DNA of 64,000 nucleotides from an uncultured Pseudomonadales bacterium (GTDB taxonomy: Bacteria; Patescibacteriota; Microgenomatia; UBA1400; PJMF01): the NCBI GenBank assembly GCA_964625685.1, contig CAZVBO010000002.1:55440-119439 (forward strand). The letters run 5' to 3'. Each line of letters starts with the position of its first letter. Position 1 is the first letter of the stretch. Shown in pieces: positions 1-64,000 of this stretch. The translations under genes were made by a program, and so were the position numbers. The notes beneath the pieces were generated by a model. The model had not been told where the DNA came from. It saw nothing but the letters and a program-made list of their open reading frames with translations, and did no database searches.

Positions 1-1143
1 TGTATAGAAAATCCCACTCTGAAACTAAATTGTGTTCCATTGGTCTATCTTTGTAGTAACTATAGGCAAAAGTTTCAACGCCCGATCCGAGCAGAGGATA
101 TCGTTTCCAAACATCAATTGCCCCTTTCCAAACAATCTTTCTAATCTCTCCCGAATCGGTGCCACCCACTTCCAATCTATCAACGGGATTCTGGGTTTGA
201 TCAGTGATCGGTGGCTCTTCGGTTGCTACTTCTTGATGAATAAGCTGAGACACACTGGGAGTATAGGGACTACCAAAGATGAGAATGGGAGTGGCTAAGC
301 CAAGGAATAAAAGACTGATTGATTTCCAAGGTAACATCGACCATTCAAAATGAAGTTTCTTTTTTCTAGAAAGAGCTGACAAGATTACGCCACCGAGGAA
401 CACTCCCAAACCTATTGCTAAGCCCAGAAAACCAGACCGGGATTTGGTAAAGAGAAGGGTTGTGGTCAGAAGAACAGTAATAGCAGCGAAACTTATTTTT
501 TTTATTTTTGAAGGTGAAATGGCACTCAAGGCAATCCCGAGTGGAATCAATACTATAGTATAAGCAGCTAACCAGTTGGGTTGCCCAAAAGTACCAAAAA
601 TTCGGTTTTGAACATCCTGAACCCAGCATGAGACTCCAAAGTTTTTGCCACCACTAATGAGCCAACAACTGGGAGAATGTCCAAAATGCTCAGGCAAAGT
701 GTAGACAGTCACACCGAAAGCACTCGCAAATAAGGTCAACAATAATCCCTTCACTTGGTTGCGACTTAGATTATTAGCTACTACATAATAAAAAGTAGTA
801 TAGGTAATAGTGGAAAGCAGTCCACCATTAAAGCGACCGTAGTAGCCTAGCAGAGAGGTACGTGGATGAATCGAAAAAATGGTTGACAAAATTTGAGATC
901 CTAAAAATAGGAGAATGGGGATATCGAAAGGGGTACGTTTGATTAAAATTTTTTCCTGAATTACCATTCGAGCCAACCAAAAACAAAGGAGGATAGCTAC
1001 TAATCCGTAAGTAACCATCATTTTATTAAACTCGAAAAGCTCATCATTTATCCAGGTAAACGTAAAAGGCAAGATAAAAATCAAAAAATGAGTCAAAACC
1101 AGAATGGTTTTCTGAAAAAATCTATCAAGCTGAGACGACGACA
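1..1143 (-). CDS. O-antigen-ligase / Wzy_C-like polytopic membrane protein (3' end runs off the window; absent from supplied ORF track)
   Basis: Manual reverse-complement translation from the ATG at 1143 stays open to position 1 (MSSSQLDRFFQKTILVLTHFLIFILPF...LLFTKSRSGFLGLAIG...YPLLGSGVETFAYSYYKDRP). It has many hydrophobic helices. The TKSRSG and GSGxxTF motifs recall Wzy_C/O-antigen-ligase-like proteins. Track ORFs 32..298 and 366..629 lie in other frames. Confidence 0.6.
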
Positions 1144-1253
1144 TACTATGCAGTATAAGTGATTTAGGAGTAATCAGCTAGCGGTTAATATGGTACTATT
1201 AACAGTAATCCCTTACTAAGTAGAGGAGAGATTGTAAAAGGAGATTTACTCGT

Positions 1254-2024
1254 ATGGATACCAACCTGCCCCAAGATTCCAACATGGCCCCAACTCAACC
1301 GAATACACAGTCAACGAATTCCTATGTGGATTCTTATCAGCCACCTCAGTCATCGGTTGCAACTCCGGCTCCCGCCAGTGAGGCTCCGGTTACTGAACAT
1401 TACCAAACAGATTTTGCTTCACCCAGTCCAGCAGATGTTACCCCGGCTGCTCCTAGTGCTTCAATGCCAGCTGCCACTCCCACTGAAACTCCAGCAGTGA
1501 CCCCAGAACCAGTCTCAGCTACTTCTTCAACCCCAGCTTCGGCAACTCCAGTGAGTCCAAGCACTGAATCTGGTTCTTCTGAAACTCTGGAAGACCAAAA
1601 TATTTTCTTCTTATTAGGAGTAGAAGATGGAACGGAAGAAGAAAAAGAGTCATTTTTGGATGAATTGCAACAAGTTATTTGGGAAGATTTCTTAGAGAGT
1701 GATGTTGAGCTGTTAATTACCCAAGAAGAATTGACAGAGCTCAAAAAATTAATGGATAAGACGGATGTTTCAGAAGATCAAAAGCAAGAAGAAATTATTA
1801 CCTATTTAGAAAAACTCATTCCTGATTTAGAAGAAATCATGTTGGAAAAGGCCTTACAATTGAAAGAAGACATGGTGCGGGAACGAATTGTTGGAATGAA
1901 AGAGTACTTTGAAGGACAATCCGAAAAATTGTCAGCCATTGACGAAGCCGAAAGTCTGATCCAGAATGACAAATGGAGACAGGCTGCGGAAAAACTCAAC
2001 CACTTATTGCCGCCTGCTGAATAA
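1254..2024 (+). CDS. Hypothetical protein with a P/T/S/A-rich disordered N-terminus and an acidic helical C-terminus
   Basis: 256-aa ORF with an AAAGGAG-like RBS at 1238-1244. The low-complexity segment ATPTETPAVTPEPVSATSSTPASATPVSP is followed by an E/D/K-rich helical region. No family recognised. Confidence 0.55.
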   Translation: MDTNLPQDSNMAPTQPNTQSTNSYVDSYQPPQSSVATPAPASEAPVTEHYQTDFASPSPADVTPAAPSASMPAATPTETPAVTPEPVSATSSTPASATPVSPSTESGSSETLEDQNIFFLLGVEDGTEEEKESFLDELQQVIWEDFLESDVELLITQEELTELKKLMDKTDVSEDQKQEEIITYLEKLIPDLEEIMLEKALQLKEDMVRERIVGMKEYFEGQSEKLSAIDEAESLIQNDKWRQAAEKLNHLLPPAE

Positions 2025-2030
2025 TTTTGT

Positions 2031-3044
2031 ATGAGCCGATTTAGTTACTTGGTTTCAAAATTGGTGTCTTTGACCCCGTTGAAAGTAGTTCATTTGGGTG
2101 TGGATTTGGGTTCTTTTAAGACACGAGTCATGGTAGGACGCAAGTTAGTATTTGATGAGCCTACCTGTATTGCTGTTCATGATTCGACTAAAGAAGTGGT
2201 GGCAGTTGGTAGTAAAGCTTTTTCATTATTGGGTCGAACGGCACCCTCAATTCAAGTAGTTTTTCCCCTGGAAAGAGATGCAATTCATAATCGTACTTTA
2301 CTGAAACTGTTTTTACAGGAGGTTTTGAAAAAAATAGAACCAGCCCCAGTTGTACGATTCCAAGCTAAAGTAGCTATTCCTTTAAGTTTGAGTTCGTCTC
2401 ATCAAACTGTTTTAGGGGGAATTTTTAAAGATTTAGGAGGCGATCAAGTTGAGTTTATTCACCGTGGCCAAGCTGTTTATCAGTCACTGTTACATCAAAA
2501 GAAGATTGGGGCTACCGGGTGTATCTTGATTATGGGGAATGGTTCCACTGACATCATGTTGCTGGCACAGGGAGAAGAATTGGCACAAAAATCTATTTTA
2601 GTAGGGGGACTTGATTACACTCAAGCGATCATCAAAACTATTCGTCAACAATATCATGTGGAGATTGGTTTACAACCCGCTTATTCAATTCGAGATGAAA
2701 TAGGGAGTATTAGTCAACGAAATCTCAAAAAACATACTACTGTGGTTAGAGGAAAGGACCTAGTCAGTTGTTTGCCGGTTACTTTGACTGTTACGGCTAG
2801 CGATTTTGAGGCAGAGTTTCAAAAGCTCACTCAAGAAATTACTCATCAAATTTTAGGACTCTTTAGTACTTTATCATCAGAATTGGTAAATGAAATTGTA
2901 GAAAGCGGTATTATTTTAACTGGTGGATCAAGTCAAATATTGGGGCTTGAAAATGTACTAACTGACGCACTTCATTGTAAAGTCAGTAAGATGCCTCAGT
3001 CAGAGTATGATGTAGTAAGGGGATTAGCCTATGCGTTGGGATAA
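2031..3044 (+). CDS. mreB: MreB-like actin-family rod-shape protein (divergent)
   Basis: Phosphate-1-like motif GVDLGSFKTRV, a C-terminal IILTGGSSQILGL motif, and position directly upstream of mreC/mreD/PBP2. Confidence 0.7.
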   Translation: MSRFSYLVSKLVSLTPLKVVHLGVDLGSFKTRVMVGRKLVFDEPTCIAVHDSTKEVVAVGSKAFSLLGRTAPSIQVVFPLERDAIHNRTLLKLFLQEVLKKIEPAPVVRFQAKVAIPLSLSSSHQTVLGGIFKDLGGDQVEFIHRGQAVYQSLLHQKKIGATGCILIMGNGSTDIMLLAQGEELAQKSILVGGLDYTQAIIKTIRQQYHVEIGLQPAYSIRDEIGSISQRNLKKHTTVVRGKDLVSCLPVTLTVTASDFEAEFQKLTQEITHQILGLFSTLSSELVNEIVESGIILTGGSSQILGLENVLTDALHCKVSKMPQSEYDVVRGLAYALG

Positions 3045-3816
3045 TCATGACCGGTTAGTGTTTCCTAGATCCTATTTGAGTGTTTTGCTCGTTATTTTTA
3101 TTGCTGGAGTGTTACAGTTTGTAAATCTGGATCAACCTCTACGACAAGGTGGAGAAAAATTACTCTTACCATTACAAACCCAAACCGCTCGATTAGCCCG
3201 TTGGTTACTCGAACCCTATCAACTTTTTCAAAATGCATATCAAGCTAGTAATAAAATTGAAGATCTAGAGCTTCGATACTCTGAGGCCTTAGCCCAACTG
3301 GGAGAAATGAATGCTCTCAAAGAGGAAAATGAGGCTTTACGAGCTTTAGTGGAGAACACTGATCGGAAACTAACGCAGAATCTCATCTCCACGCCCATTA
3401 TTGCTTATGGTCAGCCTTCTATTGGCAGTGGGAGCCAAGAGGGAGTGATGGAAGGAGATTTAGTTTTATCTGCTCAGACGCTGGTGGGTCGAATTGGTAA
3501 AATATCAGATCATCAAGCTTTAGTAATTTTACTTTCTAGTGAAGAGACCCAACCAATTTTAGTGAAAACTGAACAGAATATAGAAGGAATTATCATTGGT
3601 GATGGCAAACATATTGTCTTAACTGAGATTCCAAGCGATGTTGAACTACAGCTTCAAGAACGAGTGGTGACTGCTGGTCAAGAAGGGATTCAAAAAGATA
3701 TTTTTGTAGGCAAAATTAGCTATATCAAAAAAGATCCTGCTTCCTCGACCCAGCAAGCCTATATTGAGCAGTTAGTTTCATTCTATGACTCTCGAATAGT
3801 GGAGGTAGTGAAATGA
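3031..3816 (+). CDS. mreC: Rod shape-determining protein MreC
   Basis: N-terminal TM helix, a coiled coil (LELRYSEALAQLGEMNALKEENEALRAL) and a beta-rich C-terminus. It overlaps the mreB stop by 14 nt and is ATGA-coupled to the next gene. Confidence 0.7.
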   Translation: MRWDNHDRLVFPRSYLSVLLVIFIAGVLQFVNLDQPLRQGGEKLLLPLQTQTARLARWLLEPYQLFQNAYQASNKIEDLELRYSEALAQLGEMNALKEENEALRALVENTDRKLTQNLISTPIIAYGQPSIGSGSQEGVMEGDLVLSAQTLVGRIGKISDHQALVILLSSEETQPILVKTEQNIEGIIIGDGKHIVLTEIPSDVELQLQERVVTAGQEGIQKDIFVGKISYIKKDPASSTQQAYIEQLVSFYDSRIVEVVK

Positions 3817-4274
3817 ACGTCTGGTTGAAGAAAATATTGGAATTTAGTGGATTATTAGTTCTTTTGTCTTTAGAACATGCTTTTGGTTTACCTATTGCTT
3901 TTTTGATGGGACTATTTTTAGTAACAGCAGATATGTCCTCAGAGTTACGACTCTGGAGCAGTTTGGGATGGGGAATACCACTAGGTTTAATCTATGTACT
4001 TCCCTTTTGGCAGGCAATGGTGATTCTAGTAGGTGGCATCTTTTTATATGAATGGCTATCTAAATTTATGTCAGGAGAAATTCGTCGATTAATGGTAGTA
4101 GCAGGAATCCAAACCATCAGCTTGTGGGTGTTGACTTCATTCTCCGTCAATTGGGTGACAGTCAGTTATCATGGAGCAATTTTAGTGGGGACGACACTGC
4201 TTATTTTTTTGAGTCGTTTATGGAAGTATCGAAGTGGCAGCATTGGTTTCTCTCAAAGGTATAGGTTAAAATAG
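3813..4274 (+). CDS. mreD: MreD-like small polytopic membrane protein
   Basis: 153 aa and almost entirely hydrophobic helices. ATGA overlap with mreC. The call rests on synteny (mreB-mreC-mreD-PBP2). Confidence 0.5.
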   Translation: MNVWLKKILEFSGLLVLLSLEHAFGLPIAFLMGLFLVTADMSSELRLWSSLGWGIPLGLIYVLPFWQAMVILVGGIFLYEWLSKFMSGEIRRLMVVAGIQTISLWVLTSFSVNWVTVSYHGAILVGTTLLIFLSRLWKYRSGSIGFSQRYRLK

Positions 4275-4278
4275 GGTA

Positions 4279-6117
4279 ATGTTAAAAAAAATTTTTCCTC
4301 AGCAATGGGCGTTTCGACTCTACGTTTTTGGGTTAGCCCTGTTGGTCAGCTTTTTAGCGGTTCGGTTGGTGGATGTACAATTAGTCCGAGGAGAGACTTT
4401 TCTTAATCGAGCAGATAATAATCGATTTTTTGTGATGCCAGTGCTCGCATCTCGAGGTATTTTTTTGGACAGATATAATCAGCCATTAGTCCTCAATAAA
4501 AAGCAGTATTATCAACTTGAATCTCCCACCGCTTTATATTCGCAAATGACTCCTCTAGATTCTACTCAGGCGTTGAATGCTATAGCGAGTGATTCAAGTC
4601 GTGTCACTTCTCAGGAACAACGTAATTATCTCCATCCGACGGTACTATCTCCAGTATTAGGTTATGTGGGGAGCGTAACTGCTGAAGACTTAGAACAAAA
4701 CTCAAATTTATTACCCACCTCACTCATTGGAAAATCTGGATTAGAATTGAAGTTTAATGATCGCTTAATGGGCAAGAACGGGAGTACCTATTTTGAAATC
4801 AATGCAAATGGGGAACGGCAACGAGTTATTCGAAAAGTTGAACCAATTGCTGGGGAGAATATCCAAACTACTTTGGATCCTTATTTATCAGAAATTGCCT
4901 ATCAAGCTTTAGGAGACCAGCGAGGAAGTGTCATTATTGCCGATGCCAGTAATGGTCAAATTTTAACTTTACTCAGCAAACCCACTTTTGATGACAATAT
5001 CATGAGTACTCCTTATGCCGACCCAGAACAGGAAAAAGCACGAAAGAATGTAGTTAACGCGTGGTTCAATGATCCTTTAAAACCGTTTTTTAATCGAGCC
5101 ATTGGGGGGGCTTATCCACCAGGGTCAGTTTTTAAAATTGTGACCGCTCTAGCTGGCTTGGAAAATGAGAAGTTGACCGCTGATACTACCGTGACTGACG
5201 AAGGGAGTCTAGAAGTAGGCGATTATGAATACCGATCATGGTACTACTGGGGTTATGGCCGAGTAGAGGGGGAAATTAATGTGGTCGAAGCCTTAGCTCG
5301 AAGTAATGACATTTTCTTTTATAAAACAGCGGAATGGGTTGGGCCTGATTTATTAGCAGCCATGGCTCGTTCCTTTGGTTTCGGGCGGAAAGTTGGGATT
5401 GATTTAGCAGGTGAAGCAGCTGGGTTGGTGCCTGATCCGGCCTGGAAAGAACAGGCCACCGGAGAACAATGGTATCTAGGCAATACGTATCATTTTGGAA
5501 TTGGGCAAGGGGACCTGACGGTTACTCCGTTGCAGGTGAACCAGATGATTCAAACAGTGGGGAATAACGGTACGATGTGTACGCCCACACTGACCATTCA
5601 AGAAGGGAATAACTGTCATGAGATTGGAATTCAAGAACAGAATTTAAATTTGGTATTAGAAGGATTACTTGATGTGTGTTCGCCAGGGGGGACTGCTTTT
5701 CCTTTTTTCTCCTATAACGAAGCGGTAACTACTCCAGAGGCAGATGTGAAGGAGAGTTTGGCCAATGGAGCGGTAGCTTGTAAAACTGGAACTGCTGAGT
5801 GGGGTGAGGTAGATGAGAAAGGTTATCGAAAAACTCATGGTTGGTGGGTGGGAATTGTACCCGTTTCTCACGATAGAGTGATGAATACACTTCCCGAGAG
5901 TTGTCAGAATGAGGTTGAAGCTTCTAGTAATGATCTGCCGACTCCTTGTTCACTCCGTTCTGCTTGGTTGGATCAAGTGAAACAGCATGATTTTCCTTCT
6001 AGAGTGGTGATTACAGTCTTGGTAGAAAGCGATGAGACTGACCCTTATAAGGAAGGATCTGAGGATGCTGCTCCAGTTGGCAAACAAATTGTGGATTGGA
6101 TGATGGGTCAAATCTAG
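4279..6117 (+). CDS. mrdA: Penicillin-binding protein 2 (class B transpeptidase)
   Basis: N-terminal TM anchor, SxxK (PPGSVFKIV), SxN (RSNDIFF) and KTG (ACKTGTAE) motifs, and mre-operon context. Confidence 0.85.
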   Translation: MLKKIFPQQWAFRLYVFGLALLVSFLAVRLVDVQLVRGETFLNRADNNRFFVMPVLASRGIFLDRYNQPLVLNKKQYYQLESPTALYSQMTPLDSTQALNAIASDSSRVTSQEQRNYLHPTVLSPVLGYVGSVTAEDLEQNSNLLPTSLIGKSGLELKFNDRLMGKNGSTYFEINANGERQRVIRKVEPIAGENIQTTLDPYLSEIAYQALGDQRGSVIIADASNGQILTLLSKPTFDDNIMSTPYADPEQEKARKNVVNAWFNDPLKPFFNRAIGGAYPPGSVFKIVTALAGLENEKLTADTTVTDEGSLEVGDYEYRSWYYWGYGRVEGEINVVEALARSNDIFFYKTAEWVGPDLLAAMARSFGFGRKVGIDLAGEAAGLVPDPAWKEQATGEQWYLGNTYHFGIGQGDLTVTPLQVNQMIQTVGNNGTMCTPTLTIQEGNNCHEIGIQEQNLNLVLEGLLDVCSPGGTAFPFFSYNEAVTTPEADVKESLANGAVACKTGTAEWGEVDEKGYRKTHGWWVGIVPVSHDRVMNTLPESCQNEVEASSNDLPTPCSLRSAWLDQVKQHDFPSRVVITVLVESDETDPYKEGSEDAAPVGKQIVDWMMGQI

Positions 6118-6159
6118 ATTTCACTTAAAAGACACTTTTCTATCGTATATTTCCATGTT

Positions 6160-7329
6160 ATGGAATGGTGGAAAAAAGTGACCTATGACGACAAAAGAGT
6201 CTTAACTGCTCTATTATCTTGTGATGGGATTGGTCCCAAAACCATTGAGCATTTGCTGAATTTTCTGTGGCAAAGTCATTTCGCATTGATGGAATTTTGG
6301 GATGAACCCAAACTATGTTCGGATAATTTTCGTTTGTCAGAACGACAACTGATAGGGATTGAGAATTTTAAAAAAAAATACTCAATACATAATTATTTAA
6401 ATGAATTATCAGATAAAAATATTAAAGTAATTTTTCCTGATGAACTATTGTACCCGCCACTTTTACAGCAAATTCCCGATTACCCTGTGATGCTATTTGT
6501 GAAAGGTAATTTGGATTTTATTCATGATTTCCCCATAGCGGTAGTAGGGAGTCGAAGTATGACTGAATATGGTCAAATGGCGACCGATCTGATTGTGAGC
6601 CAACTGGTTAGTGTGGGAGCTCAGATTATTTCAGGAGGTATGTATGGGATTGACACTCAAGCACATCAGTCCTGTCTAAAATATGGTGGACCAACAGTCT
6701 GCGTTTTAGGATACGGTTTTGATTATGCTTATCCAGAAACCCACCAATTATTTTTTGAGGAATTGCTTCAACAGGGAGGCACCATTCTGACTGAATTTGC
6801 ACCAACTGTGTCACCTAAACCAGGGAATTTTCCTCGAAGGAACCGAATTGTAGCCGGGATGAGTTTAGGTACGGTGGTCATTGAAGCAGCTAAAAAAAGT
6901 GGTAGTCAAATTACAGCCAGATTGGCTGCAGAATATGGACGAGAGGTTTTTGCTGTACCTGGAAGTATTACTAATCCTTACACAGAAGGCACCAAAATTC
7001 TGATCAATGAAGGGGCAAAACTCGTCAGTTCCGCCACCGACATTCTAGAAGAACTGCACCAGCACTACACTTCTTTACCTGTTTTTGATTCTCATAAAAA
7101 TGTACTCAGTTTGCCAACAAAAAATGATCAAATAGAACAAAAAAATTTACCGGAATTTAGTTCTGATCACCACAAACAGCTCTTTGTGATACTCAAATCC
7201 CAATCGCACACTACGGATGAATTGTGTCAGATGTTACAATTACCCTTTGTCCAATTGAGCCCGTTATTAACCGAGTTGGAGCTTGAAGGCTTAATCGAAA
7301 ACAGGGGCGAAGTGTGGCAGTGTAAATAG
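6160..7329 (+). CDS. dprA: DNA-processing protein DprA (Smf)
   Basis: Rossmann-like DprA core (IAVVGSRSMTEYG, ISGGMYGIDTQAH, FPRRNRIVAG, VIEAAKKSGS) plus a C-terminal winged-helix-like tail. Confidence 0.85.
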   Translation: MEWWKKVTYDDKRVLTALLSCDGIGPKTIEHLLNFLWQSHFALMEFWDEPKLCSDNFRLSERQLIGIENFKKKYSIHNYLNELSDKNIKVIFPDELLYPPLLQQIPDYPVMLFVKGNLDFIHDFPIAVVGSRSMTEYGQMATDLIVSQLVSVGAQIISGGMYGIDTQAHQSCLKYGGPTVCVLGYGFDYAYPETHQLFFEELLQQGGTILTEFAPTVSPKPGNFPRRNRIVAGMSLGTVVIEAAKKSGSQITARLAAEYGREVFAVPGSITNPYTEGTKILINEGAKLVSSATDILEELHQHYTSLPVFDSHKNVLSLPTKNDQIEQKNLPEFSSDHHKQLFVILKSQSHTTDELCQMLQLPFVQLSPLLTELELEGLIENRGEVWQCK

Positions 7330-7366
7330 TGTACAATGAAACATTGTGACGAGGAAAAGGAAAGTT

Positions 7367-9562
7367 ATGAAGTTAGTTATTGTAGAATCACCAACTAAAG
7401 CCAAAAAATTAAAAGAATACTTGGGAAGAGATTTTCATATTGAGGCTTCGGTAGGACATGTGCGTGATTTGCCCAAGAAAAATTTGGGCATTGATATTGA
7501 ACATAATTTTGAACCCACGTATGAAGTCAGTGCTGATAAGAAAAAAGTGGTTTCTCAATTAAAAAAACTTTCTAAAACTGCTGATACGGTTTATCTGGCA
7601 ATGGACCCTGATCGCGAGGGGGAAGCCATTGCTTGGCATATTGAGCAACTACTGGGCAAGAAAAAGTTTTTGAGAGCTACCTTTCATGAAATCACCAAAT
7701 CAGCTGTTCAGGAAGCTATCAGTCATCCTGGTGAACTAAACATGAGTCTAGTTGATGCGCAACAGGCTCGTCGAGTTTTAGATCGATTAGTGGGGTATCA
7801 AATTTCACCGGTACTCTGGAAAAAAATCCGTCGTGGCTTATCAGCTGGTCGGGTTCAGTCAGTTGCCTTGAGATTAATTGTCGAGCGAGAGCGAGAAATT
7901 GCCGCTTTTGTCCCAGAAGAATATTGGGAAGTCGATGTATTATTGGCAGTGACAGAACAAGCTTTTTCTAGACAAAAAAAGAAACCAACTGAAAAACCGG
8001 GCTGGTTGGAAACCACACCGGCTGAAATGTTGGTGGGGAGAGTGATTGAAGTCAATCAAAAAAAGTACGAACCAAAAAAAGAAGAACAGGTAACAGATTT
8101 ATTACAAGCTTTGGAAAAAGCAAGTTATCAAGTGCAATCAGTCGAGCGAAAAGAGAGAAAACGCTCACCTTTTGCTCCTTTTACCACTTCAACTCTTCAA
8201 CAAGGAGCTGCCAATAAATTAGGTTTTACGAGTAAACAGACCATGACTTTGGCTCAACAACTCTATGAAGAAGGACTTATTACTTATCATCGAACAGATT
8301 CGGTGAACCTTTCAACTCAGGCTATTGGTACTGCTCGGGGGTTGATTCAACAGCAGTATGGTGAAAAATACCTGCCAGGGAAACCCAACTACTATAGTGC
8401 CAAATCAAAAAATGCCCAAGAAGCTCATGAAGCAATCCGTGTAACTGATCTTTCGATTGTTAAGGATGCCATTTTAGCCAAAAGTAGTAAGTACACGCCC
8501 AATCATGTAAAGTTATATGATTTGATCTGGCGGCGATTTGTTGCCAGCCAGATGACCGATGCCATCTATGATGGGACAACAATTACGACGCAGGCCAAAT
8601 TTACTGATTCTAACCTGAAGTCAGCAACCTTGAGAACCACAGGCTCAGTTTTAAAATTTGACGGTTGGATGAAACTCTTTCCTGGTGGAGAGGATAATTT
8701 ATTGCCTGAGGTTTCAGTAGATCAATCACTTCACTTCGAAGATCTTCATGGAGCTCAAAAATTTACGCAACCTCCAGCACGTTACAATGATGCCTCTTTG
8801 GTCAAAGAATTGGAAAAACGAGGCATTGGGCGACCCAGTACCTATGCCTCTATTATTTCTGTCTTGGAAGCTCGTGGCTATGTAACCCGCGATAAAAAAC
8901 GTTTTATCGCTTCTCCAGTAGGAATGACCGTCACCGATTTTTTGAATGACCACTTTGCGGAAATTATGGATTATGATTTTACTGCTGAAATGGAGGAAGA
9001 CTTAGATCGGGTTTCTCGTGGTGAAAAGGACTGGCGCAAAATTGTTAAAGAATTTTATGGTCCCTTTGAAAAACAAATTGACACGGTAATTGATAAAGCA
9101 GATCGAGTTCAAATTCCAGTAGAGAAGACAGGTGAAAAATGTCCTGACTGTTTGGAGAGACTAAAGAAAGGCGAAATCAATGAATCGGAAGTAGGTGAAG
9201 TAGTTATCCGATCTGGCCGGTTTGGCAAATTCAAGAGTTGTAGCCGATTTCCAGAATGTAAATATACGGAAAATATTGTCGAAACAGTGCCTGGCGTCAA
9301 GTGTCCACTCTGTGGAAAAGGCGATGTGATTGCTCGTAACACTCGCTGGGGAAGACAGTTCTATGGATGTAGTGAATATCCCAAATGTGATTGGGCCAGT
9401 TGGACTCCACCTAAACCCGGTGACAAAATTACACCAGCAGAGTGGAAGAAACAACAAGCGGCTCGAGCTGAGCGCAATGCTAAACGTAAAGCCACGATGG
9501 AAGCAAGGTATGGGAAATCAAAAGCTGGAAAACCAAAAGTAAAAAGCAAAAAAAAGAGTTGA
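7367..9562 (+). CDS. topA: DNA topoisomerase I
   Basis: Toprim start MKLVIVESPTKAKK, catalytic region LITYHRTDS, C-terminal Cys4 zinc ribbons (CPDC...C..C; CPLC...C..C) and a basic tail. The ATG at 7367 with an upstream GGAAAAGGAAAG is preferred over the GTG at 7346. Confidence 0.95.
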   Translation: MKLVIVESPTKAKKLKEYLGRDFHIEASVGHVRDLPKKNLGIDIEHNFEPTYEVSADKKKVVSQLKKLSKTADTVYLAMDPDREGEAIAWHIEQLLGKKKFLRATFHEITKSAVQEAISHPGELNMSLVDAQQARRVLDRLVGYQISPVLWKKIRRGLSAGRVQSVALRLIVEREREIAAFVPEEYWEVDVLLAVTEQAFSRQKKKPTEKPGWLETTPAEMLVGRVIEVNQKKYEPKKEEQVTDLLQALEKASYQVQSVERKERKRSPFAPFTTSTLQQGAANKLGFTSKQTMTLAQQLYEEGLITYHRTDSVNLSTQAIGTARGLIQQQYGEKYLPGKPNYYSAKSKNAQEAHEAIRVTDLSIVKDAILAKSSKYTPNHVKLYDLIWRRFVASQMTDAIYDGTTITTQAKFTDSNLKSATLRTTGSVLKFDGWMKLFPGGEDNLLPEVSVDQSLHFEDLHGAQKFTQPPARYNDASLVKELEKRGIGRPSTYASIISVLEARGYVTRDKKRFIASPVGMTVTDFLNDHFAEIMDYDFTAEMEEDLDRVSRGEKDWRKIVKEFYGPFEKQIDTVIDKADRVQIPVEKTGEKCPDCLERLKKGEINESEVGEVVIRSGRFGKFKSCSRFPECKYTENIVETVPGVKCPLCGKGDVIARNTRWGRQFYGCSEYPKCDWASWTPPKPGDKITPAEWKKQQAARAERNAKRKATMEARYGKSKAGKPKVKSKKKS

Positions 9563-9636
9563 AAGAATAAAGTTACTAGTTACTGGTAATTGGAACTTGT
9601 TTGGATTTTGATATTTTTTATTAATCGAGTTTAACT

Positions 9637-10200
9637 ATGTCAAAAATTGCGCTTTTCGGTGGAGCGTTTGATCCGCCACATTTAGGTCACCAGGCTGTAA
9701 CAGCAGCTTTACTGGAAAAACAACTGGTAGATGAGGTCTGGTATGTACCAGTATTTCAGCATCCTTGGGCAGATAAATTGGGTAAACACCACATTTCAGA
9801 TTATCAGCAACGGGTCGAAATGCTGGAACTGATCACACAAAAAGGCAGCAGAGTTGCTCATTTTAAAGATGTCAGCTTTACCTATCCGACACTGCTTTAT
9901 TTTTCCCAAAAATACCCCGAATATAAATTTTGGTGGGTGATGGGTTCCGAATATTTGTCAAAGTTTAATCTCTTTTTGGAAGGTCACCCCAAACTAGTAG
10001 ACTTTCCATTTTTTATTTATCCTCGAGCAGGGTTTCCGATGAAACCTCTCTATGAAAATATGATCCCGGTTGAAGGAGTACAAGAAGTAACGATTGCTTC
10101 CACTCAAATTCGAGAAGCAGTCAAACAAGGGAATTCCATTTATGGTTTAGTAGACCCTCAGGTCAAAGCCTATCTTGACTCACATCAACTCTACTTATAG
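9637..10200 (+). CDS. nadD: Nicotinate-nucleotide adenylyltransferase
   Basis: IALFGGAFDPPHLGH (HxGH nucleotidyltransferase motif) and an ISSTxxR-like IASTQIREAV motif. Confidence 0.85.
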   Translation: MSKIALFGGAFDPPHLGHQAVTAALLEKQLVDEVWYVPVFQHPWADKLGKHHISDYQQRVEMLELITQKGSRVAHFKDVSFTYPTLLYFSQKYPEYKFWWVMGSEYLSKFNLFLEGHPKLVDFPFFIYPRAGFPMKPLYENMIPVEGVQEVTIASTQIREAVKQGNSIYGLVDPQVKAYLDSHQLYL

Positions 10201-10371
10201 AGTGAGCTATATTAGTAAACTTAAAGACAGTTATGGATCAATTCATTATTTCTGCAATTTTGTCATTAACGGTGGTAGCGGGGATTGCTTCACTTTGGAC
10301 TCCTATTTCCAGTTTGGGAAGGTTGCTTTTTAAGTATCTCCAGAAACTTATTTCAGGACCAATTAACATGG

Positions 10372-10944
10372 ATGAACAGCATGAAAAGAAACGGTCATAA
10401 AATAATTTTTCACTCTCAAGATATTCCCGATCTTTTAGCGAAGATTGGTCGAGACAATAAAAAAATTGTTTTGACTCAAGGTTCTTTTGACATGATTCAT
10501 ATTGGACATGCTCGCTATCTGGCCGAAGCCAAAAAATATGGTGACATTTTGATTGTAGGTACCGACAGTGACAGTAAAATTCGTAAGCGAAAAGGTTTGG
10601 GTAGACCAATTGTGCCTCAAGAAGAACGATTAGAGATGCTGACCTACTTAAAAAGTGTAGATTATGTAGTTTTAAAACACATTGAAGATCCCAAATGGGG
10701 ATTAATTAAAACTGTTAAACCAGATATTCTGATTATTATTCAAGAAAACTATACCGGTGAGCAAATTCAAGAGTTAGAAAAATATTGTGGTGAAGTCATT
10801 ATTTTACCCAGAATGGCGACCACTTCCACCAGTGCTAAATTGAGAGCAGTTCAGATTGATGCTACCAATAAAATTCAAAAAACTCTTTCCGAGAAATTAC
10901 TCCATGCTTTGGAAGAGACTATTAAAGAAATAAATGGAGAGTAA
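10372..10944 (+). CDS. Cytidylyltransferase-family protein (RfaE domain II / TagD-like)
   Basis: GSFDMIHIGHARYLAEAKKYGDILIVGTDSD matches the FDxxHxGH cytidylyltransferase signature. The start was moved to the ATG at 10372 (or 10381), because the first 29 codons of the track ORF are non-homologous extension. Confidence 0.7.
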   Translation: MNSMKRNGHKIIFHSQDIPDLLAKIGRDNKKIVLTQGSFDMIHIGHARYLAEAKKYGDILIVGTDSDSKIRKRKGLGRPIVPQEERLEMLTYLKSVDYVVLKHIEDPKWGLIKTVKPDILIIIQENYTGEQIQELEKYCGEVIILPRMATTSTSAKLRAVQIDATNKIQKTLSEKLLHALEETIKEINGE

Positions 10945-10952
10945 CTCAAGAT

Positions 10953-11774
10953 ATGAAAGTCATTGTTGCCTATATTCCAGTTTTACATCAAGGGTATATT
11001 GAGTTTTTAGAAAAATATAAAGCCGATCGAGTATACGTATTAGGGAAAAGTATTACTCACCAATTTCGACCACTCCAAAAGGATATTAGGGCACTGTCAC
11101 CGGAAATGATTGTTACTTCTTTGAGAGCCTTAAAGTTAGCCAAGGAAGTTCAAGTTATAGAAGAGGAGGGATTACAGTCTCTAACCGCTAATGAAATCAT
11201 TATGCCTGATGAGGAAATTTGCCGACATTTGGCTGAAAAATATTTGGCGGATAAAAAAATAGTCTTTGATTCTATTTTTCTTCGCTGGGATTCCCAAAAG
11301 TCGCTCAGCCCACAGGAGGTGATGGCTGATAGTAAAGTGACTACTGATGATCTGACTGATAGATTTTTAATAGCAGCCACAGCTGAGGCTCAAAAAAGTG
11401 CAGATTGGTGGAGGCAAATAGGGGCAGTCATTGTCAAAGATGGTCAGATTCTTTTTTCTGGTCATAATCGTCACTTGCCCAGTGAGCAACAACCGTATAT
11501 TGATGGAGATCCTCGAGCTGATTTCCATAAAGGAGAGCATATTGATAAATCAACCGCTCTCCATGCTGAAGCAGGACTAATTGTAGAAGCTGCCAAACAA
11601 GGAGTTTCGCTTACTGGCGCTAGTTTATATGTGACTACCTTTCCTTGTCCTAATTGTGCCAAATTAGTGGCTCATAGTGGTATTAAAGAAGTCTACTTTA
11701 GAGAGGGTTATGCCATGGTTGACGGGGAACGAGTCATGCGGGATCAAGGTGTGAAGATTATTAAGGTAGAATAA
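10953..11774 (+). CDS. dCMP deaminase with a ~130-aa N-terminal extension
   Basis: The C-terminal half carries the zinc motifs HAEAGLI and PCPNCAKLV typical of ComEB/dCMP deaminases. The N-terminal half (MKVIVAYIPVLHQGYIEFL...) is not part of the canonical domain. Confidence 0.8.
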   Translation: MKVIVAYIPVLHQGYIEFLEKYKADRVYVLGKSITHQFRPLQKDIRALSPEMIVTSLRALKLAKEVQVIEEEGLQSLTANEIIMPDEEICRHLAEKYLADKKIVFDSIFLRWDSQKSLSPQEVMADSKVTTDDLTDRFLIAATAEAQKSADWWRQIGAVIVKDGQILFSGHNRHLPSEQQPYIDGDPRADFHKGEHIDKSTALHAEAGLIVEAAKQGVSLTGASLYVTTFPCPNCAKLVAHSGIKEVYFREGYAMVDGERVMRDQGVKIIKVE

Positions 11775-11775
11775 C

Positions 11776-12231
11776 TTACTTTTTATTCTTCCCAATTTTA
11801 ACGCGAGTGGGTTCAAAATCAGGGGCATCAATATCAGGCACGATAAACTGAGCGTGGAGATGGGCCACCGTCCCTGCAGAATAGTCAGTATCACCAAACC
11901 GCATTGCAAATCCACCACCGGGTACATGAAAATGTTTTTCCGCCCAAGCCAAAAATTCGATTAGTTCTTTTCCTGCTTCAGGATTCAGCTCTGTCAGTTT
12001 AGTGGCGTGTTCTTTGTAAATAGCTAATAAATGAAGTTTAGTATGATCATACGGCCACTGATTGTAAGTTAGAATCCAATACTGGCCATCTTTGAGAATC
12101 TCTTGCTTATGATATTTCCAGAGATTCTCTAGACAAAAAGGACAGTGTTCTGCCTGAGCAATATTTTTCATGACCTGTTTTTGATCACCTTTACGGGAAT
12201 TATCAACATCGATAAATTGATTTTTATTCAT
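11776..12231 (-). CDS. HIT-superfamily nucleotide hydrolase/transferase (GalT-branch-like)
   Basis: A CPFC zinc-type motif plus histidine triad variant VAHLHAQFIVP (HxHxQ). The ATG at 12231, 5 nt after the thyA stop, is preferred over the GTG at 12261. Confidence 0.6.
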   Translation of the reverse strand: MNKNQFIDVDNSRKGDQKQVMKNIAQAEHCPFCLENLWKYHKQEILKDGQYWILTYNQWPYDHTKLHLLAIYKEHATKLTELNPEAGKELIEFLAWAEKHFHVPGGGFAMRFGDTDYSAGTVAHLHAQFIVPDIDAPDFEPTRVKIGKNKK

Positions 12232-12236
12232 AGGGT

Positions 12237-13109
12237 TTAGACTGCGACCGGAATATCCCACATACCAGGGTGAGGATTGTAGTCATAGACCTCAAAATCA
12301 TCTGGTCGGTAAGAGAATAGATCTTTCTTCTTATTAACAATTTTCATTTTTGGCAGTGGCCGAGTTTCCCGACTCAGTAATTCTTTGACTTTATCCAACT
12401 GATCCACATAAATATGAGCATCAGAAAAGCTGTGGATATATTCACCGACTTCATAACCCGTAACTTCTGCTAATGCCAAAGTTAGAGCGGAGTATTGAGC
12501 CAAGTTGGCCGGCAATCCGATAGGAATATCACAGGATCGCTGAAACATGTGTAAATAGAGTTTATTATTCAAAATTCGGATATTAATCCAACCATGACAA
12601 GGACAAACCACTACTTTTTGGGTTCTCCCTTTAATTCTCACATTATATTGAGGGATCCATGGTGAAATAAAGTGAGTTTTCAAAAAAGGGCGCTCTTTAA
12701 TTTGTTGCACAATAGCCTCAAATTGGTTAAAAGTTTCACCTTCGGCGGTAGGAAAGTCGTGGAAGGCTGCTCCATAAGAACCAGGTCCTAAATCTCCTGT
12801 CTCCAAGCCACGTTTTTTACATTTTTTTTCAGTAACCCATGATTTCCACCAAGTGCAGCCAAAAGTTTCGAGTTCAGCTTGAGTTCGAGCTCCATTGATA
12901 AAGCCAAACAGTTCTCCGATGGCTCCTTTCCACATTTTTTCACTAATTTTTCGCTCAGTAATCACTGGGACTTCTTTTGACAGATCAAAACGTAAAGTCA
13001 TGGGGGAGAGTAAAGTGATGGTATCTACTTCCATTTGAGATTCACTGCGGATGCCTTGTTCCATGACTAATTTGAGAAGTTGTTGGTATTGGGAGAGTGG
13101 TTGTGACAT
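12237..13109 (-). CDS. thyA: Thymidylate synthase (ThyA type)
   Basis: Catalytic Cys region VVVCPCHGW and FQRSCDIPIGLPANLAQYSALTLALA, corresponding to the conserved QRSxDxxLGxPFNIAxY block. Confidence 0.9.
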   Translation of the reverse strand: MSQPLSQYQQLLKLVMEQGIRSESQMEVDTITLLSPMTLRFDLSKEVPVITERKISEKMWKGAIGELFGFINGARTQAELETFGCTWWKSWVTEKKCKKRGLETGDLGPGSYGAAFHDFPTAEGETFNQFEAIVQQIKERPFLKTHFISPWIPQYNVRIKGRTQKVVVCPCHGWINIRILNNKLYLHMFQRSCDIPIGLPANLAQYSALTLALAEVTGYEVGEYIHSFSDAHIYVDQLDKVKELLSRETRPLPKMKIVNKKKDLFSYRPDDFEVYDYNPHPGMWDIPVAV

Positions 13110-13142
13110 ACAGTTTCCACTATAGAGGATTTTATTTTTTTA

Positions 13143-15179
13143 TCAATTATTGGCTGCCTTCCATGCCCGCCATTTATTGCCGATAAGCGCTCTTAGATAC
13201 CACCAACCTTGACGAGGATGTTCCAGACAATAGGTGACTTGATCTTTACAGTTGGGTGCAAAATAAATTTTCAATTCTTGGTGAAAGGCATCTTGAGTTA
13301 CTTTCGCTGTCGTAGCCAGTGGTTCCTGATTGTAGAAATCTAAGAAGACCATCCCATTTCGACCGTGTTGTTTTTGACTCGACATACTCTCGACTTCGGG
13401 ATTGGTTTCCAGTTGGGGATAACTAGAAATTTGAACCGGGTATTGATATTTATCTCGAGGGTAGTAAACGAGCCGAACTGGATTTTGCCCCGCAATGGCA
13501 TATCGATTATTAATATAGATGGAACTCTGATCAGCATCGACTGGAGTGTTTTTCAATTCAGGGAAAAGGAGTGGGTACTTTTGAGTACGTTCAGTTGCAA
13601 GATCAATCTGGTCATGAATTTTGAGCTGATAGCCAGTCAATGATTCTTTTTTATCAGTTTCTACCAGTTCCCAAGCAGTTTGACCGTCTGCTGATTTCCA
13701 AGAAAATTGTTGAATAGTAGATGCTAAAATGGAATTGGTGAGTTCTGGCTTTTCTACATCCATAAAAATTTGATTTGGTTGAAAAATAATGACTGGTTGG
13801 TTATCTGAGGTTAGCCAGACTTCTGATCCATGTTGACTCATTTCCATGTTGCCCGTTTGATGTGAGTTGAGTAACCACCGGGTGGGGGAGAGATCATCAG
13901 GTTTACGATCCAACAGTGTATCGTTAGCCAAGGTATCAAAATTGAAAGAATCATCGTGATAAAAATAGCGAGAGCCGTCAACTAAAAAAGGAGCGACCCA
14001 CCAACCAAAAGAAGTAGCTTTGGTATCTTGGTATGGGTCGCTAAAGGTTGCGTCATACAAGCGAAAGTCAGAAATATACAACTGATCTTTACTGAGTCTG
14101 ACTCTGGCTCGATACTTAGGAGTAGTAATCCACCACGCTTTTTCAATACCTTCTTCGCCAAATTGACCCGCATAAACTTGAATAGGAGGCTGAGTTTGTT
14201 GGGTCAACCACTGATGGAACTGGTTTGCAGTGATTACTTGGTTTTGAAAGGAATCTTTGGTCCAGTCTTTAACAATATCCAACTGGTTAAAAAATTCAGT
14301 TTGGACTTCAGCTGGCATAGAATTTTCCAAACCAATTAAAGCAAAAGTATAATTGTTAGTGGGTTGATTGTGGGCTTGTTTGAGGAGTTTGGTAAAGTAA
14401 TCGATGGTCACTTTTCGTTGACCATAATCATTGGGTTGAGAAGTATAGGAATTAGTCGGATCACCATAATTCATCACTGGATCAGTAATGGTCTGTCTAA
14501 TAATAAGAGGTAGATTATTTTTTTCAGCACTAGGAATGAGTGGCCAGTTGGGGCTTGGCCAATAAGGATAATGGGGTGGTCCGCCATACAGAGAATAGGA
14601 ATCTGTACCCATTTGTTCGCGGGTAAGCTGATGAACTTTTACTCCATATTTTTCGGCGAGATATTGTAAAGACCAACTATCAATCATCCAAGCAGTAGTA
14701 GTGGTTGGGTATTGACCAAAATCACTCTTGAATTGAGCCATATAGGTGTCCAGCAGTTTTTGTCGATCAGTTTGATCATAGCCTATCAAGAATGCATGTT
14801 GAGCTTCGTACCAATTAGTTTCATTCCCATCATAAGCAACTTGACTTTCTTGGGCTAAAGAGGGCGTAATTTCCAAAAATCCACCCACTTCAAATTGGAT
14901 AGAATCTAGTTCTTTTAATTGATTTACAAAGTCTGGATTTTTGAGGGCGTCGTACCGAATGGTAAAGGTTGCTGCAAATTCAAGGGCTTTGAGTTTTTCA
15001 ATTTGCTGGTACAGTGATTCAGCGCTGCCCACATCACAGCACTCGGTACCGCGAACTTGGTTAACGATAAGGGTATAGTGAGGGGGCTCTGTTTGAGCAT
15101 CAGCACGGATAGAGCTATTAGAAAATAAACTTCCTATAAAGATAATGAAAGCTAGAAAAACAATAAATTTTTTTAACAT
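13143..15179 (-). CDS. Large secreted hypothetical protein (678 aa)
   Basis: N-terminal signal peptide (MLKKFIVFLAFIIFIGSLFSNSSIRADA). W/Y/P-rich globular body. No motif I can name. Confidence 0.55.
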   Translation of the reverse strand: MLKKFIVFLAFIIFIGSLFSNSSIRADAQTEPPHYTLIVNQVRGTECCDVGSAESLYQQIEKLKALEFAATFTIRYDALKNPDFVNQLKELDSIQFEVGGFLEITPSLAQESQVAYDGNETNWYEAQHAFLIGYDQTDRQKLLDTYMAQFKSDFGQYPTTTTAWMIDSWSLQYLAEKYGVKVHQLTREQMGTDSYSLYGGPPHYPYWPSPNWPLIPSAEKNNLPLIIRQTITDPVMNYGDPTNSYTSQPNDYGQRKVTIDYFTKLLKQAHNQPTNNYTFALIGLENSMPAEVQTEFFNQLDIVKDWTKDSFQNQVITANQFHQWLTQQTQPPIQVYAGQFGEEGIEKAWWITTPKYRARVRLSKDQLYISDFRLYDATFSDPYQDTKATSFGWWVAPFLVDGSRYFYHDDSFNFDTLANDTLLDRKPDDLSPTRWLLNSHQTGNMEMSQHGSEVWLTSDNQPVIIFQPNQIFMDVEKPELTNSILASTIQQFSWKSADGQTAWELVETDKKESLTGYQLKIHDQIDLATERTQKYPLLFPELKNTPVDADQSSIYINNRYAIAGQNPVRLVYYPRDKYQYPVQISSYPQLETNPEVESMSSQKQHGRNGMVFLDFYNQEPLATTAKVTQDAFHQELKIYFAPNCKDQVTYCLEHPRQGWWYLRALIGNKWRAWKAANN

Positions 15180-15260
15180 GAACTTGATCAGCAGAATAAC
15201 AAATCAGAAGAGATTTGGCTAGCTTGGAATAAGAGCATATATGCTACACTAGCCAGAGTT

Positions 15261-15695
15261 ATGAAAGTTCTGATTAAGCGTTTTGACAAATCATTACCAT
15301 TGCCTGAATACAAATCTGCTGGTGCCGCTGCTATCGATCTATATGCTCGGGAAAATACGGTCATTAAACCCGGTTTGGTGGGGTATGTGCCGTTGAATAT
15401 CGCCCTACAAATTCCGGAAGGGCACTGGGTATTATTATCAGCTCGGAGCTCATTACATAAACGTGGGGTAATTCCCGCCAATGGCATTGGCGTAGGTGAT
15501 TATGATTACCGAGGTAATAATGATGAATATAAAGCAGCTTTGCTTAATTTTAGTCAAGAGAATGTTACAATTGAACGTGGCGAGAGAATTGTGCAGATGA
15601 TGGTTCTACCTCGAGAAAAAGTTGAATTTACGGAAGCTGTTCAATTTGAAGAAGCAGATCGAGGTGGGTTTGGTAGTACGGGGAGAAAAATATGA
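15261..15695 (+). CDS. dut: dUTP diphosphatase
   Basis: The five dUTPase motifs are recognisable: GAAAIDLYA, ARSSL, GVGDYDYRG, ERIVQMMV and a C-terminal RGGFGSTG. Confidence 0.85.
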   Translation: MKVLIKRFDKSLPLPEYKSAGAAAIDLYARENTVIKPGLVGYVPLNIALQIPEGHWVLLSARSSLHKRGVIPANGIGVGDYDYRGNNDEYKAALLNFSQENVTIERGERIVQMMVLPREKVEFTEAVQFEEADRGGFGSTGRKI

Positions 15696-16303
15696 AAGTT
15701 TTACTTATTGCAGTTACTTCGATTGATGGCTTCATTGCTCAAGATCCTAACGTGGCTTCTACCAGTTGGACGAGCCCTGAAGATACTCAATGGTTTAATG
15801 AGCGAACTAAGCAAGCCCGTTTAGTAGTGATGGGTCGAAAGAGTTTCGCTACCGTACCAGAAAAATATCGACCTTTGTCTCATCGGGTAAATATTATTTA
15901 TTCTTCCAATAAAACAGAGGTAGAGCAGATGGTGAGAGAACCAGTACTTGAACTGACTGAAGATATGGCTCCTCAGCAATTTAAACAACTAATTGACCAA
16001 AGTGAAAATAATAAACCAGTCTTTGTAACCAGTTTAGAACCCCAACAACTGGTAAAGTTAGCAGCCGCTGCCGGCTTCGCTGAATTAGCACTGTGTGGGG
16101 GATCAAGTCTTTATAGTTTATTTATGAATGCGGGAGTAGTAGATACCCTCTTGGTGACGATTGAACCACACGTTTTTGGCAACGGAGTCAAATTATTTAG
16201 TGAAATGATTCAGCCCCTCAATGACAACTGGCAGCTCAAAAAAGTTCATCATTTGTCTGATCAGACAATTTTGTTGGAGTACACGAGAATGATTAATGAT
16301 TAA
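15692..16303 (+). CDS. Dihydrofolate-reductase-like protein (RibD_C/DHFR fold)
   Basis: IAVTSIDGFIA, VVMGRKSF and CGGSSLY...LLVTIEPHVFGNGVKLF resemble the DHFR/RibD C-terminal fold. ATGA-coupled to dut and close to thyA. Confidence 0.6.
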   Translation: MKVLLIAVTSIDGFIAQDPNVASTSWTSPEDTQWFNERTKQARLVVMGRKSFATVPEKYRPLSHRVNIIYSSNKTEVEQMVREPVLELTEDMAPQQFKQLIDQSENNKPVFVTSLEPQQLVKLAAAAGFAELALCGGSSLYSLFMNAGVVDTLLVTIEPHVFGNGVKLFSEMIQPLNDNWQLKKVHHLSDQTILLEYTRMIND

Positions 16304-16342
16304 TGTCTACTGTTTAGGAAAAAAATTCAGGTCTCAAATTTC

Positions 16343-16421
16343 ACCTGCCCGCAATGCTTTCAGCACCTGCCAGCAAATGCTGAGCATTAGACTCTGCAGG
16401 CTGGTAGCTGAAGCAGGCGGG
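16343..16421. repeat. Long imperfect palindrome (REP-like hairpin) between the convergent DHFR-like and purA genes
   Basis: The left arm cctgcccgc..gctttcagc..acctgccagc..aaatgc mirrors the right arm gcatt..gcaggctggt..gctgaagc..aggcggg. It shares the CCTGCC.GC/GCAGGC core with the palindrome at 37593. Confidence 0.6.
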
Positions 16422-16601
16422 AATTACAAATAAATTCCAAGTTCCAAAATCCAGCCACTTGTAACTAGTCACGAGTAACTTTTTTCTTTACTTTCTGGTC
16501 TTTCAACTTTACTTTTATCTTTCCTCACCCTGGATCCTGAGTCTAACTCAGGATGACAATAAAGAAGTTTTTGGCTTCAAGCTTTTGGCTTTTCACTTCT
16601 C

Positions 16602-18056
16602 TTAAAACCACATCACGCTTTGATCCCGTTTCGGGCCCGTAGTCGCCATTAAAATTTTGACATTCAAACATTGTTGTAAGAATGCCAGATATTGTTGGGC
16701 TTCTTTTGGTAAATCTTTGGGTTTTGTAATGCCGGTAAGACTGGCACCATCCCAACTTGGTAATTCTAACCAAATGGGTTTCACATTATTTAAGAAGAGT
16801 TGATCAGGTTGATAACCCACTTCTTTACCATTTTTTTGATACCCAATACAGATTTTAATCGGTACATCAGGATAACTAATATCAAGATGGGTGACAACTA
16901 AATACTCAATTCGACCAATTTTCATTAAATATGACAACATGGGGATATCGACATGAATGATATCGCGAGGTCGCCCGGTGGTGGTGCCGTATTCATGAGC
17001 ATCATCTCGAATACGTTGTGCTAATTTACCCTTCATCTCACTGGGCAGCTTACGTGCTCCCACACTAGAATTATAAGTAGCTTTAGTGACAGCAGCTTTG
17101 AGGGAAATTAACTCAGGATCAATTATTCCTTGTGTTGAGGAAAAAATACCAGCCAACGTACAGTCGGAAGCAGTCACATCAGGATAGACCCCCCAGCGAA
17201 TATCCAATCCCATCGCTTGAGCCTTTTCAAACACAATCGGTGTATCTTTTTCCCAAGTTTTGTGAAGAAGTTCAGAGACAGGCTGAATAAATGGTTTCAA
17301 AACTTGACGAGCTTTTTCTAAACGATTAAGAAAGGTTTGTGGGGTGCCTACTTTGACCACACTGCCATCAATCCGAGCCACTTCAATTGTTTTGAGGTCT
17401 CCGCCCAAACCCTTAATCAAATCTCGATAGAGCAGATAGTGTTGGGTAAAAACTTCTTTCCAATTTGATTTTACAAAATCTCTCATTCGGAGAGGATGAC
17501 GGTAGGTAACATCGGCATAGGCCGGAGCGATCCCGCGTCCGGTGGAACCTTTAGAACCACTGGCCCGGGTTTTGAGGGCATTTTCATATGCTCGGTGAGT
17601 ATCTAGTGATAGTACCGCTAGTTCATCAATGATCAATTCAGCCGGAATTTTACCTTGGCAAGCTTGCTTGACGGACTCTAATTCGGTTACAAAATCTTCC
17701 GGATGTAGCACCATTTCTTTTCCAGAAATAACGGTACAACCCTTTTGAAGAATGCCAGCCCCAATTTGGTGAAGAGCGATTTTGGTGTCACCGACGGCTA
17801 CAGTGTGTCCTGCATTCGCTCCACCATTATCCCGATAATGAATCACTTTTTTTGATTTTGCTAAAAAAAGTGAAGTCAGTTCATCGGTAATACGGCCTTT
17901 GCCTTCATCTCCCAAAAATCCACCGACGACCGCAGCCGAATTCGGTCTCATTCCGGGTACTCGTAGGGGATTGGGTTTCAATTTTTGGGTAATGTTATCC
18001 AGCTCGCCTTTTTTATAGACTTGCTGGTAAATTTTTTTGACTTGGCTACTGGTCAT
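16602..18056 (-). CDS. purA: Adenylosuccinate synthetase
   Basis: P-loop GGFLGDEGKGRITD (GDEGKGK signature), GTTTGRPR and overall length. Confidence 0.9.
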   Translation of the reverse strand: MTSSQVKKIYQQVYKKGELDNITQKLKPNPLRVPGMRPNSAAVVGGFLGDEGKGRITDELTSLFLAKSKKVIHYRDNGGANAGHTVAVGDTKIALHQIGAGILQKGCTVISGKEMVLHPEDFVTELESVKQACQGKIPAELIIDELAVLSLDTHRAYENALKTRASGSKGSTGRGIAPAYADVTYRHPLRMRDFVKSNWKEVFTQHYLLYRDLIKGLGGDLKTIEVARIDGSVVKVGTPQTFLNRLEKARQVLKPFIQPVSELLHKTWEKDTPIVFEKAQAMGLDIRWGVYPDVTASDCTLAGIFSSTQGIIDPELISLKAAVTKATYNSSVGARKLPSEMKGKLAQRIRDDAHEYGTTTGRPRDIIHVDIPMLSYLMKIGRIEYLVVTHLDISYPDVPIKICIGYQKNGKEVGYQPDQLFLNNVKPIWLELPSWDGASLTGITKPKDLPKEAQQYLAFLQQCLNVKILMATTGPKRDQSVMWF

Positions 18057-19426
18057 GATGCCTTTCGTTGAAGGTACTTGCTAAGTTGACGATGTGCTTT
18101 TTGGGCAATTTGGACACTCAGCCCAAGATATTTTTGAGGAGTAAGTTCACTTAGGTAAGTTCCCAGTTTTTGGGTGGTTTTTTGCCAATCAGCTTGACTA
18201 AATTCTTTACCCTTCAGCAGTGACATGGCGGTCTCATAGGCATGGGTATTTCCACTCGTTCGACCACTTACGTTTAACGCTTCAGCCAAAATATTCCAGT
18301 TAGCATTGAGATCAGCCGTCATTTGAGTGGTATTGACGGTAATCTGCTGAATACCACTGATGAGATTCTGATAGGCCAACAGAGAATGACCAAAAGCCAC
18401 ACCGATATTTCGGAGAACGGTACTATCAGATAAATCCCTTTGGAGTCGACTGATCGGAAGTTTCCGACTAAAACCTTCAAATAAGCTATTGGCTACTCCC
18501 AGGTTACCTTCACTATTTTCAAACTGAATGGGATTAATTTTTTGAGGCATAGTTGAAGAACCAACTTGACCCTTGGCATGATGTTGGACCAACCAGCCAT
18601 CACTAATATAACGCCACATATCCTGATTAAAATCAATCAAAATGGAGTTGAGTAAGTGATACTGTTGAAAGAGTTCGATCAAATCGTCAGCTGGATTAAT
18701 TTGAGTAGTAAAGTTGTTAGGAGTTAAACCCAGTGATTTGACAAATTTTCCTGAAAGAGTGAGCCAGTTAAGGTCAGGTTGAACAAAATAAAAAGAATTA
18801 AAACTCCCTATTGCACCACTCAGTTTTCCGGTTAGTTGGCAAGATTCCAGTTGTTGAATCTGATGTAAAAGACGCATCGCAAACACAGCCATTTCTTTGC
18901 CAAAAGTAGTGGGCACTGCACCCTGGCCGTGGGTTCGAGCCAGCATGGGTTGTTTTTGATATTTTTCAATCAAAGCAGCCAGCTCGATGAGTATTTTCTT
19001 GAGTTGGGGAAGTAATACTTGAGATTGGGAATCAATAATTTGTAATCTCCAGGCTAAATTGTTGATGTCTTCAGAAGTCAAACAATAGTGAAGATAAGGG
19101 ATCAGGTCTTTGAGTGAAGTTGTCTCAAATTGCTCTTTTAAAAAATATTCAATGGCCTTAATGTCATGATGAGTGGTTTGCTCGATGGTTTTAATGCGTT
19201 GAATTTGGTCCGGCTTAAGGGGAATGAGGTGGCGACATAATTTTTTTTCGGCAGGAGTGAGAGAACGGATAATTTTTTGTTCGCTTAGGAAAATAAAATA
19301 CCGGATTTCAATTTCACATCTTTTGTTAATGATGGCAGCTTCGCTAAAAAAAGAAGATAAACTTTGAGTTGCCGTATGATAACGACCATCAAGGGGAGAG
19401 AGTGCAGTTAGACTCATATCATCCAT
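18053..19426 (-). CDS. purB: Adenylosuccinate lyase
   Basis: N-terminus MDDMSLTALSPLDGRY, fumarate-lyase signature GSSTMPQKINP, and ATGA overlap with purA. The start is at 19426 or 19417, not the track start 19468. Confidence 0.9.
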   Translation of the reverse strand: MDDMSLTALSPLDGRYHTATQSLSSFFSEAAIINKRCEIEIRYFIFLSEQKIIRSLTPAEKKLCRHLIPLKPDQIQRIKTIEQTTHHDIKAIEYFLKEQFETTSLKDLIPYLHYCLTSEDINNLAWRLQIIDSQSQVLLPQLKKILIELAALIEKYQKQPMLARTHGQGAVPTTFGKEMAVFAMRLLHQIQQLESCQLTGKLSGAIGSFNSFYFVQPDLNWLTLSGKFVKSLGLTPNNFTTQINPADDLIELFQQYHLLNSILIDFNQDMWRYISDGWLVQHHAKGQVGSSTMPQKINPIQFENSEGNLGVANSLFEGFSRKLPISRLQRDLSDSTVLRNIGVAFGHSLLAYQNLISGIQQITVNTTQMTADLNANWNILAEALNVSGRTSGNTHAYETAMSLLKGKEFSQADWQKTTQKLGTYLSELTPQKYLGLSVQIAQKAHRQLSKYLQRKAS

Positions 19427-19538
19427 CAATCTATTTATAGCATAAAATAGAGGAACACAAGGAGCCAATTTGTTAGCTTCGTATTTTATTCGTATTGATT
19501 GTAAGAGTTTTCAGGCATAAAGTAATCAAGTTTTACTT

Positions 19539-20306
19539 ATGACTGAATTAGATACTCGTACCATCTTTAGTCTTCCGTATATTTATCGGGTTTATGGAGA
19601 CTTTTTACAAAAAAGGCCATTATTGTTGTGGAATAATACACAGCCAAGCCGTGTTACCAGAATGATGCTCAATGAAGTAGGAGAATTGAATGGTGGAGAG
19701 AATACTGGCTTTTTTAGTCATCCTGAGAATAGAGAAGACTATCGTCAACAAGAAGTTTCGGATATTTTTATTTTAGCCTTTTCCATTTTTTTAGCTATGC
19801 GAGTGGAAGAGGATGAGTTGCCGGTAACTCGGATTATGGCTCAAGTCGCTTTTTTTGCAAAAGAATATCGGGTTAGTTTGGTCGATGTAGAACAATCTTT
19901 TACTGTGCCAGCTCCTTTTAATGATAATCAAGATGAAGTATTTCACCGACTCCAAAAACATATTAATGAGCTGGCATCGCCGTTAATAGAGTCAGGTAAT
20001 CTCAAATCAGAGTTTACTCTTAAGAATCTTGAGCAGGATGTCCTATTCTCTCATCTAGAAAAGATTATGGCATTATGTGTGGTGCTTCATGCCTCTATGG
20101 GGTTGCACTTTTCTCGAGCTATTTATGAAAAAATTATCCGGAATATTTTGAAGTATGATCCGAGAGATTTAGAACTTCCAGTTGATTTTGAACAAATGAG
20201 TCCGGAAAGACAGGAAGAAATATTCCAACAAACAATGACAAAGATTAGGCAAAAATGGACCGAAGATGACAATGAACAATTTTATCGGCAATATCAAGTA
20301 ACTTAG
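19539..20306 (+). CDS. Hypothetical protein, possibly a MazG-like all-alpha NTP pyrophosphohydrolase
   Basis: Paired acidic motifs LNEVGEL ... QEVSDIFILAFSI resemble the ExxE...ExxD metal sites of MazG/dCTPase-type enzymes. This is a weak, motif-only call. Confidence 0.4.
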   Translation: MTELDTRTIFSLPYIYRVYGDFLQKRPLLLWNNTQPSRVTRMMLNEVGELNGGENTGFFSHPENREDYRQQEVSDIFILAFSIFLAMRVEEDELPVTRIMAQVAFFAKEYRVSLVDVEQSFTVPAPFNDNQDEVFHRLQKHINELASPLIESGNLKSEFTLKNLEQDVLFSHLEKIMALCVVLHASMGLHFSRAIYEKIIRNILKYDPRDLELPVDFEQMSPERQEEIFQQTMTKIRQKWTEDDNEQFYRQYQVT

Positions 20307-20366
20307 TTCACATTTACAATTGTTCAAAAAATCAATATGATGGATAGCGATACGTAGAAAGGGAAT

Positions 20367-21002
20367 ATGAAACAAGGTATCTTAATTTCATTTGAAGGTA
20401 TGGAAGGCGCTGGCAAATCTACTCAATGTGCGCTTCTGTCTGAAAAAATGAAGGCTCAAGGGTATGAAACTGTTCTGATTCGTGAACCCGGTGGTGTTCC
20501 TATTTCCGAAGATATTCGCAATGTGGTATTGAGTGCTAAAAATAAAGAAATGGCAGTTACGACTGAGGTACTGTTATTTCAAGCAGCTCGGGCACAATTG
20601 TATGCTCAAGTGGTACTGCCGAGCCTAAAGGCGGGTAAAGTAGTGATTATGGATCGGACCCGTGATAGTAGTGTGATTTACCAAGGAATGGTACGAGGGG
20701 TAGGTATAGAGTTGATAGATTCTCTTAACGATTATTCCACTCAACAAACTTTGCCAGTACTGACTTTTTTGTTGGATGTTCCAGCAGAGGTGGGGATGGA
20801 ACGTATCACTAAATCTCGAGAACTTGATCGAATTGAAAGTGAAGGGGTGGAATTGCAAAAACAGGTTTGCCAGGCCTATTTAGACTATGCCCATCAGGAT
20901 AAATCAGGTAGATGGATAATGGTGGATGGTGAACAATCAATTGAAGAAATTTCTCAAGAAGTGTGGCAACAGGTTCAGACGAAACTCTTACCATCATCAT
21001 AA
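20367..21002 (+). CDS. tmk: Thymidylate kinase
   Basis: ISFEGMEGAGKSTQ P-loop, a DR(Y/T) region (MDRTRDSS) and a LID-like region. Confidence 0.9.
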   Translation: MKQGILISFEGMEGAGKSTQCALLSEKMKAQGYETVLIREPGGVPISEDIRNVVLSAKNKEMAVTTEVLLFQAARAQLYAQVVLPSLKAGKVVIMDRTRDSSVIYQGMVRGVGIELIDSLNDYSTQQTLPVLTFLLDVPAEVGMERITKSRELDRIESEGVELQKQVCQAYLDYAHQDKSGRWIMVDGEQSIEEISQEVWQQVQTKLLPSS

Positions 21003-21114
21003 TTTTTCTCAAAAAAGAATAAGCGGAATATTGATTCAGTTGCCTGCATTAGCAAGTCTGAAACAGGGGGCATGGTATACTGACCTCAATAATTCTATTT
21101 ACTCAAGGAGCCGC

Positions 21115-21780
21115 ATGAATTTTTCAACTAAGACTCTCACCATTGCCTCTGTTATCGGTATTTCTGGATTGGTACTCAGTGGATGCAGTTTTCCTGGTCA
21201 GTCGGCCAACCAAAATGGAACTGCCACTCAACAACAAAATCAGCAAGAGGCCCAACAAATGGCTGCCGCCATCCAGAATGGTCAACCTGCTTATTGTCTA
21301 ATGACTAAACCAGGGACGAATGAAAAAATTGAATATTGGGTAAAAAATAAAAAAATGAGAATGATGGGTACTGGCATTTCTAACTCAGATGATTCGGCAG
21401 AGATGATGGGTAATATGATTAGTGATGGAGAGTATATTTACGTTTGGGGGGAGGGTCAAAGTACGGGGGTGAAAATGAAGATCCCTACTGAAGAAGAGCA
21501 AAGGCAATCGCAAGAACGATATCAAGAATATATGGACAAAATTCCATCTGAAGAAGGAAATTACGAACAACACTTAGAATCGGAATACCAAGATCAGGGC
21601 TATACCGTCAATTGTCAGTCGGAAACTATTGGGGATGATCAGTTTATGCCACCCACTAGTATCACCTTTACTGATATGGCAGTCATGATGAAGGCTATGC
21701 CCTCTGCTCCTGTCATGAATGAAGACGATCAAGCCGCTTTTGAAGAGATGATGAAACAGTATCAAGTTCAAGGTCAATAA
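21115..21780 (+). CDS. Putative lipoprotein, Q/M/E-rich
   Basis: The internal ATG at 21115 gives MNFSTKTLTIASVIGISGLVLSGCSF, a signal peptide with an LSGC lipobox. The upstream part of the track ORF overlaps tmk and is implausible. Confidence 0.6.
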   Translation: MNFSTKTLTIASVIGISGLVLSGCSFPGQSANQNGTATQQQNQQEAQQMAAAIQNGQPAYCLMTKPGTNEKIEYWVKNKKMRMMGTGISNSDDSAEMMGNMISDGEYIYVWGEGQSTGVKMKIPTEEEQRQSQERYQEYMDKIPSEEGNYEQHLESEYQDQGYTVNCQSETIGDDQFMPPTSITFTDMAVMMKAMPSAPVMNEDDQAAFEEMMKQYQVQGQ

Positions 21781-21822
21781 TTTTGGTTCTTGCATATCTC
21801 TTACTCAGGTTTTATCATGGGA

Positions 21823-21852
21823 ATCCTAGTGCCAGTCACTAGGATTTTTTTT
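21823..21852 (+). terminator. Intrinsic terminator
   Basis: atcctagtg-ccag-tcactaggat stem-loop followed by a T8 run. Confidence 0.75.
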
Positions 21853-21901
21853 ACCAGTCACTCAAATCATAAGTGCATTCAAGCACTTAGAATGTAATTA
21901 T

Positions 21902-21928
21902 TCCCGCGTCAGACGCGGGATTTTTTTT
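21902..21928 (+). terminator. Second intrinsic terminator in tandem
   Basis: tcccgcg-tcaga-cgcggga stem-loop followed by a T8 run. Confidence 0.75.
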
Positions 21929-21971
21929 AGCAATTAAAGAAGGGTTCCAGCTTTTGCCGGAATGATAAATC

Positions 21972-23603
21972 ATGTCCACCTACCAAAAAGTTTCATCATA
22001 TGAGGGTCGAAAAGGAGAAATCAAAAAAGTGGTGTTGCTGTATTCAGGGGGACTTGATACTTCGGTGATGTTGAAGTGGATTCAAGATGAGTATGAGGCA
22101 GAGGTGATTGCCTTGACGATTGATATCGGCCAACAAGCAGACGATTTAGAAAAGATCCGTCAAAAAGCTTTAAAATTAGGGGCTATTAAAGCCTTAGTGA
22201 TTGATGCTAAAAAAGAATTTGCGTATCACTATCTAGCCAAAGGCATTAAAGCCAATGCCAGTTATCAAGGGAAATATCATTTGAGTACGCCGATGGGTCG
22301 GCCACTGCTTTCGAAAATTGCGGTAGATGTAGCCCGTGAATATGGGGCAGATACGATTGCACATGGGTGTACAGGCAAGGGGAACGATCAGGTTAGAATT
22401 GAGGGTTCAATTTTGACTTTAGCTCCAGAAATGAAAATCATCGCTCCAGTACGAGAGTGGAGTATGGGTCGAGATGAAGAGTTGGCTTATGCGAAGAAAA
22501 ACCATATTCCTGTAAAGCAAACCAAAGCTTCTCCCTATTCTTATGACGATAATATGTGGGGGGTGACCGGAGAAAGTGGTGAAATTGAAAATCCAGCTTT
22601 AATTCCGCCACTGAATAAAATTTTGCAAGTCTGCCGTTTAGTCGAAGATACTCCTGATAAACCACAATATATCAAACTCCGGTTTGTGAAAGGTTTACCA
22701 GTTGAAGTTGATGGCAAACCAATGGATTTAGTGGATGTTATTTTGCATTTAAATAAAGTAGGAGCTAAACATGGAGTGGGGGTGACGCATCATATTGAAG
22801 ATCGATTGGTGGGTTTGAAAGTTCGAGGGATGTATGAGGCCCCAGCGGCAGAGATTATCATTAATGCTCATTTTAACTTAGAAAAATATGTCTCCACTCG
22901 GGAAGAAAATGAGTTCAAATCTTTGGTAGATACTAAGTGGGCCTATGTTTGTTATGGGGCACTTTGGTATGAGCCGTTGATGGATGACCTGAATGCTTAT
23001 ATTGAGCAGGTCAATAAAAAAGTTTCAGGCTTGGTCACAGTTAAACTCTTTAAAGGTCAAGCCGAGGTAGTCGCAGTTGATACTGCCAATACTATCTTTG
23101 ATGAAAAACTGGCTACATTTATGAAGAATGATGCTTTCAACCAAAATGCTTCTCCTGGTTTTATTGAAATTTATACTCTTCAAATGCGTTTAGCCCAAAA
23201 TACGGAGCGGTATGCCTTACTCACAATTGGTGAAGAAAGAAATAAGAAAAAGTTTCTACCGTTAGTCAAAGATTTACAGGAATTGGGTTTTAAATTTTAC
23301 GCTACAGAGAATACTCACAAATTCTTGAAAAAGCATAGAATTCCGTCAATTCAAGTTCATAAAATGTATAAAAAGGTCTATCCTTCATTAGAAGATGTAT
23401 TGAAACAAAATTTGTTCGATTTAATAATTCATGTTCCATATGACAAACAATTTGAAGAGTCTAAAGAAGATATAGAAGTCATTCATCGTTGGGCAGTGAG
23501 AAATAATATTAAGATTGTGGATCAATTTGATATCGCTAAAAAGCTCGTCGATGAATTAAAAAAACGCTTAGTTATGAGAAAGAATGGGAATGGGAAAAAG
23601 TAA
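21972..23603 (+). CDS. argG: Argininosuccinate synthase fused to a C-terminal MGS-like domain
   Basis: N-type ATP-PPase motif VVLLYSGGLDTSV and an ArgG body (AHGCTGKGNDQVR, YSYDDNMWG) over ~400 aa. The extra ~130 aa (ALLTIGEERNKKKFLPLVKDLQELGFKFYATENTHKFLKKHRIPSIQVHK...DLIIHVP) matches the MGS-like fold pattern of the CarB allosteric domain. Confidence 0.8.
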   Translation: MSTYQKVSSYEGRKGEIKKVVLLYSGGLDTSVMLKWIQDEYEAEVIALTIDIGQQADDLEKIRQKALKLGAIKALVIDAKKEFAYHYLAKGIKANASYQGKYHLSTPMGRPLLSKIAVDVAREYGADTIAHGCTGKGNDQVRIEGSILTLAPEMKIIAPVREWSMGRDEELAYAKKNHIPVKQTKASPYSYDDNMWGVTGESGEIENPALIPPLNKILQVCRLVEDTPDKPQYIKLRFVKGLPVEVDGKPMDLVDVILHLNKVGAKHGVGVTHHIEDRLVGLKVRGMYEAPAAEIIINAHFNLEKYVSTREENEFKSLVDTKWAYVCYGALWYEPLMDDLNAYIEQVNKKVSGLVTVKLFKGQAEVVAVDTANTIFDEKLATFMKNDAFNQNASPGFIEIYTLQMRLAQNTERYALLTIGEERNKKKFLPLVKDLQELGFKFYATENTHKFLKKHRIPSIQVHKMYKKVYPSLEDVLKQNLFDLIIHVPYDKQFEESKEDIEVIHRWAVRNNIKIVDQFDIAKKLVDELKKRLVMRKNGNGKK

Positions 23604-23604
23604 A

Positions 23605-24588
23605 ATGCAAGGTTGGAATTTTAAACCACTTATTTTAGAGGCGATTTCACAGCACGGAGGATGGGTGAATGCTCATGCTCATGTAGATCGAGCTTTTACC
23701 ATCAATCCAAATAGTCTTGAACTCTATAAGAAGCACTCACTTCAGGAAAAGTGGGATTTAGTTGATGAAGTAAAGCAAAATGCTACTGAAGAAGATTACT
23801 ATCGAAGATTTTCTCAAGCAATTGAAGTCATGATCTCTCAGGGAGTAACCGTGTTGGGTTCTTTTGTGGACATTGATCCTGTATGTGAAGATCGAGCAAT
23901 TAAGGCAGGCATTCGAGCACGGGAACACTATCAAAAAGATATTCAAGTAAAGTTTGGAATTCAGACTTTAAAAGGAGTTATTGAACCATCAGCCCGGTAT
24001 TGGTTTGATAGAGGCAGTGAATTAGTAGATATCATCGGTGGCTTACCCAAACGTGATGAGAGAGATTATGGAAAGGGTAAAGAACATATGGAACTCTTAC
24101 TAAGAAGAGGAAAAGAGATGGGGAAATTAGTTCATGTTCATGTTGATCAATTTAATACTCCTGATGATAAAGAAACAGAATTATTATGTGATTTAACCGC
24201 TGAATATGGTATGCAAAATCGAGTAGTAGCCATTCATGGAATTTCTTTGGGAGCACATTCAAAAACGTACCGTCAAAAAGTCTACCGAAAAATGAAGAAA
24301 AATGGAGTGATGATTATTGCTTGTCCGGTTGCATGGATAGATTCAGCTCGAACTGAAAAAAAGTTGCCTACTCATAATTCTTTAACTCCTATTGATGAGC
24401 TCATCCCAGCAGGAGTGACAGTAGCACTAGGAACTGATAATATCTGTGATTATATGGTGCCTTTTTGTGATGGAGATATGTGGCAAGAACTGATGTTATT
24501 GGCCACGGGAAATCGATATGTTGAAATTGATCAACTCGTATCAATTGCGACCACCAATGGTCGAAAGGTTTTGGGTTTAGCGCCATGA
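23605..24588 (+). CDS. Cytosine-deaminase-like amidohydrolase
   Basis: The metal-ligand pattern NAHAHVD ... HVHVDQ ... AIHG ... LGTDN parallels the CodA pattern HxHxD / HxD(E) / H / D. It fits less well to the dihydroorotase pattern DxHxHxR. The ATG at 23605 lies just after the argG stop. Confidence 0.6.
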   Translation: MQGWNFKPLILEAISQHGGWVNAHAHVDRAFTINPNSLELYKKHSLQEKWDLVDEVKQNATEEDYYRRFSQAIEVMISQGVTVLGSFVDIDPVCEDRAIKAGIRAREHYQKDIQVKFGIQTLKGVIEPSARYWFDRGSELVDIIGGLPKRDERDYGKGKEHMELLLRRGKEMGKLVHVHVDQFNTPDDKETELLCDLTAEYGMQNRVVAIHGISLGAHSKTYRQKVYRKMKKNGVMIIACPVAWIDSARTEKKLPTHNSLTPIDELIPAGVTVALGTDNICDYMVPFCDGDMWQELMLLATGNRYVEIDQLVSIATTNGRKVLGLAP

Positions 24589-25661
24589 AAGTGCCATTTT
24601 ATGATCCCACTCTTTCTTATGAAGATAATTTAGAGCAAGGACCTTTTGGTGAGTTTGCTGAAGTTGGGATGATTGAGAGACATGACTACAATCCTACTTA
24701 TTCATTTTTGGGTTCAAAAGTATATACCCCTTTCGGAATTCCAGCTGGACCATTAATTAATGCTAATTTTGTAAGTGCGGCTTTTAAAAAGGGCTTTGAC
24801 ATCTGTGTCTATAAAACTGTTCGTAGTCGGGCCTTACCATGTCATCCTCAGCCGAATGTATTAGCAGTTCAGGTTGAGGGTGATTTAACTTTAGAAAAAG
24901 CACAAGGGGAATTGATTGCCACTTCAGATTACACAGAACCGCTGTCTATTACGAACTCTTTTGGAGTTCCATCTTTGGAACCAGAACAATGGCAACCAGA
25001 TATGAAAAAAGCGGTTGAAGCAGCTGGTGAAGGGCAAGTCATGGTAGGAAGTTTTCAAGGTACTAAATCTGAATCAGGGAATCCAGAAGATTTAGTCACT
25101 GATTATGTTTTGGCAGCCCAACTGGTCAAAGAAACCGGAGCGAAAATTCTTGAAGCTAATTTAAGTTGCCCTAATGAAGGGACAGCCGACTTGTTGTGTT
25201 TTGATGTAGACAGAGTAGAGGTCATTGCTCGTAAAATTAAAGAAGAAATTGGGAATACGCCTTTGCTGATGAAGTTTGCCTATTTTGAGTCAAATGAGCA
25301 GTTAGAAAAGTTGGTGAAGCATCTTGGGCCAATTATCGATGGATTTTCGGCCATTAACACCATTCCGGCTGCTATTGTCAATAGAGAAGGAGATCAAGCA
25401 CTTCCAGGTGAAGGCAGACTCCGAAGTGGAGTGTGCGGATCCAGTATCCAATGGGCTGGTTTAGATATGGTAAAACGACTCAATCGATTGAGGAGTCACC
25501 ACGAAATGAAGTTTACTATTGTCGGTGTGGGTGGAGTGATGTCAGTCGATGCTTACAAAGCATATCGGCAGGCAGGAGCCGACGCCGTGATGAGTGCTAC
25601 GGGAGCGATGTGGCACCCAGATTTAGGAAGGAAAATCTTTGAAGATGAACACCGGCGATAA
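24585..25661 (+). CDS. pyrD: Dihydroorotate dehydrogenase family flavoenzyme (class 1-like)
   Basis: FGIPAGPL, LEANLSCPN (catalytic Cys motif of class 1 DHOD/DPD) and VGVGGV near the C-terminus. ATGA overlap with the upstream gene. Confidence 0.7.
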   Translation: MKVPFYDPTLSYEDNLEQGPFGEFAEVGMIERHDYNPTYSFLGSKVYTPFGIPAGPLINANFVSAAFKKGFDICVYKTVRSRALPCHPQPNVLAVQVEGDLTLEKAQGELIATSDYTEPLSITNSFGVPSLEPEQWQPDMKKAVEAAGEGQVMVGSFQGTKSESGNPEDLVTDYVLAAQLVKETGAKILEANLSCPNEGTADLLCFDVDRVEVIARKIKEEIGNTPLLMKFAYFESNEQLEKLVKHLGPIIDGFSAINTIPAAIVNREGDQALPGEGRLRSGVCGSSIQWAGLDMVKRLNRLRSHHEMKFTIVGVGGVMSVDAYKAYRQAGADAVMSATGAMWHPDLGRKIFEDEHRR

Positions 25662-26283
25662 CCAAGTCCATGTAATTGACCATCCTTTTGTTCAGGATTC
25701 ATTAACACATTTGCGCAATAAAGACACAAAGTTGCAAAAATTTCGGCATCACTCCGATAAAATTTGTCAACTATTATTTGCTGAAGCCATTCGAGGTTCA
25801 GAGTTTAGTGAAATTGAGATTGAGACTCCCTTAACGACCATGAAATCTCCCAAGTTGGCTGATGAAATTATTGTGGTTCCGGTACTGCGTGCAGGTTTAG
25901 CCATGCTCTTTGGAGCCATACACTTGTTGCCGAAGTCCAAAGTAGGGTTCATTGGCTTACAGCGAGATGAAAATACGGCCATAGCGAGTGAATACTACTG
26001 TAAATTTCCCCCCATCCAAGAAAACAGTGTAGTGATTGTGACTGATCCGATGTTGGCCACTGGGGGATCATCTATTCATTTATTACGTAAAGTCAGTCAA
26101 CAGCACCCCAAAGAAATGCGGTTAGTTTGTGTTTTGGCCGCTCCTGAAGGAATTGAAGCCGTTCACCAAGAATTTCCTGATGTTCAAATTTTTACCGCTG
26201 CCATTGATCAAAAGTTGAATGCCCAAAAATATATAGTCCCAGGACTTGGCGACTATGGTGATCGCTACTTTGGAACAGAATAA
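25639..26283 (+). CDS. upp: Uracil phosphoribosyltransferase
   Basis: VIDHPFVQDSLTHLRNKDT, VPVLRAGL, the PRPP loop VIVTDPMLATGGS and the C-terminal YIVPGLGDYGDRYFGT. Confidence 0.88.
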   Translation: MKMNTGDNQVHVIDHPFVQDSLTHLRNKDTKLQKFRHHSDKICQLLFAEAIRGSEFSEIEIETPLTTMKSPKLADEIIVVPVLRAGLAMLFGAIHLLPKSKVGFIGLQRDENTAIASEYYCKFPPIQENSVVIVTDPMLATGGSSIHLLRKVSQQHPKEMRLVCVLAAPEGIEAVHQEFPDVQIFTAAIDQKLNAQKYIVPGLGDYGDRYFGTE

Positions 26284-26305
26284 ATTATTTTTTTAAAGGA
26301 AACTG

Positions 26306-26950
26306 ATGAAAAATTACCAACAGTCAGTAGCTAAGGCGTTACTTGATATTCAAGCAGTCCGATTTACTCCTCAAGAACCTGTTCGATTTAAATCAGGTTT
26401 GTTGTCACCAATTTATTTAGATAATCGCATTTTCCCTTTTTATCCAGTGGCATGGAGAAGAGTTTTAGCTGGATTCAAACAGATGATTGAATCAGAAAAA
26501 ATCCAATTTGATTTGATTGCTGGAGTGGAGTCAGCTGGTATTCCTCACAGCGCTGCACTAGGCTTTTCTTTAAAAAAACCTTCTGTTTTTGTTCGTAAAG
26601 CTCTGAAGGAACATGGAACTAAAAAAAGGGTTGAAGGAGGAAATGTTAAAGGAAAACAAGTTGTTTTGATTGAAGATCATATTACTACTGGCAGTAGTAG
26701 TCTAGCCGGTGTAGATGCTTTACGTACGGAAGGTGCAAAAGTTAAACATTGTTTAGCCATTACCAGTTACGAATTTGAAGTTGCGGATACTTTGTTTTCT
26801 AAATCAAAAGTGAAGCTTCATACCCTTACTAATTTTTCAATTATTTTAAATGAAGCTTTAAAACGAAAACTCTTTTCACTAGAAGAAAAGAGGATGATTG
26901 AAGATTGGTTTAAAGATAGTAACAAATGGGAAAAAAAGTATTTTGGATAA
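26306..26950 (+). CDS. pyrE: Orotate phosphoribosyltransferase
   Basis: FKSGLLSPIYLDNR and the PRPP loop VVLIEDHITTGSS. Confidence 0.85.
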   Translation: MKNYQQSVAKALLDIQAVRFTPQEPVRFKSGLLSPIYLDNRIFPFYPVAWRRVLAGFKQMIESEKIQFDLIAGVESAGIPHSAALGFSLKKPSVFVRKALKEHGTKKRVEGGNVKGKQVVLIEDHITTGSSSLAGVDALRTEGAKVKHCLAITSYEFEVADTLFSKSKVKLHTLTNFSIILNEALKRKLFSLEEKRMIEDWFKDSNKWEKKYFG

Positions 26951-26956
26951 ATCCTT

Positions 26957-27769
26957 ATGACTACTTTTCAACAAAAACTTGATCAAATTCAAACACAGTC
27001 AAATTCTTTGGTCTGTGTTGGCCTCGACAGTGACATCGCTAAATTACCATCGCGATTTCTAAAAGCAGAACATCCTCAATTTGAGTTTAATAAATGGATT
27101 ATTGATCAAACTCATGACTTAGTCTGTGCTTATAAACCGAATTCAGCTTTTTATGAAGCCCGAGGAGCAGCCGGATTGATCGAGTTGGAGATGACGCTTG
27201 AGTATTTGCACCACAACTATTCCGAAGTTATTACGATTGATGATGCTAAGCGGGCAGATATTGGGAATACCAACAATGGGTATGTTCAGGCTATTTTTGA
27301 CCAACTGGGTTTTGATGCCGTTACGCTACATCCCTACTTAGGTCAGGAAGCGCTGCAACCATTTTTAGATCGAGCGGATAAAGGGTGTATTATCTTGTGT
27401 CGAACCAGCAATCCTGGAGCAGGGGAGTTCCAGGATTTAGCAGTGGGAAAAACCAAAAAACCACTCTGGCAGACTATAGCCGAACAGGTGAACCAGACGT
27501 GGAATCAGCACCAAAACTGTTTGCTCGTTGTTGGCGCTACTTATCCACAAGAAATGAAGGTAATTCGTCAACTGGTGGGAGAAATGACATTTTTAGTCCC
27601 AGGAATTGGAGCTCAGGGAGGCGATATTGAGGCTGTGCTGGCTGTTGGCTTAAATTCGCAAAAGAGGGGGCTGATTATTAATTCCGCTCGGGCCATTATC
27701 TTTGCGGATGATCCCCGTCAAGAAACGCAAAAACTTCGCGATGAGATTAATAACTTCCGGAAAGTGTAA
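26957..27769 (+). CDS. pyrF: Orotidine-5'-phosphate decarboxylase (long type)
   Basis: LVCVGLD, DAKRADIGNT and PGIGAQGGD motifs. Confidence 0.85.
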   Translation: MTTFQQKLDQIQTQSNSLVCVGLDSDIAKLPSRFLKAEHPQFEFNKWIIDQTHDLVCAYKPNSAFYEARGAAGLIELEMTLEYLHHNYSEVITIDDAKRADIGNTNNGYVQAIFDQLGFDAVTLHPYLGQEALQPFLDRADKGCIILCRTSNPGAGEFQDLAVGKTKKPLWQTIAEQVNQTWNQHQNCLLVVGATYPQEMKVIRQLVGEMTFLVPGIGAQGGDIEAVLAVGLNSQKRGLIINSARAIIFADDPRQETQKLRDEINNFRKV

Positions 27770-27910
27770 CTTTTTTCTTACTGTATCCATACTTTTCTGT
27801 TAAATACATACTAAATACATCAAAATATATCCTATATTTTTGGGGGTTGTCATATTTTTATTGATATAGTTTAATACCTATTAATCAAAAGTGAAGATTT
27901 TGAGGCGATG

Positions 27911-28090
27911 ACATCCAGATGTTTTCGCTCCCAAGCAACTGAATCTTGTACTGATCCTAGTACAGGAGAAAAACCAAGCGAGCTGAAACAGAGTGGATGT
28001 TTTTTTTTATAAAATTATGAAAAAGTGTAAGCAAAGTATCAATAATAAGAAAAAGGTTTAACTAAACCCCCGTTCGCTGCGGGGGTTTTT
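27911..28090 (+). repeat. Copy A of a ~175-bp structured intergenic element
   Basis: Near-identical to 30754..30926 from gttttcgctcccaagcaactgaa through gcgggggttttt, with a few substitutions and short indels. It contains a long-range stem (acatcca/tggatgt), an inner hairpin (27945-27966), a T9 run, an A/T-rich spacer and a GC hairpin. Confidence 0.85.
28064..28090 (+). terminator. GC-rich hairpin + T5 (terminator/attenuator) 16 nt upstream of the 28106 ATG
   Basis: aaa-cccccg-ttcgctg-cggggg-ttttt. It sits inside repeat copy A, immediately before RBS GAGGGAG and the start codon. Confidence 0.7.
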
Positions 28091-28105
28091 GATAGAGGGA
28101 GAAAA

Positions 28106-28894
28106 ATGGTTACTCAGGAATACGAAATATTTTTATTAAGAGTACTCAAAGATTCATTGCATTTCACGGAATTACAACGGCTTTTAGAGTTACATCAGAA
28201 TAACTTGGAGCATGTTATTCTTGATTTAACCCCACAGCAACTCTGGCTTGTGGTAGAGAGGTGTGATGACCCTAGCCTTTTAAAGTTATTAACTCAAATT
28301 CGATTTGCAGGATCAGCTGAGTTGATGAATGACAACCCTGAAGAGCCTTTCATTCTTTGGGAACCGATGAATCGAGCTCCCGAGCCTTGGGTAGCTTTTG
28401 CCTTAGCCAAAGCAATAAAACTAGAAATACAAACTCCTAACGATACCCATATCATAACTATCCCTTCTTCTGGTAGTTGGCTGAAACCTGGAATGAAGGA
28501 AATATTTCCTGAAAACCCATATATAGACATCCTCCGAAAGGAAGATTTGGAACCGGATCAACCCTTTTTCTATGAGTTTGATGTCCCATCACATTCCCGT
28601 AATAGGGTTCCTCGCCTTATGGCTTTGCTGACAAACCCACTTGATTTAAAAGGTAAAAAGGTATTGGTAGTAGATGATGTTCTAGCTAGAGGTGATGCTG
28701 TGAAACATGTCAGTGAGATGCTCACTTTCTTTGGAGTGGAAGTAGTCCAATTTGGGGTAGTGATGAGTAAGATAATGCAGGGTGGTTCAAATCTGTTAGG
28801 TCAATTTGGGATTGAAAGGTCTACTACTTTAATTCCAGTTCAAGCAGTATTGAAGCGAGATGACCAATCTATTGATTATACTTTTAGTGAGTAA
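28106..28894 (+). CDS. PRTase-fold protein with an N-terminal helical extension and an atypical PRPP loop (possible PyrR/PurR-like regulator)
   Basis: KKVLVVDDVLARGDAVKHVSEML is a type I PRTase PRPP-loop position, but it has RGD instead of TGGT/TGRT. The ~90-aa N-terminal helical region is not found in simple PRTases. Confidence 0.55.
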   Translation: MVTQEYEIFLLRVLKDSLHFTELQRLLELHQNNLEHVILDLTPQQLWLVVERCDDPSLLKLLTQIRFAGSAELMNDNPEEPFILWEPMNRAPEPWVAFALAKAIKLEIQTPNDTHIITIPSSGSWLKPGMKEIFPENPYIDILRKEDLEPDQPFFYEFDVPSHSRNRVPRLMALLTNPLDLKGKKVLVVDDVLARGDAVKHVSEMLTFFGVEVVQFGVVMSKIMQGGSNLLGQFGIERSTTLIPVQAVLKRDDQSIDYTFSE

Positions 28895-28899
28895 TATTT

Positions 28900-29217
28900 A
28901 TGCCATTTACACCTGATAATCCTTGTTTTGGTTGCCGACAAACTCAATTGGATGGAGAAAGAGTTGCGCCTTGCTGTTGGGATAATCAAATAATTATGGG
29001 TGTTATCAAGGCTATTCAATCTTTTCAGGGAAGACCTGGAGTAACTATTTATTCAACCTCCGATGAGATGGAAGTAAAAGTAGTTAATAATGGACCTTGT
29101 CCTCAACTCAACTTACAAACTGGAGCTTGTTTAATTCAAGGTCACAAGCCAGCTAGTTGTGAGAGTGTGGAACCTTACAATCATCGAATTTGTATTAAGA
29201 CTGATAAAAAGGAGTAA
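28900..29217 (+). CDS. Small Cys-rich protein, YkgJ/UPF0153-like (CxxCxxCC-type metal-binding domain)
   Basis: CFGC...PCC at the N-terminus plus C..GACLIQGHKPASC at the C-terminus resemble the putative Zn/Fe-chelating YkgJ family. Confidence 0.45.
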   Translation: MPFTPDNPCFGCRQTQLDGERVAPCCWDNQIIMGVIKAIQSFQGRPGVTIYSTSDEMEVKVVNNGPCPQLNLQTGACLIQGHKPASCESVEPYNHRICIKTDKKE

Positions 29218-29220
29218 AAA

Positions 29221-30732
29221 ATGATCGTCGTTATCGACTTTGGTTCTCAAACAGCCCATTTAATTGGCCGAAGACTCAGACAGTTAGGTATTGCAGTTGA
29301 GTATCTTGATCCTGCAAATGCTTTGAAACAAATAAAAAGACTTAAACCCTCTGGAATTATTTTTTCAGGTGGACCAAATAGTGTTTATGATCAAGGTGCA
29401 CCTACCACTGATTCTCAAATTTTAGAATTAAACATACCAATCTTTGGAATTTGTTATGGGTGGCAATTGATGGCTCAGATTATGGGCGGAAAAGTAGAAA
29501 ATACAGCCAAAGAATATGGACCAGAAACTTTAACGTATCAGAAGAACATATTTAATTTACCTGAAGAGAGTCCCCAAGTCTTTATGTCGCACGGAGATAC
29601 GGTAACTCAATGTCCCCAGGGTTTTGTTGTAGTTGCTTCAACGAAGAGTGTCGAAAATGCGGCAGTTATCAATAATAAAAAACAGATGATAGGAGTTCAA
29701 TTTCATCCCGAAGTGGATCACACTGAATATGGTCTAGAAGTCTTGAGGCATTTTGCAGAAAAAATGTGTGGGGAAATCACTTCTGAGATGAAGCTTGATC
29801 CCCAAAGTATTATTGAAGAAATTAAAGCAAAAGTTGGAACCAAAAAAGTTATTTGTGCTGTATCGGGTGGAGTTGATTCCACAGTGGCTGCTTCTTTGAT
29901 TGGTAAAGCGATAGGAAAGAATCTAATTCCGGTCTATGTTGAGAGTGGGTTGATGCGCCCTGAGACCAAAGAACATGTCATTAAAATCTTTACAGAGCAA
30001 ATTCATGCCAGTTTGGTAGTGGTTGAAGCCAAAGATCGGTTTATGACGGCTTTAGCTGGTAAAGCTGATCCCGAAGAAAAACGAAAAATTATTGGCAAAC
30101 TCTACGTGGATATTTTTCAAGAAGAATCAGAAAAACATGCAGGGGTAGCCTTTTTAGGTCAGGGTACAATTTACTCTGATGTAATTGAATCAAAGGGCTC
30201 GAAAGAAGCTTCTAAAATTAAATCTCACCACAATGTGGGGGGATTGCCTGATGAGGTAAAGTTTGAGCTTCTGGAGCCTGTGAGAAATTTCTACAAAGAT
30301 GAAGTTAGAGAATTGGGACGATTAATAGGTTTACCTGAAGAGCTTGTCATGCAACAACCATTTCCCGGTCCTGGATATGCGATTCGAATCCGAGGTAAAG
30401 TTACTGAAGAAAGATTGCAGAAAGAAATTATCGCTGATGGAATTGTAGTTGATGAAATTAAAAAAGCAGGTTTATACGAGCAAGTTTTCCAATGCTTTGC
30501 TATTATGACTGGTGCCTATAGTACTGCGGTCAAGGGAGATGCACGGGCTTTTGCCGAAGTAGTGGCTGTACGAGCCTACGAATCAAAAGACGTGATGACT
30601 TCTCAGTGGGCAAATATTCCTTATGAAGTTTTACAAAAGATTTCAAGTCGAATAGTCAATGAAGTCCCTGATGTATCAAGAGTAGTTTACGATATTACGA
30701 CTAAACCACCGGCCACCATGGAGTGGGAGTAA
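29221..30732 (+). CDS. guaA: GMP synthase (glutamine-hydrolysing)
   Basis: GATase triad region (GICYGWQ, FHPEV), ATP-PPase loop CAVSGGVDSTV and the C-terminal PPATMEWE. Confidence 0.95.
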   Translation: MIVVIDFGSQTAHLIGRRLRQLGIAVEYLDPANALKQIKRLKPSGIIFSGGPNSVYDQGAPTTDSQILELNIPIFGICYGWQLMAQIMGGKVENTAKEYGPETLTYQKNIFNLPEESPQVFMSHGDTVTQCPQGFVVVASTKSVENAAVINNKKQMIGVQFHPEVDHTEYGLEVLRHFAEKMCGEITSEMKLDPQSIIEEIKAKVGTKKVICAVSGGVDSTVAASLIGKAIGKNLIPVYVESGLMRPETKEHVIKIFTEQIHASLVVVEAKDRFMTALAGKADPEEKRKIIGKLYVDIFQEESEKHAGVAFLGQGTIYSDVIESKGSKEASKIKSHHNVGGLPDEVKFELLEPVRNFYKDEVRELGRLIGLPEELVMQQPFPGPGYAIRIRGKVTEERLQKEIIADGIVVDEIKKAGLYEQVFQCFAIMTGAYSTAVKGDARAFAEVVAVRAYESKDVMTSQWANIPYEVLQKISSRIVNEVPDVSRVVYDITTKPPATMEWE

Positions 30733-30753
30733 AAAGTAAATAATTTGTAGCGG

Positions 30754-30926
30754 AAACATCTCGTTTTCGCTCCCAAGCAACTGAACCCTGTACTTTAGTA
30801 CAGGCGAAAAACCAAGCGAGCTAAAACAGAGTGGATGTTTTTTTTATAAAATTATGAAAAAGTGTAAGCAAAGTATCAATAATAGAAAAAGGTTTAACTA
30901 AACCCCCGTTCGCTGCGGGGGTTTTT
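30754..30926 (+). repeat. Copy B of the ~175-bp structured intergenic element
   Basis: See copy A. The outer stem is re-formed with a different 5' arm (aaacatc/gatgttt). The inner hairpin cctgtact..agtacagg carries a change that turns a G-U pair into a G-C pair relative to copy A. Confidence 0.85.
30900..30926 (+). terminator. GC-rich hairpin + T5 (terminator/attenuator) 13 nt upstream of the 30939 ATG
   Basis: The hairpin cccccg-ttcgctg-cggggg-ttttt is identical to the one in copy A. Confidence 0.7.
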
Positions 30927-30938
30927 AGTAAAGAAAAA

Positions 30939-31607
30939 ATGACAATTGAAATTAGACAAATTTTTGATGCCCAAGAACCTACAGAAATAGAATTAGCTTC
31001 TTTTGTCAGAGCCATTTGTGAGAACTTACAAAGATGTCCAGAGGAATTTGCACACATTGTTCGTCCCGTAAATACTCAGGATGAAGCAGAAGTGAAAGCT
31101 ATCGTGGCTTTAGTTCAGAGAAACTTCGGGGAACATCCCCACTATCAGATATCAGAGACAGAGGGAAATCATCCTCTTAATCAACGAGTAATCGCAAAAT
31201 ACAAAGAAGCAAATTCACTTAAGAACTTATGTGATTCTATGAATCAACCAAATGCCTTTCCCTTTCTGCTTGAACAAGATGGAGAAGTATTAGGGTTTAT
31301 ATTATGTAAAGTAGCAAATGATCAAACGTTAAGAGTTCATCGCTTACACACTTCACTTTCTGCTCCTGATAGGGGAGTGTTAGGAGCTGGCAAAGCTCTA
31401 CTCAATATGGCAGCAATGACGGCACGTAGACTAAATATTTCTACTTTAACTTCAACCGCTTCATATCCGGCAAAAGGATACTTTGAGCACTTAGGTTGGA
31501 GAGGTGAACTAGAACAGAATGAATTTCCTTTTGATGATGGGGAAACAGTAACTTTGACTCAATTTAGATGTTTTTTTGAAATACCAATAGACTTTGAAGG
31601 ATTTTGA
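30939..31607 (+). CDS. GNAT-family N-acetyltransferase-like protein
   Basis: RGVLGAGKALLNMAAMTARRL resembles the acetyl-CoA-binding motif R/Q-x-x-G-x-G/A, and YFEHLGW lies near the C-terminus. Confidence 0.55.
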   Translation: MTIEIRQIFDAQEPTEIELASFVRAICENLQRCPEEFAHIVRPVNTQDEAEVKAIVALVQRNFGEHPHYQISETEGNHPLNQRVIAKYKEANSLKNLCDSMNQPNAFPFLLEQDGEVLGFILCKVANDQTLRVHRLHTSLSAPDRGVLGAGKALLNMAAMTARRLNISTLTSTASYPAKGYFEHLGWRGELEQNEFPFDDGETVTLTQFRCFFEIPIDFEGF

Positions 31608-31608
31608 T

Positions 31609-31971
31609 ATGTCACTCTATACTAAATCAGCCCAACTACCACCTCAGAAAAAAGATGGTATTAGAATATGCATTATGAGAAGACCAGGTGATGAGATTCA
31701 ATGGGATATTTGGATTCCTCATTTAGCACCTTCTCATCAATTACTAACTGATTATCATCAAGGAAAAGTAGATTGGGATGGGTTTTGTGTTCAATTTCAA
31801 AAGGAAGTAATTAAAGATAAAAAAGAGTATCTTCAAGTTGTTATAGATTTAGCAAAACTTCACGATATTACACTTATTTGTTGGGAAGAGACCCCGGAAC
31901 GATGTCATCGGAGACTCATTGCTGAAGAGTGTAAAAAAATAAATACTTCTTTAGAGGTTGTTATCAAGTAA
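31609..31971 (+). CDS. DUF488-family protein
   Basis: LAPSHQLL...W..F...F and the C-terminal LICWEETPERCHRRLIAEE match the conserved DUF488 C..CHR signature. The ATG at 31609 lies 1 nt after the GNAT stop. Confidence 0.6.
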   Translation: MSLYTKSAQLPPQKKDGIRICIMRRPGDEIQWDIWIPHLAPSHQLLTDYHQGKVDWDGFCVQFQKEVIKDKKEYLQVVIDLAKLHDITLICWEETPERCHRRLIAEECKKINTSLEVVIK

Positions 31972-32774
31972 TGAGGAAGATAGAATCTTTCCCAGATCGT
32001 TTGATTATTGCTACAGGAAACCATCAAAAAGCTCGAGCTTATGAGCAATATCCATTTCCTTATATTGATACTTTAGATCCTGAAACAGACTGTGGTGTTG
32101 AAGAGTCACTCTCTTCTGATCCCAAAGAGGTAGCTTGGCAGAAGTCAAATATAGTAGTAGCTACGTTATTAGATTTATGGCCTAGTCAAAATAATTTTGT
32201 TGTTACAGGGAATGATGTAGCGGCTTTTTTTTCTACAACTTTTGAAGGTTTATTTAACTCTTTTCAACGAAAAGAATTAAAAAAGCTTATGCGGTACATA
32301 AGTAAACTTACCACAGATCGGGAACGGCAAAATTTTTTAGCGAGAAAACAAGAAGAAACACTCGTTATGTATTGCAATGGACAATTCCATTTTCGATGGA
32401 TAGTGGGCTTTTCAATTCAAGTTCCCAAAACAGATTTAAATATTACAGGTGAAGTTGATATTGTTGGTGTTTTTAATCCTTTAGCAGAATCTTTAGTTAT
32501 CCAGAGTTTTCAGGATAATAGTGCACTTCATATGAGTCCAAGAGTGCCTTTAGCTTTGGTGCTTGATCTATATGCTCATAAACTTTTTCGAAGAGAAGAG
32601 GATGGTTTACAACCAATTGATAATGCTACTGTCTATTCATTAGTGGTGAATGGAGTGTTACCATACAGTTCTTTTGAAGATTTGGTACTAAACAGGGAAA
32701 TTTTGGGTAAAACAAAAAATTATATAATAAAACCAATTCATTTAAGCACTGGGGAAAAACATGACATTGCATGA
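31971..32774 (+). CDS. Hypothetical protein, possible Maf/Ham1 (ITPase-like) superfamily nucleotide pyrophosphatase
   Basis: The N-terminal LIIATGNHQKARAYE resembles the ATGNxxK start of Ham1/RdgB. The rest is not recognisable. TAATG overlap with the upstream gene. Confidence 0.35.
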   Translation: MRKIESFPDRLIIATGNHQKARAYEQYPFPYIDTLDPETDCGVEESLSSDPKEVAWQKSNIVVATLLDLWPSQNNFVVTGNDVAAFFSTTFEGLFNSFQRKELKKLMRYISKLTTDRERQNFLARKQEETLVMYCNGQFHFRWIVGFSIQVPKTDLNITGEVDIVGVFNPLAESLVIQSFQDNSALHMSPRVPLALVLDLYAHKLFRREEDGLQPIDNATVYSLVVNGVLPYSSFEDLVLNREILGKTKNYIIKPIHLSTGEKHDIA

Positions 32775-33045
32775 TTTAGAAATTGCTCCTTACTCGTTAA
32801 GAGTCGATCAAGAAAAAAAGAGGAAAAGTGGCTGTGGTGTCTGATATATCACAGCTAGATCCAGATCATCAGGTTATTTGTTCGGATTGATCTTAGCCAG
32901 TATCGAGACGAAACGGAAATTTAGACTATGATTTGTGCGGGATTTCGCTCAGTAGAACCCGGATGTGAATCATCTCCCACAATGATACATCTTATCCAGA
33001 CTCTATCTGCGATGGTGGTATATCCTCAATCTGAGGAATCTGGTA

Positions 33046-33663
33046 ATGGTTAATTCTGAACAAACATATCCTAATATAGTTATTATGGGAAACGTTGCCT
33101 CAGGGAAAAGTACATTGCTCGAGGAGATAAATAATGATCCCCAAATTAAAACTATTGCCGCTGATGAATTATATCAGGACAATCCTTTCTTTAAGGGAGA
33201 TAAGTTTCAAGATCCCAAACGATGGTCATTTACTAGTAACACTTGGTTTTTACTTGAAAAGTTAAAAATATTGTCTGATATTGCAAAACTGACCAAATTT
33301 TCACCCGTACTTGTTGATAGCGGCTTTGAAATGTCATATGTATATGGATACTTTTGTTTACTGATGAATTATTATTCTCAAGAAGAATTTGATCTATTTG
33401 AAAAACTTTTTTTTGAACTTAGTTCATCTATAATGAAACCAACGTATATAGTCCGATTAATGACTCCAATTCCCTTACTCTTAGAGAGAATACGTAGGAG
33501 AGGAAGACAATATGAAATTGAAGCATACTCACTTACATATTTGATGAATTTAGAAGCAGCATTGGATTATACTGAAGGAGTATTTCCACAACATACCCCG
33601 GTTATTCAACTAGATTCCACTGAGGATAACCATGTTCTTATAAAGTCGTTACTCGGTATATAG
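33046..33663 (+). CDS. Deoxynucleoside kinase
   Basis: P-loop IMGNVASGKSTLL and the dNK LID motif ERIRRRGRQYE. Confidence 0.8.
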   Translation: MVNSEQTYPNIVIMGNVASGKSTLLEEINNDPQIKTIAADELYQDNPFFKGDKFQDPKRWSFTSNTWFLLEKLKILSDIAKLTKFSPVLVDSGFEMSYVYGYFCLLMNYYSQEEFDLFEKLFFELSSSIMKPTYIVRLMTPIPLLLERIRRRGRQYEIEAYSLTYLMNLEAALDYTEGVFPQHTPVIQLDSTEDNHVLIKSLLGI

Positions 33664-33712
33664 ATTTTGTTCAACTTTTTATCTCTTTTGCTAGTGCTAC
33701 AATCGTGTAGCT

Positions 33713-34552
33713 ATGGCGTCACCTGAGTTAAGACTTACACTTTCTGAAAAAAGACATCTGATTGAATGTTTAGGACCAGTAGGGGATAAGTTATGGCTAA
33801 AACTTCGTTTTGATGAAACTGGGGAGGTATTAGAAGTCACAAGTTTAAATCATACCTTAAAACAAATTTGGCAGTTACTCAAGAATACAACTGAATTTGA
33901 TGGTCTTACTTTTAATCAGCTAGTTTTACCCTATATTCAACAGATTTTACAAAATCCAAGAAGTTTTACAGCTCGATTAGATAGTCCCAAAATCAAAACT
34001 TCTTCCGCTCACCAAGGGGAAACGGTGTTAGAGCATTTGGTTAAAGTATTAGAACATTTGCCGACTGATTTCTTGCGCAAATTTCCCCAAAGTGAAATGG
34101 AAGTCCCTCTCAATCGACAGATTGCTTTATTGAGATTCTTAGCCATAGTACACGATCTGGGAAAGATTATTTTCATTTGTGGTAATGGTCATAATGGAAT
34201 TGGTGTTGCTCACGCTCAAGTTTCAGTTTTACTCCTAAAAGGAGTAACAGACAAACTCTCTTTGTCTGAAGTAGAAAAAGATTTTTTATATCGAGCGGTG
34301 TGGAAACACCATTTTTTTGAAAAGTTAAACTATGGTTTGGTTAGCATTGATGAAGTGTTGGCAGAATTTCCTCATGATCTTCGTCAGTTTCTCCTCTTAG
34401 CTTTTGCTGATCCTTTAAGTATTGCTGGTTATGCCCATTTGAGCATAGGGGTGATTGATCGTATGGCAGAACATGGGTTACTTTCTCCAGATGAAGTGAG
34501 TTTCTTTTTAGCTCGATTTTATGAAGTTCAAGATAAACGAGCTGGTTTCTAA
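33713..34552 (+). CDS. HD-domain phosphohydrolase-like protein
   Basis: H...HD signature (VLEHL ... LAIVHDLGK) with downstream His/Asp residues (WKHH, FADP). Confidence 0.55.
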   Translation: MASPELRLTLSEKRHLIECLGPVGDKLWLKLRFDETGEVLEVTSLNHTLKQIWQLLKNTTEFDGLTFNQLVLPYIQQILQNPRSFTARLDSPKIKTSSAHQGETVLEHLVKVLEHLPTDFLRKFPQSEMEVPLNRQIALLRFLAIVHDLGKIIFICGNGHNGIGVAHAQVSVLLLKGVTDKLSLSEVEKDFLYRAVWKHHFFEKLNYGLVSIDEVLAEFPHDLRQFLLLAFADPLSIAGYAHLSIGVIDRMAEHGLLSPDEVSFFLARFYEVQDKRAGF

Positions 34553-34615
34553 TTTCCCCCTAGCTTTTTTAACCAGATGTTGCTAGTTTGAGTGGGTAAT
34601 AAATAGTACTTCATT

Positions 34616-35326
34616 ATGAGTGTTAATACGGAATTTGATATTCGATCGGTAGAACTTCTCTCGAAAAAGCAACTCCCACCTGGGTTTGAAGTCTTGTACA
34701 CCTGGGAATTTATTCAGCAAAAAATTAATGAATTGGTAGAAACCTTTTTGCGAGAATATAGCGAAGCTCTTATTCTTGAAGAGTTAAATGACGGTACCAA
34801 AAAATATAAAAAAATAGTTTTAATTCAAATTTTAGAGAGTGCTAGACTATTTGCAGCTGACCTGGAGGATAGATTAGTTGCAAAAGGTTTTGAAGTTGAG
34901 GTTAAAGGAGTCAAGATTCAAAGTTATCATGAACAAGAGCAAGGTGAACTCGAATTTGTTGATGGCGAAGAAAATATTACTAATATGGACCCACAGGTAT
35001 TATATTTAATTGTAGATGACATGCTAGACAGCGGTAAAACCATGTTAGGTATTTTAGAGAAAATTAAAGAGTTAAATAAGGAAGTTTTAAGCCTAATTGC
35101 GGTAACCCTATTAAAGAAACCAGGAGCTAAAAATAGTATTGAATATCCTTACTTATCGGCTTTTGAAATGGAGGAAAATCGTTGGATAGGTGGGTATTGG
35201 ATAAATATTGCCATGCCATTGCTTTTTGGGATTATGGATGCACGTAACTATCGCGACATTATTGCCAAAATTAAAAATTTTGAATCGTCAGAGAATATTC
35301 CCGTTGCCGAAATAGATGCTGCGTGA
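34616..35326 (+). CDS. hpt: Hypoxanthine/guanine phosphoribosyltransferase-like protein
   Basis: PRPP loop LYLIVDDMLDSGKTM (HPRT-type D-x-x-D-[ST]-G-x-T) and flanking beta-strand patterns. Longer than the canonical HPRT. Confidence 0.65.
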   Translation: MSVNTEFDIRSVELLSKKQLPPGFEVLYTWEFIQQKINELVETFLREYSEALILEELNDGTKKYKKIVLIQILESARLFAADLEDRLVAKGFEVEVKGVKIQSYHEQEQGELEFVDGEENITNMDPQVLYLIVDDMLDSGKTMLGILEKIKELNKEVLSLIAVTLLKKPGAKNSIEYPYLSAFEMEENRWIGGYWINIAMPLLFGIMDARNYRDIIAKIKNFESSENIPVAEIDAA

Positions 35327-35457
35327 TACAACAATCACAGTGAATTTAAAAAAGAGTACCCATGATTAAATCCTATTTTTCTTTCCAATCTGCCTTTTCT
35401 ACTCTCTGATTTTCCTGATACATTGAAGTAATAAAAATGTAATTTTTAAGGAAAATC

Positions 35458-36771
35458 ATGTCACCAACCATCCAACAACTTATTCAACAAGAACAGCAAC
35501 GTCAAACCGAAAAAATCGGACTCATTCCTTCAGAAAATGCAACCTCTCCAGAGGTGTCTGAGGTTTTGTCCTCGTGTCTATCAAACAAATATGCCGAAGG
35601 ATACCCGAATAAGAGGTATTATGAAGGTAATCAGATTATTGACCAAATTGAACTTGAAGCCCAGGACAGAGTAAAAAAACTGTTCAAGGTTCCCTACGTC
35701 AATGTCCAACCGTATTCTGGAAGTCCTGCTAACTGGGCGATCTATTTTGCCCTAATGAAACCTGGAGATACCCTATTGGGTCTTAAATTGGCTGAGGGAG
35801 GACACTTAACTCACGGTCATCCAGATGTAACGGCTTCAGGACGGTTTTATCATTCAGTGCAATATGGCTTAAATACAGACTCTCGGATTGATTTTGACCA
35901 AGTCCGCCAGTTGGCTCATCAACATAAACCCAAAGTGATTGTGGCCGGAAATACAGCTTATCCATTTAAACTTGATTTTGAGCAGTTTCGCCAAATTGCC
36001 GATGAAGTAGGAGCTTGGTTGGTGGCGGATATTTCCCACGTCACGGGTCTAGTTATTGGTGGAGAACACCCTTCACCCGTTCCCTATGCAGATGTGGTGA
36101 TGACCACCACCCACAAAACTTTTCGAGGCCCACGAGGAGCTATGATTTTAGTAACAGATGTGGGGATGCAAAAAGACCCAAAACTGGGAGCCAAGATGGA
36201 TTCAGCTATTATTCCGGGTACGCAGGGAGGACCACACAATGCTACCACTGCTGCGATTGCGATTGCTGCTCAAGAGGCTCTGAAACCAGAATTTACAGAG
36301 TATGCCCAACAAATTCGGCGAAATGCTGATGCCTTGGCAGAGAGTTTACAAACTGAGGGATTAACCTTAGTCGGCGGTGGCACCGAAACCCATTTGATGC
36401 TAATTGATTTGTCTCAAAAAGGGTTTGGTTTGGGGAAACAGGTAGCTTTTGCGATGGATATGGCTGGTATCTATGCCAATGCTAATACGGTACCTCACGA
36501 ACCCAGTAGTCCTTTTTTCCCATCAGGCGTTAGAGTCGGCACACCTATGGTGACAACTCGCGGCATGAAAGAGGCGGAAATGAGACAAATTGGGCGATGG
36601 ATTGCTCAAGTGGTAAATCAGGTGGCTGAATTTAGCTTACCCGAAGATAAAAAAGCTCAAAAGAAATTTTTAACCGATTTTCAGACGCAAATGAAACAAG
36701 ATCAATTTTTGTTAAACATAGCGGCAGAGGTCAAACAATTGGCCACTCAATTTCCACTGTTTCAGTGGTAG
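35458..36771 (+). CDS. glyA: Serine hydroxymethyltransferase
   Basis: LIPSENATSPEV, NKYAEGYPNKRYYEG and the PLP-lysine region TTTHKTFRGPRG. Confidence 0.95.
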   Translation: MSPTIQQLIQQEQQRQTEKIGLIPSENATSPEVSEVLSSCLSNKYAEGYPNKRYYEGNQIIDQIELEAQDRVKKLFKVPYVNVQPYSGSPANWAIYFALMKPGDTLLGLKLAEGGHLTHGHPDVTASGRFYHSVQYGLNTDSRIDFDQVRQLAHQHKPKVIVAGNTAYPFKLDFEQFRQIADEVGAWLVADISHVTGLVIGGEHPSPVPYADVVMTTTHKTFRGPRGAMILVTDVGMQKDPKLGAKMDSAIIPGTQGGPHNATTAAIAIAAQEALKPEFTEYAQQIRRNADALAESLQTEGLTLVGGGTETHLMLIDLSQKGFGLGKQVAFAMDMAGIYANANTVPHEPSSPFFPSGVRVGTPMVTTRGMKEAEMRQIGRWIAQVVNQVAEFSLPEDKKAQKKFLTDFQTQMKQDQFLLNIAAEVKQLATQFPLFQW

Positions 36772-37482
36772 TTAGACGTGATGAGCCTCGATTAAGAACA
36801 AACCTTTGGCTTGTTGAAAGTGAATTTGTTTGCCTTTTTTCCAAAAGGTGAGTTGAAACTGATGATCTTCTAAAAATTTTTGGAGTTGAGCCAATTTCTG
36901 ACTGGGATGAGTGTGAAACTCAATCATCATAGACTGAATCTGGCTGACTTGGTCATGGAGGGACATCAACACTTTTTGCTCCATGCCTTCAATATCCAGT
37001 TTGAGAAAAATGAAGGGATTTTTGGTTTCTGCTTTAATTTTATTCAGGAAGAAAGACAAAGTTTGAGTAGTGACTGTTATATTTTCAGTTTGCTGTTCGC
37101 CGCTCCAAGCGTGAGGATGCAAACTAGCCGTGCTAAACCAATCAAATTCAGTATCAGCATGAAACTCAGCCTGGCCAGCGGTCTGAGCTAAAGCCACTTG
37201 ATAGGTTTCGACATTGTTCAGATTATTCTCCCAAATATTCTGTTCTAAAAGTTGATAGTTCACTGGGTGAGGTTCAATGGCAATGATCTTGGCCTGGGGA
37301 AACATTTTTTTAAAATAAACAGTAGATAAGCCTATATGTGCCCCAGCATCAATGACCCATAAATTTTCTGATTCAATATTAAGGTCATAGATTCGCTGAA
37401 TAAAGATTTCATTTTTGAGTTCATGAAATTCTTCTTGATTATGGTAGTGAATGGTGAAATTCTGAAGCTTAGTTGTTGGCAT
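36772..37482 (-). CDS. FkbM-family SAM-dependent methyltransferase
   Basis: VIDAGAHIGLSTVYF (SAM motif I of the FkbM type) and LKLDIEGME. It is the only minus-strand gene in this stretch. Confidence 0.7.
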   Translation of the reverse strand: MPTTKLQNFTIHYHNQEEFHELKNEIFIQRIYDLNIESENLWVIDAGAHIGLSTVYFKKMFPQAKIIAIEPHPVNYQLLEQNIWENNLNNVETYQVALAQTAGQAEFHADTEFDWFSTASLHPHAWSGEQQTENITVTTQTLSFFLNKIKAETKNPFIFLKLDIEGMEQKVLMSLHDQVSQIQSMMIEFHTHPSQKLAQLQKFLEDHQFQLTFWKKGKQIHFQQAKGLFLIEAHHV

Positions 37483-37519
37483 TGAGTAGGGTAATTATCT
37501 CACATGGGAAAAAACTTCT

Positions 37520-37680
37520 TAATCGTCATCGCGGATCGCGCCAAACGCGAGTCCAAGATCTTTAAAATTGGTTGACTTTGTTAAAGATTCCACCTGCCTG
37601 CGCAGGCAGGAACTCGAGCCAGACTCGATCTGGAATGACGTAGGACTGAGGATTTTTGGTCCGCCAATTGGCGGATTGGA
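37520..37680. repeat. Cluster of REP-like palindromic hairpins in the divergent FkbM/nfo intergenic region
   Basis: Perfect 18-nt palindrome cctgcctgcgcaggcagg (37593-37610), perfect 16-nt palindrome tccgccaattggcgga (37660-37675) and bulged hairpin ggatcgcg-ccaaa-cgcgagtcc. The string ctggaatgacg is shared with 43621-43630. Confidence 0.7.
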
Positions 37681-37734
37681 ATTTAGCCTCTATCGTGAGA
37701 CACTCTATAGTAAAGAAGTAGAAGAGAGTACAGT

Positions 37735-38625
37735 ATGAGAAAAATTGGTGGACATGTCTCAGCAAGTGGTGGTTTAGACAAAGCAGTTGATCGGGCCGCT
37801 GATATCGGGGCGAATTGTTTACAGCTTTTTTCGGGTAGTCCACGGGTGTGGGCTCGTAAGTCCTTATCAGAAATCAATACAGAAAAATTGTTCTCAAAAC
37901 AACAAAATTTAAGCGTCTCACCAATCATTACTCATTCTCTTTATTTGATTAATTTAGCTTCCGATAATGAGGCTTTGGTCGAAAAATCAATCAACGCCTT
38001 AATTTATGATATGAAGTTTGATGCACAAATTCAGGGAGCAGGGATTGTGGTACACGTGGGCAGTCATACGGGTCGAGGTTGGGAAGAAGTGAACCAAAAG
38101 GTCGTGGAACGAATTGGCCAAATCATTGACCAAAGTCCTCAGGAGGCAACCTTTTTAATCGAAAACTCGGCAGGACAAGGTGGAAAGTTGCATAGTGATC
38201 TGGAAGATATTCGGTGGACATTTGACCAATTACCTGAAATGGTTGAACAAGGAAGACTTGGTTGGTGTTTTGACACTTGTCATGGTTTTGCTAATGGCTA
38301 TCAACTGGGAGACTCTACACCCTCTATTTCAGACAAATCAAAACACGAATCAAAAGGTTTGGCCAGTGATAAAATTTCCGAATTGAATTTATGGTCAACT
38401 CTCAAGTGTATTCATGTCAATGACAGTAAGGATCCATTTGGTTCGGGTAGAGACCGGCATGAAAATATCGGCGATGGTCAAATTCCTCTCGAGGATTTAC
38501 AATACTTCCTCAATTTAGATCAGGTGACCGCAATTCCCCTCATTACCGAAGTTCCCGGTATTGATGGAAAAGGTCCAGATCAAGAAAATATTGAGCGAAT
38601 TAAAAAGTTAGTTGGTGAAACTTAA
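37735..38625 (+). CDS. nfo: Endonuclease IV (AP endonuclease)
   Basis: MRKIGGHVS start, HVGSH, IENSAGQG, CFDTCH and HVNDSK metal-site motifs. Confidence 0.88.
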   Translation: MRKIGGHVSASGGLDKAVDRAADIGANCLQLFSGSPRVWARKSLSEINTEKLFSKQQNLSVSPIITHSLYLINLASDNEALVEKSINALIYDMKFDAQIQGAGIVVHVGSHTGRGWEEVNQKVVERIGQIIDQSPQEATFLIENSAGQGGKLHSDLEDIRWTFDQLPEMVEQGRLGWCFDTCHGFANGYQLGDSTPSISDKSKHESKGLASDKISELNLWSTLKCIHVNDSKDPFGSGRDRHENIGDGQIPLEDLQYFLNLDQVTAIPLITEVPGIDGKGPDQENIERIKKLVGET

Positions 38626-38641
38626 ATTACATTCATAACCT

Positions 38642-39568
38642 ATGATTATTTTAGATGGGATTACTCTAGCTCAACAACGTGAGGCAACATTACGAGAAAA
38701 AGTAGACTCCTTACCTACTAGTAGTTCTCAACCAACTATTGCAGCAGTTCTTTTTACAGAAGATCCGGGAAGCGTCCTCTATACCTCTAAAAAATCAGAG
38801 GCAGCTCAACGGGTAGGAATGGGTTATCAAATATTTCCTTTTTCGATGTTGGAAGAAATTTCAGTAGTCCAAGCCCAAATTCAAAGTCTCAATGATAACC
38901 CGCAAATTACCGGTATCATTATTCAAAAGCCAACTCGCAAAATATGGCAGGATGTCTATCGTCAACGCTTCTCAGGAGAAGAGTTGTCCAAATTAGGGTT
39001 GAATTTTAATGCTTGGTGGATGAGCTTGATTTCAGAAATTAATCCTCACAAAGACGTCGATGGGTTACATCCCAGTACCCTCAAAGCACTTCAAGAAAAT
39101 ACTTGGCAAGAGGAGGGGAAAGTCTTACCGGCTACCTGTCGAGCTGTCATTAGTTTGTTGGAAGAAGCTGATCAAGGACTTCATAGTATTTTTCAGTCGG
39201 AGACTCAATTTGTGATTTTAGGAAAATCTGACCTCTTAGGTCAGCCTCTCTTTTATTATTTAAAAAATCAGGATCTATCAGTTTCACTTATTGGCAGCAA
39301 AGATTTGGCTCGACGCCAAGAAATGGGTACAGACTTACGTGATACTGATGTAGTAATTAGTGCAACTGGTCGACCCAATTTAATTACGGGTGGGATGCTT
39401 AAACCTGGTTGTGTGGTGATTGATGTAGGTGAACCACAAGGTGATGTTGACTTTGAAAGTGTCAAAGACAAAGTTGCGGTCATTACTCCTGTACCAGGTG
39501 GAGTAGGACCGATGACAGTAGTTTGTTTACTAGAAAATTGTTACCAACTCTTTATTTCCCATAACTGA
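38642..39568 (+). CDS. folD: Methylenetetrahydrofolate dehydrogenase/cyclohydrolase
   Basis: ILDG start, IIQKP/DVDG region, GKSDLLGQP (Rossmann) and PVPGGVGPMT. Confidence 0.85.
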   Translation: MIILDGITLAQQREATLREKVDSLPTSSSQPTIAAVLFTEDPGSVLYTSKKSEAAQRVGMGYQIFPFSMLEEISVVQAQIQSLNDNPQITGIIIQKPTRKIWQDVYRQRFSGEELSKLGLNFNAWWMSLISEINPHKDVDGLHPSTLKALQENTWQEEGKVLPATCRAVISLLEEADQGLHSIFQSETQFVILGKSDLLGQPLFYYLKNQDLSVSLIGSKDLARRQEMGTDLRDTDVVISATGRPNLITGGMLKPGCVVIDVGEPQGDVDFESVKDKVAVITPVPGGVGPMTVVCLLENCYQLFISHN

Positions 39569-39582
39569 TTTTCTCTAGAGTG

Positions 39583-39591
39583 TGTTATAAT
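39583..39591 (+). promoter_or_regulatory. Extended -10 promoter (TGtTATAAT) for rpsB-tsf
   Basis: Exact TGnTATAAT match 104 nt upstream of the rpsB ATG. Confidence 0.55.
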
Positions 39592-39613
39592 TCAGTCCTT
39601 AAATAATAGTATG

Positions 39614-39680
39614 GGCTAGGTGGCAGCTAATCTGTCCTGATTTTTCTCCACTAGCCTTCTTGTCACTTTTAGCGACAAGA
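39614..39680 (+). promoter_or_regulatory. Structured rpsB 5' leader (two stem-loops)
   Basis: ggctag(g)tgg (39614-39623) pairs with ccactagcc (39648-39656). tcttgtc (39658-39664) pairs with gacaaga (39674-39680). Confidence 0.45.
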
Positions 39681-39694
39681 GAACAAGGACATCT

Positions 39695-40417
39695 ATGACT
39701 GAAGTTGATCTCAACTCACTTCCTCAGGTGGCTCCCGAAATTGATTTAACCGCTTTACTGGAAGCTGGCTGTCATTTTGGTCACCAAAGTAAAAAATGGC
39801 ATCCTTCCATGCAGAAATGGATTTATGGTGAGAAAAATGGAGTGCATTTATTTGATTTAGTCAAAACCGCTAGTCAATTACAGTTGGCTTACAACTATGC
39901 TTATCAACTTGGTAAGTCCGGCAAAGTCATGGTTTTAGTGGGTACCAAACGCCAAGCTCGGGATATTGTTAAAGAAGCAGCTACTCGGGCTAAACTCCCT
40001 TATATTGCGGCTCGTTGGTTGGGTGGATTCTTGACGAATTGGGAACAAGTCAAAAAATCTCTCAAAAAGATGATTTCGATTGAAGAAGGTTTACAAAGTG
40101 GTAAATTTGATAGCTATACCAAATATGAGCGTGTTCAACTCGAAAAAGAAGCTGGCCGGCTTGACCGATTTTTCGGTGGTTTGCGAGCGTTAACAAAAGA
40201 ACCAGATGCTATTTTTGTGATTGATGCTTCCCGCGAAAAAGTAGCTGTCAAAGAAGCAGTCATTACTGAAACTCCAATTATGGGCATTATTGATAGTAAC
40301 ACTGACTGCCGACCGATTGATGTCGTTATTCCTGCCAATGATGATGCGGTCAAAAGTATTTCACTTTTGGTGAATACCGTAGTTGATGGCTACTTAGCAG
40401 GAAAAAATAGTAAATAA
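39695..40417 (+). CDS. rpsB: 30S ribosomal protein S2
   Basis: LLEAGCHFGHQSKKWHPSM and IPANDDAVKSI, characteristic S2 blocks. Confidence 0.95.
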   Translation: MTEVDLNSLPQVAPEIDLTALLEAGCHFGHQSKKWHPSMQKWIYGEKNGVHLFDLVKTASQLQLAYNYAYQLGKSGKVMVLVGTKRQARDIVKEAATRAKLPYIAARWLGGFLTNWEQVKKSLKKMISIEEGLQSGKFDSYTKYERVQLEKEAGRLDRFFGGLRALTKEPDAIFVIDASREKVAVKEAVITETPIMGIIDSNTDCRPIDVVIPANDDAVKSISLLVNTVVDGYLAGKNSK

Positions 40418-40435
40418 ATTTTTGGGAGAGAAACT

Positions 40436-40894
40436 ATGAATTACACAGCAGCTGATATCAAAAGTTTGCGAGAAGAGACCGGTGCAGGCATGATGGATTG
40501 TAAAAAGGCTTTGGAAGAATCAAATGGGAACATGGACCAAGCTCGTGAATGGATTAAACAGCGTGGACTAATCAAGGCTGAAAAAAAAGCTGATCGTGAA
40601 GCCACAGAAGGTTTTATTGCTCACTACGTGCACAATGATCACAAGACTGCCGCTTTAGTCGAAATTCTCTGCGAAACTGATTTTGTGGCTCGCAATGATG
40701 AATTTCAAAAAATGGCGACAGACGTGGCTATGCAAGTGGTCGCGATGAACCCAGAAAACGTAGAAGAACTCTTAGCCCAGGATTTTATTAAAGATGCTGA
40801 TATGACCATAGAAGAATTGGTCAAACAGCTGAGTGGCAAGATTGGCGAGAGATTTATTGTCAATCGTTTTGTCCGTTATCAAGTGGGAGAGTAA
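40436..40894 (+). CDS. tsf: Elongation factor Ts (short form, 152 aa)
   Basis: UBA-like N-terminus IKSLREETGAGMMDCKKALEESNGNMDQAREWIKQRG and the LCETDFVARND block. It follows rpsB as usual. Confidence 0.85.
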   Translation: MNYTAADIKSLREETGAGMMDCKKALEESNGNMDQAREWIKQRGLIKAEKKADREATEGFIAHYVHNDHKTAALVEILCETDFVARNDEFQKMATDVAMQVVAMNPENVEELLAQDFIKDADMTIEELVKQLSGKIGERFIVNRFVRYQVGE

Positions 40895-40918
40895 TCTCAT
40901 ATTTTTTATGAAAGCATA

Positions 40919-40948
40919 ACCCCGTACTATTAAAAGTACGGGGTTTTT
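40919..40948 (+). terminator. Intrinsic terminator after tsf
   Basis: accccgtac-tattaaaa-gtacggggt followed by a T run. Confidence 0.85.
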
Positions 40949-41021
40949 GTACCTATTCCCATTTTGATAAAAAAAAGTTAAGATGAGTTACCTCAAGAAA
41001 AAAATGAGAAAAAGGAGAAAT

Positions 41022-41627
41022 ATGGGAGAAAGTTTATCATACGAGCCAAAGAGCTCCGAAAAGGGTCGCGGACTAGCAGGAAAAATAAAAGCTCTCTTTG
41101 AAAGAGGACGATCAGAAAAGTCCTTAGTTGGTGAGGACAGTGAACAACTTGCTGTGGAAAAAAAGATAGTCAGTGTCACTCAAGAAATAGTGGCATTACT
41201 AGGGAAGTTAGACTATGCACAAAAAGTGTTATCTGCGGCTGAGAGTGGGCAGGGAAATGTGGATCCAGACATTACACCTACAGTATACCAAAAACTTAAA
41301 CACCAGTTAGAGGACATCTTGTATCAGAAATTATCAGAAAATCCTGATTTACTCGAGGAAATTGAGCGTGATACCCCTCGATTTATTACTCATGTAGAAG
41401 GAGAACTGAAAAGATTAGGAGTGGACTGGAAATATTCCCTCCCAAAAATAGTAGGTTTACAACCAGATATTCGTGGACCTAAAGTATCTGAAAGATCAAC
41501 TCTCCCAGAAATACTAGATCCTTATCACAACCCCCAGATTGAAGAATACATGCAACAAGCTTTAGAAGATATGGGATTACCAGTTCGTTTTAGAGACACT
41601 AAAGAGGTCGAAAATACGAATTATTAA
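41022..41627 (+). CDS. Hypothetical protein
   Basis: ORF with AAGGAG RBS at 41012-41017 and ATG at 41022. Helical and charged. No family recognised. Confidence 0.5.
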   Translation: MGESLSYEPKSSEKGRGLAGKIKALFERGRSEKSLVGEDSEQLAVEKKIVSVTQEIVALLGKLDYAQKVLSAAESGQGNVDPDITPTVYQKLKHQLEDILYQKLSENPDLLEEIERDTPRFITHVEGELKRLGVDWKYSLPKIVGLQPDIRGPKVSERSTLPEILDPYHNPQIEEYMQQALEDMGLPVRFRDTKEVENTNY

Positions 41628-41656
41628 CGAAGCACGAAAAGATCCATATATTCTTC

Positions 41657-41689
41657 TGATATAATGCGTTTCCTAAATAGGAAACGCAT
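41657..41689 (+). promoter_or_regulatory. Extended -10 (TGaTATAAT) overlapping a perfect 10-bp-arm palindrome
   Basis: TGATATAAT at 41657-41665. atgcgtttcc (41664-41673) and ggaaacgcat (41680-41689) are separated by taaata, and the ATG follows at 41694. Confidence 0.5.
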
Positions 41690-41693
41690 AGTT

Positions 41694-42236
41694 ATGCCAG
41701 AAAATGAATTAAAAAATCCGAATAATGGCCAAATTTCTGTTGAAGAAGCTATAATAATCACCACTACAGAACTCTCTCGATTTGTGGCTGATATCCATGC
41801 AAATTATAGTAAGTTAGCTAGTGTGGGAGATATTAACAAGGTAAAAAGTATATTACGTGATCGTGATCCACTATTTTCACTAAATTCTATAGTTATTTTT
41901 TTAACCTCTGATGAATTTAAAGAACATCCCAAACTTGGAATCATTCAAACTTTTTTGGATGTTGTCAGATTTATAACCAATGTTAGTTCTCAAATTAACT
42001 ATCCTTCTTTGCAAGAACCATTAGCCCAAGAATTCGCAGTGAACTTAAGTATTTGGTACCACACTATCTGGGATTTTTTACAGAAAAATGGAACGAGTTT
42101 ATCTCCAGAAGTACTAATCGAGTTTCAAAAAATTCTTACTTTTATCGAGAACCAACCGCACCTGAATTCTTTACCGTCTAGTAGAGTCTTGAATACTTCT
42201 TTATCAGAAAAAATGAGATCAGTATTTTCCACTTAG
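41694..42236 (+). CDS. Hypothetical protein (all-helical)
   Basis: The track ORF starts at an ATG inside the palindrome at 41664. The ATG at 41694 (MPENELK...) is more plausible. No family recognised. Confidence 0.5.
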   Translation: MPENELKNPNNGQISVEEAIIITTTELSRFVADIHANYSKLASVGDINKVKSILRDRDPLFSLNSIVIFLTSDEFKEHPKLGIIQTFLDVVRFITNVSSQINYPSLQEPLAQEFAVNLSIWYHTIWDFLQKNGTSLSPEVLIEFQKILTFIENQPHLNSLPSSRVLNTSLSEKMRSVFST

Positions 42237-42306
42237 GTGATTGGTAAAAAGAGAGGTTCCTTTTTCCCACTTGCTCATTCCCAGCCCTTGTTGTTAGGAT
42301 CCCTCT

Positions 42307-42921
42307 ATGGCAAAACTTCCACGCGCTGTTGACAGACTGATCGAAAAATTTGAACGACTTCCCGGAGTGGGCCCTAAATCGGCTCAGCGCCTGGTTTTTT
42401 ACCTCCTGCATAATCCAGAAAGTGAGTTGCAGGATTTTTCTGATCGATTGCTGGCTTTAAAACGAGAAACGGTCTTATGTAGCCACTGTCATAATGTATC
42501 GGAAAATGATCCCTGTAGCGTCTGTGACGATGTCACCCGAGATAAAACTCGATTGATGGTGGTGGAACAACCCCTTGATATGCTGGCAGTAGAAAAGTCG
42601 GATCGGTACAATGGTCTCTATCATGTGCTGCACGGAGCCATTTCCCCCCTCAATAATATTGGTCCCAGCCAACTCTATTTGACCGACATCGTGAATCGAT
42701 TGGAAGGAGTAGAGGAACTCATTTTGGCTACCAATCCCACCATGGAAGGTGAAGCCACTGCCCTTTACATTAAAGAATTGGTCGAAAACGCCGTTGCTTC
42801 TCAGGATCTTGCTGAGATCCAGATCACCCGGATTGGACACGGTCTACCGATTGGGGCAGATATAGAGTATGCCGATAGCCAAACCATTGCTCGTGCCTTA
42901 GAAGGTCGACGGGGAATTTAA
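42307..42921 (+). CDS. recR: Recombination protein RecR
   Basis: LPGVGPKSAQRL helix-hairpin-helix, CxxC...CxxC zinc finger (CSHC..CSVC) and a Toprim domain. Confidence 0.9.
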   Translation: MAKLPRAVDRLIEKFERLPGVGPKSAQRLVFYLLHNPESELQDFSDRLLALKRETVLCSHCHNVSENDPCSVCDDVTRDKTRLMVVEQPLDMLAVEKSDRYNGLYHVLHGAISPLNNIGPSQLYLTDIVNRLEGVEELILATNPTMEGEATALYIKELVENAVASQDLAEIQITRIGHGLPIGADIEYADSQTIARALEGRRGI

Positions 42922-43041
42922 CAGCAGTCTTACACTTCTCTTGCTAAAGTGATCCCTTTTTATATAGAGACGCATCTTGTTCCAGATGGATGTTTTTGAT
43001 ATAGTTTTTGCTACATGAGTTCGCTCTGGCAATTAAAAAAG

Positions 43042-43088
43042 AGACCTAGTCTTTTTACCTAAATGGGTTGAAAGATTGGGTCTTTTTT
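43042..43088 (+). terminator. Intrinsic terminator after recR
   Basis: agacctagtcttt ... aaagattgggtct forms a 13-bp stem (with G-U pairs) and is followed by T6. Confidence 0.55.
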
Positions 43089-43148
43089 ATCAGTTATTTT
43101 CCTTGACTCTTGCCCAATAGAGCTAAAAGGGAAGTAAGGAGGTTGATA

Positions 43149-43514
43149 ATGAAAGTTATCATCCAGTCGAACACATTGAAGGTGACGGAGGCACTACGAA
43201 TTTTTATTCAAAAACAAATTCGCAAGTTAGCCCGCTGTGGTCAAAAGATCCAACAAGTGACCGTATACTTGGATTGCGTCAAACGCAAGAAAAATGCCGC
43301 TGATGCCACTACCGTGCAGTTTCAGATTACGACCGCTAAAAATAGCTTTGTAGTCAAGAAACAAGCGCACGACATGTACGTGGCTATCAGTGAAGTCGCA
43401 GATAGAGCTACTCGCTTACTGAGGGAGAAGCGTCATAAATATCTTGATAATAAAAGAAAAATATCGCCAAAGCTTAAACTTTTAGAAAACTTTGATTTAG
43501 CTTGGGTAGAATAG
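43149..43514 (+). CDS. hpf: Ribosome hibernation factor (HPF/RaiA family, short form)
   Basis: MKVIIQSNTLKVTEALRIFIQKQIRKL ... HDMYVAISEVADRATRLLRE matches the HPF/YfiA pattern. AGGAGG RBS precedes the ATG at 43149; the track's TTG at 43110 was rejected. Confidence 0.8.
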   Translation: MKVIIQSNTLKVTEALRIFIQKQIRKLARCGQKIQQVTVYLDCVKRKKNAADATTVQFQITTAKNSFVVKKQAHDMYVAISEVADRATRLLREKRHKYLDNKRKISPKLKLLENFDLAWVE

Positions 43515-43557
43515 CCTCGGTAAATTTCAAAGATCAAATTTAATAAATAGTTATCCA

Positions 43558-43630
43558 TGTCATCCCCTCGAAAGAGGGGATCTGGGATAGCAGTAGTGTT
43601 TTTCCAGATTCCCGTTTTCACGGGAATGAC
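43558..43630. repeat. Cluster of three small hairpins (REP-like family) downstream of hpf
   Basis: atcccctc-gaaa-gaggggat (43562-43581), tctgg...ccaga (43581-43608) and attcccg-ttttca-cgggaat (43608-43627), bracketed by gtcat/atgac. Confidence 0.6.
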
Positions 43631-43688
43631 GAGTAGTGTTGTTGACTTCCTCTTGTGTCTGTTTGTTTGAAACGGTATCTTAGTCTAT

Positions 43689-44060
43689 ATGACCGATGAT
43701 ACGCAAACCGCTCCAACTTCTTCAGACTCGCCAAAAGCCAATGCACAAGATCCATTAAGTGTCTTGGAAGACATTTTGAATGAAGCCAAAGAGCGAACCG
43801 CTGGAGGAGCCCAAACGACAGAAGAACAAGCAGCAGCAGAAGCGGCCAAACGAGCCGCCATTGAACGGCAAGAAGCAGAACGAAAAAAACAAGACGCATT
43901 AGCTCTGCAGGCAGAAATTGAGAAAATGAAGCAGATTTCAGAAATGCCACAGGAGCAGGCTCGGCTTCGACAAGAACAACAACAAGATGCTGATGCTGCA
44001 GAAGCTAAACAATCACATCAGACCAATCAAATTCGTCAATTAGGTCATACTAAAATTTAA
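43689..44060 (+). CDS. Hypothetical E/Q/A-rich coiled-coil protein
   Basis: The plus strand is chosen over antisense ORF 43618..43950 because a same-strand gene follows 2 nt after its stop. Charged heptad-like sequence. Confidence 0.5.
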   Translation: MTDDTQTAPTSSDSPKANAQDPLSVLEDILNEAKERTAGGAQTTEEQAAAEAAKRAAIERQEAERKKQDALALQAEIEKMKQISEMPQEQARLRQEQQQDADAAEAKQSHQTNQIRQLGHTKI

Positions 44061-44062
44061 AT

Positions 44063-44680
44063 ATGCCGACTCCACCCAAAACAACAGCCCGACCTCGACC
44101 CAGTGGTGGTTTTAATGATAATTTTGGCGATGAATTTGGCGAGCATTTAGATGAGAATGCGATGCAGGCGGCAATGCAACAAAAAGCGACTAATCAACAG
44201 GCAGCTGATCCCCAGACTGCTCCTGTCCAGCAAAATTCTTCACAAGCAACCCAACCAACCCCGCCCAGAGAAGTGGGAACTCTCGGGGAGGAATTAGTCA
44301 AACGACCACTCAAAGATATCGCTCGGGAATTATTATCTTTTTTTGATATTCATAAATTATTAAACATCAATCCTCAAACTGATACTCCCGAAGAGCAAGC
44401 TAAAAAGAAGCAAATGCATCATCGGTTGCAACAATTAAATCAAGAACAACAGCAAGTGGTTCAGCAAAAATATCGAGCCGAAATGGAAAAGAAAAAACAG
44501 GAAGAAGAAGAGAAAGAAATGAAAAAACGTCAAGCCGAAGCGGCAAAGCAACAAGAGATTGCGCCGCCGTCGAGTCCGAAAAAAGGTCCGGTTGGTCCTG
44601 GAAGTTCAGGGAAAAAACGAGCTGTAGATAAATTAGAACAGGATCGAAAAACACTGAGTGGTCCGGCAAGTGTGAATTAG
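44063..44680 (+). CDS. Hypothetical Q/K/E-rich low-complexity protein
   Basis: 205-aa ORF packed 2 nt after the previous stop. Q-rich N-terminus and a KKQEEEEKEMKKRQ coiled segment. Confidence 0.5.
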   Translation: MPTPPKTTARPRPSGGFNDNFGDEFGEHLDENAMQAAMQQKATNQQAADPQTAPVQQNSSQATQPTPPREVGTLGEELVKRPLKDIARELLSFFDIHKLLNINPQTDTPEEQAKKKQMHHRLQQLNQEQQQVVQQKYRAEMEKKKQEEEEKEMKKRQAEAAKQQEIAPPSSPKKGPVGPGSSGKKRAVDKLEQDRKTLSGPASVN

Positions 44681-44688
44681 GAGGCAAA

Positions 44689-45249
44689 ATGGCACTGGAA
44701 GACACACTGCAACCAGAAAAAGTATCACAGCTTTATGATAGGTATGATGAATTTTTAGCCGATTCAGAAGCATTATTACGATCTGTTAAAACGACAATAG
44801 TAAATCCTGAAGTCAAAAATAACTTGCTCAATAGTTTGATTATTCAAACCAGAGCAAATAAACTATTACGTAGTCTAAACTTATTTACTGCTAGCCTTAG
44901 AGAACAGCAAGATAGTTGGCCACATTCTGATCAAGTATATGATAAAATTCGATTGTTTTTAGATTCTCGAGGTAAGTCGCTGGGAACTTTTAATCGAATA
45001 AAACAAGTTTTTTCTCTTGAAAGACAATTCGAAAACTTGTTATTAAAGAAAGAATTAACTCCAGAAGTAGTTAAAAGCCTTATAACTCATGTTTTTTCGA
45101 AAATGAAGGTTATTCAAACTTCAATTGATATAGTTGAAAAGCCACCGGATGTTAAAATAGATCGCATTGAAAGTGCCTTGTCTGATGTTAAGGCAATCAT
45201 GATGATTTTATTGCCAGAGGAAAAATCAAATGAGCCAATTAAAAGATAA
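44689..45249 (+). CDS. Hypothetical helical protein
   Basis: 186-aa ORF with GGAGG RBS at 44679-44683. No family recognised. Confidence 0.5.
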   Translation: MALEDTLQPEKVSQLYDRYDEFLADSEALLRSVKTTIVNPEVKNNLLNSLIIQTRANKLLRSLNLFTASLREQQDSWPHSDQVYDKIRLFLDSRGKSLGTFNRIKQVFSLERQFENLLLKKELTPEVVKSLITHVFSKMKVIQTSIDIVEKPPDVKIDRIESALSDVKAIMMILLPEEKSNEPIKR

Positions 45250-45676
45250 ATATCTTAGCAGAGGGACTTTTACCATTGATCAACTCAGGCAAAAACAAAC
45301 AGGGTATCTTGAAGCAATGTTGATTGAGGCTCCCAGACTTGAAAAAACAATTCAAAAACTTCATGAGCTAAGTAATGATAAAAACCTCTCGAAGAGACAA
45401 GAGCAGAGTTTGATGGATATTATTGAAAATATAATGAAGGTTGAATATCTATTACCTTTCGTTTCTCCTTTTTTAAAATATATTCTAGTTACAAGACTGC
45501 TTCATTTTTCTCAAATTAATCTTGAAGCTTTTGAAGAAGAGTTTAGTTACTATAGGGATATACATCTAACAGATCAGAGAGGAGACAATGCTATTTGGCA
45601 TGCGATCAAGAGTATGGTTGGCTATGGTGCGATAATAGTAGATGAAAATGGAAACCCAATTAATGAAACTCTATAA
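45230..45676 (+). CDS. Hypothetical helical protein
   Basis: 148-aa ORF that overlaps the upstream gene by 20 nt and the cysS start by 14 nt. Confidence 0.5.
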   Translation: MSQLKDKYLSRGTFTIDQLRQKQTGYLEAMLIEAPRLEKTIQKLHELSNDKNLSKRQEQSLMDIIENIMKVEYLLPFVSPFLKYILVTRLLHFSQINLEAFEEEFSYYRDIHLTDQRGDNAIWHAIKSMVGYGAIIVDENGNPINETL

Positions 45677-47108
45677 CACCCTGTCCCGCCAAGTTGAAGA
45701 AGTTGAGCCCATTCATTCTGGAAAGATTGGTTTATATGCTTGTGGCTTTACGGTGTATGACTATACCCATCTCGGTCATTTACGAAAATATACCATGGAT
45801 GATGTTTTGATCCGCACGCTGCGCCACGCAGGATTTGAAGTGCGATTTGTTCAGAATATTACCGATGTCGGTCATCTAGCCAGTGATGAAGACACCGGTG
45901 AAGATAAATTGGAAAAAGGCGCCAAAAAATATGGCGAAAGTGTGTGGGATATTGCACATAAATTTGAAGATTATTTTTTCCGATCTATGGATTTAATGGG
46001 AAATGTACGCCCTGATGTCAGTTGCCGTGCAACTGAACACATACCTGAGCAACTGGCTATGGTTTTAGAGCTAGAGAAGAAAGGGTACACCTACGTGATT
46101 GAAGGCGACGGAGTTTATTTTGACACCAGTAAGATAGATGACTATGGGAAACTGGCCCGCTTAGATCTGAAACATCTCAAAGAAGGAGCGAGAGTAGAGG
46201 CAGTTCAAGGGAAACGCAATCCCACTGATTTTGCGCTGTGGAAGTTTGAAAGACCAGGGGAAAATCGAGCCATGAGTTGGCCGAGTCCGTGGGCAGAAAA
46301 AAGTTTCCCTGGTTGGCATATTGAATGTAGTGCCATGAGTACAGAGTATCTGGGAGATCAATTCGATATCCATACCGGAGGAATCGACCATATACCCGTT
46401 CATCACACCAATGAAATTGCCCAAGCCGAAGCGGCTACCGGTAAAAAACCATTTGTTCGCTACTGGGTTCACCACAATTTCCTCCAAGTTGAAGGGGAGA
46501 AAATGAGTAAGTCACTGGGAAATTTTTATACGATTGACGATATTCTAGAAAAAGGTTTTTCTCCTCAAGAATTAAGATTATTGTTCTTGGGGAGTCACTA
46601 TCGAAGTGAACTCAACTTTACGTGGGAGGCATTAGCGGGAGCTCAGAAAGCTTGGGAGAGACTGATCTCGCGAGTTCAATCTTTGTTAACAGAAATGGAT
46701 CAACAGCCCGCTCCAGAAAGTAAAAGATCTGATGTGGCTCAGGGTTTTGCTAGACAATTTTGGTCATTTATGCAAGATGATCTCAAAACGCCTGAAGCCA
46801 TGAGTGTGGTGTGGGAAGTACTCAAAAATGATCAATTGTCTGCAGGTGAAAAAATTGGATTATTATTTGAATTTGATCAGGTATTAGGTTTAAAGCTAAA
46901 TGAAAATCAGCCTGATATAAAAGTGAGTCAAGAAACTTTCCCCGCAACTATTAAACACTTAATTGAGCAGAGAGCTCAAGCCCGAGAAAACAAAGATTGG
47001 CAGCAGGCAGATCAATTACGAGATGAACTGGCTCAGCGAGGCTATGAAGTGATAGATACGGCTGAGGGACAAGAAGTCCAAAAGTTTAAAGACAAAAGAA
47101 TAAAGTAA
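45663..47108 (+). CDS. cysS: Cysteinyl-tRNA synthetase
   Basis: MKLYNTLSRQ start, HIGH variant (YDYTHLGHLR), Zn-site residues, and KMSKS (EKMSKSLGN). Confidence 0.95.
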   Translation: MKLYNTLSRQVEEVEPIHSGKIGLYACGFTVYDYTHLGHLRKYTMDDVLIRTLRHAGFEVRFVQNITDVGHLASDEDTGEDKLEKGAKKYGESVWDIAHKFEDYFFRSMDLMGNVRPDVSCRATEHIPEQLAMVLELEKKGYTYVIEGDGVYFDTSKIDDYGKLARLDLKHLKEGARVEAVQGKRNPTDFALWKFERPGENRAMSWPSPWAEKSFPGWHIECSAMSTEYLGDQFDIHTGGIDHIPVHHTNEIAQAEAATGKKPFVRYWVHHNFLQVEGEKMSKSLGNFYTIDDILEKGFSPQELRLLFLGSHYRSELNFTWEALAGAQKAWERLISRVQSLLTEMDQQPAPESKRSDVAQGFARQFWSFMQDDLKTPEAMSVVWEVLKNDQLSAGEKIGLLFEFDQVLGLKLNENQPDIKVSQETFPATIKHLIEQRAQARENKDWQQADQLRDELAQRGYEVIDTAEGQEVQKFKDKRIK

Positions 47109-47194
47109 AAAATTGAGATTTGACCTTTGAATTTTGTTTGAAATTTGGGTATTGGAGTTGGGACTTTCTGCTTTATTCTTTGCTCTTTTAACTT

Positions 47195-47881
47195 TCAAAT
47201 GAGTCTCCGCTGACTCAGTGACACATATTGCCCCTTAGCAATAATGACATGATCAATCAGTTGGATGCCGAGTAATTTACCCGCTTTTTGAATTTTTTTG
47301 GTAAAAGTAATATCTTCTTCACTCGGTTCTGGATTTCCTGAAGGGTGATTGTGAACCAAAATAATTCCCAAGCAGGGAATCTTTAAAGCATCAGCAAAAA
47401 CATCGCGAGGTTCAATAATAATTTGATTGAGACTTCCAATACTAATTAATTGTTTTTTTAAGAGTTGATGCCGGGCATCCAAGTAGAGACAGTAGAGTTT
47501 TTCCCGATGAGAATCAGTTAAATGGTGAGTTTCTTGAAACACATCTTCTGGAGTTAAAATACTCTTTTGAGTTGAAGGTTGAAAGACCCTTTTACCTAGT
47601 TCAAAAGTAGCTAAAATTTGACCAGCTTTAATGGGGCCAATTCCTTTCAATTTAGTTAAATCTTGAAACGAAGTTCCAGCCAAATCCTTTAAGCTACTAT
47701 AACTCCTGGTCAAACGTTGGGAGAGTTGCAGCACATTTTCTGACTTGGTGCCTGAAGCTAGAATCAACGCCAGTAATTCAGGAGTAGTTAAAGCAGCTAC
47801 TCCATATTCCATCAGTTTTTCTCTTGGTTTTAAAAAATGAGGTAAATGTTTTAAAGAATGATGACTCATATCCATAACCAT
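47195..47881 (-). CDS. radC: RadC-like JAB-domain protein
   Basis: LKPREKLMEYGVAALTTPELLALILASG (HhH part) and the JAMM motif ILVHNHPSGNPEPSEED. The start at 47881 has a GAGGA RBS. The track start 48007 would overlap the divergent gene. Confidence 0.85.
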   Translation of the reverse strand: MVMDMSHHSLKHLPHFLKPREKLMEYGVAALTTPELLALILASGTKSENVLQLSQRLTRSYSSLKDLAGTSFQDLTKLKGIGPIKAGQILATFELGKRVFQPSTQKSILTPEDVFQETHHLTDSHREKLYCLYLDARHQLLKKQLISIGSLNQIIIEPRDVFADALKIPCLGIILVHNHPSGNPEPSEEDITFTKKIQKAGKLLGIQLIDHVIIAKGQYVSLSQRRLI

Positions 47882-47978
47882 ATTCCTCAAAAATGACAAA
47901 TCGATGACAAATATATCTTGATCTTCTGTGCTAAACAGAAGATAATAATTTCTTACATAACTAATTATTTTTTGAACT

Positions 47979-49169
47979 ATGAAAAAATTTCTTCTTTTAT
48001 CAGTCATTGTAAGTGGATTTCTCTGGGTTTCTCCTGCCAGCGCTCAAATGATGCAACAAAATCAATTTCAGGCAGCAGATGAGTCTCACATGATGGTGGA
48101 ATCTGAAGGCAGGGTAGAGGGTCCACATTTCCGATTTGATAGTACCGTTGTCATCTCTGAAAATTTAAGTGGTGATGTGTACGCAGCTGGTGAAAAAGTG
48201 GTCATCAATAGTGATATCGATGGTGATCTAATGGTAGCAGGGAAAGATGTCATTATTAATGGAAATGTATCTCAAGATGTTCGTGCTGCTGGGATGAATG
48301 TAACCATTAATGGCGTGGTAGGCGGAAATGTTTCAGTAGCCGGAGCCACTGTTGATTTTGGACCTCAAAGTCAGGTGATGGGCAGTATGATTGGGGGAAT
48401 GCAGAGTGCACAACTGAATGGTCAGGTTCGTGGTAATGTCTATATGGCAGCTGAAGATTACGATGTAAATGGCGAATTTAATCAGGATGTAATGATGCAC
48501 GCTGGTCGCTTGAATTTAATGAAAGGAGCTCATATTAAAGGAAATCTGACGGCGAAGTTGGAAAGTCCTGAAGCTCAAGTGGTCAACGACCAAGCTCAAA
48601 TTGATGGTCAAAAAGATATTCAAACCTATGTTGCCCCAGAAAGAAATCGAGAGCGTGATCGCCAAGCTTCTCAAGCTTGGACCGGAATCAAAACGTCGGG
48701 ACTCGTGATGAGTTTAATTGTTGGATTCATTACGGCAGCAGTCTTGCTCTATCTTTTCCCTCAAGCTTTTCGTTTGCTATCAAGTGAAGTGCAAACCAAT
48801 ACCATGGGAAGTCTCGGCTGGGGTTTTGCTTATACCATCTTGGCTCCTATTGCCATGATTCTATTGGCAGTAACGTTAGTAGGTTTACCATTGGCTGGTT
48901 TATTATTAGTGACTTACATTCTGAGTTGTGTCTTTGCTCATTGGGTAGTTTCACTCGCAGTAGGTCAAGCTATTTTCAAAAAATATAAATTCAGCTGGCT
49001 AAAGAATCAATATGCCCAATTATTTGGTGGTTTATTGGTATTGGGAGTGATTGGATTAATTCCCGTAGTAGGTTGGTGGGTACAGTTAGTGGTGTTCTTT
49101 ATCGGGATGGGAGCCATTTACCTCACCTTCAAGAACTCCATTCGTAAAAAAGGTGTATCTAAAAAATAA
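47979..49169 (+). CDS. Secreted/membrane protein with a bactofilin-like (polymer-forming, beta-helical) repeat region and a C-terminal polytopic membrane domain
   Basis: Signal peptide MKKFLLLSVIVSGFLWVSPASA. Repeats of the type GDVYAAGEKVVINSDIDGDLMVAGKDVIINGNVSQDVRAAG. Four or more hydrophobic helices at the C-terminus. Confidence 0.55.
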   Translation: MKKFLLLSVIVSGFLWVSPASAQMMQQNQFQAADESHMMVESEGRVEGPHFRFDSTVVISENLSGDVYAAGEKVVINSDIDGDLMVAGKDVIINGNVSQDVRAAGMNVTINGVVGGNVSVAGATVDFGPQSQVMGSMIGGMQSAQLNGQVRGNVYMAAEDYDVNGEFNQDVMMHAGRLNLMKGAHIKGNLTAKLESPEAQVVNDQAQIDGQKDIQTYVAPERNRERDRQASQAWTGIKTSGLVMSLIVGFITAAVLLYLFPQAFRLLSSEVQTNTMGSLGWGFAYTILAPIAMILLAVTLVGLPLAGLLLVTYILSCVFAHWVVSLAVGQAIFKKYKFSWLKNQYAQLFGGLLVLGVIGLIPVVGWWVQLVVFFIGMGAIYLTFKNSIRKKGVSKK

Positions 49170-49214
49170 TTAAAACAGAAAGCTCTATGCCGAAATCTAC
49201 TAATCCGAAAAAAA

Positions 49215-49400
49215 TTGTATCGTCCGCTTAAGGGCAGAAAAATTGGGGGAGTCGCACTCGCTTTTGCTAACTACTTTAATATTGATATTATCCTGGTTCG
49301 TCTGATTTGGCTCTTTTTATTAGTTCCAGGTGGTTTACCAGCATTTATCCCGTATTTGATCTGTTGGGTAGTGATTCCTGATGAGAAGGATGTGCGCTAA
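49215..49400 (+). CDS. PspC-domain membrane protein
   Basis: LYRPLKGRKIGGVALAFANYFNIDIILVRLIWLFL is the PspC N-terminal domain pattern. It has a TTG start and no in-frame ATG upstream. Confidence 0.65.
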   Translation: MYRPLKGRKIGGVALAFANYFNIDIILVRLIWLFLLVPGGLPAFIPYLICWVVIPDEKDVR

Positions 49401-49541
49401 GGCGGTATAATACCTCCCATATGTCACTCTCAATAGCAATAGAGGGGTAGCTAATAGACATGGGATTCCCTTCGAGTTTACTATCAAGCTTCCCAAACCA
49501 AGAAAAGCACGAAAGATAACAAAGAGGGACGAATTAGGTCG

Positions 49542-49581
49542 TATAATATGGACGAAAGCTAAATAGTCGACTTATCTACTT
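49542..49581 (+). promoter_or_regulatory. TATAAT box plus AGTCGACTTATCTACTT motif abutting the 49582 ATG
   Basis: tataat at 49542-49547. The 12-mer acttatctactt at 49570-49581 recurs at 52967-52978 and, reverse-complemented, at 62162-62173. No Shine-Dalgarno sequence is visible. Confidence 0.45.
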
Positions 49582-50334
49582 ATGAATAGGGAAATAATAA
49601 TAAAAAAAATAAAAGCTGTTGGATTTTTCGATTTTACTAATTGGGTTCAAAATAACAAAGAGCTTACAATCGCTCTAATTATTGTTTTTATAATATTTAT
49701 TGATATTTCTAATCTAGACGCTTCTTTTCACAAGGCTTTTTGTTTATCTCTAACAATATTACCAACATCAGTTGTTTGCCCAGATTTTTATGATATTCCT
49801 ATTTGGTCTTTTTTTGAAGTTGCCGGTGTAATAGCGACTGTTGTTGTTGCACTTTGGTCAGTAAATATTGGATTGAAACAAGCGAATAAGCAAGAAAAAA
49901 GTGCACAGGAAATCAAAATGGACCAGGACATGCCAATTATTTTTTTGAATCCTGAACCACAGCCGAAGTTACACAAAAATGGTGAAGTGTGTCTAGAGCT
50001 TATGAATGTTGGTAAGGGGATTGCCAAAGATGTATATGTATATATTGAAGACATTTTGGTTGAAGGAAATTTTTCAATGCTCACCGCCTCACCTGATAAT
50101 TTATCTGAACTAAAGATAAAATTTATTGCTTCTGATTCTTCACCTGAAAGGCAAAAGGCTATAGCACAAAAAATTCAACATTTTTCAGAAAAAAAGGATT
50201 TGCAAATGAAAATTACCTACTCTGACATTCACGGCCGATCATTTGTTACAGATCAAATAATATTTGAAAAAAACCAAGTTGGCGACTACATGCACAACAG
50301 GGGAAAGTGGTCGTTCCGAAAGGTTCAGTCATGA
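49582..50334 (+). CDS. Hypothetical membrane protein (2-3 N-terminal TM helices, beta-rich C-terminal domain)
   Basis: 250-aa ORF with hydrophobic segments LTIALIIVFIIFIDI and FFEVAGVIATVVVALWSV. ATGA-coupled to the next gene. Confidence 0.5.
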   Translation: MNREIIIKKIKAVGFFDFTNWVQNNKELTIALIIVFIIFIDISNLDASFHKAFCLSLTILPTSVVCPDFYDIPIWSFFEVAGVIATVVVALWSVNIGLKQANKQEKSAQEIKMDQDMPIIFLNPEPQPKLHKNGEVCLELMNVGKGIAKDVYVYIEDILVEGNFSMLTASPDNLSELKIKFIASDSSPERQKAIAQKIQHFSEKKDLQMKITYSDIHGRSFVTDQIIFEKNQVGDYMHNRGKWSFRKVQS

Positions 50335-51095
50335 ACACCTTCCTCCAATTAGCAAAACATATTCTTGAACAAGTTGGTCAACCTCTTCATTACAAAGAAA
50401 TCACTCAAAAAGCCATAGAGCAGGGCCTTCAAACAGAAGGGGCAACTCCTTGGGCCACCATGAATGCTCAAATCGCCACTGACATCAAAAAGAACGGTGA
50501 AGATTCACTCTTTTATCGAAGTGAGCCAGGTTTTTATGGTCTCAATCAAGAAGGTGTGCCTAAAGTGGCTGTTTCAGAAGTAAAGGCCAAGATTACCGGT
50601 GCCTTGCATAAAGTCACCTCTGACCTCAACACTAAGCAAAAAGGCGATATTGCCGAAGCCAGAGTGGCAGAACTGATTACTTTGTATGGTGATGAGGGTC
50701 TTTCTTGTTACCGTCCAATTAGTGATGACGAAGGCATAGATATTATTGTCAAAAAAAGAGGTGATCTCGATGTAGCTTATGTTCAGGTCAAATCAACCTT
50801 TGGCAATGGCTCTGATCGTTTTGTGTGCAGTGTCAAAGAGGACAAAATCGTCAACAAAAGAAGAATGCTGATGGTCTTTGTGTACTTTGATTTGACTGAC
50901 GGTGATATTCATGAGCATGTTTTTTGTGTGCCAGCATCTGAATTTTTGAAGCTCACTCACAATGAAAATAAAAAGCCAGGTCATCGAGTTTTTACGGTCA
51001 GCCTCAATAGTCCAGACAAATCAAAATATGCCAAGTATTTGATCGAAAAAAGAGAATTGGCTAATAAAATTCTTGAAATAATGAATGAAACATAA
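50331..51095 (+). CDS. HARE-HTH domain fused to a PD-(D/E)xK-like nuclease domain
   Basis: The N-terminal FLQLAKHILEQVGQPLHYKEITQKAIEQGL..TPWATMNAQIATDIKK....FYRSEPGFYGL fits the HARE-HTH (RpoE-delta N-terminal-like) pattern. The C-terminal E..(n)..DDEGIDIIV..(n)..VQVKS fits a D...(D/E/Q)xK restriction-endonuclease-like core. Confidence 0.55.
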   Translation: MNTFLQLAKHILEQVGQPLHYKEITQKAIEQGLQTEGATPWATMNAQIATDIKKNGEDSLFYRSEPGFYGLNQEGVPKVAVSEVKAKITGALHKVTSDLNTKQKGDIAEARVAELITLYGDEGLSCYRPISDDEGIDIIVKKRGDLDVAYVQVKSTFGNGSDRFVCSVKEDKIVNKRRMLMVFVYFDLTDGDIHEHVFCVPASEFLKLTHNENKKPGHRVFTVSLNSPDKSKYAKYLIEKRELANKILEIMNET

Positions 51096-52608
51096 AGCAC
51101 ACCTAACTGCATCTGATTTATACAACTACATTCAGTGTCCTCATCGTGTATGGCGTGATATATACGGTCCTCAACAAGAAAAACTCAAAGAAACAAATCC
51201 ATTTGTAGAAATGCTCTGGGAAAAGGGTGTTCAGCACGAAAAAGAAGTGTTGGGCAGGATGGGGGAGTTAGTTGATTTGGGAAAAGGGGACCAACAAGAG
51301 CGTATCCAAGCTACCAAAAAGGCGATGGATGATGGCGTGGACTTACTTTATCAGCCAGTAATAGTTCATGAAAATCTTTTAGGTATTCCGGACTTTTTGA
51401 AAAAGTTAGATGACGGCACGTATATGGCCGTTGATGTGAAGAGTGGTAGGGGCTTTGAAGGCACAGATGATGATACTTCTGAAAATGGTCCTAAGCTCAA
51501 AAAACACTACGCTGTTCAGTTGGCTTTATATACAGAAATTTTAGAAAAGAACGGATTTAGCAATGGCCACAGACAGGCAATTATTTATGATATTGAACAC
51601 AAAGAAGTGTTATATGAATTGGACCGCCAAATTGGCGTGCGGGACCAAAGAAGCTATTGGCAATATTACCAGTGGCTCAAAGTTGAAGTTTGGAATTTGA
51701 TCTCAAATCAAAAAAGCAATGACCCTGCAATGGCGGGAATTTGCAAACTTTGTCCGTGGTACAACAGTTGCAGTTCGTGGGTCAAAGCTAACGATGACAC
51801 CACTGGCTTATTCTACGTTGGCAGAAGTGTGAGAGACACTTTGAGAAGTGATATTGGTTTGACAACTATTCACGATGCTCAAAACATTGATGTGAATGAT
51901 CTCATGGCAGAGAAGGCTAAGGACAAGCAGTTTTTACAAAGAATTGGAGAGAAAACACTTGAGAAGATCAAGATTAGAGCTGAGATTATGGCTAATAAAT
52001 TGCCACCAGTTCTTTATGATGAATTAGATCTGCCAGATATGGAATATGAGCTTTTCTTTGATATTGAGGATGATCCAACTCAAGCATTTGTTTATTTGCA
52101 TGGTGTCTACGAAAGAACCTCAAAAGGGGAGCGGTTTATTCCATTTGTGGCTTCAAGCGTGACACCAGAAGCAGAGGCTCAAGCTTGGCAAGAGTTTTGG
52201 AATTATATTCGTTCACTGCCACAGGATGATTTTGCCTTGTATTACTATTCTCACCATGAAGAGACAACTTACAAGAAAATGGCTGATCTCTATCCGCACG
52301 TTGCTACAAGAGAAGATGTTGAGTGGCTATATCAAGATTCAAGAGCGATAGATTTGTACAGGGTCATCAGTAAATCAACTGATTGGCCTGTTGGCAGTTA
52401 TTCTCTCAAGAGTATTGCCAAGTATTTAGGTTTCAGTTGGCGTGACAAGACACCATCAGGGGCACTTTCTATCCAGTGGTATAACGGCTATCTAAAAACA
52501 GGTGATCAGGCTATTTTGGAGCGTATTTTGCTCTATAACGAGGATGATTGTATTGCCACTTTGGTGATCAAAGATGCCTTGATGAAAATGGTCCCAACTA
52601 ATTCTTAG
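51085..52608 (+). CDS. TM0106-type RecB/Cas4-like nuclease fused to an RNase-H-like (YprB-type) exonuclease domain
   Basis: LTASDLYNYIQCPHRVW, DVKSGRG, QLALYTEIL and CKLCPWYNSC form a Cas4-like PD-(D/E)xK core with a 4-Cys cluster. FFDIEDDP, YYYSHHEET and LLYNEDDC form an RNase-H-like DEDD-type pattern. It overlaps the upstream gene by 11 nt. Confidence 0.7.
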   Translation: MKHKAHLTASDLYNYIQCPHRVWRDIYGPQQEKLKETNPFVEMLWEKGVQHEKEVLGRMGELVDLGKGDQQERIQATKKAMDDGVDLLYQPVIVHENLLGIPDFLKKLDDGTYMAVDVKSGRGFEGTDDDTSENGPKLKKHYAVQLALYTEILEKNGFSNGHRQAIIYDIEHKEVLYELDRQIGVRDQRSYWQYYQWLKVEVWNLISNQKSNDPAMAGICKLCPWYNSCSSWVKANDDTTGLFYVGRSVRDTLRSDIGLTTIHDAQNIDVNDLMAEKAKDKQFLQRIGEKTLEKIKIRAEIMANKLPPVLYDELDLPDMEYELFFDIEDDPTQAFVYLHGVYERTSKGERFIPFVASSVTPEAEAQAWQEFWNYIRSLPQDDFALYYYSHHEETTYKKMADLYPHVATREDVEWLYQDSRAIDLYRVISKSTDWPVGSYSLKSIAKYLGFSWRDKTPSGALSIQWYNGYLKTGDQAILERILLYNEDDCIATLVIKDALMKMVPTNS

Positions 52609-52644
52609 CTTGCAACTTTTCTACATTTGTCCCTAATATGAAGC

Positions 52645-52917
52645 ATGAGGTTTTTTGTAAATTCCAAGCTTCTAGGTGATGACCTAAAAATTGAAGAGAT
52701 TGAGTCAGCATCTGCTATTGAGAGCGAAGTAGTTTTTCAGTTTGATGGTAAAAAGATTTTCGGTAGGCTTGATTTTGATCAAAGTTCTTTGCCTAGTTTT
52801 ATTGTATTGAATAGTTGCTCAGGGACTGAAAAATATCCAGTCAATCAGATTGAACAGTTTCAGGTCCTTGATGAAGGAATTGCAGATTACTTTGGTCCAC
52901 CTATCTTTACTCAATAA
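52645..52917 (+). CDS. Small hypothetical protein (90 aa)
   Basis: ORF only. No motif and no clear RBS. Confidence 0.3.
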   Translation: MRFFVNSKLLGDDLKIEEIESASAIESEVVFQFDGKKIFGRLDFDQSSLPSFIVLNSCSGTEKYPVNQIEQFQVLDEGIADYFGPPIFTQ

Positions 52918-52958
52918 AAAGAGATCATTTTGTGCTACGGCTAGGACCACATTTGGTT

Positions 52959-52978
52959 TATAATCTACTTATCTACTT
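52959..52978 (+). promoter_or_regulatory. Putative hsdR promoter: TATAAT immediately followed by the shared CTACTTATCTACTT motif
   Basis: tataat at 52959-52964 and the 12-mer acttatctactt at 52967-52978, 34 nt upstream of the hsdR ATG. Confidence 0.45.
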
Positions 52979-53011
52979 TTAGTAAGAATTCAGTCGAGAG
53001 AACACTGCCTT

Positions 53012-55408
53012 ATGGACAAATCACAACTATCTGAACGAGACATATGTACCAAATTTATTACGCCAGCAGTACAGCAGGCCGGTTGGGACGTTGATTCACA
53101 AATCCGTGAAGAAGTCAGTTTCACAAAGGGTCGCATCATTGTTAGAGATAAGGTGATTGCCAGAGGTAAACCAAAAAGAGCAGATTACATTCTTTACTAT
53201 AAAGAAAATTTTCCAATTGCCTTGATTGAAGCCAAGGACAACAAGCACTCAGTGGGTGATGGCATGCAACAGGGCCTTGAGTATGCTGAAACCTTGGATA
53301 TTCCTTTTGTGTTTAGCTCAAATGGAGATGCTTTCATAGCTCATGACAGAACTGGTATGTCAGCTGATACGGAAAAGCAGATTCGACTAGATGAATTCCC
53401 AAGCCCTCAAGAGCTGTATCAGCGATACTTGCGTTGGAAAAACATTGATATGGTCGAGGAGCAGATTCTGACCACAGACTACTACTATGACGCTCGTGGC
53501 AAATCACCTCGTTATTATCAACAAATTGCCATCAATAGAACTATTGAAGCAGTGGCCAATGATCAAAAGCGAATCATGTTGGTTATGGCCACCGGTACAG
53601 GGAAAACATACACAGCCTTTCAGATTATGTGGCGTTTGTGGAAGTCAGGGGCCAAAAAGAGAATTTTGTTCTTAGCGGACCGCAACATCCTTATTGATCA
53701 AGCAAAGACCAATGATTTCATTCCATTTGGTGACAAAATGACCAAGATCAGTAATCGCCAGATTGATAAGTCATATGAACTCTACCTTTCCTTGTATCAA
53801 GCTGTGACGGGCAATGAGGAAGAAAAGAACATCTACAAACAATTCAGTCCTGATTTCTTTGATTTGATTATTGTGGATGAGTGTCATCGAGGTAGTGCCA
53901 GAGCAGATTCAGCGTGGAGAGAGATTCTTGAATACTTTGACCATGCTACCCAAATCGGTTTGACTGCCACCCCAAAAGAAACAAAAGATGTCTCAAATAT
54001 TGATTACTTTGGTGAGCCGGTTTACACCTATTCACTCAAGCAAGGTATTGAGGATGGCTTTTTGGCACCTTATAAAGTGGTCCGTTACACCATTGATCGT
54101 GATGTTGAAGGCTACCGTCCAGAGCCTCATAAAAGAGATATTTATGGGGAAGAAGTTCCTGATGAGGTGTATTATGGCCATGATTTTGATCGCAAGCTGA
54201 TTATCGATGACCGAACCAAACTGGTAGCTAAGAAAGTAACTGAATACTTAGAAGCTAATGAAGCATTTGCCAAGACAATCGTGTTCTGTATCGACATCGA
54301 ACATGCCGAAAGAATGAGAAGAGCTTTGATCAATGAAAACCAAGAACGCTACCAAGAGAACTCTAAATACATCATGCGAATTACTGGTGACAATGAGCAG
54401 GGAAAAGCAGAATTAGACGGTTTTATTGATCCTGAGAGCAAATATCCAGTCATTGTGACTACTTCTAAGTTATTGACCACAGGTGTTGATGCTCAAACTT
54501 GTAAGTTAGTGGTCCTTGATGCTCCGATCAAATCAATGACCGAGTTCAAACAAATTGTAGGACGTGGTACGAGACTTCGTGAGGATCATGACAAGTTCTA
54601 CTTCACAATTATGGATTTCCGTAATGCTACGGATAACTTTGCAGATCCTGATTTTGATGGCGAGCCAGTGCAAATTTATGAACCAGTTTTGCCAGCAAAA
54701 ATTGAAGGGGTCCAACCCGTCAAAACACAGTCTGTTTCAACCGATGAACTAGATATTTCAGAAGTTTTGTATGATCCACAGCGTGTTGATGCCATGACAC
54801 TGAGAGATTCAGCCGGTGAAGTGGGGTATCGAACTGGTGGAGTTCACAAATACCACCTCAATGATGTAGAAGTGATGGTCTCAAGTGAGAAAATTCAATT
54901 TTATGATGAGGGTGGCAAACTTGTTTCAGAGTCACTGGAAGAGTATTCAGCCAAAAACTTGAAGAGGCTCTATCCTGAGCTAGCCGATTTCCAACGAGCT
55001 TGGGCGGAAGCTGAAAACAAAACGGTCTTGATTCACAGTTTAGTTGAGAATGGCTTTTTTATTGATGAGCTTCTAGAAAAAGTTGATCCCGCATTAGATA
55101 TTTTTGATTTGGTTCTGAGCGTTGCGTATAAGCAAGAAGCAAGCATGACTCGGTCCCAAAGAGCTCAGCAAGTACGAGGAAGTGAATTTTTCAATCAATA
55201 TCAAGATACACAAAAAGAGCTATTGCTTGATCTTTTGAGTGTGTATGAACAAGAAGGTATTGTGGCAATTGAGGACGTTGAATTGCTTAGGGTTGAACCA
55301 TTCACCAAGTATGGATCACCGGTTGAGATACTTGGGACCATTTTTTCTGGAAGAAATGAATATTTATTAGCATTAGCAGATATGAAGAAGCACTTATACA
55401 AAGGTTAG
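53012..55408 (+). CDS. hsdR: Type I restriction enzyme, R subunit
   Basis: N-terminal nuclease motif (RADYILY ... ALIEAKD) and SF2 helicase motifs MATGTGKT, VDECHRG, LTATP and QIVGRGTR. Confidence 0.92.
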   Translation: MDKSQLSERDICTKFITPAVQQAGWDVDSQIREEVSFTKGRIIVRDKVIARGKPKRADYILYYKENFPIALIEAKDNKHSVGDGMQQGLEYAETLDIPFVFSSNGDAFIAHDRTGMSADTEKQIRLDEFPSPQELYQRYLRWKNIDMVEEQILTTDYYYDARGKSPRYYQQIAINRTIEAVANDQKRIMLVMATGTGKTYTAFQIMWRLWKSGAKKRILFLADRNILIDQAKTNDFIPFGDKMTKISNRQIDKSYELYLSLYQAVTGNEEEKNIYKQFSPDFFDLIIVDECHRGSARADSAWREILEYFDHATQIGLTATPKETKDVSNIDYFGEPVYTYSLKQGIEDGFLAPYKVVRYTIDRDVEGYRPEPHKRDIYGEEVPDEVYYGHDFDRKLIIDDRTKLVAKKVTEYLEANEAFAKTIVFCIDIEHAERMRRALINENQERYQENSKYIMRITGDNEQGKAELDGFIDPESKYPVIVTTSKLLTTGVDAQTCKLVVLDAPIKSMTEFKQIVGRGTRLREDHDKFYFTIMDFRNATDNFADPDFDGEPVQIYEPVLPAKIEGVQPVKTQSVSTDELDISEVLYDPQRVDAMTLRDSAGEVGYRTGGVHKYHLNDVEVMVSSEKIQFYDEGGKLVSESLEEYSAKNLKRLYPELADFQRAWAEAENKTVLIHSLVENGFFIDELLEKVDPALDIFDLVLSVAYKQEASMTRSQRAQQVRGSEFFNQYQDTQKELLLDLLSVYEQEGIVAIEDVELLRVEPFTKYGSPVEILGTIFSGRNEYLLALADMKKHLYKG

Positions 55409-55411
55409 ATT

Positions 55412-56845
55412 ATGGCACTTTCAACAAAGATCAAAACGATTCAAAACATCATGCGTCAAGACAGTGGTGTCGATGGTGATGCTCAGAGAATTTCGCAATT
55501 AGGCTGGTTGATATTCCTCAAGATTTTTGACGATCGTGAGCGAGAGCTTGAGATCATGAAAGGGGATTATGAATCACCAATGCCAGAAGAGTTGAGATGG
55601 CGAAATTGGGCATTGGACGAAGAAGGTATTACTGGTGATGAGTTATTGAACTTTGTAAACAATGACCTTTTCCCTAAGTTGAAGAACCTTGAAGTCAAAT
55701 CTACCGATGATAAAAAGGCACTTATTTTACGGTCCGTGTTTGAAGATGCTTTCAACTACATGAAGTCAGGGACCTTACTTCGTCAGGTAATCAACGAGCT
55801 GAATGATATTGACTTTGCTAGTTCAAATGACAGACATGTATTCAATGATGTGTATGAAAAAATCCTCAAGGACTTGCAGAGTGCCGGAAATGCCGGTGAG
55901 TTTTACACCCCTCGTGCAGTTACTCAATTTATTGTGGACATGGTGGATCCAAAGCTTGGCGAAAAAGTATTTGACCCCGCTTGTGGTACCGGTGGTTTTT
56001 TGACATCGGTAATTGAGCATGTTCGCAAGAATGAAGTCAAAACGGGTGAAGACAACGAAGCTTTGGCAAATTCAATATATGCAGTAGAAAAGAAACCACT
56101 GCCTCATTTGCTTTGTACAACCAATATGATTCTTCATGGTATTGATGATCCAAGCAATATTGTCAGAGGTAATTCATTGGTTCGTCCTTTGCGTGATTAC
56201 ACCGAAGATGATAGGGTCCATGTGATCGTGACTAATCCACCGTTTGGTGGGACCGAAGAAGATGGAATTGAACTTGGCTTTCCAAAGAAGTTCCAAACAA
56301 GGGAAACTGCTGATTTGTTTTTGGTCCTGATTATTCATTTACTCAAAGAGAATGGTCGAGTGGGTATAGTTTTGCCAGATGGTTCTTTATCTGGTGAAGG
56401 TGTCAAACAGAGAATCAGAGAGCATTTGCTCAATAAATGTAATTTACACACGATTATTCGTTTGCCAAACAGCGTCTTCAAGCCATATGCCACTGTTAGT
56501 ACTAATTTATTGTTTTTCTCAAAGGGTGAGCCAACCAAAGAAGTTTGGTATTACGAGCACCAACTTCCAGACGGATACAAAAGCTATTCAAAGACAAAAC
56601 CAATTCAACTAAGTGAATTTGATGTTATCAAAAAATGGTGGAGCAACAGAGAAGAAGGTCCTTTTTCATGGAAGGTTGGCATCAAAGATATTGAAGAAAA
56701 AGGTTTCAACTTAGATATCAAGAATCCAAATATCAAACGAAAGAAAATTGAACAATCACCAGAAGAAATCATTTCAGAGATTCGAGAGAATCAGAGTCAA
56801 ATTGATCAATTGTTGAGTGAGATTGAGGAACTAATCAAATCATGA
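55412..56845 (+). CDS. hsdM: Type I restriction-modification system, M subunit (N6-adenine methyltransferase)
   Basis: HsdM N-terminal domain (IMRQDSGVDGDAQRISQLGWLIFLKIFDD), motif I DPACGTGGFL and motif IV VTNPPFGG. Confidence 0.93.
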   Translation: MALSTKIKTIQNIMRQDSGVDGDAQRISQLGWLIFLKIFDDRERELEIMKGDYESPMPEELRWRNWALDEEGITGDELLNFVNNDLFPKLKNLEVKSTDDKKALILRSVFEDAFNYMKSGTLLRQVINELNDIDFASSNDRHVFNDVYEKILKDLQSAGNAGEFYTPRAVTQFIVDMVDPKLGEKVFDPACGTGGFLTSVIEHVRKNEVKTGEDNEALANSIYAVEKKPLPHLLCTTNMILHGIDDPSNIVRGNSLVRPLRDYTEDDRVHVIVTNPPFGGTEEDGIELGFPKKFQTRETADLFLVLIIHLLKENGRVGIVLPDGSLSGEGVKQRIREHLLNKCNLHTIIRLPNSVFKPYATVSTNLLFFSKGEPTKEVWYYEHQLPDGYKSYSKTKPIQLSEFDVIKKWWSNREEGPFSWKVGIKDIEEKGFNLDIKNPNIKRKKIEQSPEEIISEIRENQSQIDQLLSEIEELIKS

Positions 56846-58032
56846 GCTATACATTAGATGAACTATGCCATATAGAAAAAGGCAAAATTGGCATTACAAA
56901 AGCCGTTGATGGTGAATATCCATTAGTTACCACTGGTGAAGATTTTGGAACACACAATGAATACCATTTTGAAGGTCCTGCTGTATGTGTGCCACTAGTT
57001 TCTTCAACTGGCCACGGACACGCTAGCATCAAGAGATTGCACTATATTGAAGGAAAGTTTGCTTGTGGAAATATTTTGGCAGTACTGATTCCAAAGGATC
57101 CAAGTAAGTTGTCAGCGAAGTTTTTATACACCTATCTTACTGTTCACAAACAGGAAAAATTGGTGAGAAAAATGAAGGGGGCGGCTAATGTATCTTTGAC
57201 TTTGACAAATTTGAAAAAAGTGAAAATTGAGGACTTGCCTTCGCTGAAAGAACAGGAAAAAATATCTAGCATTTATTCGTCTATTGATAAATTTTCTTTG
57301 GAATTTTTAAAAAAAATTGAATTCAACAAAACAAGAACTAGTACTCTAAAAAATAAGGTTATTGATTTGGCTGTGTTTGGCCATTTTTTACCATATTCAA
57401 ATAATGATTATTCATTTTCAGATGATTTTGATCACTTAGTTCCAAACAAGTGGTCATTTTCTAGCTTAGAGGATATAGCAGAATTCATTGATTATAGAGG
57501 CAAGACTCCAAAAAAAGTTGATACTGGTATTAGGTTGGTCACTGCTAAAAATGTAAAGCTCGGATATTTTTCATATGAGCCAGCAGAATATATGGAATCT
57601 CATGCTTATGATGATTGGATGACAAGAGGGTTTCCTCAAAAGAATGATGTTTTATTTACCACAGAGGCCCCATTAGCTAATACATGTTTATACCCGTTTG
57701 AGCACACAGAGAAAATTGCTTTAGCACAGAGAATCATTACATTGCACCCATATAATGATAGTGATTATATAAAAAGCAGATATTTGTTTTATTGCTTATT
57801 AGCACCTTCAATAAGAAGAAAAATTCAGGCAAAAGCAACTGGTACGGCCGCTTTAGGAATTAGATCTAGTAGGCTAAAAAAAATTATTTTTCCAGTACCT
57901 TCTCAAGATGAGATGCTGAAAATTGTGAATTTTTTGGAAGTTTTCTTTGAGTTCATTGAACAAATTGGATCAAAGGTTTCAGACAATGAAGAAATCATCG
58001 ATAAACTAAAAAATCAATCTTACAAAGGATAG
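56842..58032 (+). CDS. hsdS: Type I restriction-modification system, S (specificity) subunit
   Basis: Two target-recognition halves separated by conserved spacers (LPSLKEQEKISSIY, then FPVPSQDEMLKIVNFL). ATGA overlap with hsdM. Confidence 0.85.
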   Translation: MSYTLDELCHIEKGKIGITKAVDGEYPLVTTGEDFGTHNEYHFEGPAVCVPLVSSTGHGHASIKRLHYIEGKFACGNILAVLIPKDPSKLSAKFLYTYLTVHKQEKLVRKMKGAANVSLTLTNLKKVKIEDLPSLKEQEKISSIYSSIDKFSLEFLKKIEFNKTRTSTLKNKVIDLAVFGHFLPYSNNDYSFSDDFDHLVPNKWSFSSLEDIAEFIDYRGKTPKKVDTGIRLVTAKNVKLGYFSYEPAEYMESHAYDDWMTRGFPQKNDVLFTTEAPLANTCLYPFEHTEKIALAQRIITLHPYNDSDYIKSRYLFYCLLAPSIRRKIQAKATGTAALGIRSSRLKKIIFPVPSQDEMLKIVNFLEVFFEFIEQIGSKVSDNEEIIDKLKNQSYKG

Positions 58033-58040
58033 TGACATAA

Positions 58041-61010
58041 ATGAAATCTGATTACTTCACCCCTGACGGCTATCTATCAGCTCAAAAAGTTCGAGATGTG
58101 CTCAAGAACGTTGAGTATGAGGGTAAAAAATTATCAGAGGAAAAGGTGGGGGACATAGTTGAACAATTTTGGTTTCAGGATTACTACTCCAATTTTATTT
58201 GTATCCCAGACGTTTTTGAGTTCCTTCAAGAGTATTTAGAAGAGTATGGGCCAGAAGTAAAGAGAATCGATTTCTATCGATACCACTTTTCAAAGGTTGT
58301 TACTGACGATAAAAAAAAGTCCAGCTTAGAGCTAATCTCTGTTGATTTTGAAACAAAGCAACGCAATGACATAAATCAAGACCTTTTGCAGGAAGTTCTT
58401 GATAAACATGAGATCACTAATATTTCATTTGAGTGGTTACTTGAGAAGAAGTTCATTTGGCAAATAGAAGATAAATTTGAATGGCGTCACCACACATATA
58501 CTGAGTTCTTTGCTTCTGAATACATCCTCAAGCAAAAAGAGCCGATCAAAGTTGTTGATGAGTTAGCAGTTTTGAATGTTGAAGCTGACAACTCAAAAAA
58601 CATCAAGCCTTCGTGGCATGGTGTGATCAAGTTTTTACTTCAAAGCGAAATTTCCCATGATGCGTTGAACTGGCTTATTGGATTGATCAAAGAAAACCCA
58701 CTCAATTTGAGTGAAGATCTGACAAACATCATCAGCATGTTTGCTCCTCACGATTTAGATGATTCTGAAAAATCAGAGGTTTTCAATATTATTTATGACA
58801 CCTATCAAGAAAGAATGGTTTGGTTACCGGTCTGGGCAAGAACAGGGTTGGCTAAGTTTTTTACAACCACACAGTTAGAGAAATTTGAAAAGCACTTAGA
58901 AGCTACTGATGATGAGGTCGAAACATATGTCCATCGTGGCAACGTGGTGGCAGTAGTGGGTGAATTGATTGAGATAGGAATTATTAGTGATAAAAAACAA
59001 ATTGGCTTATGGAAGGATAGATTTGTTGAGTACGCCTTGGATGAAAATGATAATGGGGTACTGCAAAGGCACAGTCTTCATGCTCTTAGGCAGTTCAAAG
59101 AAAAAGATGGCCAACTGATCCTCAAGCTAAGAAAAAACCTGAATTCGTCAGATACTTTGGTTCGAGATGCATTTATTCAGTACTGCTCAGAGTCGGCCCC
59201 AAATACAAAAGAGGCAATAGACGTTTTTGCTGATGCATATGGCGAAGGAATGTCTCGTGTGTATAGCAGACACGGTATGTATGAAATTTCTTCATTGGAA
59301 GGCTTCACATATCTAATCGACAAACTAATAGACAATAGCAATTTCTTACATGAGTTTATTGATTCTGAATCAATCTTTGATGGTGAAAGAAAAGATCCCG
59401 ATGCAGAGTTTGTTCAAAAGATTATTGACTCGGCGAGGTCAAATACAGGTTTTGCTAAAAAGTTGAGCGATCTATTGAAGGAGGTCATAAAGAATGACGA
59501 AATATACCAGGTAGAACGTTCATATTTTGTTAGAAATATTAGTTTATTTCTTTTTGATGACCGCGACAGAGGTATTGAGTTTATCAAAGACGTAATTAGT
59601 GAAGAAGACATTACAAGGCATTTTGTTCATAACTTTTTTGACATACTTCCGGAAGTTTTGACGTCTGAGAATTGGCAAGAAATATTTGAAATTTTAGAAG
59701 CAACGGATATTGAATATGTTGATCGCCACCTTGAGAGAGTTTCGTATGGTCTTAGGTTTAGAAAAGAAGCTGGTGGTAAAGAACTATTTGAAGAGATTGC
59801 CCAAAAAAGAGGGTATAAGATCGAGAAACCAAGAGATTATGAGAAAGAAGAGAAAAAGAGGCAGGATGAGCTCTACAAAGAATTCAAATTCAAGATAGAA
59901 CCTGACAAGGGTCGGTTCATGGGAGATGTCTTTGAATATTACCTCAATAATGCAGAGGTTATTGAAGAGAGATGGTCTGATTATGAAGAAGAGCGAATGC
60001 TGTTCTTGGCTTACGAAGATGGTATCAAGAGGTTAGACCCAAGAGATTTTAGAGTCACATTTGAAGAGAAGAAAAAACGAGGAGGACGTTTTAGGTGGTC
60101 CAGTCAGGCCGCTTTTTATGGCGAAATGATCAAGGTTGTTCAGCGGATGAGACCTGATTTACTGGAAGAACCAGCTGTAAGACAACACATTATCGATTTC
60201 ACTCCGTATTGCTATTCTGATGACTACAAAGTGGTCCATGAGCTAATTACTGAGATTGAACCAAGTGATATTAGTTGGCTCGTTGAGCTCTACAAAAATG
60301 AAGATGATGATCGCCGGTATTTGGTCCCTGAATCATTTATTTATTTTCTTGAGAGCTTATTGGACCACAAACAAAATGTCACTAGTGCCATTCCAACACT
60401 TAGAACATTTATTCTTGATGAAAACATCTCGGATTGGGTAAGTCGAAGTGCTTTGGAGTTGCTAGGCAAAATTGAAGCATCAAGTAAGGATTACCAAGAT
60501 TTTCTTCAAGAGGTATTTGAAAAAACTGAATACGACAAAGTAAAAGAGGAAGCAAATAGGCAATTGATTGTTTTATTTGAAGAAGAAGAAGCGATTCAAT
60601 GGAGATTTGAGCAAATCAAAGCAAAAGTTTCTCCATTCAAGAGAGAAGAAGGTGTTCACTCGGTTGGTGAACTGGAAAGTGAGCTTGATTCAAGATCATT
60701 TATATCACCTCTTTGTGAGGTAAAGACAGAAAAAATACTCAAAGATTTTTTGAAGCTTTTTGAATATGTATTAGTTAAGTATGAAACGGATGAGGGATAT
60801 TCTGCCTACCTTGAATATGTTTGGGCAGCAATTATTAGATTTGTTTATAAATTTGACGAAGAACAGTTCTTTGACTTATACGCTAGATTGAAAAAATATG
60901 TTGAGGAGTCAGAGATTTCTAGTAAGAAGAGGCCTTACCTTGAGTATTCATTGCAGAAAACCAAAACAGATTTTATAAATAAAATGGCACTTGAAGGGAG
61001 AAATGAGTAG
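58041..61010 (+). CDS. Large uncharacterised all-alpha protein (989 aa) with a STAND-type winged-helix signature but no NTPase motifs
   Basis: It starts 8 nt after the hsdS stop. FEWRHHTYTEFFASEYIL resembles the F-x-H-x-x-F-x-E-[FY]-x-A signature that follows NACHT/STAND NTPase modules. The remaining ~800 aa look like helical repeats. No GxxxxGK[ST] occurs anywhere. Confidence 0.5.
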   Translation: MKSDYFTPDGYLSAQKVRDVLKNVEYEGKKLSEEKVGDIVEQFWFQDYYSNFICIPDVFEFLQEYLEEYGPEVKRIDFYRYHFSKVVTDDKKKSSLELISVDFETKQRNDINQDLLQEVLDKHEITNISFEWLLEKKFIWQIEDKFEWRHHTYTEFFASEYILKQKEPIKVVDELAVLNVEADNSKNIKPSWHGVIKFLLQSEISHDALNWLIGLIKENPLNLSEDLTNIISMFAPHDLDDSEKSEVFNIIYDTYQERMVWLPVWARTGLAKFFTTTQLEKFEKHLEATDDEVETYVHRGNVVAVVGELIEIGIISDKKQIGLWKDRFVEYALDENDNGVLQRHSLHALRQFKEKDGQLILKLRKNLNSSDTLVRDAFIQYCSESAPNTKEAIDVFADAYGEGMSRVYSRHGMYEISSLEGFTYLIDKLIDNSNFLHEFIDSESIFDGERKDPDAEFVQKIIDSARSNTGFAKKLSDLLKEVIKNDEIYQVERSYFVRNISLFLFDDRDRGIEFIKDVISEEDITRHFVHNFFDILPEVLTSENWQEIFEILEATDIEYVDRHLERVSYGLRFRKEAGGKELFEEIAQKRGYKIEKPRDYEKEEKKRQDELYKEFKFKIEPDKGRFMGDVFEYYLNNAEVIEERWSDYEEERMLFLAYEDGIKRLDPRDFRVTFEEKKKRGGRFRWSSQAAFYGEMIKVVQRMRPDLLEEPAVRQHIIDFTPYCYSDDYKVVHELITEIEPSDISWLVELYKNEDDDRRYLVPESFIYFLESLLDHKQNVTSAIPTLRTFILDENISDWVSRSALELLGKIEASSKDYQDFLQEVFEKTEYDKVKEEANRQLIVLFEEEEAIQWRFEQIKAKVSPFKREEGVHSVGELESELDSRSFISPLCEVKTEKILKDFLKLFEYVLVKYETDEGYSAYLEYVWAAIIRFVYKFDEEQFFDLYARLKKYVEESEISSKKRPYLEYSLQKTKTDFINKMALEGRNE

Positions 61011-61833
61011 TTCTTCCTTACCAATCCATGATGATTTTTCAAACAATCCTTTTGGTTTGCCTGATCCACCGACACCTAGGATTCCAACTGATCCATTAGA
61101 AAAAATTATCTATGCCTTTGAAGCTTGTCGTGGTGGAATACAACAAAGTCAGTTTCCTAATTACTCAGTAGATTCAATAATATGGTGTTTCAGGGCATTT
61201 GAATTGGTAAACAAGCTCAATGGGGAAGTGACTCAAAATGGTAAGAATCAGATTGAGAAATGGAAAAAACAGAAAAATATAGATTCAATGGATCAGGTGA
61301 CGGCCCTTTTTATAAGGAAGAAAGCAGAATTACCTGAATTTGAACTCGAAATAGAAAATCACTTTGATAACAAACATGTATATGTTGATTACTTTAGACA
61401 TACTTCACCGACTGATAAACTCCATTGGTTGAATTTTCTAATATATTTGGGATTTATAGACAATTCTGACTATAAACTCATTGATGTGTGTGACAGAAAT
61501 GGAAAAAGATATAAGTGGACTGAATCAGGTAAACTTTTTATTACAAAAATTAGAGAAGCAATTTCTCCAAAGGAAATCTTTTCAGATGGAGTAATCACTG
61601 AAGAACTAAACTGGCACGAAAAGACAAGAAAGTTTTTGTCAAAGATTCCCAAGTGGTTTTGGTCAATTCCTATCTTGATGATTCTACTAATTTTGCTTTT
61701 TTTTGCCAAACATTGGCTTCCCGTATTTTGTCCGATTGTAACTAAAGACAAAAGTACTTATCAGGTATTCAAATCGATAGAAATTGGACCTATCAATGGT
61801 TCTGAATTATGTGAGCCAATTCCGGAAAACTAG
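61003..61833 (+). CDS. Uncharacterised protein with a single C-terminal TM helix
   Basis: The ATG at 61003 overlaps the stop of the 989-aa gene (atgagtag). The alternative start is the TTG at 60991 used by the ORF track. TM segment WFWSIPILMILLILLFFAKHWLPVF lies near the C-terminus. Confidence 0.5.
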   Translation: MSSSSLPIHDDFSNNPFGLPDPPTPRIPTDPLEKIIYAFEACRGGIQQSQFPNYSVDSIIWCFRAFELVNKLNGEVTQNGKNQIEKWKKQKNIDSMDQVTALFIRKKAELPEFELEIENHFDNKHVYVDYFRHTSPTDKLHWLNFLIYLGFIDNSDYKLIDVCDRNGKRYKWTESGKLFITKIREAISPKEIFSDGVITEELNWHEKTRKFLSKIPKWFWSIPILMILLILLFFAKHWLPVFCPIVTKDKSTYQVFKSIEIGPINGSELCEPIPEN

Positions 61834-62120
61834 AGTAATTCAAGAATCTTATCTGCAACTTCCTCACCATCATTCCATTTCAGTTTGATTTTGTGAGTTT
61901 TACCGCCCGTTGTTTCAATCAAAACCCATTTGAAACCCTTGATATTGAAAGGGTTGATCTTTGAACTGCCGTCAGCGTTGGTAGAGGTGATGACGTTGGC
62001 GATTTGTTTTGTTGGAATGGAGATTTTATTGAAGCTGAGCTTTTTTCCGATAACCACTTTTGCAGGGTAGATCTCAATCCAATCAAGGACTAATTGTTTC
62101 TTTAGTAGTTTATTTTCCAT
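61830..62120 (-). CDS. Small hypothetical protein (96 aa, beta-rich)
   Basis: ORF convergent with the R-M operon. The two stop codons overlap in CTAG at 61830-61833. No family recognised. Confidence 0.4.
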   Translation of the reverse strand: MENKLLKKQLVLDWIEIYPAKVVIGKKLSFNKISIPTKQIANVITSTNADGSSKINPFNIKGFKWVLIETTGGKTHKIKLKWNDGEEVADKILELL

Positions 62121-62162
62121 AGTAGGTTGCTTTCTATATTGCTTTGAATTATAGATCTAAAA

Positions 62163-62203
62163 AGTAGATAAGTCTACTAATAGTGCGTTTATCTTTAGTG
62201 CGT
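62163..62203. promoter_or_regulatory. Candidate operator cluster in the divergent intergenic region
   Basis: Palindrome AGTAGA-taag-TCTACT (62163-62178), followed by direct repeats TAGTGCGT at 62181-62188 and 62196-62203. Confidence 0.5.
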
Positions 62204-62217
62204 AAGGGTCTGTAATC

Positions 62218-62448
62218 GTGGATATGCTAAGCAAATCCCGTTTCACTCAAATCGTAGGTCAAAATATTCGAAAAGTTCGTTTAGATAAGGGGATGACTCA
62301 AGATGAGCTTTCTCACGAATGTGGGTTTTACAGAACCTATATCAACTTAGTTGAAACTGCTCACAGGACCCCATCTTCATTCACTTTGTTCAAAATAGCA
62401 AAGGCTCTAAAGGTCTCGGTTGATGACCTTTATCCAACCACGGTTTAG
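62218..62448 (+). CDS. XRE-family helix-turn-helix regulator (76 aa; controller/C-protein-like size)
   Basis: IRKVRLDKGMTQDELSHECGFYRTYINLVETAHRTPSSFTLFKIAKAL is a classic Cro/C1-type HTH. The start is the GTG at 62218 or the ATG at 62224. Confidence 0.8.
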   Translation: MDMLSKSRFTQIVGQNIRKVRLDKGMTQDELSHECGFYRTYINLVETAHRTPSSFTLFKIAKALKVSVDDLYPTTV

Positions 62449-62525
62449 GTAAAATCTACAAAGTTACCGTATTTCTCATTTTCCTCAAGTAGTGGTTGGG
62501 TAGAACGCCGGTTGGATGACGGTGA

Positions 62526-62547
62526 AAACGGCATATACCGTTTTTTT
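62526..62547 (+). terminator. Intrinsic terminator after the XRE gene
   Basis: aaaacgg-catata-ccgtttt with a T7 run. Confidence 0.65.
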
Positions 62548-62606
62548 GAAGCACGTCATAAAATATATCAAAATGACACAAGATGAAATGATGACAGAAT
62601 GCAAAA

Positions 62607-63380
62607 ATGAATCAGAAAAGTGACAAGTGGATTTCGAATCCAACCACAAAATATGATGAGCTAATACTCGGTGATGATGAAGCGATATCAAAGTACTCCT
62701 ATTCATTGTGTGCGGTCTTAGTTAGACTTGGATCATTTCAATATGAGTTGAAAAAGTTTAGAGAAAGCTTGGGTATAAACAAAATCTACGAATTGCCCAA
62801 GAATTTTCGTTATAAAGAACTCGGATATTGGCTAGATAGCCTAGATTTAGATTATTCAAGGCTACTTGAAGCAGGCGATTTTATTTGTTTTTTGTACAGA
62901 TTGCCCAATGACTGGCAAATGTCATTTATGTGTGCAATTGTTGCAGATTTTTTACCAATTCCAATCGAATTGCCGGCCATTGAGATATATAAGCCAAATA
63001 ACTACTTATCACTTGCCAAAAATAATTTTCCAACTTCTTTGTCGAGATATCCAGCACTTATCATCAAGAAAAATATCTCACCGACAAAGATGAGGACTTG
63101 GATCCTAGAAAATAGCAATCAAGTAAGAGATGCAACTAATCCTCTTTATGACGAGAACCTGATACGGAATGAAGAGAAAACCATCATTTGGGGGGCAATT
63201 GCGAGTCAAGTTTTTATAGATTATCCCAAAATAGATCGAGAATTTGTAGATAAGTGCGAGAAGCTAGCGAAAGATATAAACATTGATTTGGGGCTTCCGG
63301 GTACTAATGAAATTTTCAACCATAAAGAGCGATTTGAAGAAGCCATAGCTAAGTCAGATTTCCTCAAGCACAGTAGTTAG
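62607..63380 (+). CDS. Hypothetical protein (257 aa)
   Basis: ORF only. No recognisable motif. Confidence 0.4.
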   Translation: MNQKSDKWISNPTTKYDELILGDDEAISKYSYSLCAVLVRLGSFQYELKKFRESLGINKIYELPKNFRYKELGYWLDSLDLDYSRLLEAGDFICFLYRLPNDWQMSFMCAIVADFLPIPIELPAIEIYKPNNYLSLAKNNFPTSLSRYPALIIKKNISPTKMRTWILENSNQVRDATNPLYDENLIRNEEKTIIWGAIASQVFIDYPKIDREFVDKCEKLAKDINIDLGLPGTNEIFNHKERFEEAIAKSDFLKHSS

Positions 63381-63430
63381 ACTAGTTGCCGTTTTTATCA
63401 AAAAAGTTTTTTTCACCATAATCATGCTCA

Positions 63431-63556
63431 ATGAGAGATATAGAACTTCTCTACGAGCAAAGCACAGAAATGACACCAGAAGACTTGGATGTCATTTTTG
63501 ACATGCTTTTTGAGATGGTTTGGGAATCTCTTCAAAAAAAGTCGGCAGAAGCATAG
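63431..63556 (+). CDS. Possible small acidic protein (41 aa)
   Basis: Manual translation gives MRDIELLYEQSTEMTPEDLDVIFDMLFEMVWESLQKKSAEA. It is below the track's size cutoff and has no RBS evidence. Confidence 0.2.
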   Translation: MRDIELLYEQSTEMTPEDLDVIFDMLFEMVWESLQKKSAEA

Positions 63557-63843
63557 CCCTTGTGTTGAATAGACGACTCAAAATAGCTATTCAGAGGTAA
63601 GGGACTCGATGGCAAGACACCTATACTAGATGACTGTATTTTGACTGACAAGGTTTGGTAAGCACTGATAAAACCCTTTGACCATGACAAGAATCATGGG
63701 GGTGGCACACAAGACTGTTAGAACACACGCACAAATACATCTAGGCAGGATGAGGAGTCCAGAAGAGGGAAATACAACTAGGGGGCCGAAGGCCCTAAGA
63801 GAAAAGTCGACTAGTAAATAGTAATAAAAAAAGAAAGGAAAGT

Positions 63844-64000
63844 ATGAAATATCATACAGTTGTACCTTATTTGAAAAATGAGGATAAAACATTCCAGTTG
63901 CGTCTGCATATTGGGTGGAGGTCTTTTTTGCTTGAACAAAGAGCCCTAACTGGGAAAAAAATGAAAGATATTGTTGAAGAATTATTAGTTGATCACTTCA
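63844..64000 (+). CDS. Possible ribbon-helix-helix (CopG/Arc-like) protein, truncated by the window end
   Basis: AAAGGAAAG RBS, then MKYHTVVPYLKNEDKTFQLRLHIGWRSFLLEQRALTGKKMKDIVEELLVDHF... The beta-strand (FQLRL) followed by two helices fits an RHH layout. Confidence 0.4.
   Translation, partial: MKYHTVVPYLKNEDKTFQLRLHIGWRSFLLEQRALTGKKMKDIVEELLVDHF

What the first reader, a model, noticed from the sequence alone, without database searches (positions are those of the whole stretch)
62121..62217. Shared 12-mer/palindrome in front of three island transcription units, next to a C-protein-sized XRE regulator
Seen in sequence:
- The exact 12-mer ACTTATCTACTT occurs at 49570-49581, abutting the ATG of the nuclease-trio operon.
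- It occurs again at 52967-52978, immediately after a TATAAT box upstream of hsdR.
- It occurs reverse-complemented at 62162-62173, in the divergent region between the 96-aa gene and the XRE gene.
- At the third site it forms the palindrome AGTAGA-taag-TCTACT and is followed by two TAGTGCGT direct repeats spaced 15 bp apart.
- At the first site it forms the near-palindrome AGTAGA-taag-TCGACT.

Three exact copies of a 12-mer, all in promoter-proximal positions within 13 kb, are very unlikely by chance.

Established knowledge: R-M systems are often timed by small XRE-type controller (C) proteins that bind palindromic C-boxes.

Inference: the 76-aa HTH protein may co-regulate the nuclease trio, hsdRMS plus passengers, and itself. 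That would tie the island's modules into one regulon.
Basis: partly seen in the sequence, partly recalled or inferred. Interest (0 to 1): 0.6.

Follow-up and report, generated by a model that had tools for sequence, protein, structure and literature searches.

The report
Controller-type regulator of a mobile defence island
A small DNA-binding protein of the kind that times restriction enzymes sits in a 16-kb mobile defence island of an ultra-small (Patescibacteria) bacterium, and pieces of its binding region recur before three island operons, so it may regulate them together, though this is untested.

Summary
ACTTATCTACTT occurs exactly three times, always in intergenic DNA pointing at the next gene. 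"Very unlikely by chance" is overstated: 19 different 12-mers occur three or more times in this window (about 12 expected). Only this one is intergenic at all three copies (corrected p about 0.01).

The regulator is 74 aa. By sequence and operator layout it belongs to the PvuII-type controller (C) protein family. Its conserved operators are the two "TAGTGCGT" boxes, OL at 62174-62188 and OR at 62189-62203, 15 bp apart. OL lies 48-51 nt before the ATG in 21 of 23 Patescibacteria loci scanned. The 12-mer lies just outside OL.

The family travels with large serine recombinases and phage genes, not Type II restriction-modification (R-M) systems. Here it sits in a roughly 16.4-kb island inserted at the start of ychF.

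Links to the other promoters:
- hsdR: the 12-mer's end forms a C-box palindrome, TACT-N3-AGTA.
- Nuclease operon: an 18/20 copy of "12-mer plus OL left half" and a 13/15 OR-like box.
- 96-aa gene: OL overlaps the -35.

Control by this protein is plausible (about 0.5) but unproven.

The parts
49418..49426 (+). Left copy of the 9-bp direct repeat CATATGTCA that bounds the island (attL core). The right copy lies about 1.8 kb beyond the window end, on the ATG of ychF.
   Evidence: The same 9-mer is at L045:13234, where recombinase-side sequence joins the ychF start. The conserved island block begins at 49427.
49505..49519 (-). OR-like box TTATCTTTCGTGCTT (13/15 identical to the regulator's OR), just upstream of the inferred -35 of the nuclease-operon promoter.
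   Evidence: It is the only match in the window with up to 2 mismatches. The half carrying GTGC is not conserved in L042.
49543..49548 (+). TATAAT, the inferred -10 of the nuclease-operon promoter.
   Evidence: It is conserved in L039-L043. The transcription start is not mapped.
49562..49581 (+). Site 1. The reverse complement AAGTAGATAAGTCGACTATT matches 18/20 of "12-mer plus left half of OL". It contains the 12-mer (49570-49581) and the near-palindrome AGTCGA-CTTA-TCTACT, and it abuts the ATG.
   Evidence: L042/L043, whose coding DNA is only about 70% identical, keep AGTCAACTTATCTACT-ATG.
49582..52608 (+). Nuclease operon: a 250-aa protein of unknown function, a HARE-HTH/PD-(D/E)XK protein, and a TM0106-type RecB-like nuclease with an RNase_H_2 domain.
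52959..52964 (+). TATAAT, the inferred -10 of the hsdR promoter.
   Evidence: It is invariant in L001, L007 and L038.
52967..52978 (+). Site 2 copy of the 12-mer. Here it is part of a tandem repeat, ATCTACTT ATCTACTT (52963-52978).
52974..52984 (+). C-box-type palindrome TACT-TTT-AGTA overlapping the 3' end of the 12-mer. It is the candidate single operator over the hsdR transcription start.
   Evidence: It scores 9.4 bits on the family OL matrix, p about 0.018 for this intergenic region. L038 has TACT-AAT-AGTA at 12.8 bits, a score only 2 of 128,000 window positions reach.
53012..58032 (+). Type I restriction-modification operon hsdR-hsdM-hsdS.
61830..62120 (-). 96-aa gene of unknown function, transcribed divergently from the regulator. 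It travels with the regulator and the recombinase in L026 (59% identical), L048, L049 and L053.
62148..62176 (-). Divergent promoter of the 96-aa gene: TAGACT, 17 nt, TATAAT. Its -35 overlaps OL by 3 nt. The 12-mer covers the last 3 nt of the -35 and 9 nt of the spacer.
   Evidence: 10 of 12 consensus positions. The same geometry is seen in L026.
62162..62173 (-). Site 3 copy of the 12-mer. The palindrome AGTAGA-TAAG-TCTACT spans 62163-62178.
   Evidence: The centre varies in L049-L052 (ACTAATCTACT). The outer arm is absent in L026 and L053.
62174..62188 (+). OL, the distal C-box CTACTAATAGTGCGT (TACT-AAT-AGTG plus spacer).
   Evidence: It scores 24 bits on the family matrix. It starts 48-51 nt before the ATG in 21 of the 23 family loci scanned.
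62189..62203 (+). OR, the proximal and weaker C-box TTATCTTTAGTGCGT, 15 bp after OL. It overlaps the inferred -35 of the regulator's own promoter.
   Evidence: The 15-bp centre-to-centre spacing is the one reported for PvuII-type C-boxes (PMC2647307).
62211..62216 (+). TGTAAT, a -10-like hexamer 7 nt before the ATG. This implies a leaderless or nearly leaderless mRNA.
   Evidence: Most family members have an nAnAAT hexamer ending 6-8 nt before the ATG (my reading of the sequences).
62224..62448 (+). The 74-aa HTH_3 regulator of the controller (C) protein family.
63805..63812 (+). AGTCGACT within AAAAGTCGACTAGTAAATAGTAAT, about 30 nt before a 61-aa gene (ATG 63844) that heads the 61-aa / 64-aa / serine-recombinase operon. 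It shares TAGTCGACTT with site 1.
   Evidence: The block is conserved in L001 and L007 while upstream DNA diverges. The gene order comes from L045.

Best explanation
**Shown by comparison.**
- The 74-aa protein is a PvuII-type controller (C) family regulator.
- It is carried by a roughly 16.4-kb large-serine-recombinase island inserted at the 5' end of ychF in a Patescibacteria genome.
- Its operators are two C-boxes 15 bp apart: OL at 62174-62188 and OR at 62189-62203.
- They sit at a fixed distance before an apparently leaderless start codon.

**Inferred from the family paradigm.**
- A dimer on OL helps RNA polymerase at the regulator's own weak promoter.
- A second dimer on OR shuts that promoter off.
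- OL occupancy also covers the -35 of the divergent 96-aa promoter.

**Inferred for the shared element.**
- The 11-12-mer is not a new operator type. It is a fragment of this control region.
- It carries the family's best-conserved half-site, ATCTACT.
- It recurs at repressor-type positions in two cargo promoters.
- At hsdR it pairs with an inverted AGTA to give a complete single C-box over the transcription start. This is analogous to the OM operator of Esp1396I.
- At the nuclease operon it comes with a copy of the OL left half and an OR-like box just upstream of the inferred -35.
- The regulator therefore most likely damps hsdRMS and the 96-aa gene, and perhaps the nuclease operon.
For: **Family membership.**
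- The top solved relatives are C.BclI (3.7e-8), C.Esp1396I and C.AhdI.
- It matches the PADLOC Control_protein profile at 1.1e-12.
- The recognition-helix region FYRTYIN is invariant in 38 sequences.

**Operator.**
- C-TACT-AAT-AGTG-CGTT-GTAC-TAT-TGTG is conserved upstream of the regulator gene.
- OL scores 13.6-24 bits (at least 15 in 20 loci) and starts 48-51 nt before the ATG in 21 of 23 family loci scanned.
- The PvuII wild-type operator is gcTACTcatAGTCtgtaGATTcaaAGTC, with 15-bp spacing (PMC2647307).
- A short operator-to-ATG distance and leaderless mRNA are typical of the family (PMC2632904).

**A second OL-type operator elsewhere in the family.**
- L026 has one before its recombinase operon, at 19.4 bits.

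**hsdR.**
- It is the only island intergenic region with an OL-type hit above chance (p about 0.018).
- The L038 variant reaches 12.8 bits, equal to the window's own OR.

**Substitutions.**
- Both substitutions seen inside the element create ACTAAT, which is the OL box plus spacer. They are site 3 in L049 and site 2 in L038.

**Nuclease operon.**
- An 18/20 match to "12-mer plus OL left half", with 0 expected.
- The only OR match in the window with up to 2 mismatches.
- The two lie in the same order and orientation as in the regulator's own region.

**No other candidate.**
- No other recognisable sequence-specific regulator is encoded in the island.
Against: - Sites 1 and 3 offer only half-sites in an outward-facing arrangement. 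A dimer that binds OL cannot use them in the same way.
- The best OL-matrix score in the site 1 intergenic region is 3.2 bits, which is at chance level.
- A half-site matrix is not discriminating: 93 window positions score as well as the 11-mer.
- No other family locus shows extra copies of its own distal arm at cargo promoters.
- L026 and L053 lack the 11-mer altogether.
- Identity across the spacer of the 12-mer is more than an operator needs. It fits common descent just as well.
- Whole intergenic regions are 95-100% conserved among relatives, so conservation is not specific to the motif.
- The GTGC half of the OR-like box is not conserved in L042.
Confidence: 0.5

Rival explanations
1. The 11-12-mer is bound by a different island-encoded protein, read as tandem ACTT boxes 8 bp apart. 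The leading candidate is the 61-aa protein that heads the recombinase operon. It would coordinate the three promoters and its own.
For: - Every site can be read as two 8-bp units: TCGACTTA/TCTACTTA, TCTACTTA/TCTACTTT and TAGACTTA/TCTACTTT.
- The 61-aa gene has related ACTW boxes upstream and shares TAGTCGACTT with site 1.
- The 61-aa gene is seen wherever that region is assembled in lineages with the 11-mer at site 3 (window, L001, L048). L007 conserves its upstream block and ATG. L026 and L053 lack both the gene and the 11-mer.
- By eye its sequence looks like a ribbon-helix-helix protein, a class that binds short tandem boxes. That reading rests on my own knowledge.
Against: - The 61-aa protein has no Pfam, PHROG or PDB match.
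- A single-sequence AlphaFold model gives two helices and no strand.
- The co-occurrence involves closely related lineages only, so it may simply reflect descent.
- This reading does not explain the C-box at hsdR or the OR-like box at the nuclease promoter.
Confidence: 0.2
2. The copies are relics of shared ancestry: short pieces of one control region reused when cargo modules were assembled. They have no present regulatory role. They persist because the whole promoter regions are conserved.
For: - Sites 1 and 3 share 18/20, and an OR-like relic lies in the same order. This looks like a rearranged copy.
- The cargo is modular and gets swapped. A KAP NTPase replaces the HEAT-repeat protein in L001. 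An IS element is inserted in L049. Gene 1 has a different N-terminus right after site 1 in L039.
- Triple 12-mers are common in this window.
- Intergenic conservation is uniform rather than centred on the motif.
Against: - Outside the 12-20 nt the flanks show no significant similarity.
- All three copies sit at repressor-type positions and point towards the gene.
- The element survives in L042/L043, where coding DNA is only about 70% identical.
Confidence: 0.2
3. RNA-level control. A rightward transcript carrying AAGUAGAUAAGU from site 3 pairs with the 5' leaders of the nuclease and hsdR mRNAs. The complementarity is perfect over 13-14 nt, and at site 1 it lies directly before the AUG.
For: Sites 1 and 2 are on the sense strand inside the inferred leaders, and site 3 is their reverse complement.
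Against: - If the regulator's mRNA is leaderless, as inferred, site 3 lies upstream of its start.
- The 96-aa promoter fires away from site 3.
- No convincing rightward promoter lies upstream of site 3.
- There is no Rfam match in the island.
Confidence: 0.04
4. The palindromes are crossover sites for the island's serine recombinase. That would allow inversion between sites 1 and 3 or deletion between sites 1 and 2.
For: The 16-bp dyads have a non-palindromic centre, and sites 1 and 3 are in inverted orientation. A serine recombinase is encoded nearby.
Against: - The island's junction repeat is CATATGTCA, which is unrelated to the motif.
- Every assembled relative of the island, from several sequencing projects, has the same gene order.
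Confidence: 0.03

Closest known systems
PvuII-type controller (C) proteins of Type II R-M systems (C.PvuII, C.Esp1396I, C.AhdI, C.BclI)
   Same: - A small HTH_3 protein with an xRTY recognition helix.
- Two imperfect palindromes of the form kACT-N3-AGTs, 15 bp apart, with a conserved spacer between them.
- The operator ends about 20 nt before the ATG, which implies a leaderless mRNA.
- Esp1396I also has a separate single operator, OM, at a second promoter (PMC3488213). The hsdR box is the analogue of that.
   Different: - The gene is not next to a restriction endonuclease gene and no Type II R-M system is present.
- The family sits in serine-recombinase or phage-like elements of Patescibacteria.
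- The box sequences are TACT/AGTG with spacer CGTT, not GACT/AGTC with TGTA or CGTG.
- The candidate target is a Type I operon, and the box position implies repression rather than delayed activation.
C-protein homologues in phage-related loci (Sorokin et al. 2009, PMC2632904)
   Same: That survey already found many C-family genes with predicted double-box sites in loci that have phage genes and no R-M genes. For motif 3, all 18 loci were phage-related. This family fits that class.
   Different: This is a new lineage, in Patescibacteria. OL stays within a 4-nt range before the ATG. The gene has a conserved divergent partner promoter, and here there is a defence cargo.
RptR, repressor of a Type I R-M / DarTG defence island in E. 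coli (PMC12255303)
   Same: A small regulator encoded in a defence island that represses a promoter driving a Type I R-M system through repeated short sites.
   Different: - RptR is encoded inside the operon it represses and binds TAGCTA repeats in a single promoter.
- RptR did not appear among the PDB sequence matches of the 74-aa protein.
CI/Cro-type switch regions of temperate phages and integrative elements
   Same: An XRE-type repressor with divergent promoters and tandem operators, located next to an integrase or recombinase module.
   Different: No Cro-like partner is recognisable. The divergent gene varies between relatives and is of unknown function. The operator layout is that of a C-box, with a 15-bp period.

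Membership tests
Controller (C) proteins, PvuII-like | A single-domain HTH_3 protein of about 70-100 aa | tested here: met
   74 aa. HTH_3 at 1.7e-12 covers residues 17-71 of the 76-aa ORF.
Controller (C) proteins, PvuII-like | Closest characterised relatives are C proteins, and the recognition helix carries the xRTY motif | tested here: met
   The best PDB hits are C.BclI, C.Esp1396I and C.AhdI. PADLOC Control_protein scores 1.1e-12. FYRTYIN is invariant. The HRTY and DRTY classes are described in PMC2647307.
Controller (C) proteins, PvuII-like | Two C-boxes (kACT-N3-AGTs) upstream of its own gene, 15 bp centre to centre, with a conserved spacer between operators | tested here: met
   Seen in the upstream alignment. 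OL is found 48-51 nt before the ATG in 21 of 23 loci scanned. In the window, OL and OR are at 62174-62203.
Controller (C) proteins, PvuII-like | The operator ends about 17-18 nt before the start codon, and the mRNA is leaderless | tested here: inconclusive
   The distance is 20 nt. A -10-like nAnAAT hexamer ends 6-8 nt before the ATG in most members (my reading). The geometry fits, but no transcription start has been mapped.
Controller (C) proteins, PvuII-like | The gene lies immediately upstream of, and is co-transcribed with, a Type II restriction endonuclease gene | tested here: not met
   The downstream gene varies (257, 189 or 122 aa) and has no family match. The neighbours are serine recombinases and phage genes. 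The only R-M system here is Type I and lies 9 kb away.
Controller (C) proteins, PvuII-like | A concentration-dependent switch from activation to repression through cooperative OL/OR binding | not testable with these tools
   This needs EMSA, footprinting and reporter titration.
Large-serine-recombinase integrative element | A recombinase with Resolvase, Recombinase and Zn_ribbon_recom domains at one end of the element | tested here: met
   L045:11601-13304 (567 aa) is from the same strain and lies just right of the window.
Large-serine-recombinase integrative element | Short identical junction sequences, with the element interrupting a conserved backbone site | tested here: met
   CATATGTCA is at 49418 and at L045:13234, where it overlaps the ychF ATG. 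Housekeeping genes lie on both sides. No empty site was found.
Large-serine-recombinase integrative element | A conserved core with variable cargo among relatives | tested here: met
   The core of recombinase, regulator and 96-aa gene is shared. The cargo is Type I R-M plus nucleases (window, L001, L048, L049), an AAA_15 ATPase (L053), or unknown (L026).

The most novel reading that the evidence does not exclude
A PvuII-type controller protein has been recruited as the master regulator of a whole integrative defence island in Patescibacteria. It would hold a Type I R-M operon, a three-gene nuclease operon and its divergent partner gene under one switch. It would do so through fragments of its own C-box region copied into each cargo promoter. 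I know of no described controller-family protein that governs a Type I system, and my literature search found none. My search also found no published regulatory circuit for a mobile element of the candidate phyla radiation.
Probability: 0.35. Interest if true: 0.6.

Novelty: new variant of a known kind. Interest (0 to 1): 0.42.

Why it matters
- Controller proteins are the textbook timing device of Type II R-M systems. Regulation of Type I systems and of multi-system defence islands is only starting to be described (RptR in 2025; BrxR/CapW).
- Here the evidence for a bona fide C-box regulator is strong. It sits in a mobile island of an uncultivated, reduced-genome lineage.
- Pieces of its operator lie at a Type I promoter and at a nuclease-operon promoter.
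- If binding is confirmed, the controller family would reach beyond Type II systems. It would also show how island cargo comes under core control by copying operator fragments.
- It would also give a simple protein-DNA pair for testing gene regulation in Patescibacteria in a heterologous host.
- If binding is not confirmed, what remains is an ordinary autoregulated repressor of an integrative element.

Tried and rejected
- **Generic motif or REP element.** Rejected. The 11-mer is at chance level in 349 kb of other Patescibacteria loci. With up to 2 mismatches it is at chance level in the window.
- **Duplicated promoters.** Rejected. The flanks beyond the element show no significant similarity, and the element sits at different positions relative to each -10.
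- **Promoter element.** Rejected. No usable -10 follows sites 1 or 2 in the register used at site 3.
- **att sites.** Rejected. The junction repeat is CATATGTCA.
- **Extra copies of a locus's own operator at cargo genes in other family loci.**
  - Only L026 (before its recombinase operon) and L013 (a duplicated control region) showed one.
  - The hits in L011 and L017 are inside coding regions.
- **Half-site matrix.** Not discriminating.
- **Hexamer enrichment (TCTACT, ATCTAC).** None found.
- **A possible fourth copy at 52615 (2 mismatches).** It is not conserved in L038, so it is probably chance.
- **The 61-aa protein as a ribbon-helix-helix protein.** No support from Pfam, PHROGs, PDB or a single-sequence model.
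- **IMG/VR.** It holds no relative of the regulator and only a weak match to the 61-aa protein.
- **Rfam and tRNA scans.** Empty.
- **Empty integration site.** None among 12 contigs carrying the flanking gene.
- **Metagenome scan with the 90-aa protein.** It returned one locus, L038.

Full report
**1. The observation**

ACTTATCTACTT occurs exactly three times in the window: 49570-49581 (+), 52967-52978 (+) and 62162-62173 (-).

- Site 1 abuts the ATG of a 250-aa gene.
- Site 2 starts 2 nt after a TATAAT and ends 33 nt before the hsdR ATG.
- Site 3 lies between a 96-aa gene on the - strand and the XRE gene.
- The palindrome AGTAGA-TAAG-TCTACT (62163-62178), the near-palindrome at site 1, and the two TAGTGCGT repeats with a 15-bp period are all present.
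- The regulator is 74 aa and starts at ATG 62224. All 37 homologues aligned begin their conserved sequence at the same Met-Leu.

**2. How unlikely is it?**

The tool's expectation of zero applies to this particular word.

- The window contains 19 different 12-mers with three or more copies.
- A second-order Markov model gives 11.9 on average.
- The window is about 92% coding. This 12-mer is the only one with all three copies intergenic.
- That gives a corrected p of about 0.01. It falls further because all copies point at the downstream gene.
- It also falls because the identity extends: 14 nt between sites 2 and 3 and 18/20 between sites 1 and 3.

With mismatches allowed there is no excess, and short sub-words are not enriched. 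The element is therefore real but discrete. The flanks are otherwise unrelated.

**3. What the regulator is**

- It is a single HTH_3 domain.
- Its best solved relatives are the controller proteins C.BclI, C.Esp1396I and C.AhdI.
- Its best defence-library match is Control_protein.
- The 39 homologues found are all short. The few that carry an organism name, and most of the genome records, are Patescibacteria.
- The recognition-helix region FYRTYIN is invariant in 38 sequences. The family should therefore read one kind of DNA site.

**4. Its operator**

I compared the DNA upstream of 23 family members. One block is conserved: AAATC-TACT-AAT-AGTG-CGTT-GTAC-TAT-TGTG-CGA.

- A matrix built from the first box, excluding the window's lineage, places it 48-51 nt before the ATG in 21 of the 23 loci.
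- In the window that box is OL (62174-62188, 24 bits).
- OR is a weaker second box 15 bp later (62189-62203, 12.7 bits).

This is the layout of PvuII-type C-boxes.

- The consensus is GACTnnnAGTC(N4)GACTnnnAGTC.
- The wild-type PvuII sequence is gcTACTcatAGTCtgtaGATTcaaAGTC.
- The centre-to-centre distance is 15 bp (PMC2647307; PMC3488213).
- A short, fixed distance to a leaderless start is also typical (PMC2632904).
- Most members here have an nAnAAT hexamer ending 6-8 nt before the ATG. In the window it is TGTAAT at 62211-62216. This is my reading.

**5. Where the 12-mer sits**

- It lies immediately outside OL.
- On the - strand the region holds a good promoter for the 96-aa gene: TAGACT, 17 nt, TATAAT (62176..62148).
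- The 12-mer covers the end of that -35 and half of the spacer.
- The inner arm of the palindrome (TCTACT) is simply the left box of OL and is conserved throughout the family.
- The outer arm is not conserved.
  - It is present in the window's lineage (L001, L007, L048) and in a few others.
  - It has a changed centre in L049-L052.
  - It is absent in L026 and L053, which share the same core of recombinase, regulator and 96-aa gene but carry other cargo.
- The two arms face outwards, whereas the two halves of OL face inwards. A dimer that binds OL cannot bind the palindrome in the same way. This last point is inference.

**6. Genomic context**

The family does not accompany Type II R-M systems. 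Its neighbours are large serine recombinases, terminase, ParB-methyltransferases and variable small genes.

- In this strain the genes to the right of the window are a 61-aa gene, a 64-aa gene, a 567-aa serine recombinase, and then ychF and ribosomal protein genes.
- CATATGTCA occurs at 49418 and again exactly on the ychF ATG. This delimits an island of about 16.4 kb.
- The cargo is modular.
  - A KAP NTPase replaces the HEAT-repeat protein in L001.
  - An IS element interrupts the cargo in L049.
  - In L039 the first nuclease-operon gene has a different N-terminus that begins just after site 1.

**7. Do the other two promoters carry the regulator's sites?**

*hsdR.*
- The last five bases of the 12-mer begin TACT-TTT-AGTA (52974-52984). 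This is a perfect C-box-type palindrome just after the -10.
- Among the island's intergenic regions, only this one has an OL-matrix hit above chance (9.4 bits, p about 0.018).
- In L038 the adjacent 90-aa protein is 79% identical. Its intergenic region is almost unchanged except that TTT becomes AAT.
- The result, TCTACTAATAGT, is identical to the OL core. It scores 12.8 bits, as good as the window's own OR.

*Nuclease operon.*
- No complete box is present; the best score is 3.2 bits.
- The reverse complement of 49562-49581 matches 18 of 20 bases of "12-mer plus left half of OL".
- The only match to OR in the window with up to 2 mismatches lies at 49505-49519, just upstream of the inferred -35. 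Its order and orientation match the regulator's own region.
- The whole 75-nt promoter block is about 95% conserved in L042/L043, where coding DNA is about 70% identical. The GTGC half of the OR-like box is not conserved there.

*Substitutions.* The two substitutions seen inside the element, at site 3 in L049 and site 2 in L038, both create ACTAAT. That is OL's box plus spacer.

**8. Most likely mechanism**

The regulator autoregulates through OL and OR in the manner of the C family. At the same time it covers the -35 of the 96-aa promoter.

Fragments of this control region have been copied into the cargo promoters.

- At hsdR the fragment forms a complete single operator over the transcription start. 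This is comparable to OM of Esp1396I, so repression of hsdRMS is likely.
- At the nuclease operon the evidence shows relatedness rather than a competent site, so control there is uncertain.

I put about 0.5 on the regulator acting at two or more of the three promoters.

**9. Rival explanations**

- Another small island protein reads the tandem ACTT boxes. The 61-aa protein is the candidate, but nothing beyond visual resemblance supports a DNA-binding fold.
- The copies are relics of module assembly with no current function.
- Antisense RNA pairing.
- Recombination sites. This is contradicted by the unrelated junction repeat and by the constant gene order in all assemblies.

**10. Comparison with known systems and novelty**

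- By sequence and operator architecture this is a member of the PvuII-like controller family.
- It fails the one contextual criterion, linkage to a Type II endonuclease. C-family genes in phage-type loci were already noted by Sorokin et al..
- Regulators of defence islands that include Type I systems are also known, for example RptR.
- What is new is the lineage, the tight link to serine-recombinase islands, and the candidate extension to a Type I operon through copied operator fragments.
- I rate it a new variant of a known kind, of moderate interest. It rests on binding experiments that cannot be done here.

Noticed in passing
window 49418-49426, and L045:13234-13242 (about 1.8 kb beyond the window end): The 9-bp direct repeat CATATGTCA bounds a roughly 16.4-kb island. 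The right copy contains the ATG of ychF, so the island is inserted at the very start of that gene. In L039 and L040 the island's left end is preceded by a relic of a recombinase 3' end plus 19 nt of ychF. This suggests tandem accretion of elements at this site.
   Followed up: partly
window 27921-28097 and 30763-30933: Two copies of a roughly 175-nt, largely intergenic sequence, about 94% identical and 2.84 kb apart in direct orientation. Each ends in a GC-rich hairpin followed by a T run (CCCCCGTTCGCTGCGGGGGTTTTT).
   Followed up: no
L026:887-901: The closest relative with other cargo has a second OL-type box, CTATCAATTGTGCGT (19.4 bits). It abuts a TATATAAT in front of the 189-aa / serine-recombinase operon. 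In that lineage the regulator probably controls the recombinase. The window has no such box before its own recombinase operon.
   Followed up: partly
L013:8984-9030: A second, nearly identical copy of the whole OL/OR control region lies about 950 bp upstream of the regulator's own copy.
   Followed up: no
window 63381-63843: A 460-nt gap with no convincing gene. Its last 90 nt are conserved in L001 and L007 while the rest diverges. That part includes the hairpin GGGGGCCGAAGGCCCT and AAAAGTCGACTAGTAAATAGTAAT, which holds the tandem repeat TAGTAAA/TAGTAAT. There is no Rfam match.
   Followed up: partly
window 58041-61833 compared with L001:6962-9610, L048 and L049: The gene after hsdS is swapped between relatives. 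It is a 989-aa HEAT-repeat protein plus a 280-aa protein here, an 882-aa KAP-family NTPase in L001, and a HEAT-repeat gene interrupted by an rve-type IS in L049. In L048 a 151-aa gene is inserted between the 96-aa promoter and the 95-aa gene.
   Followed up: partly
window 49588-49868 compared with L039:4662-4752: The first gene of the nuclease operon has an unrelated, shorter N-terminal region in the L039-L041 lineage (185 aa against 250 aa). The promoter block up to ATGAAT, and the rest of the operon, are 92-97% identical. The recombination breakpoint lies directly after site 1.
   Followed up: no
window 49193-49202: A perfect match to the family's consensus left half-operator, AAATCTACTA. 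It lies in backbone intergenic DNA between the bactofilin-like gene and the PspC-domain gene, about 225 nt outside the island. No right half was looked for in detail.
   Followed up: no
window 61684-61698: CTACTAATTTTGCTT, the second-best OL-matrix hit in the first scan of the window (15.7 bits; 12.4 bits with the background used). It lies inside the 3' part of the 280-aa gene, about 500 bp from the regulator, and overlaps a promoter-like site on the - strand (TTGGCA, 17 nt, TAGAAT).
   Followed up: no
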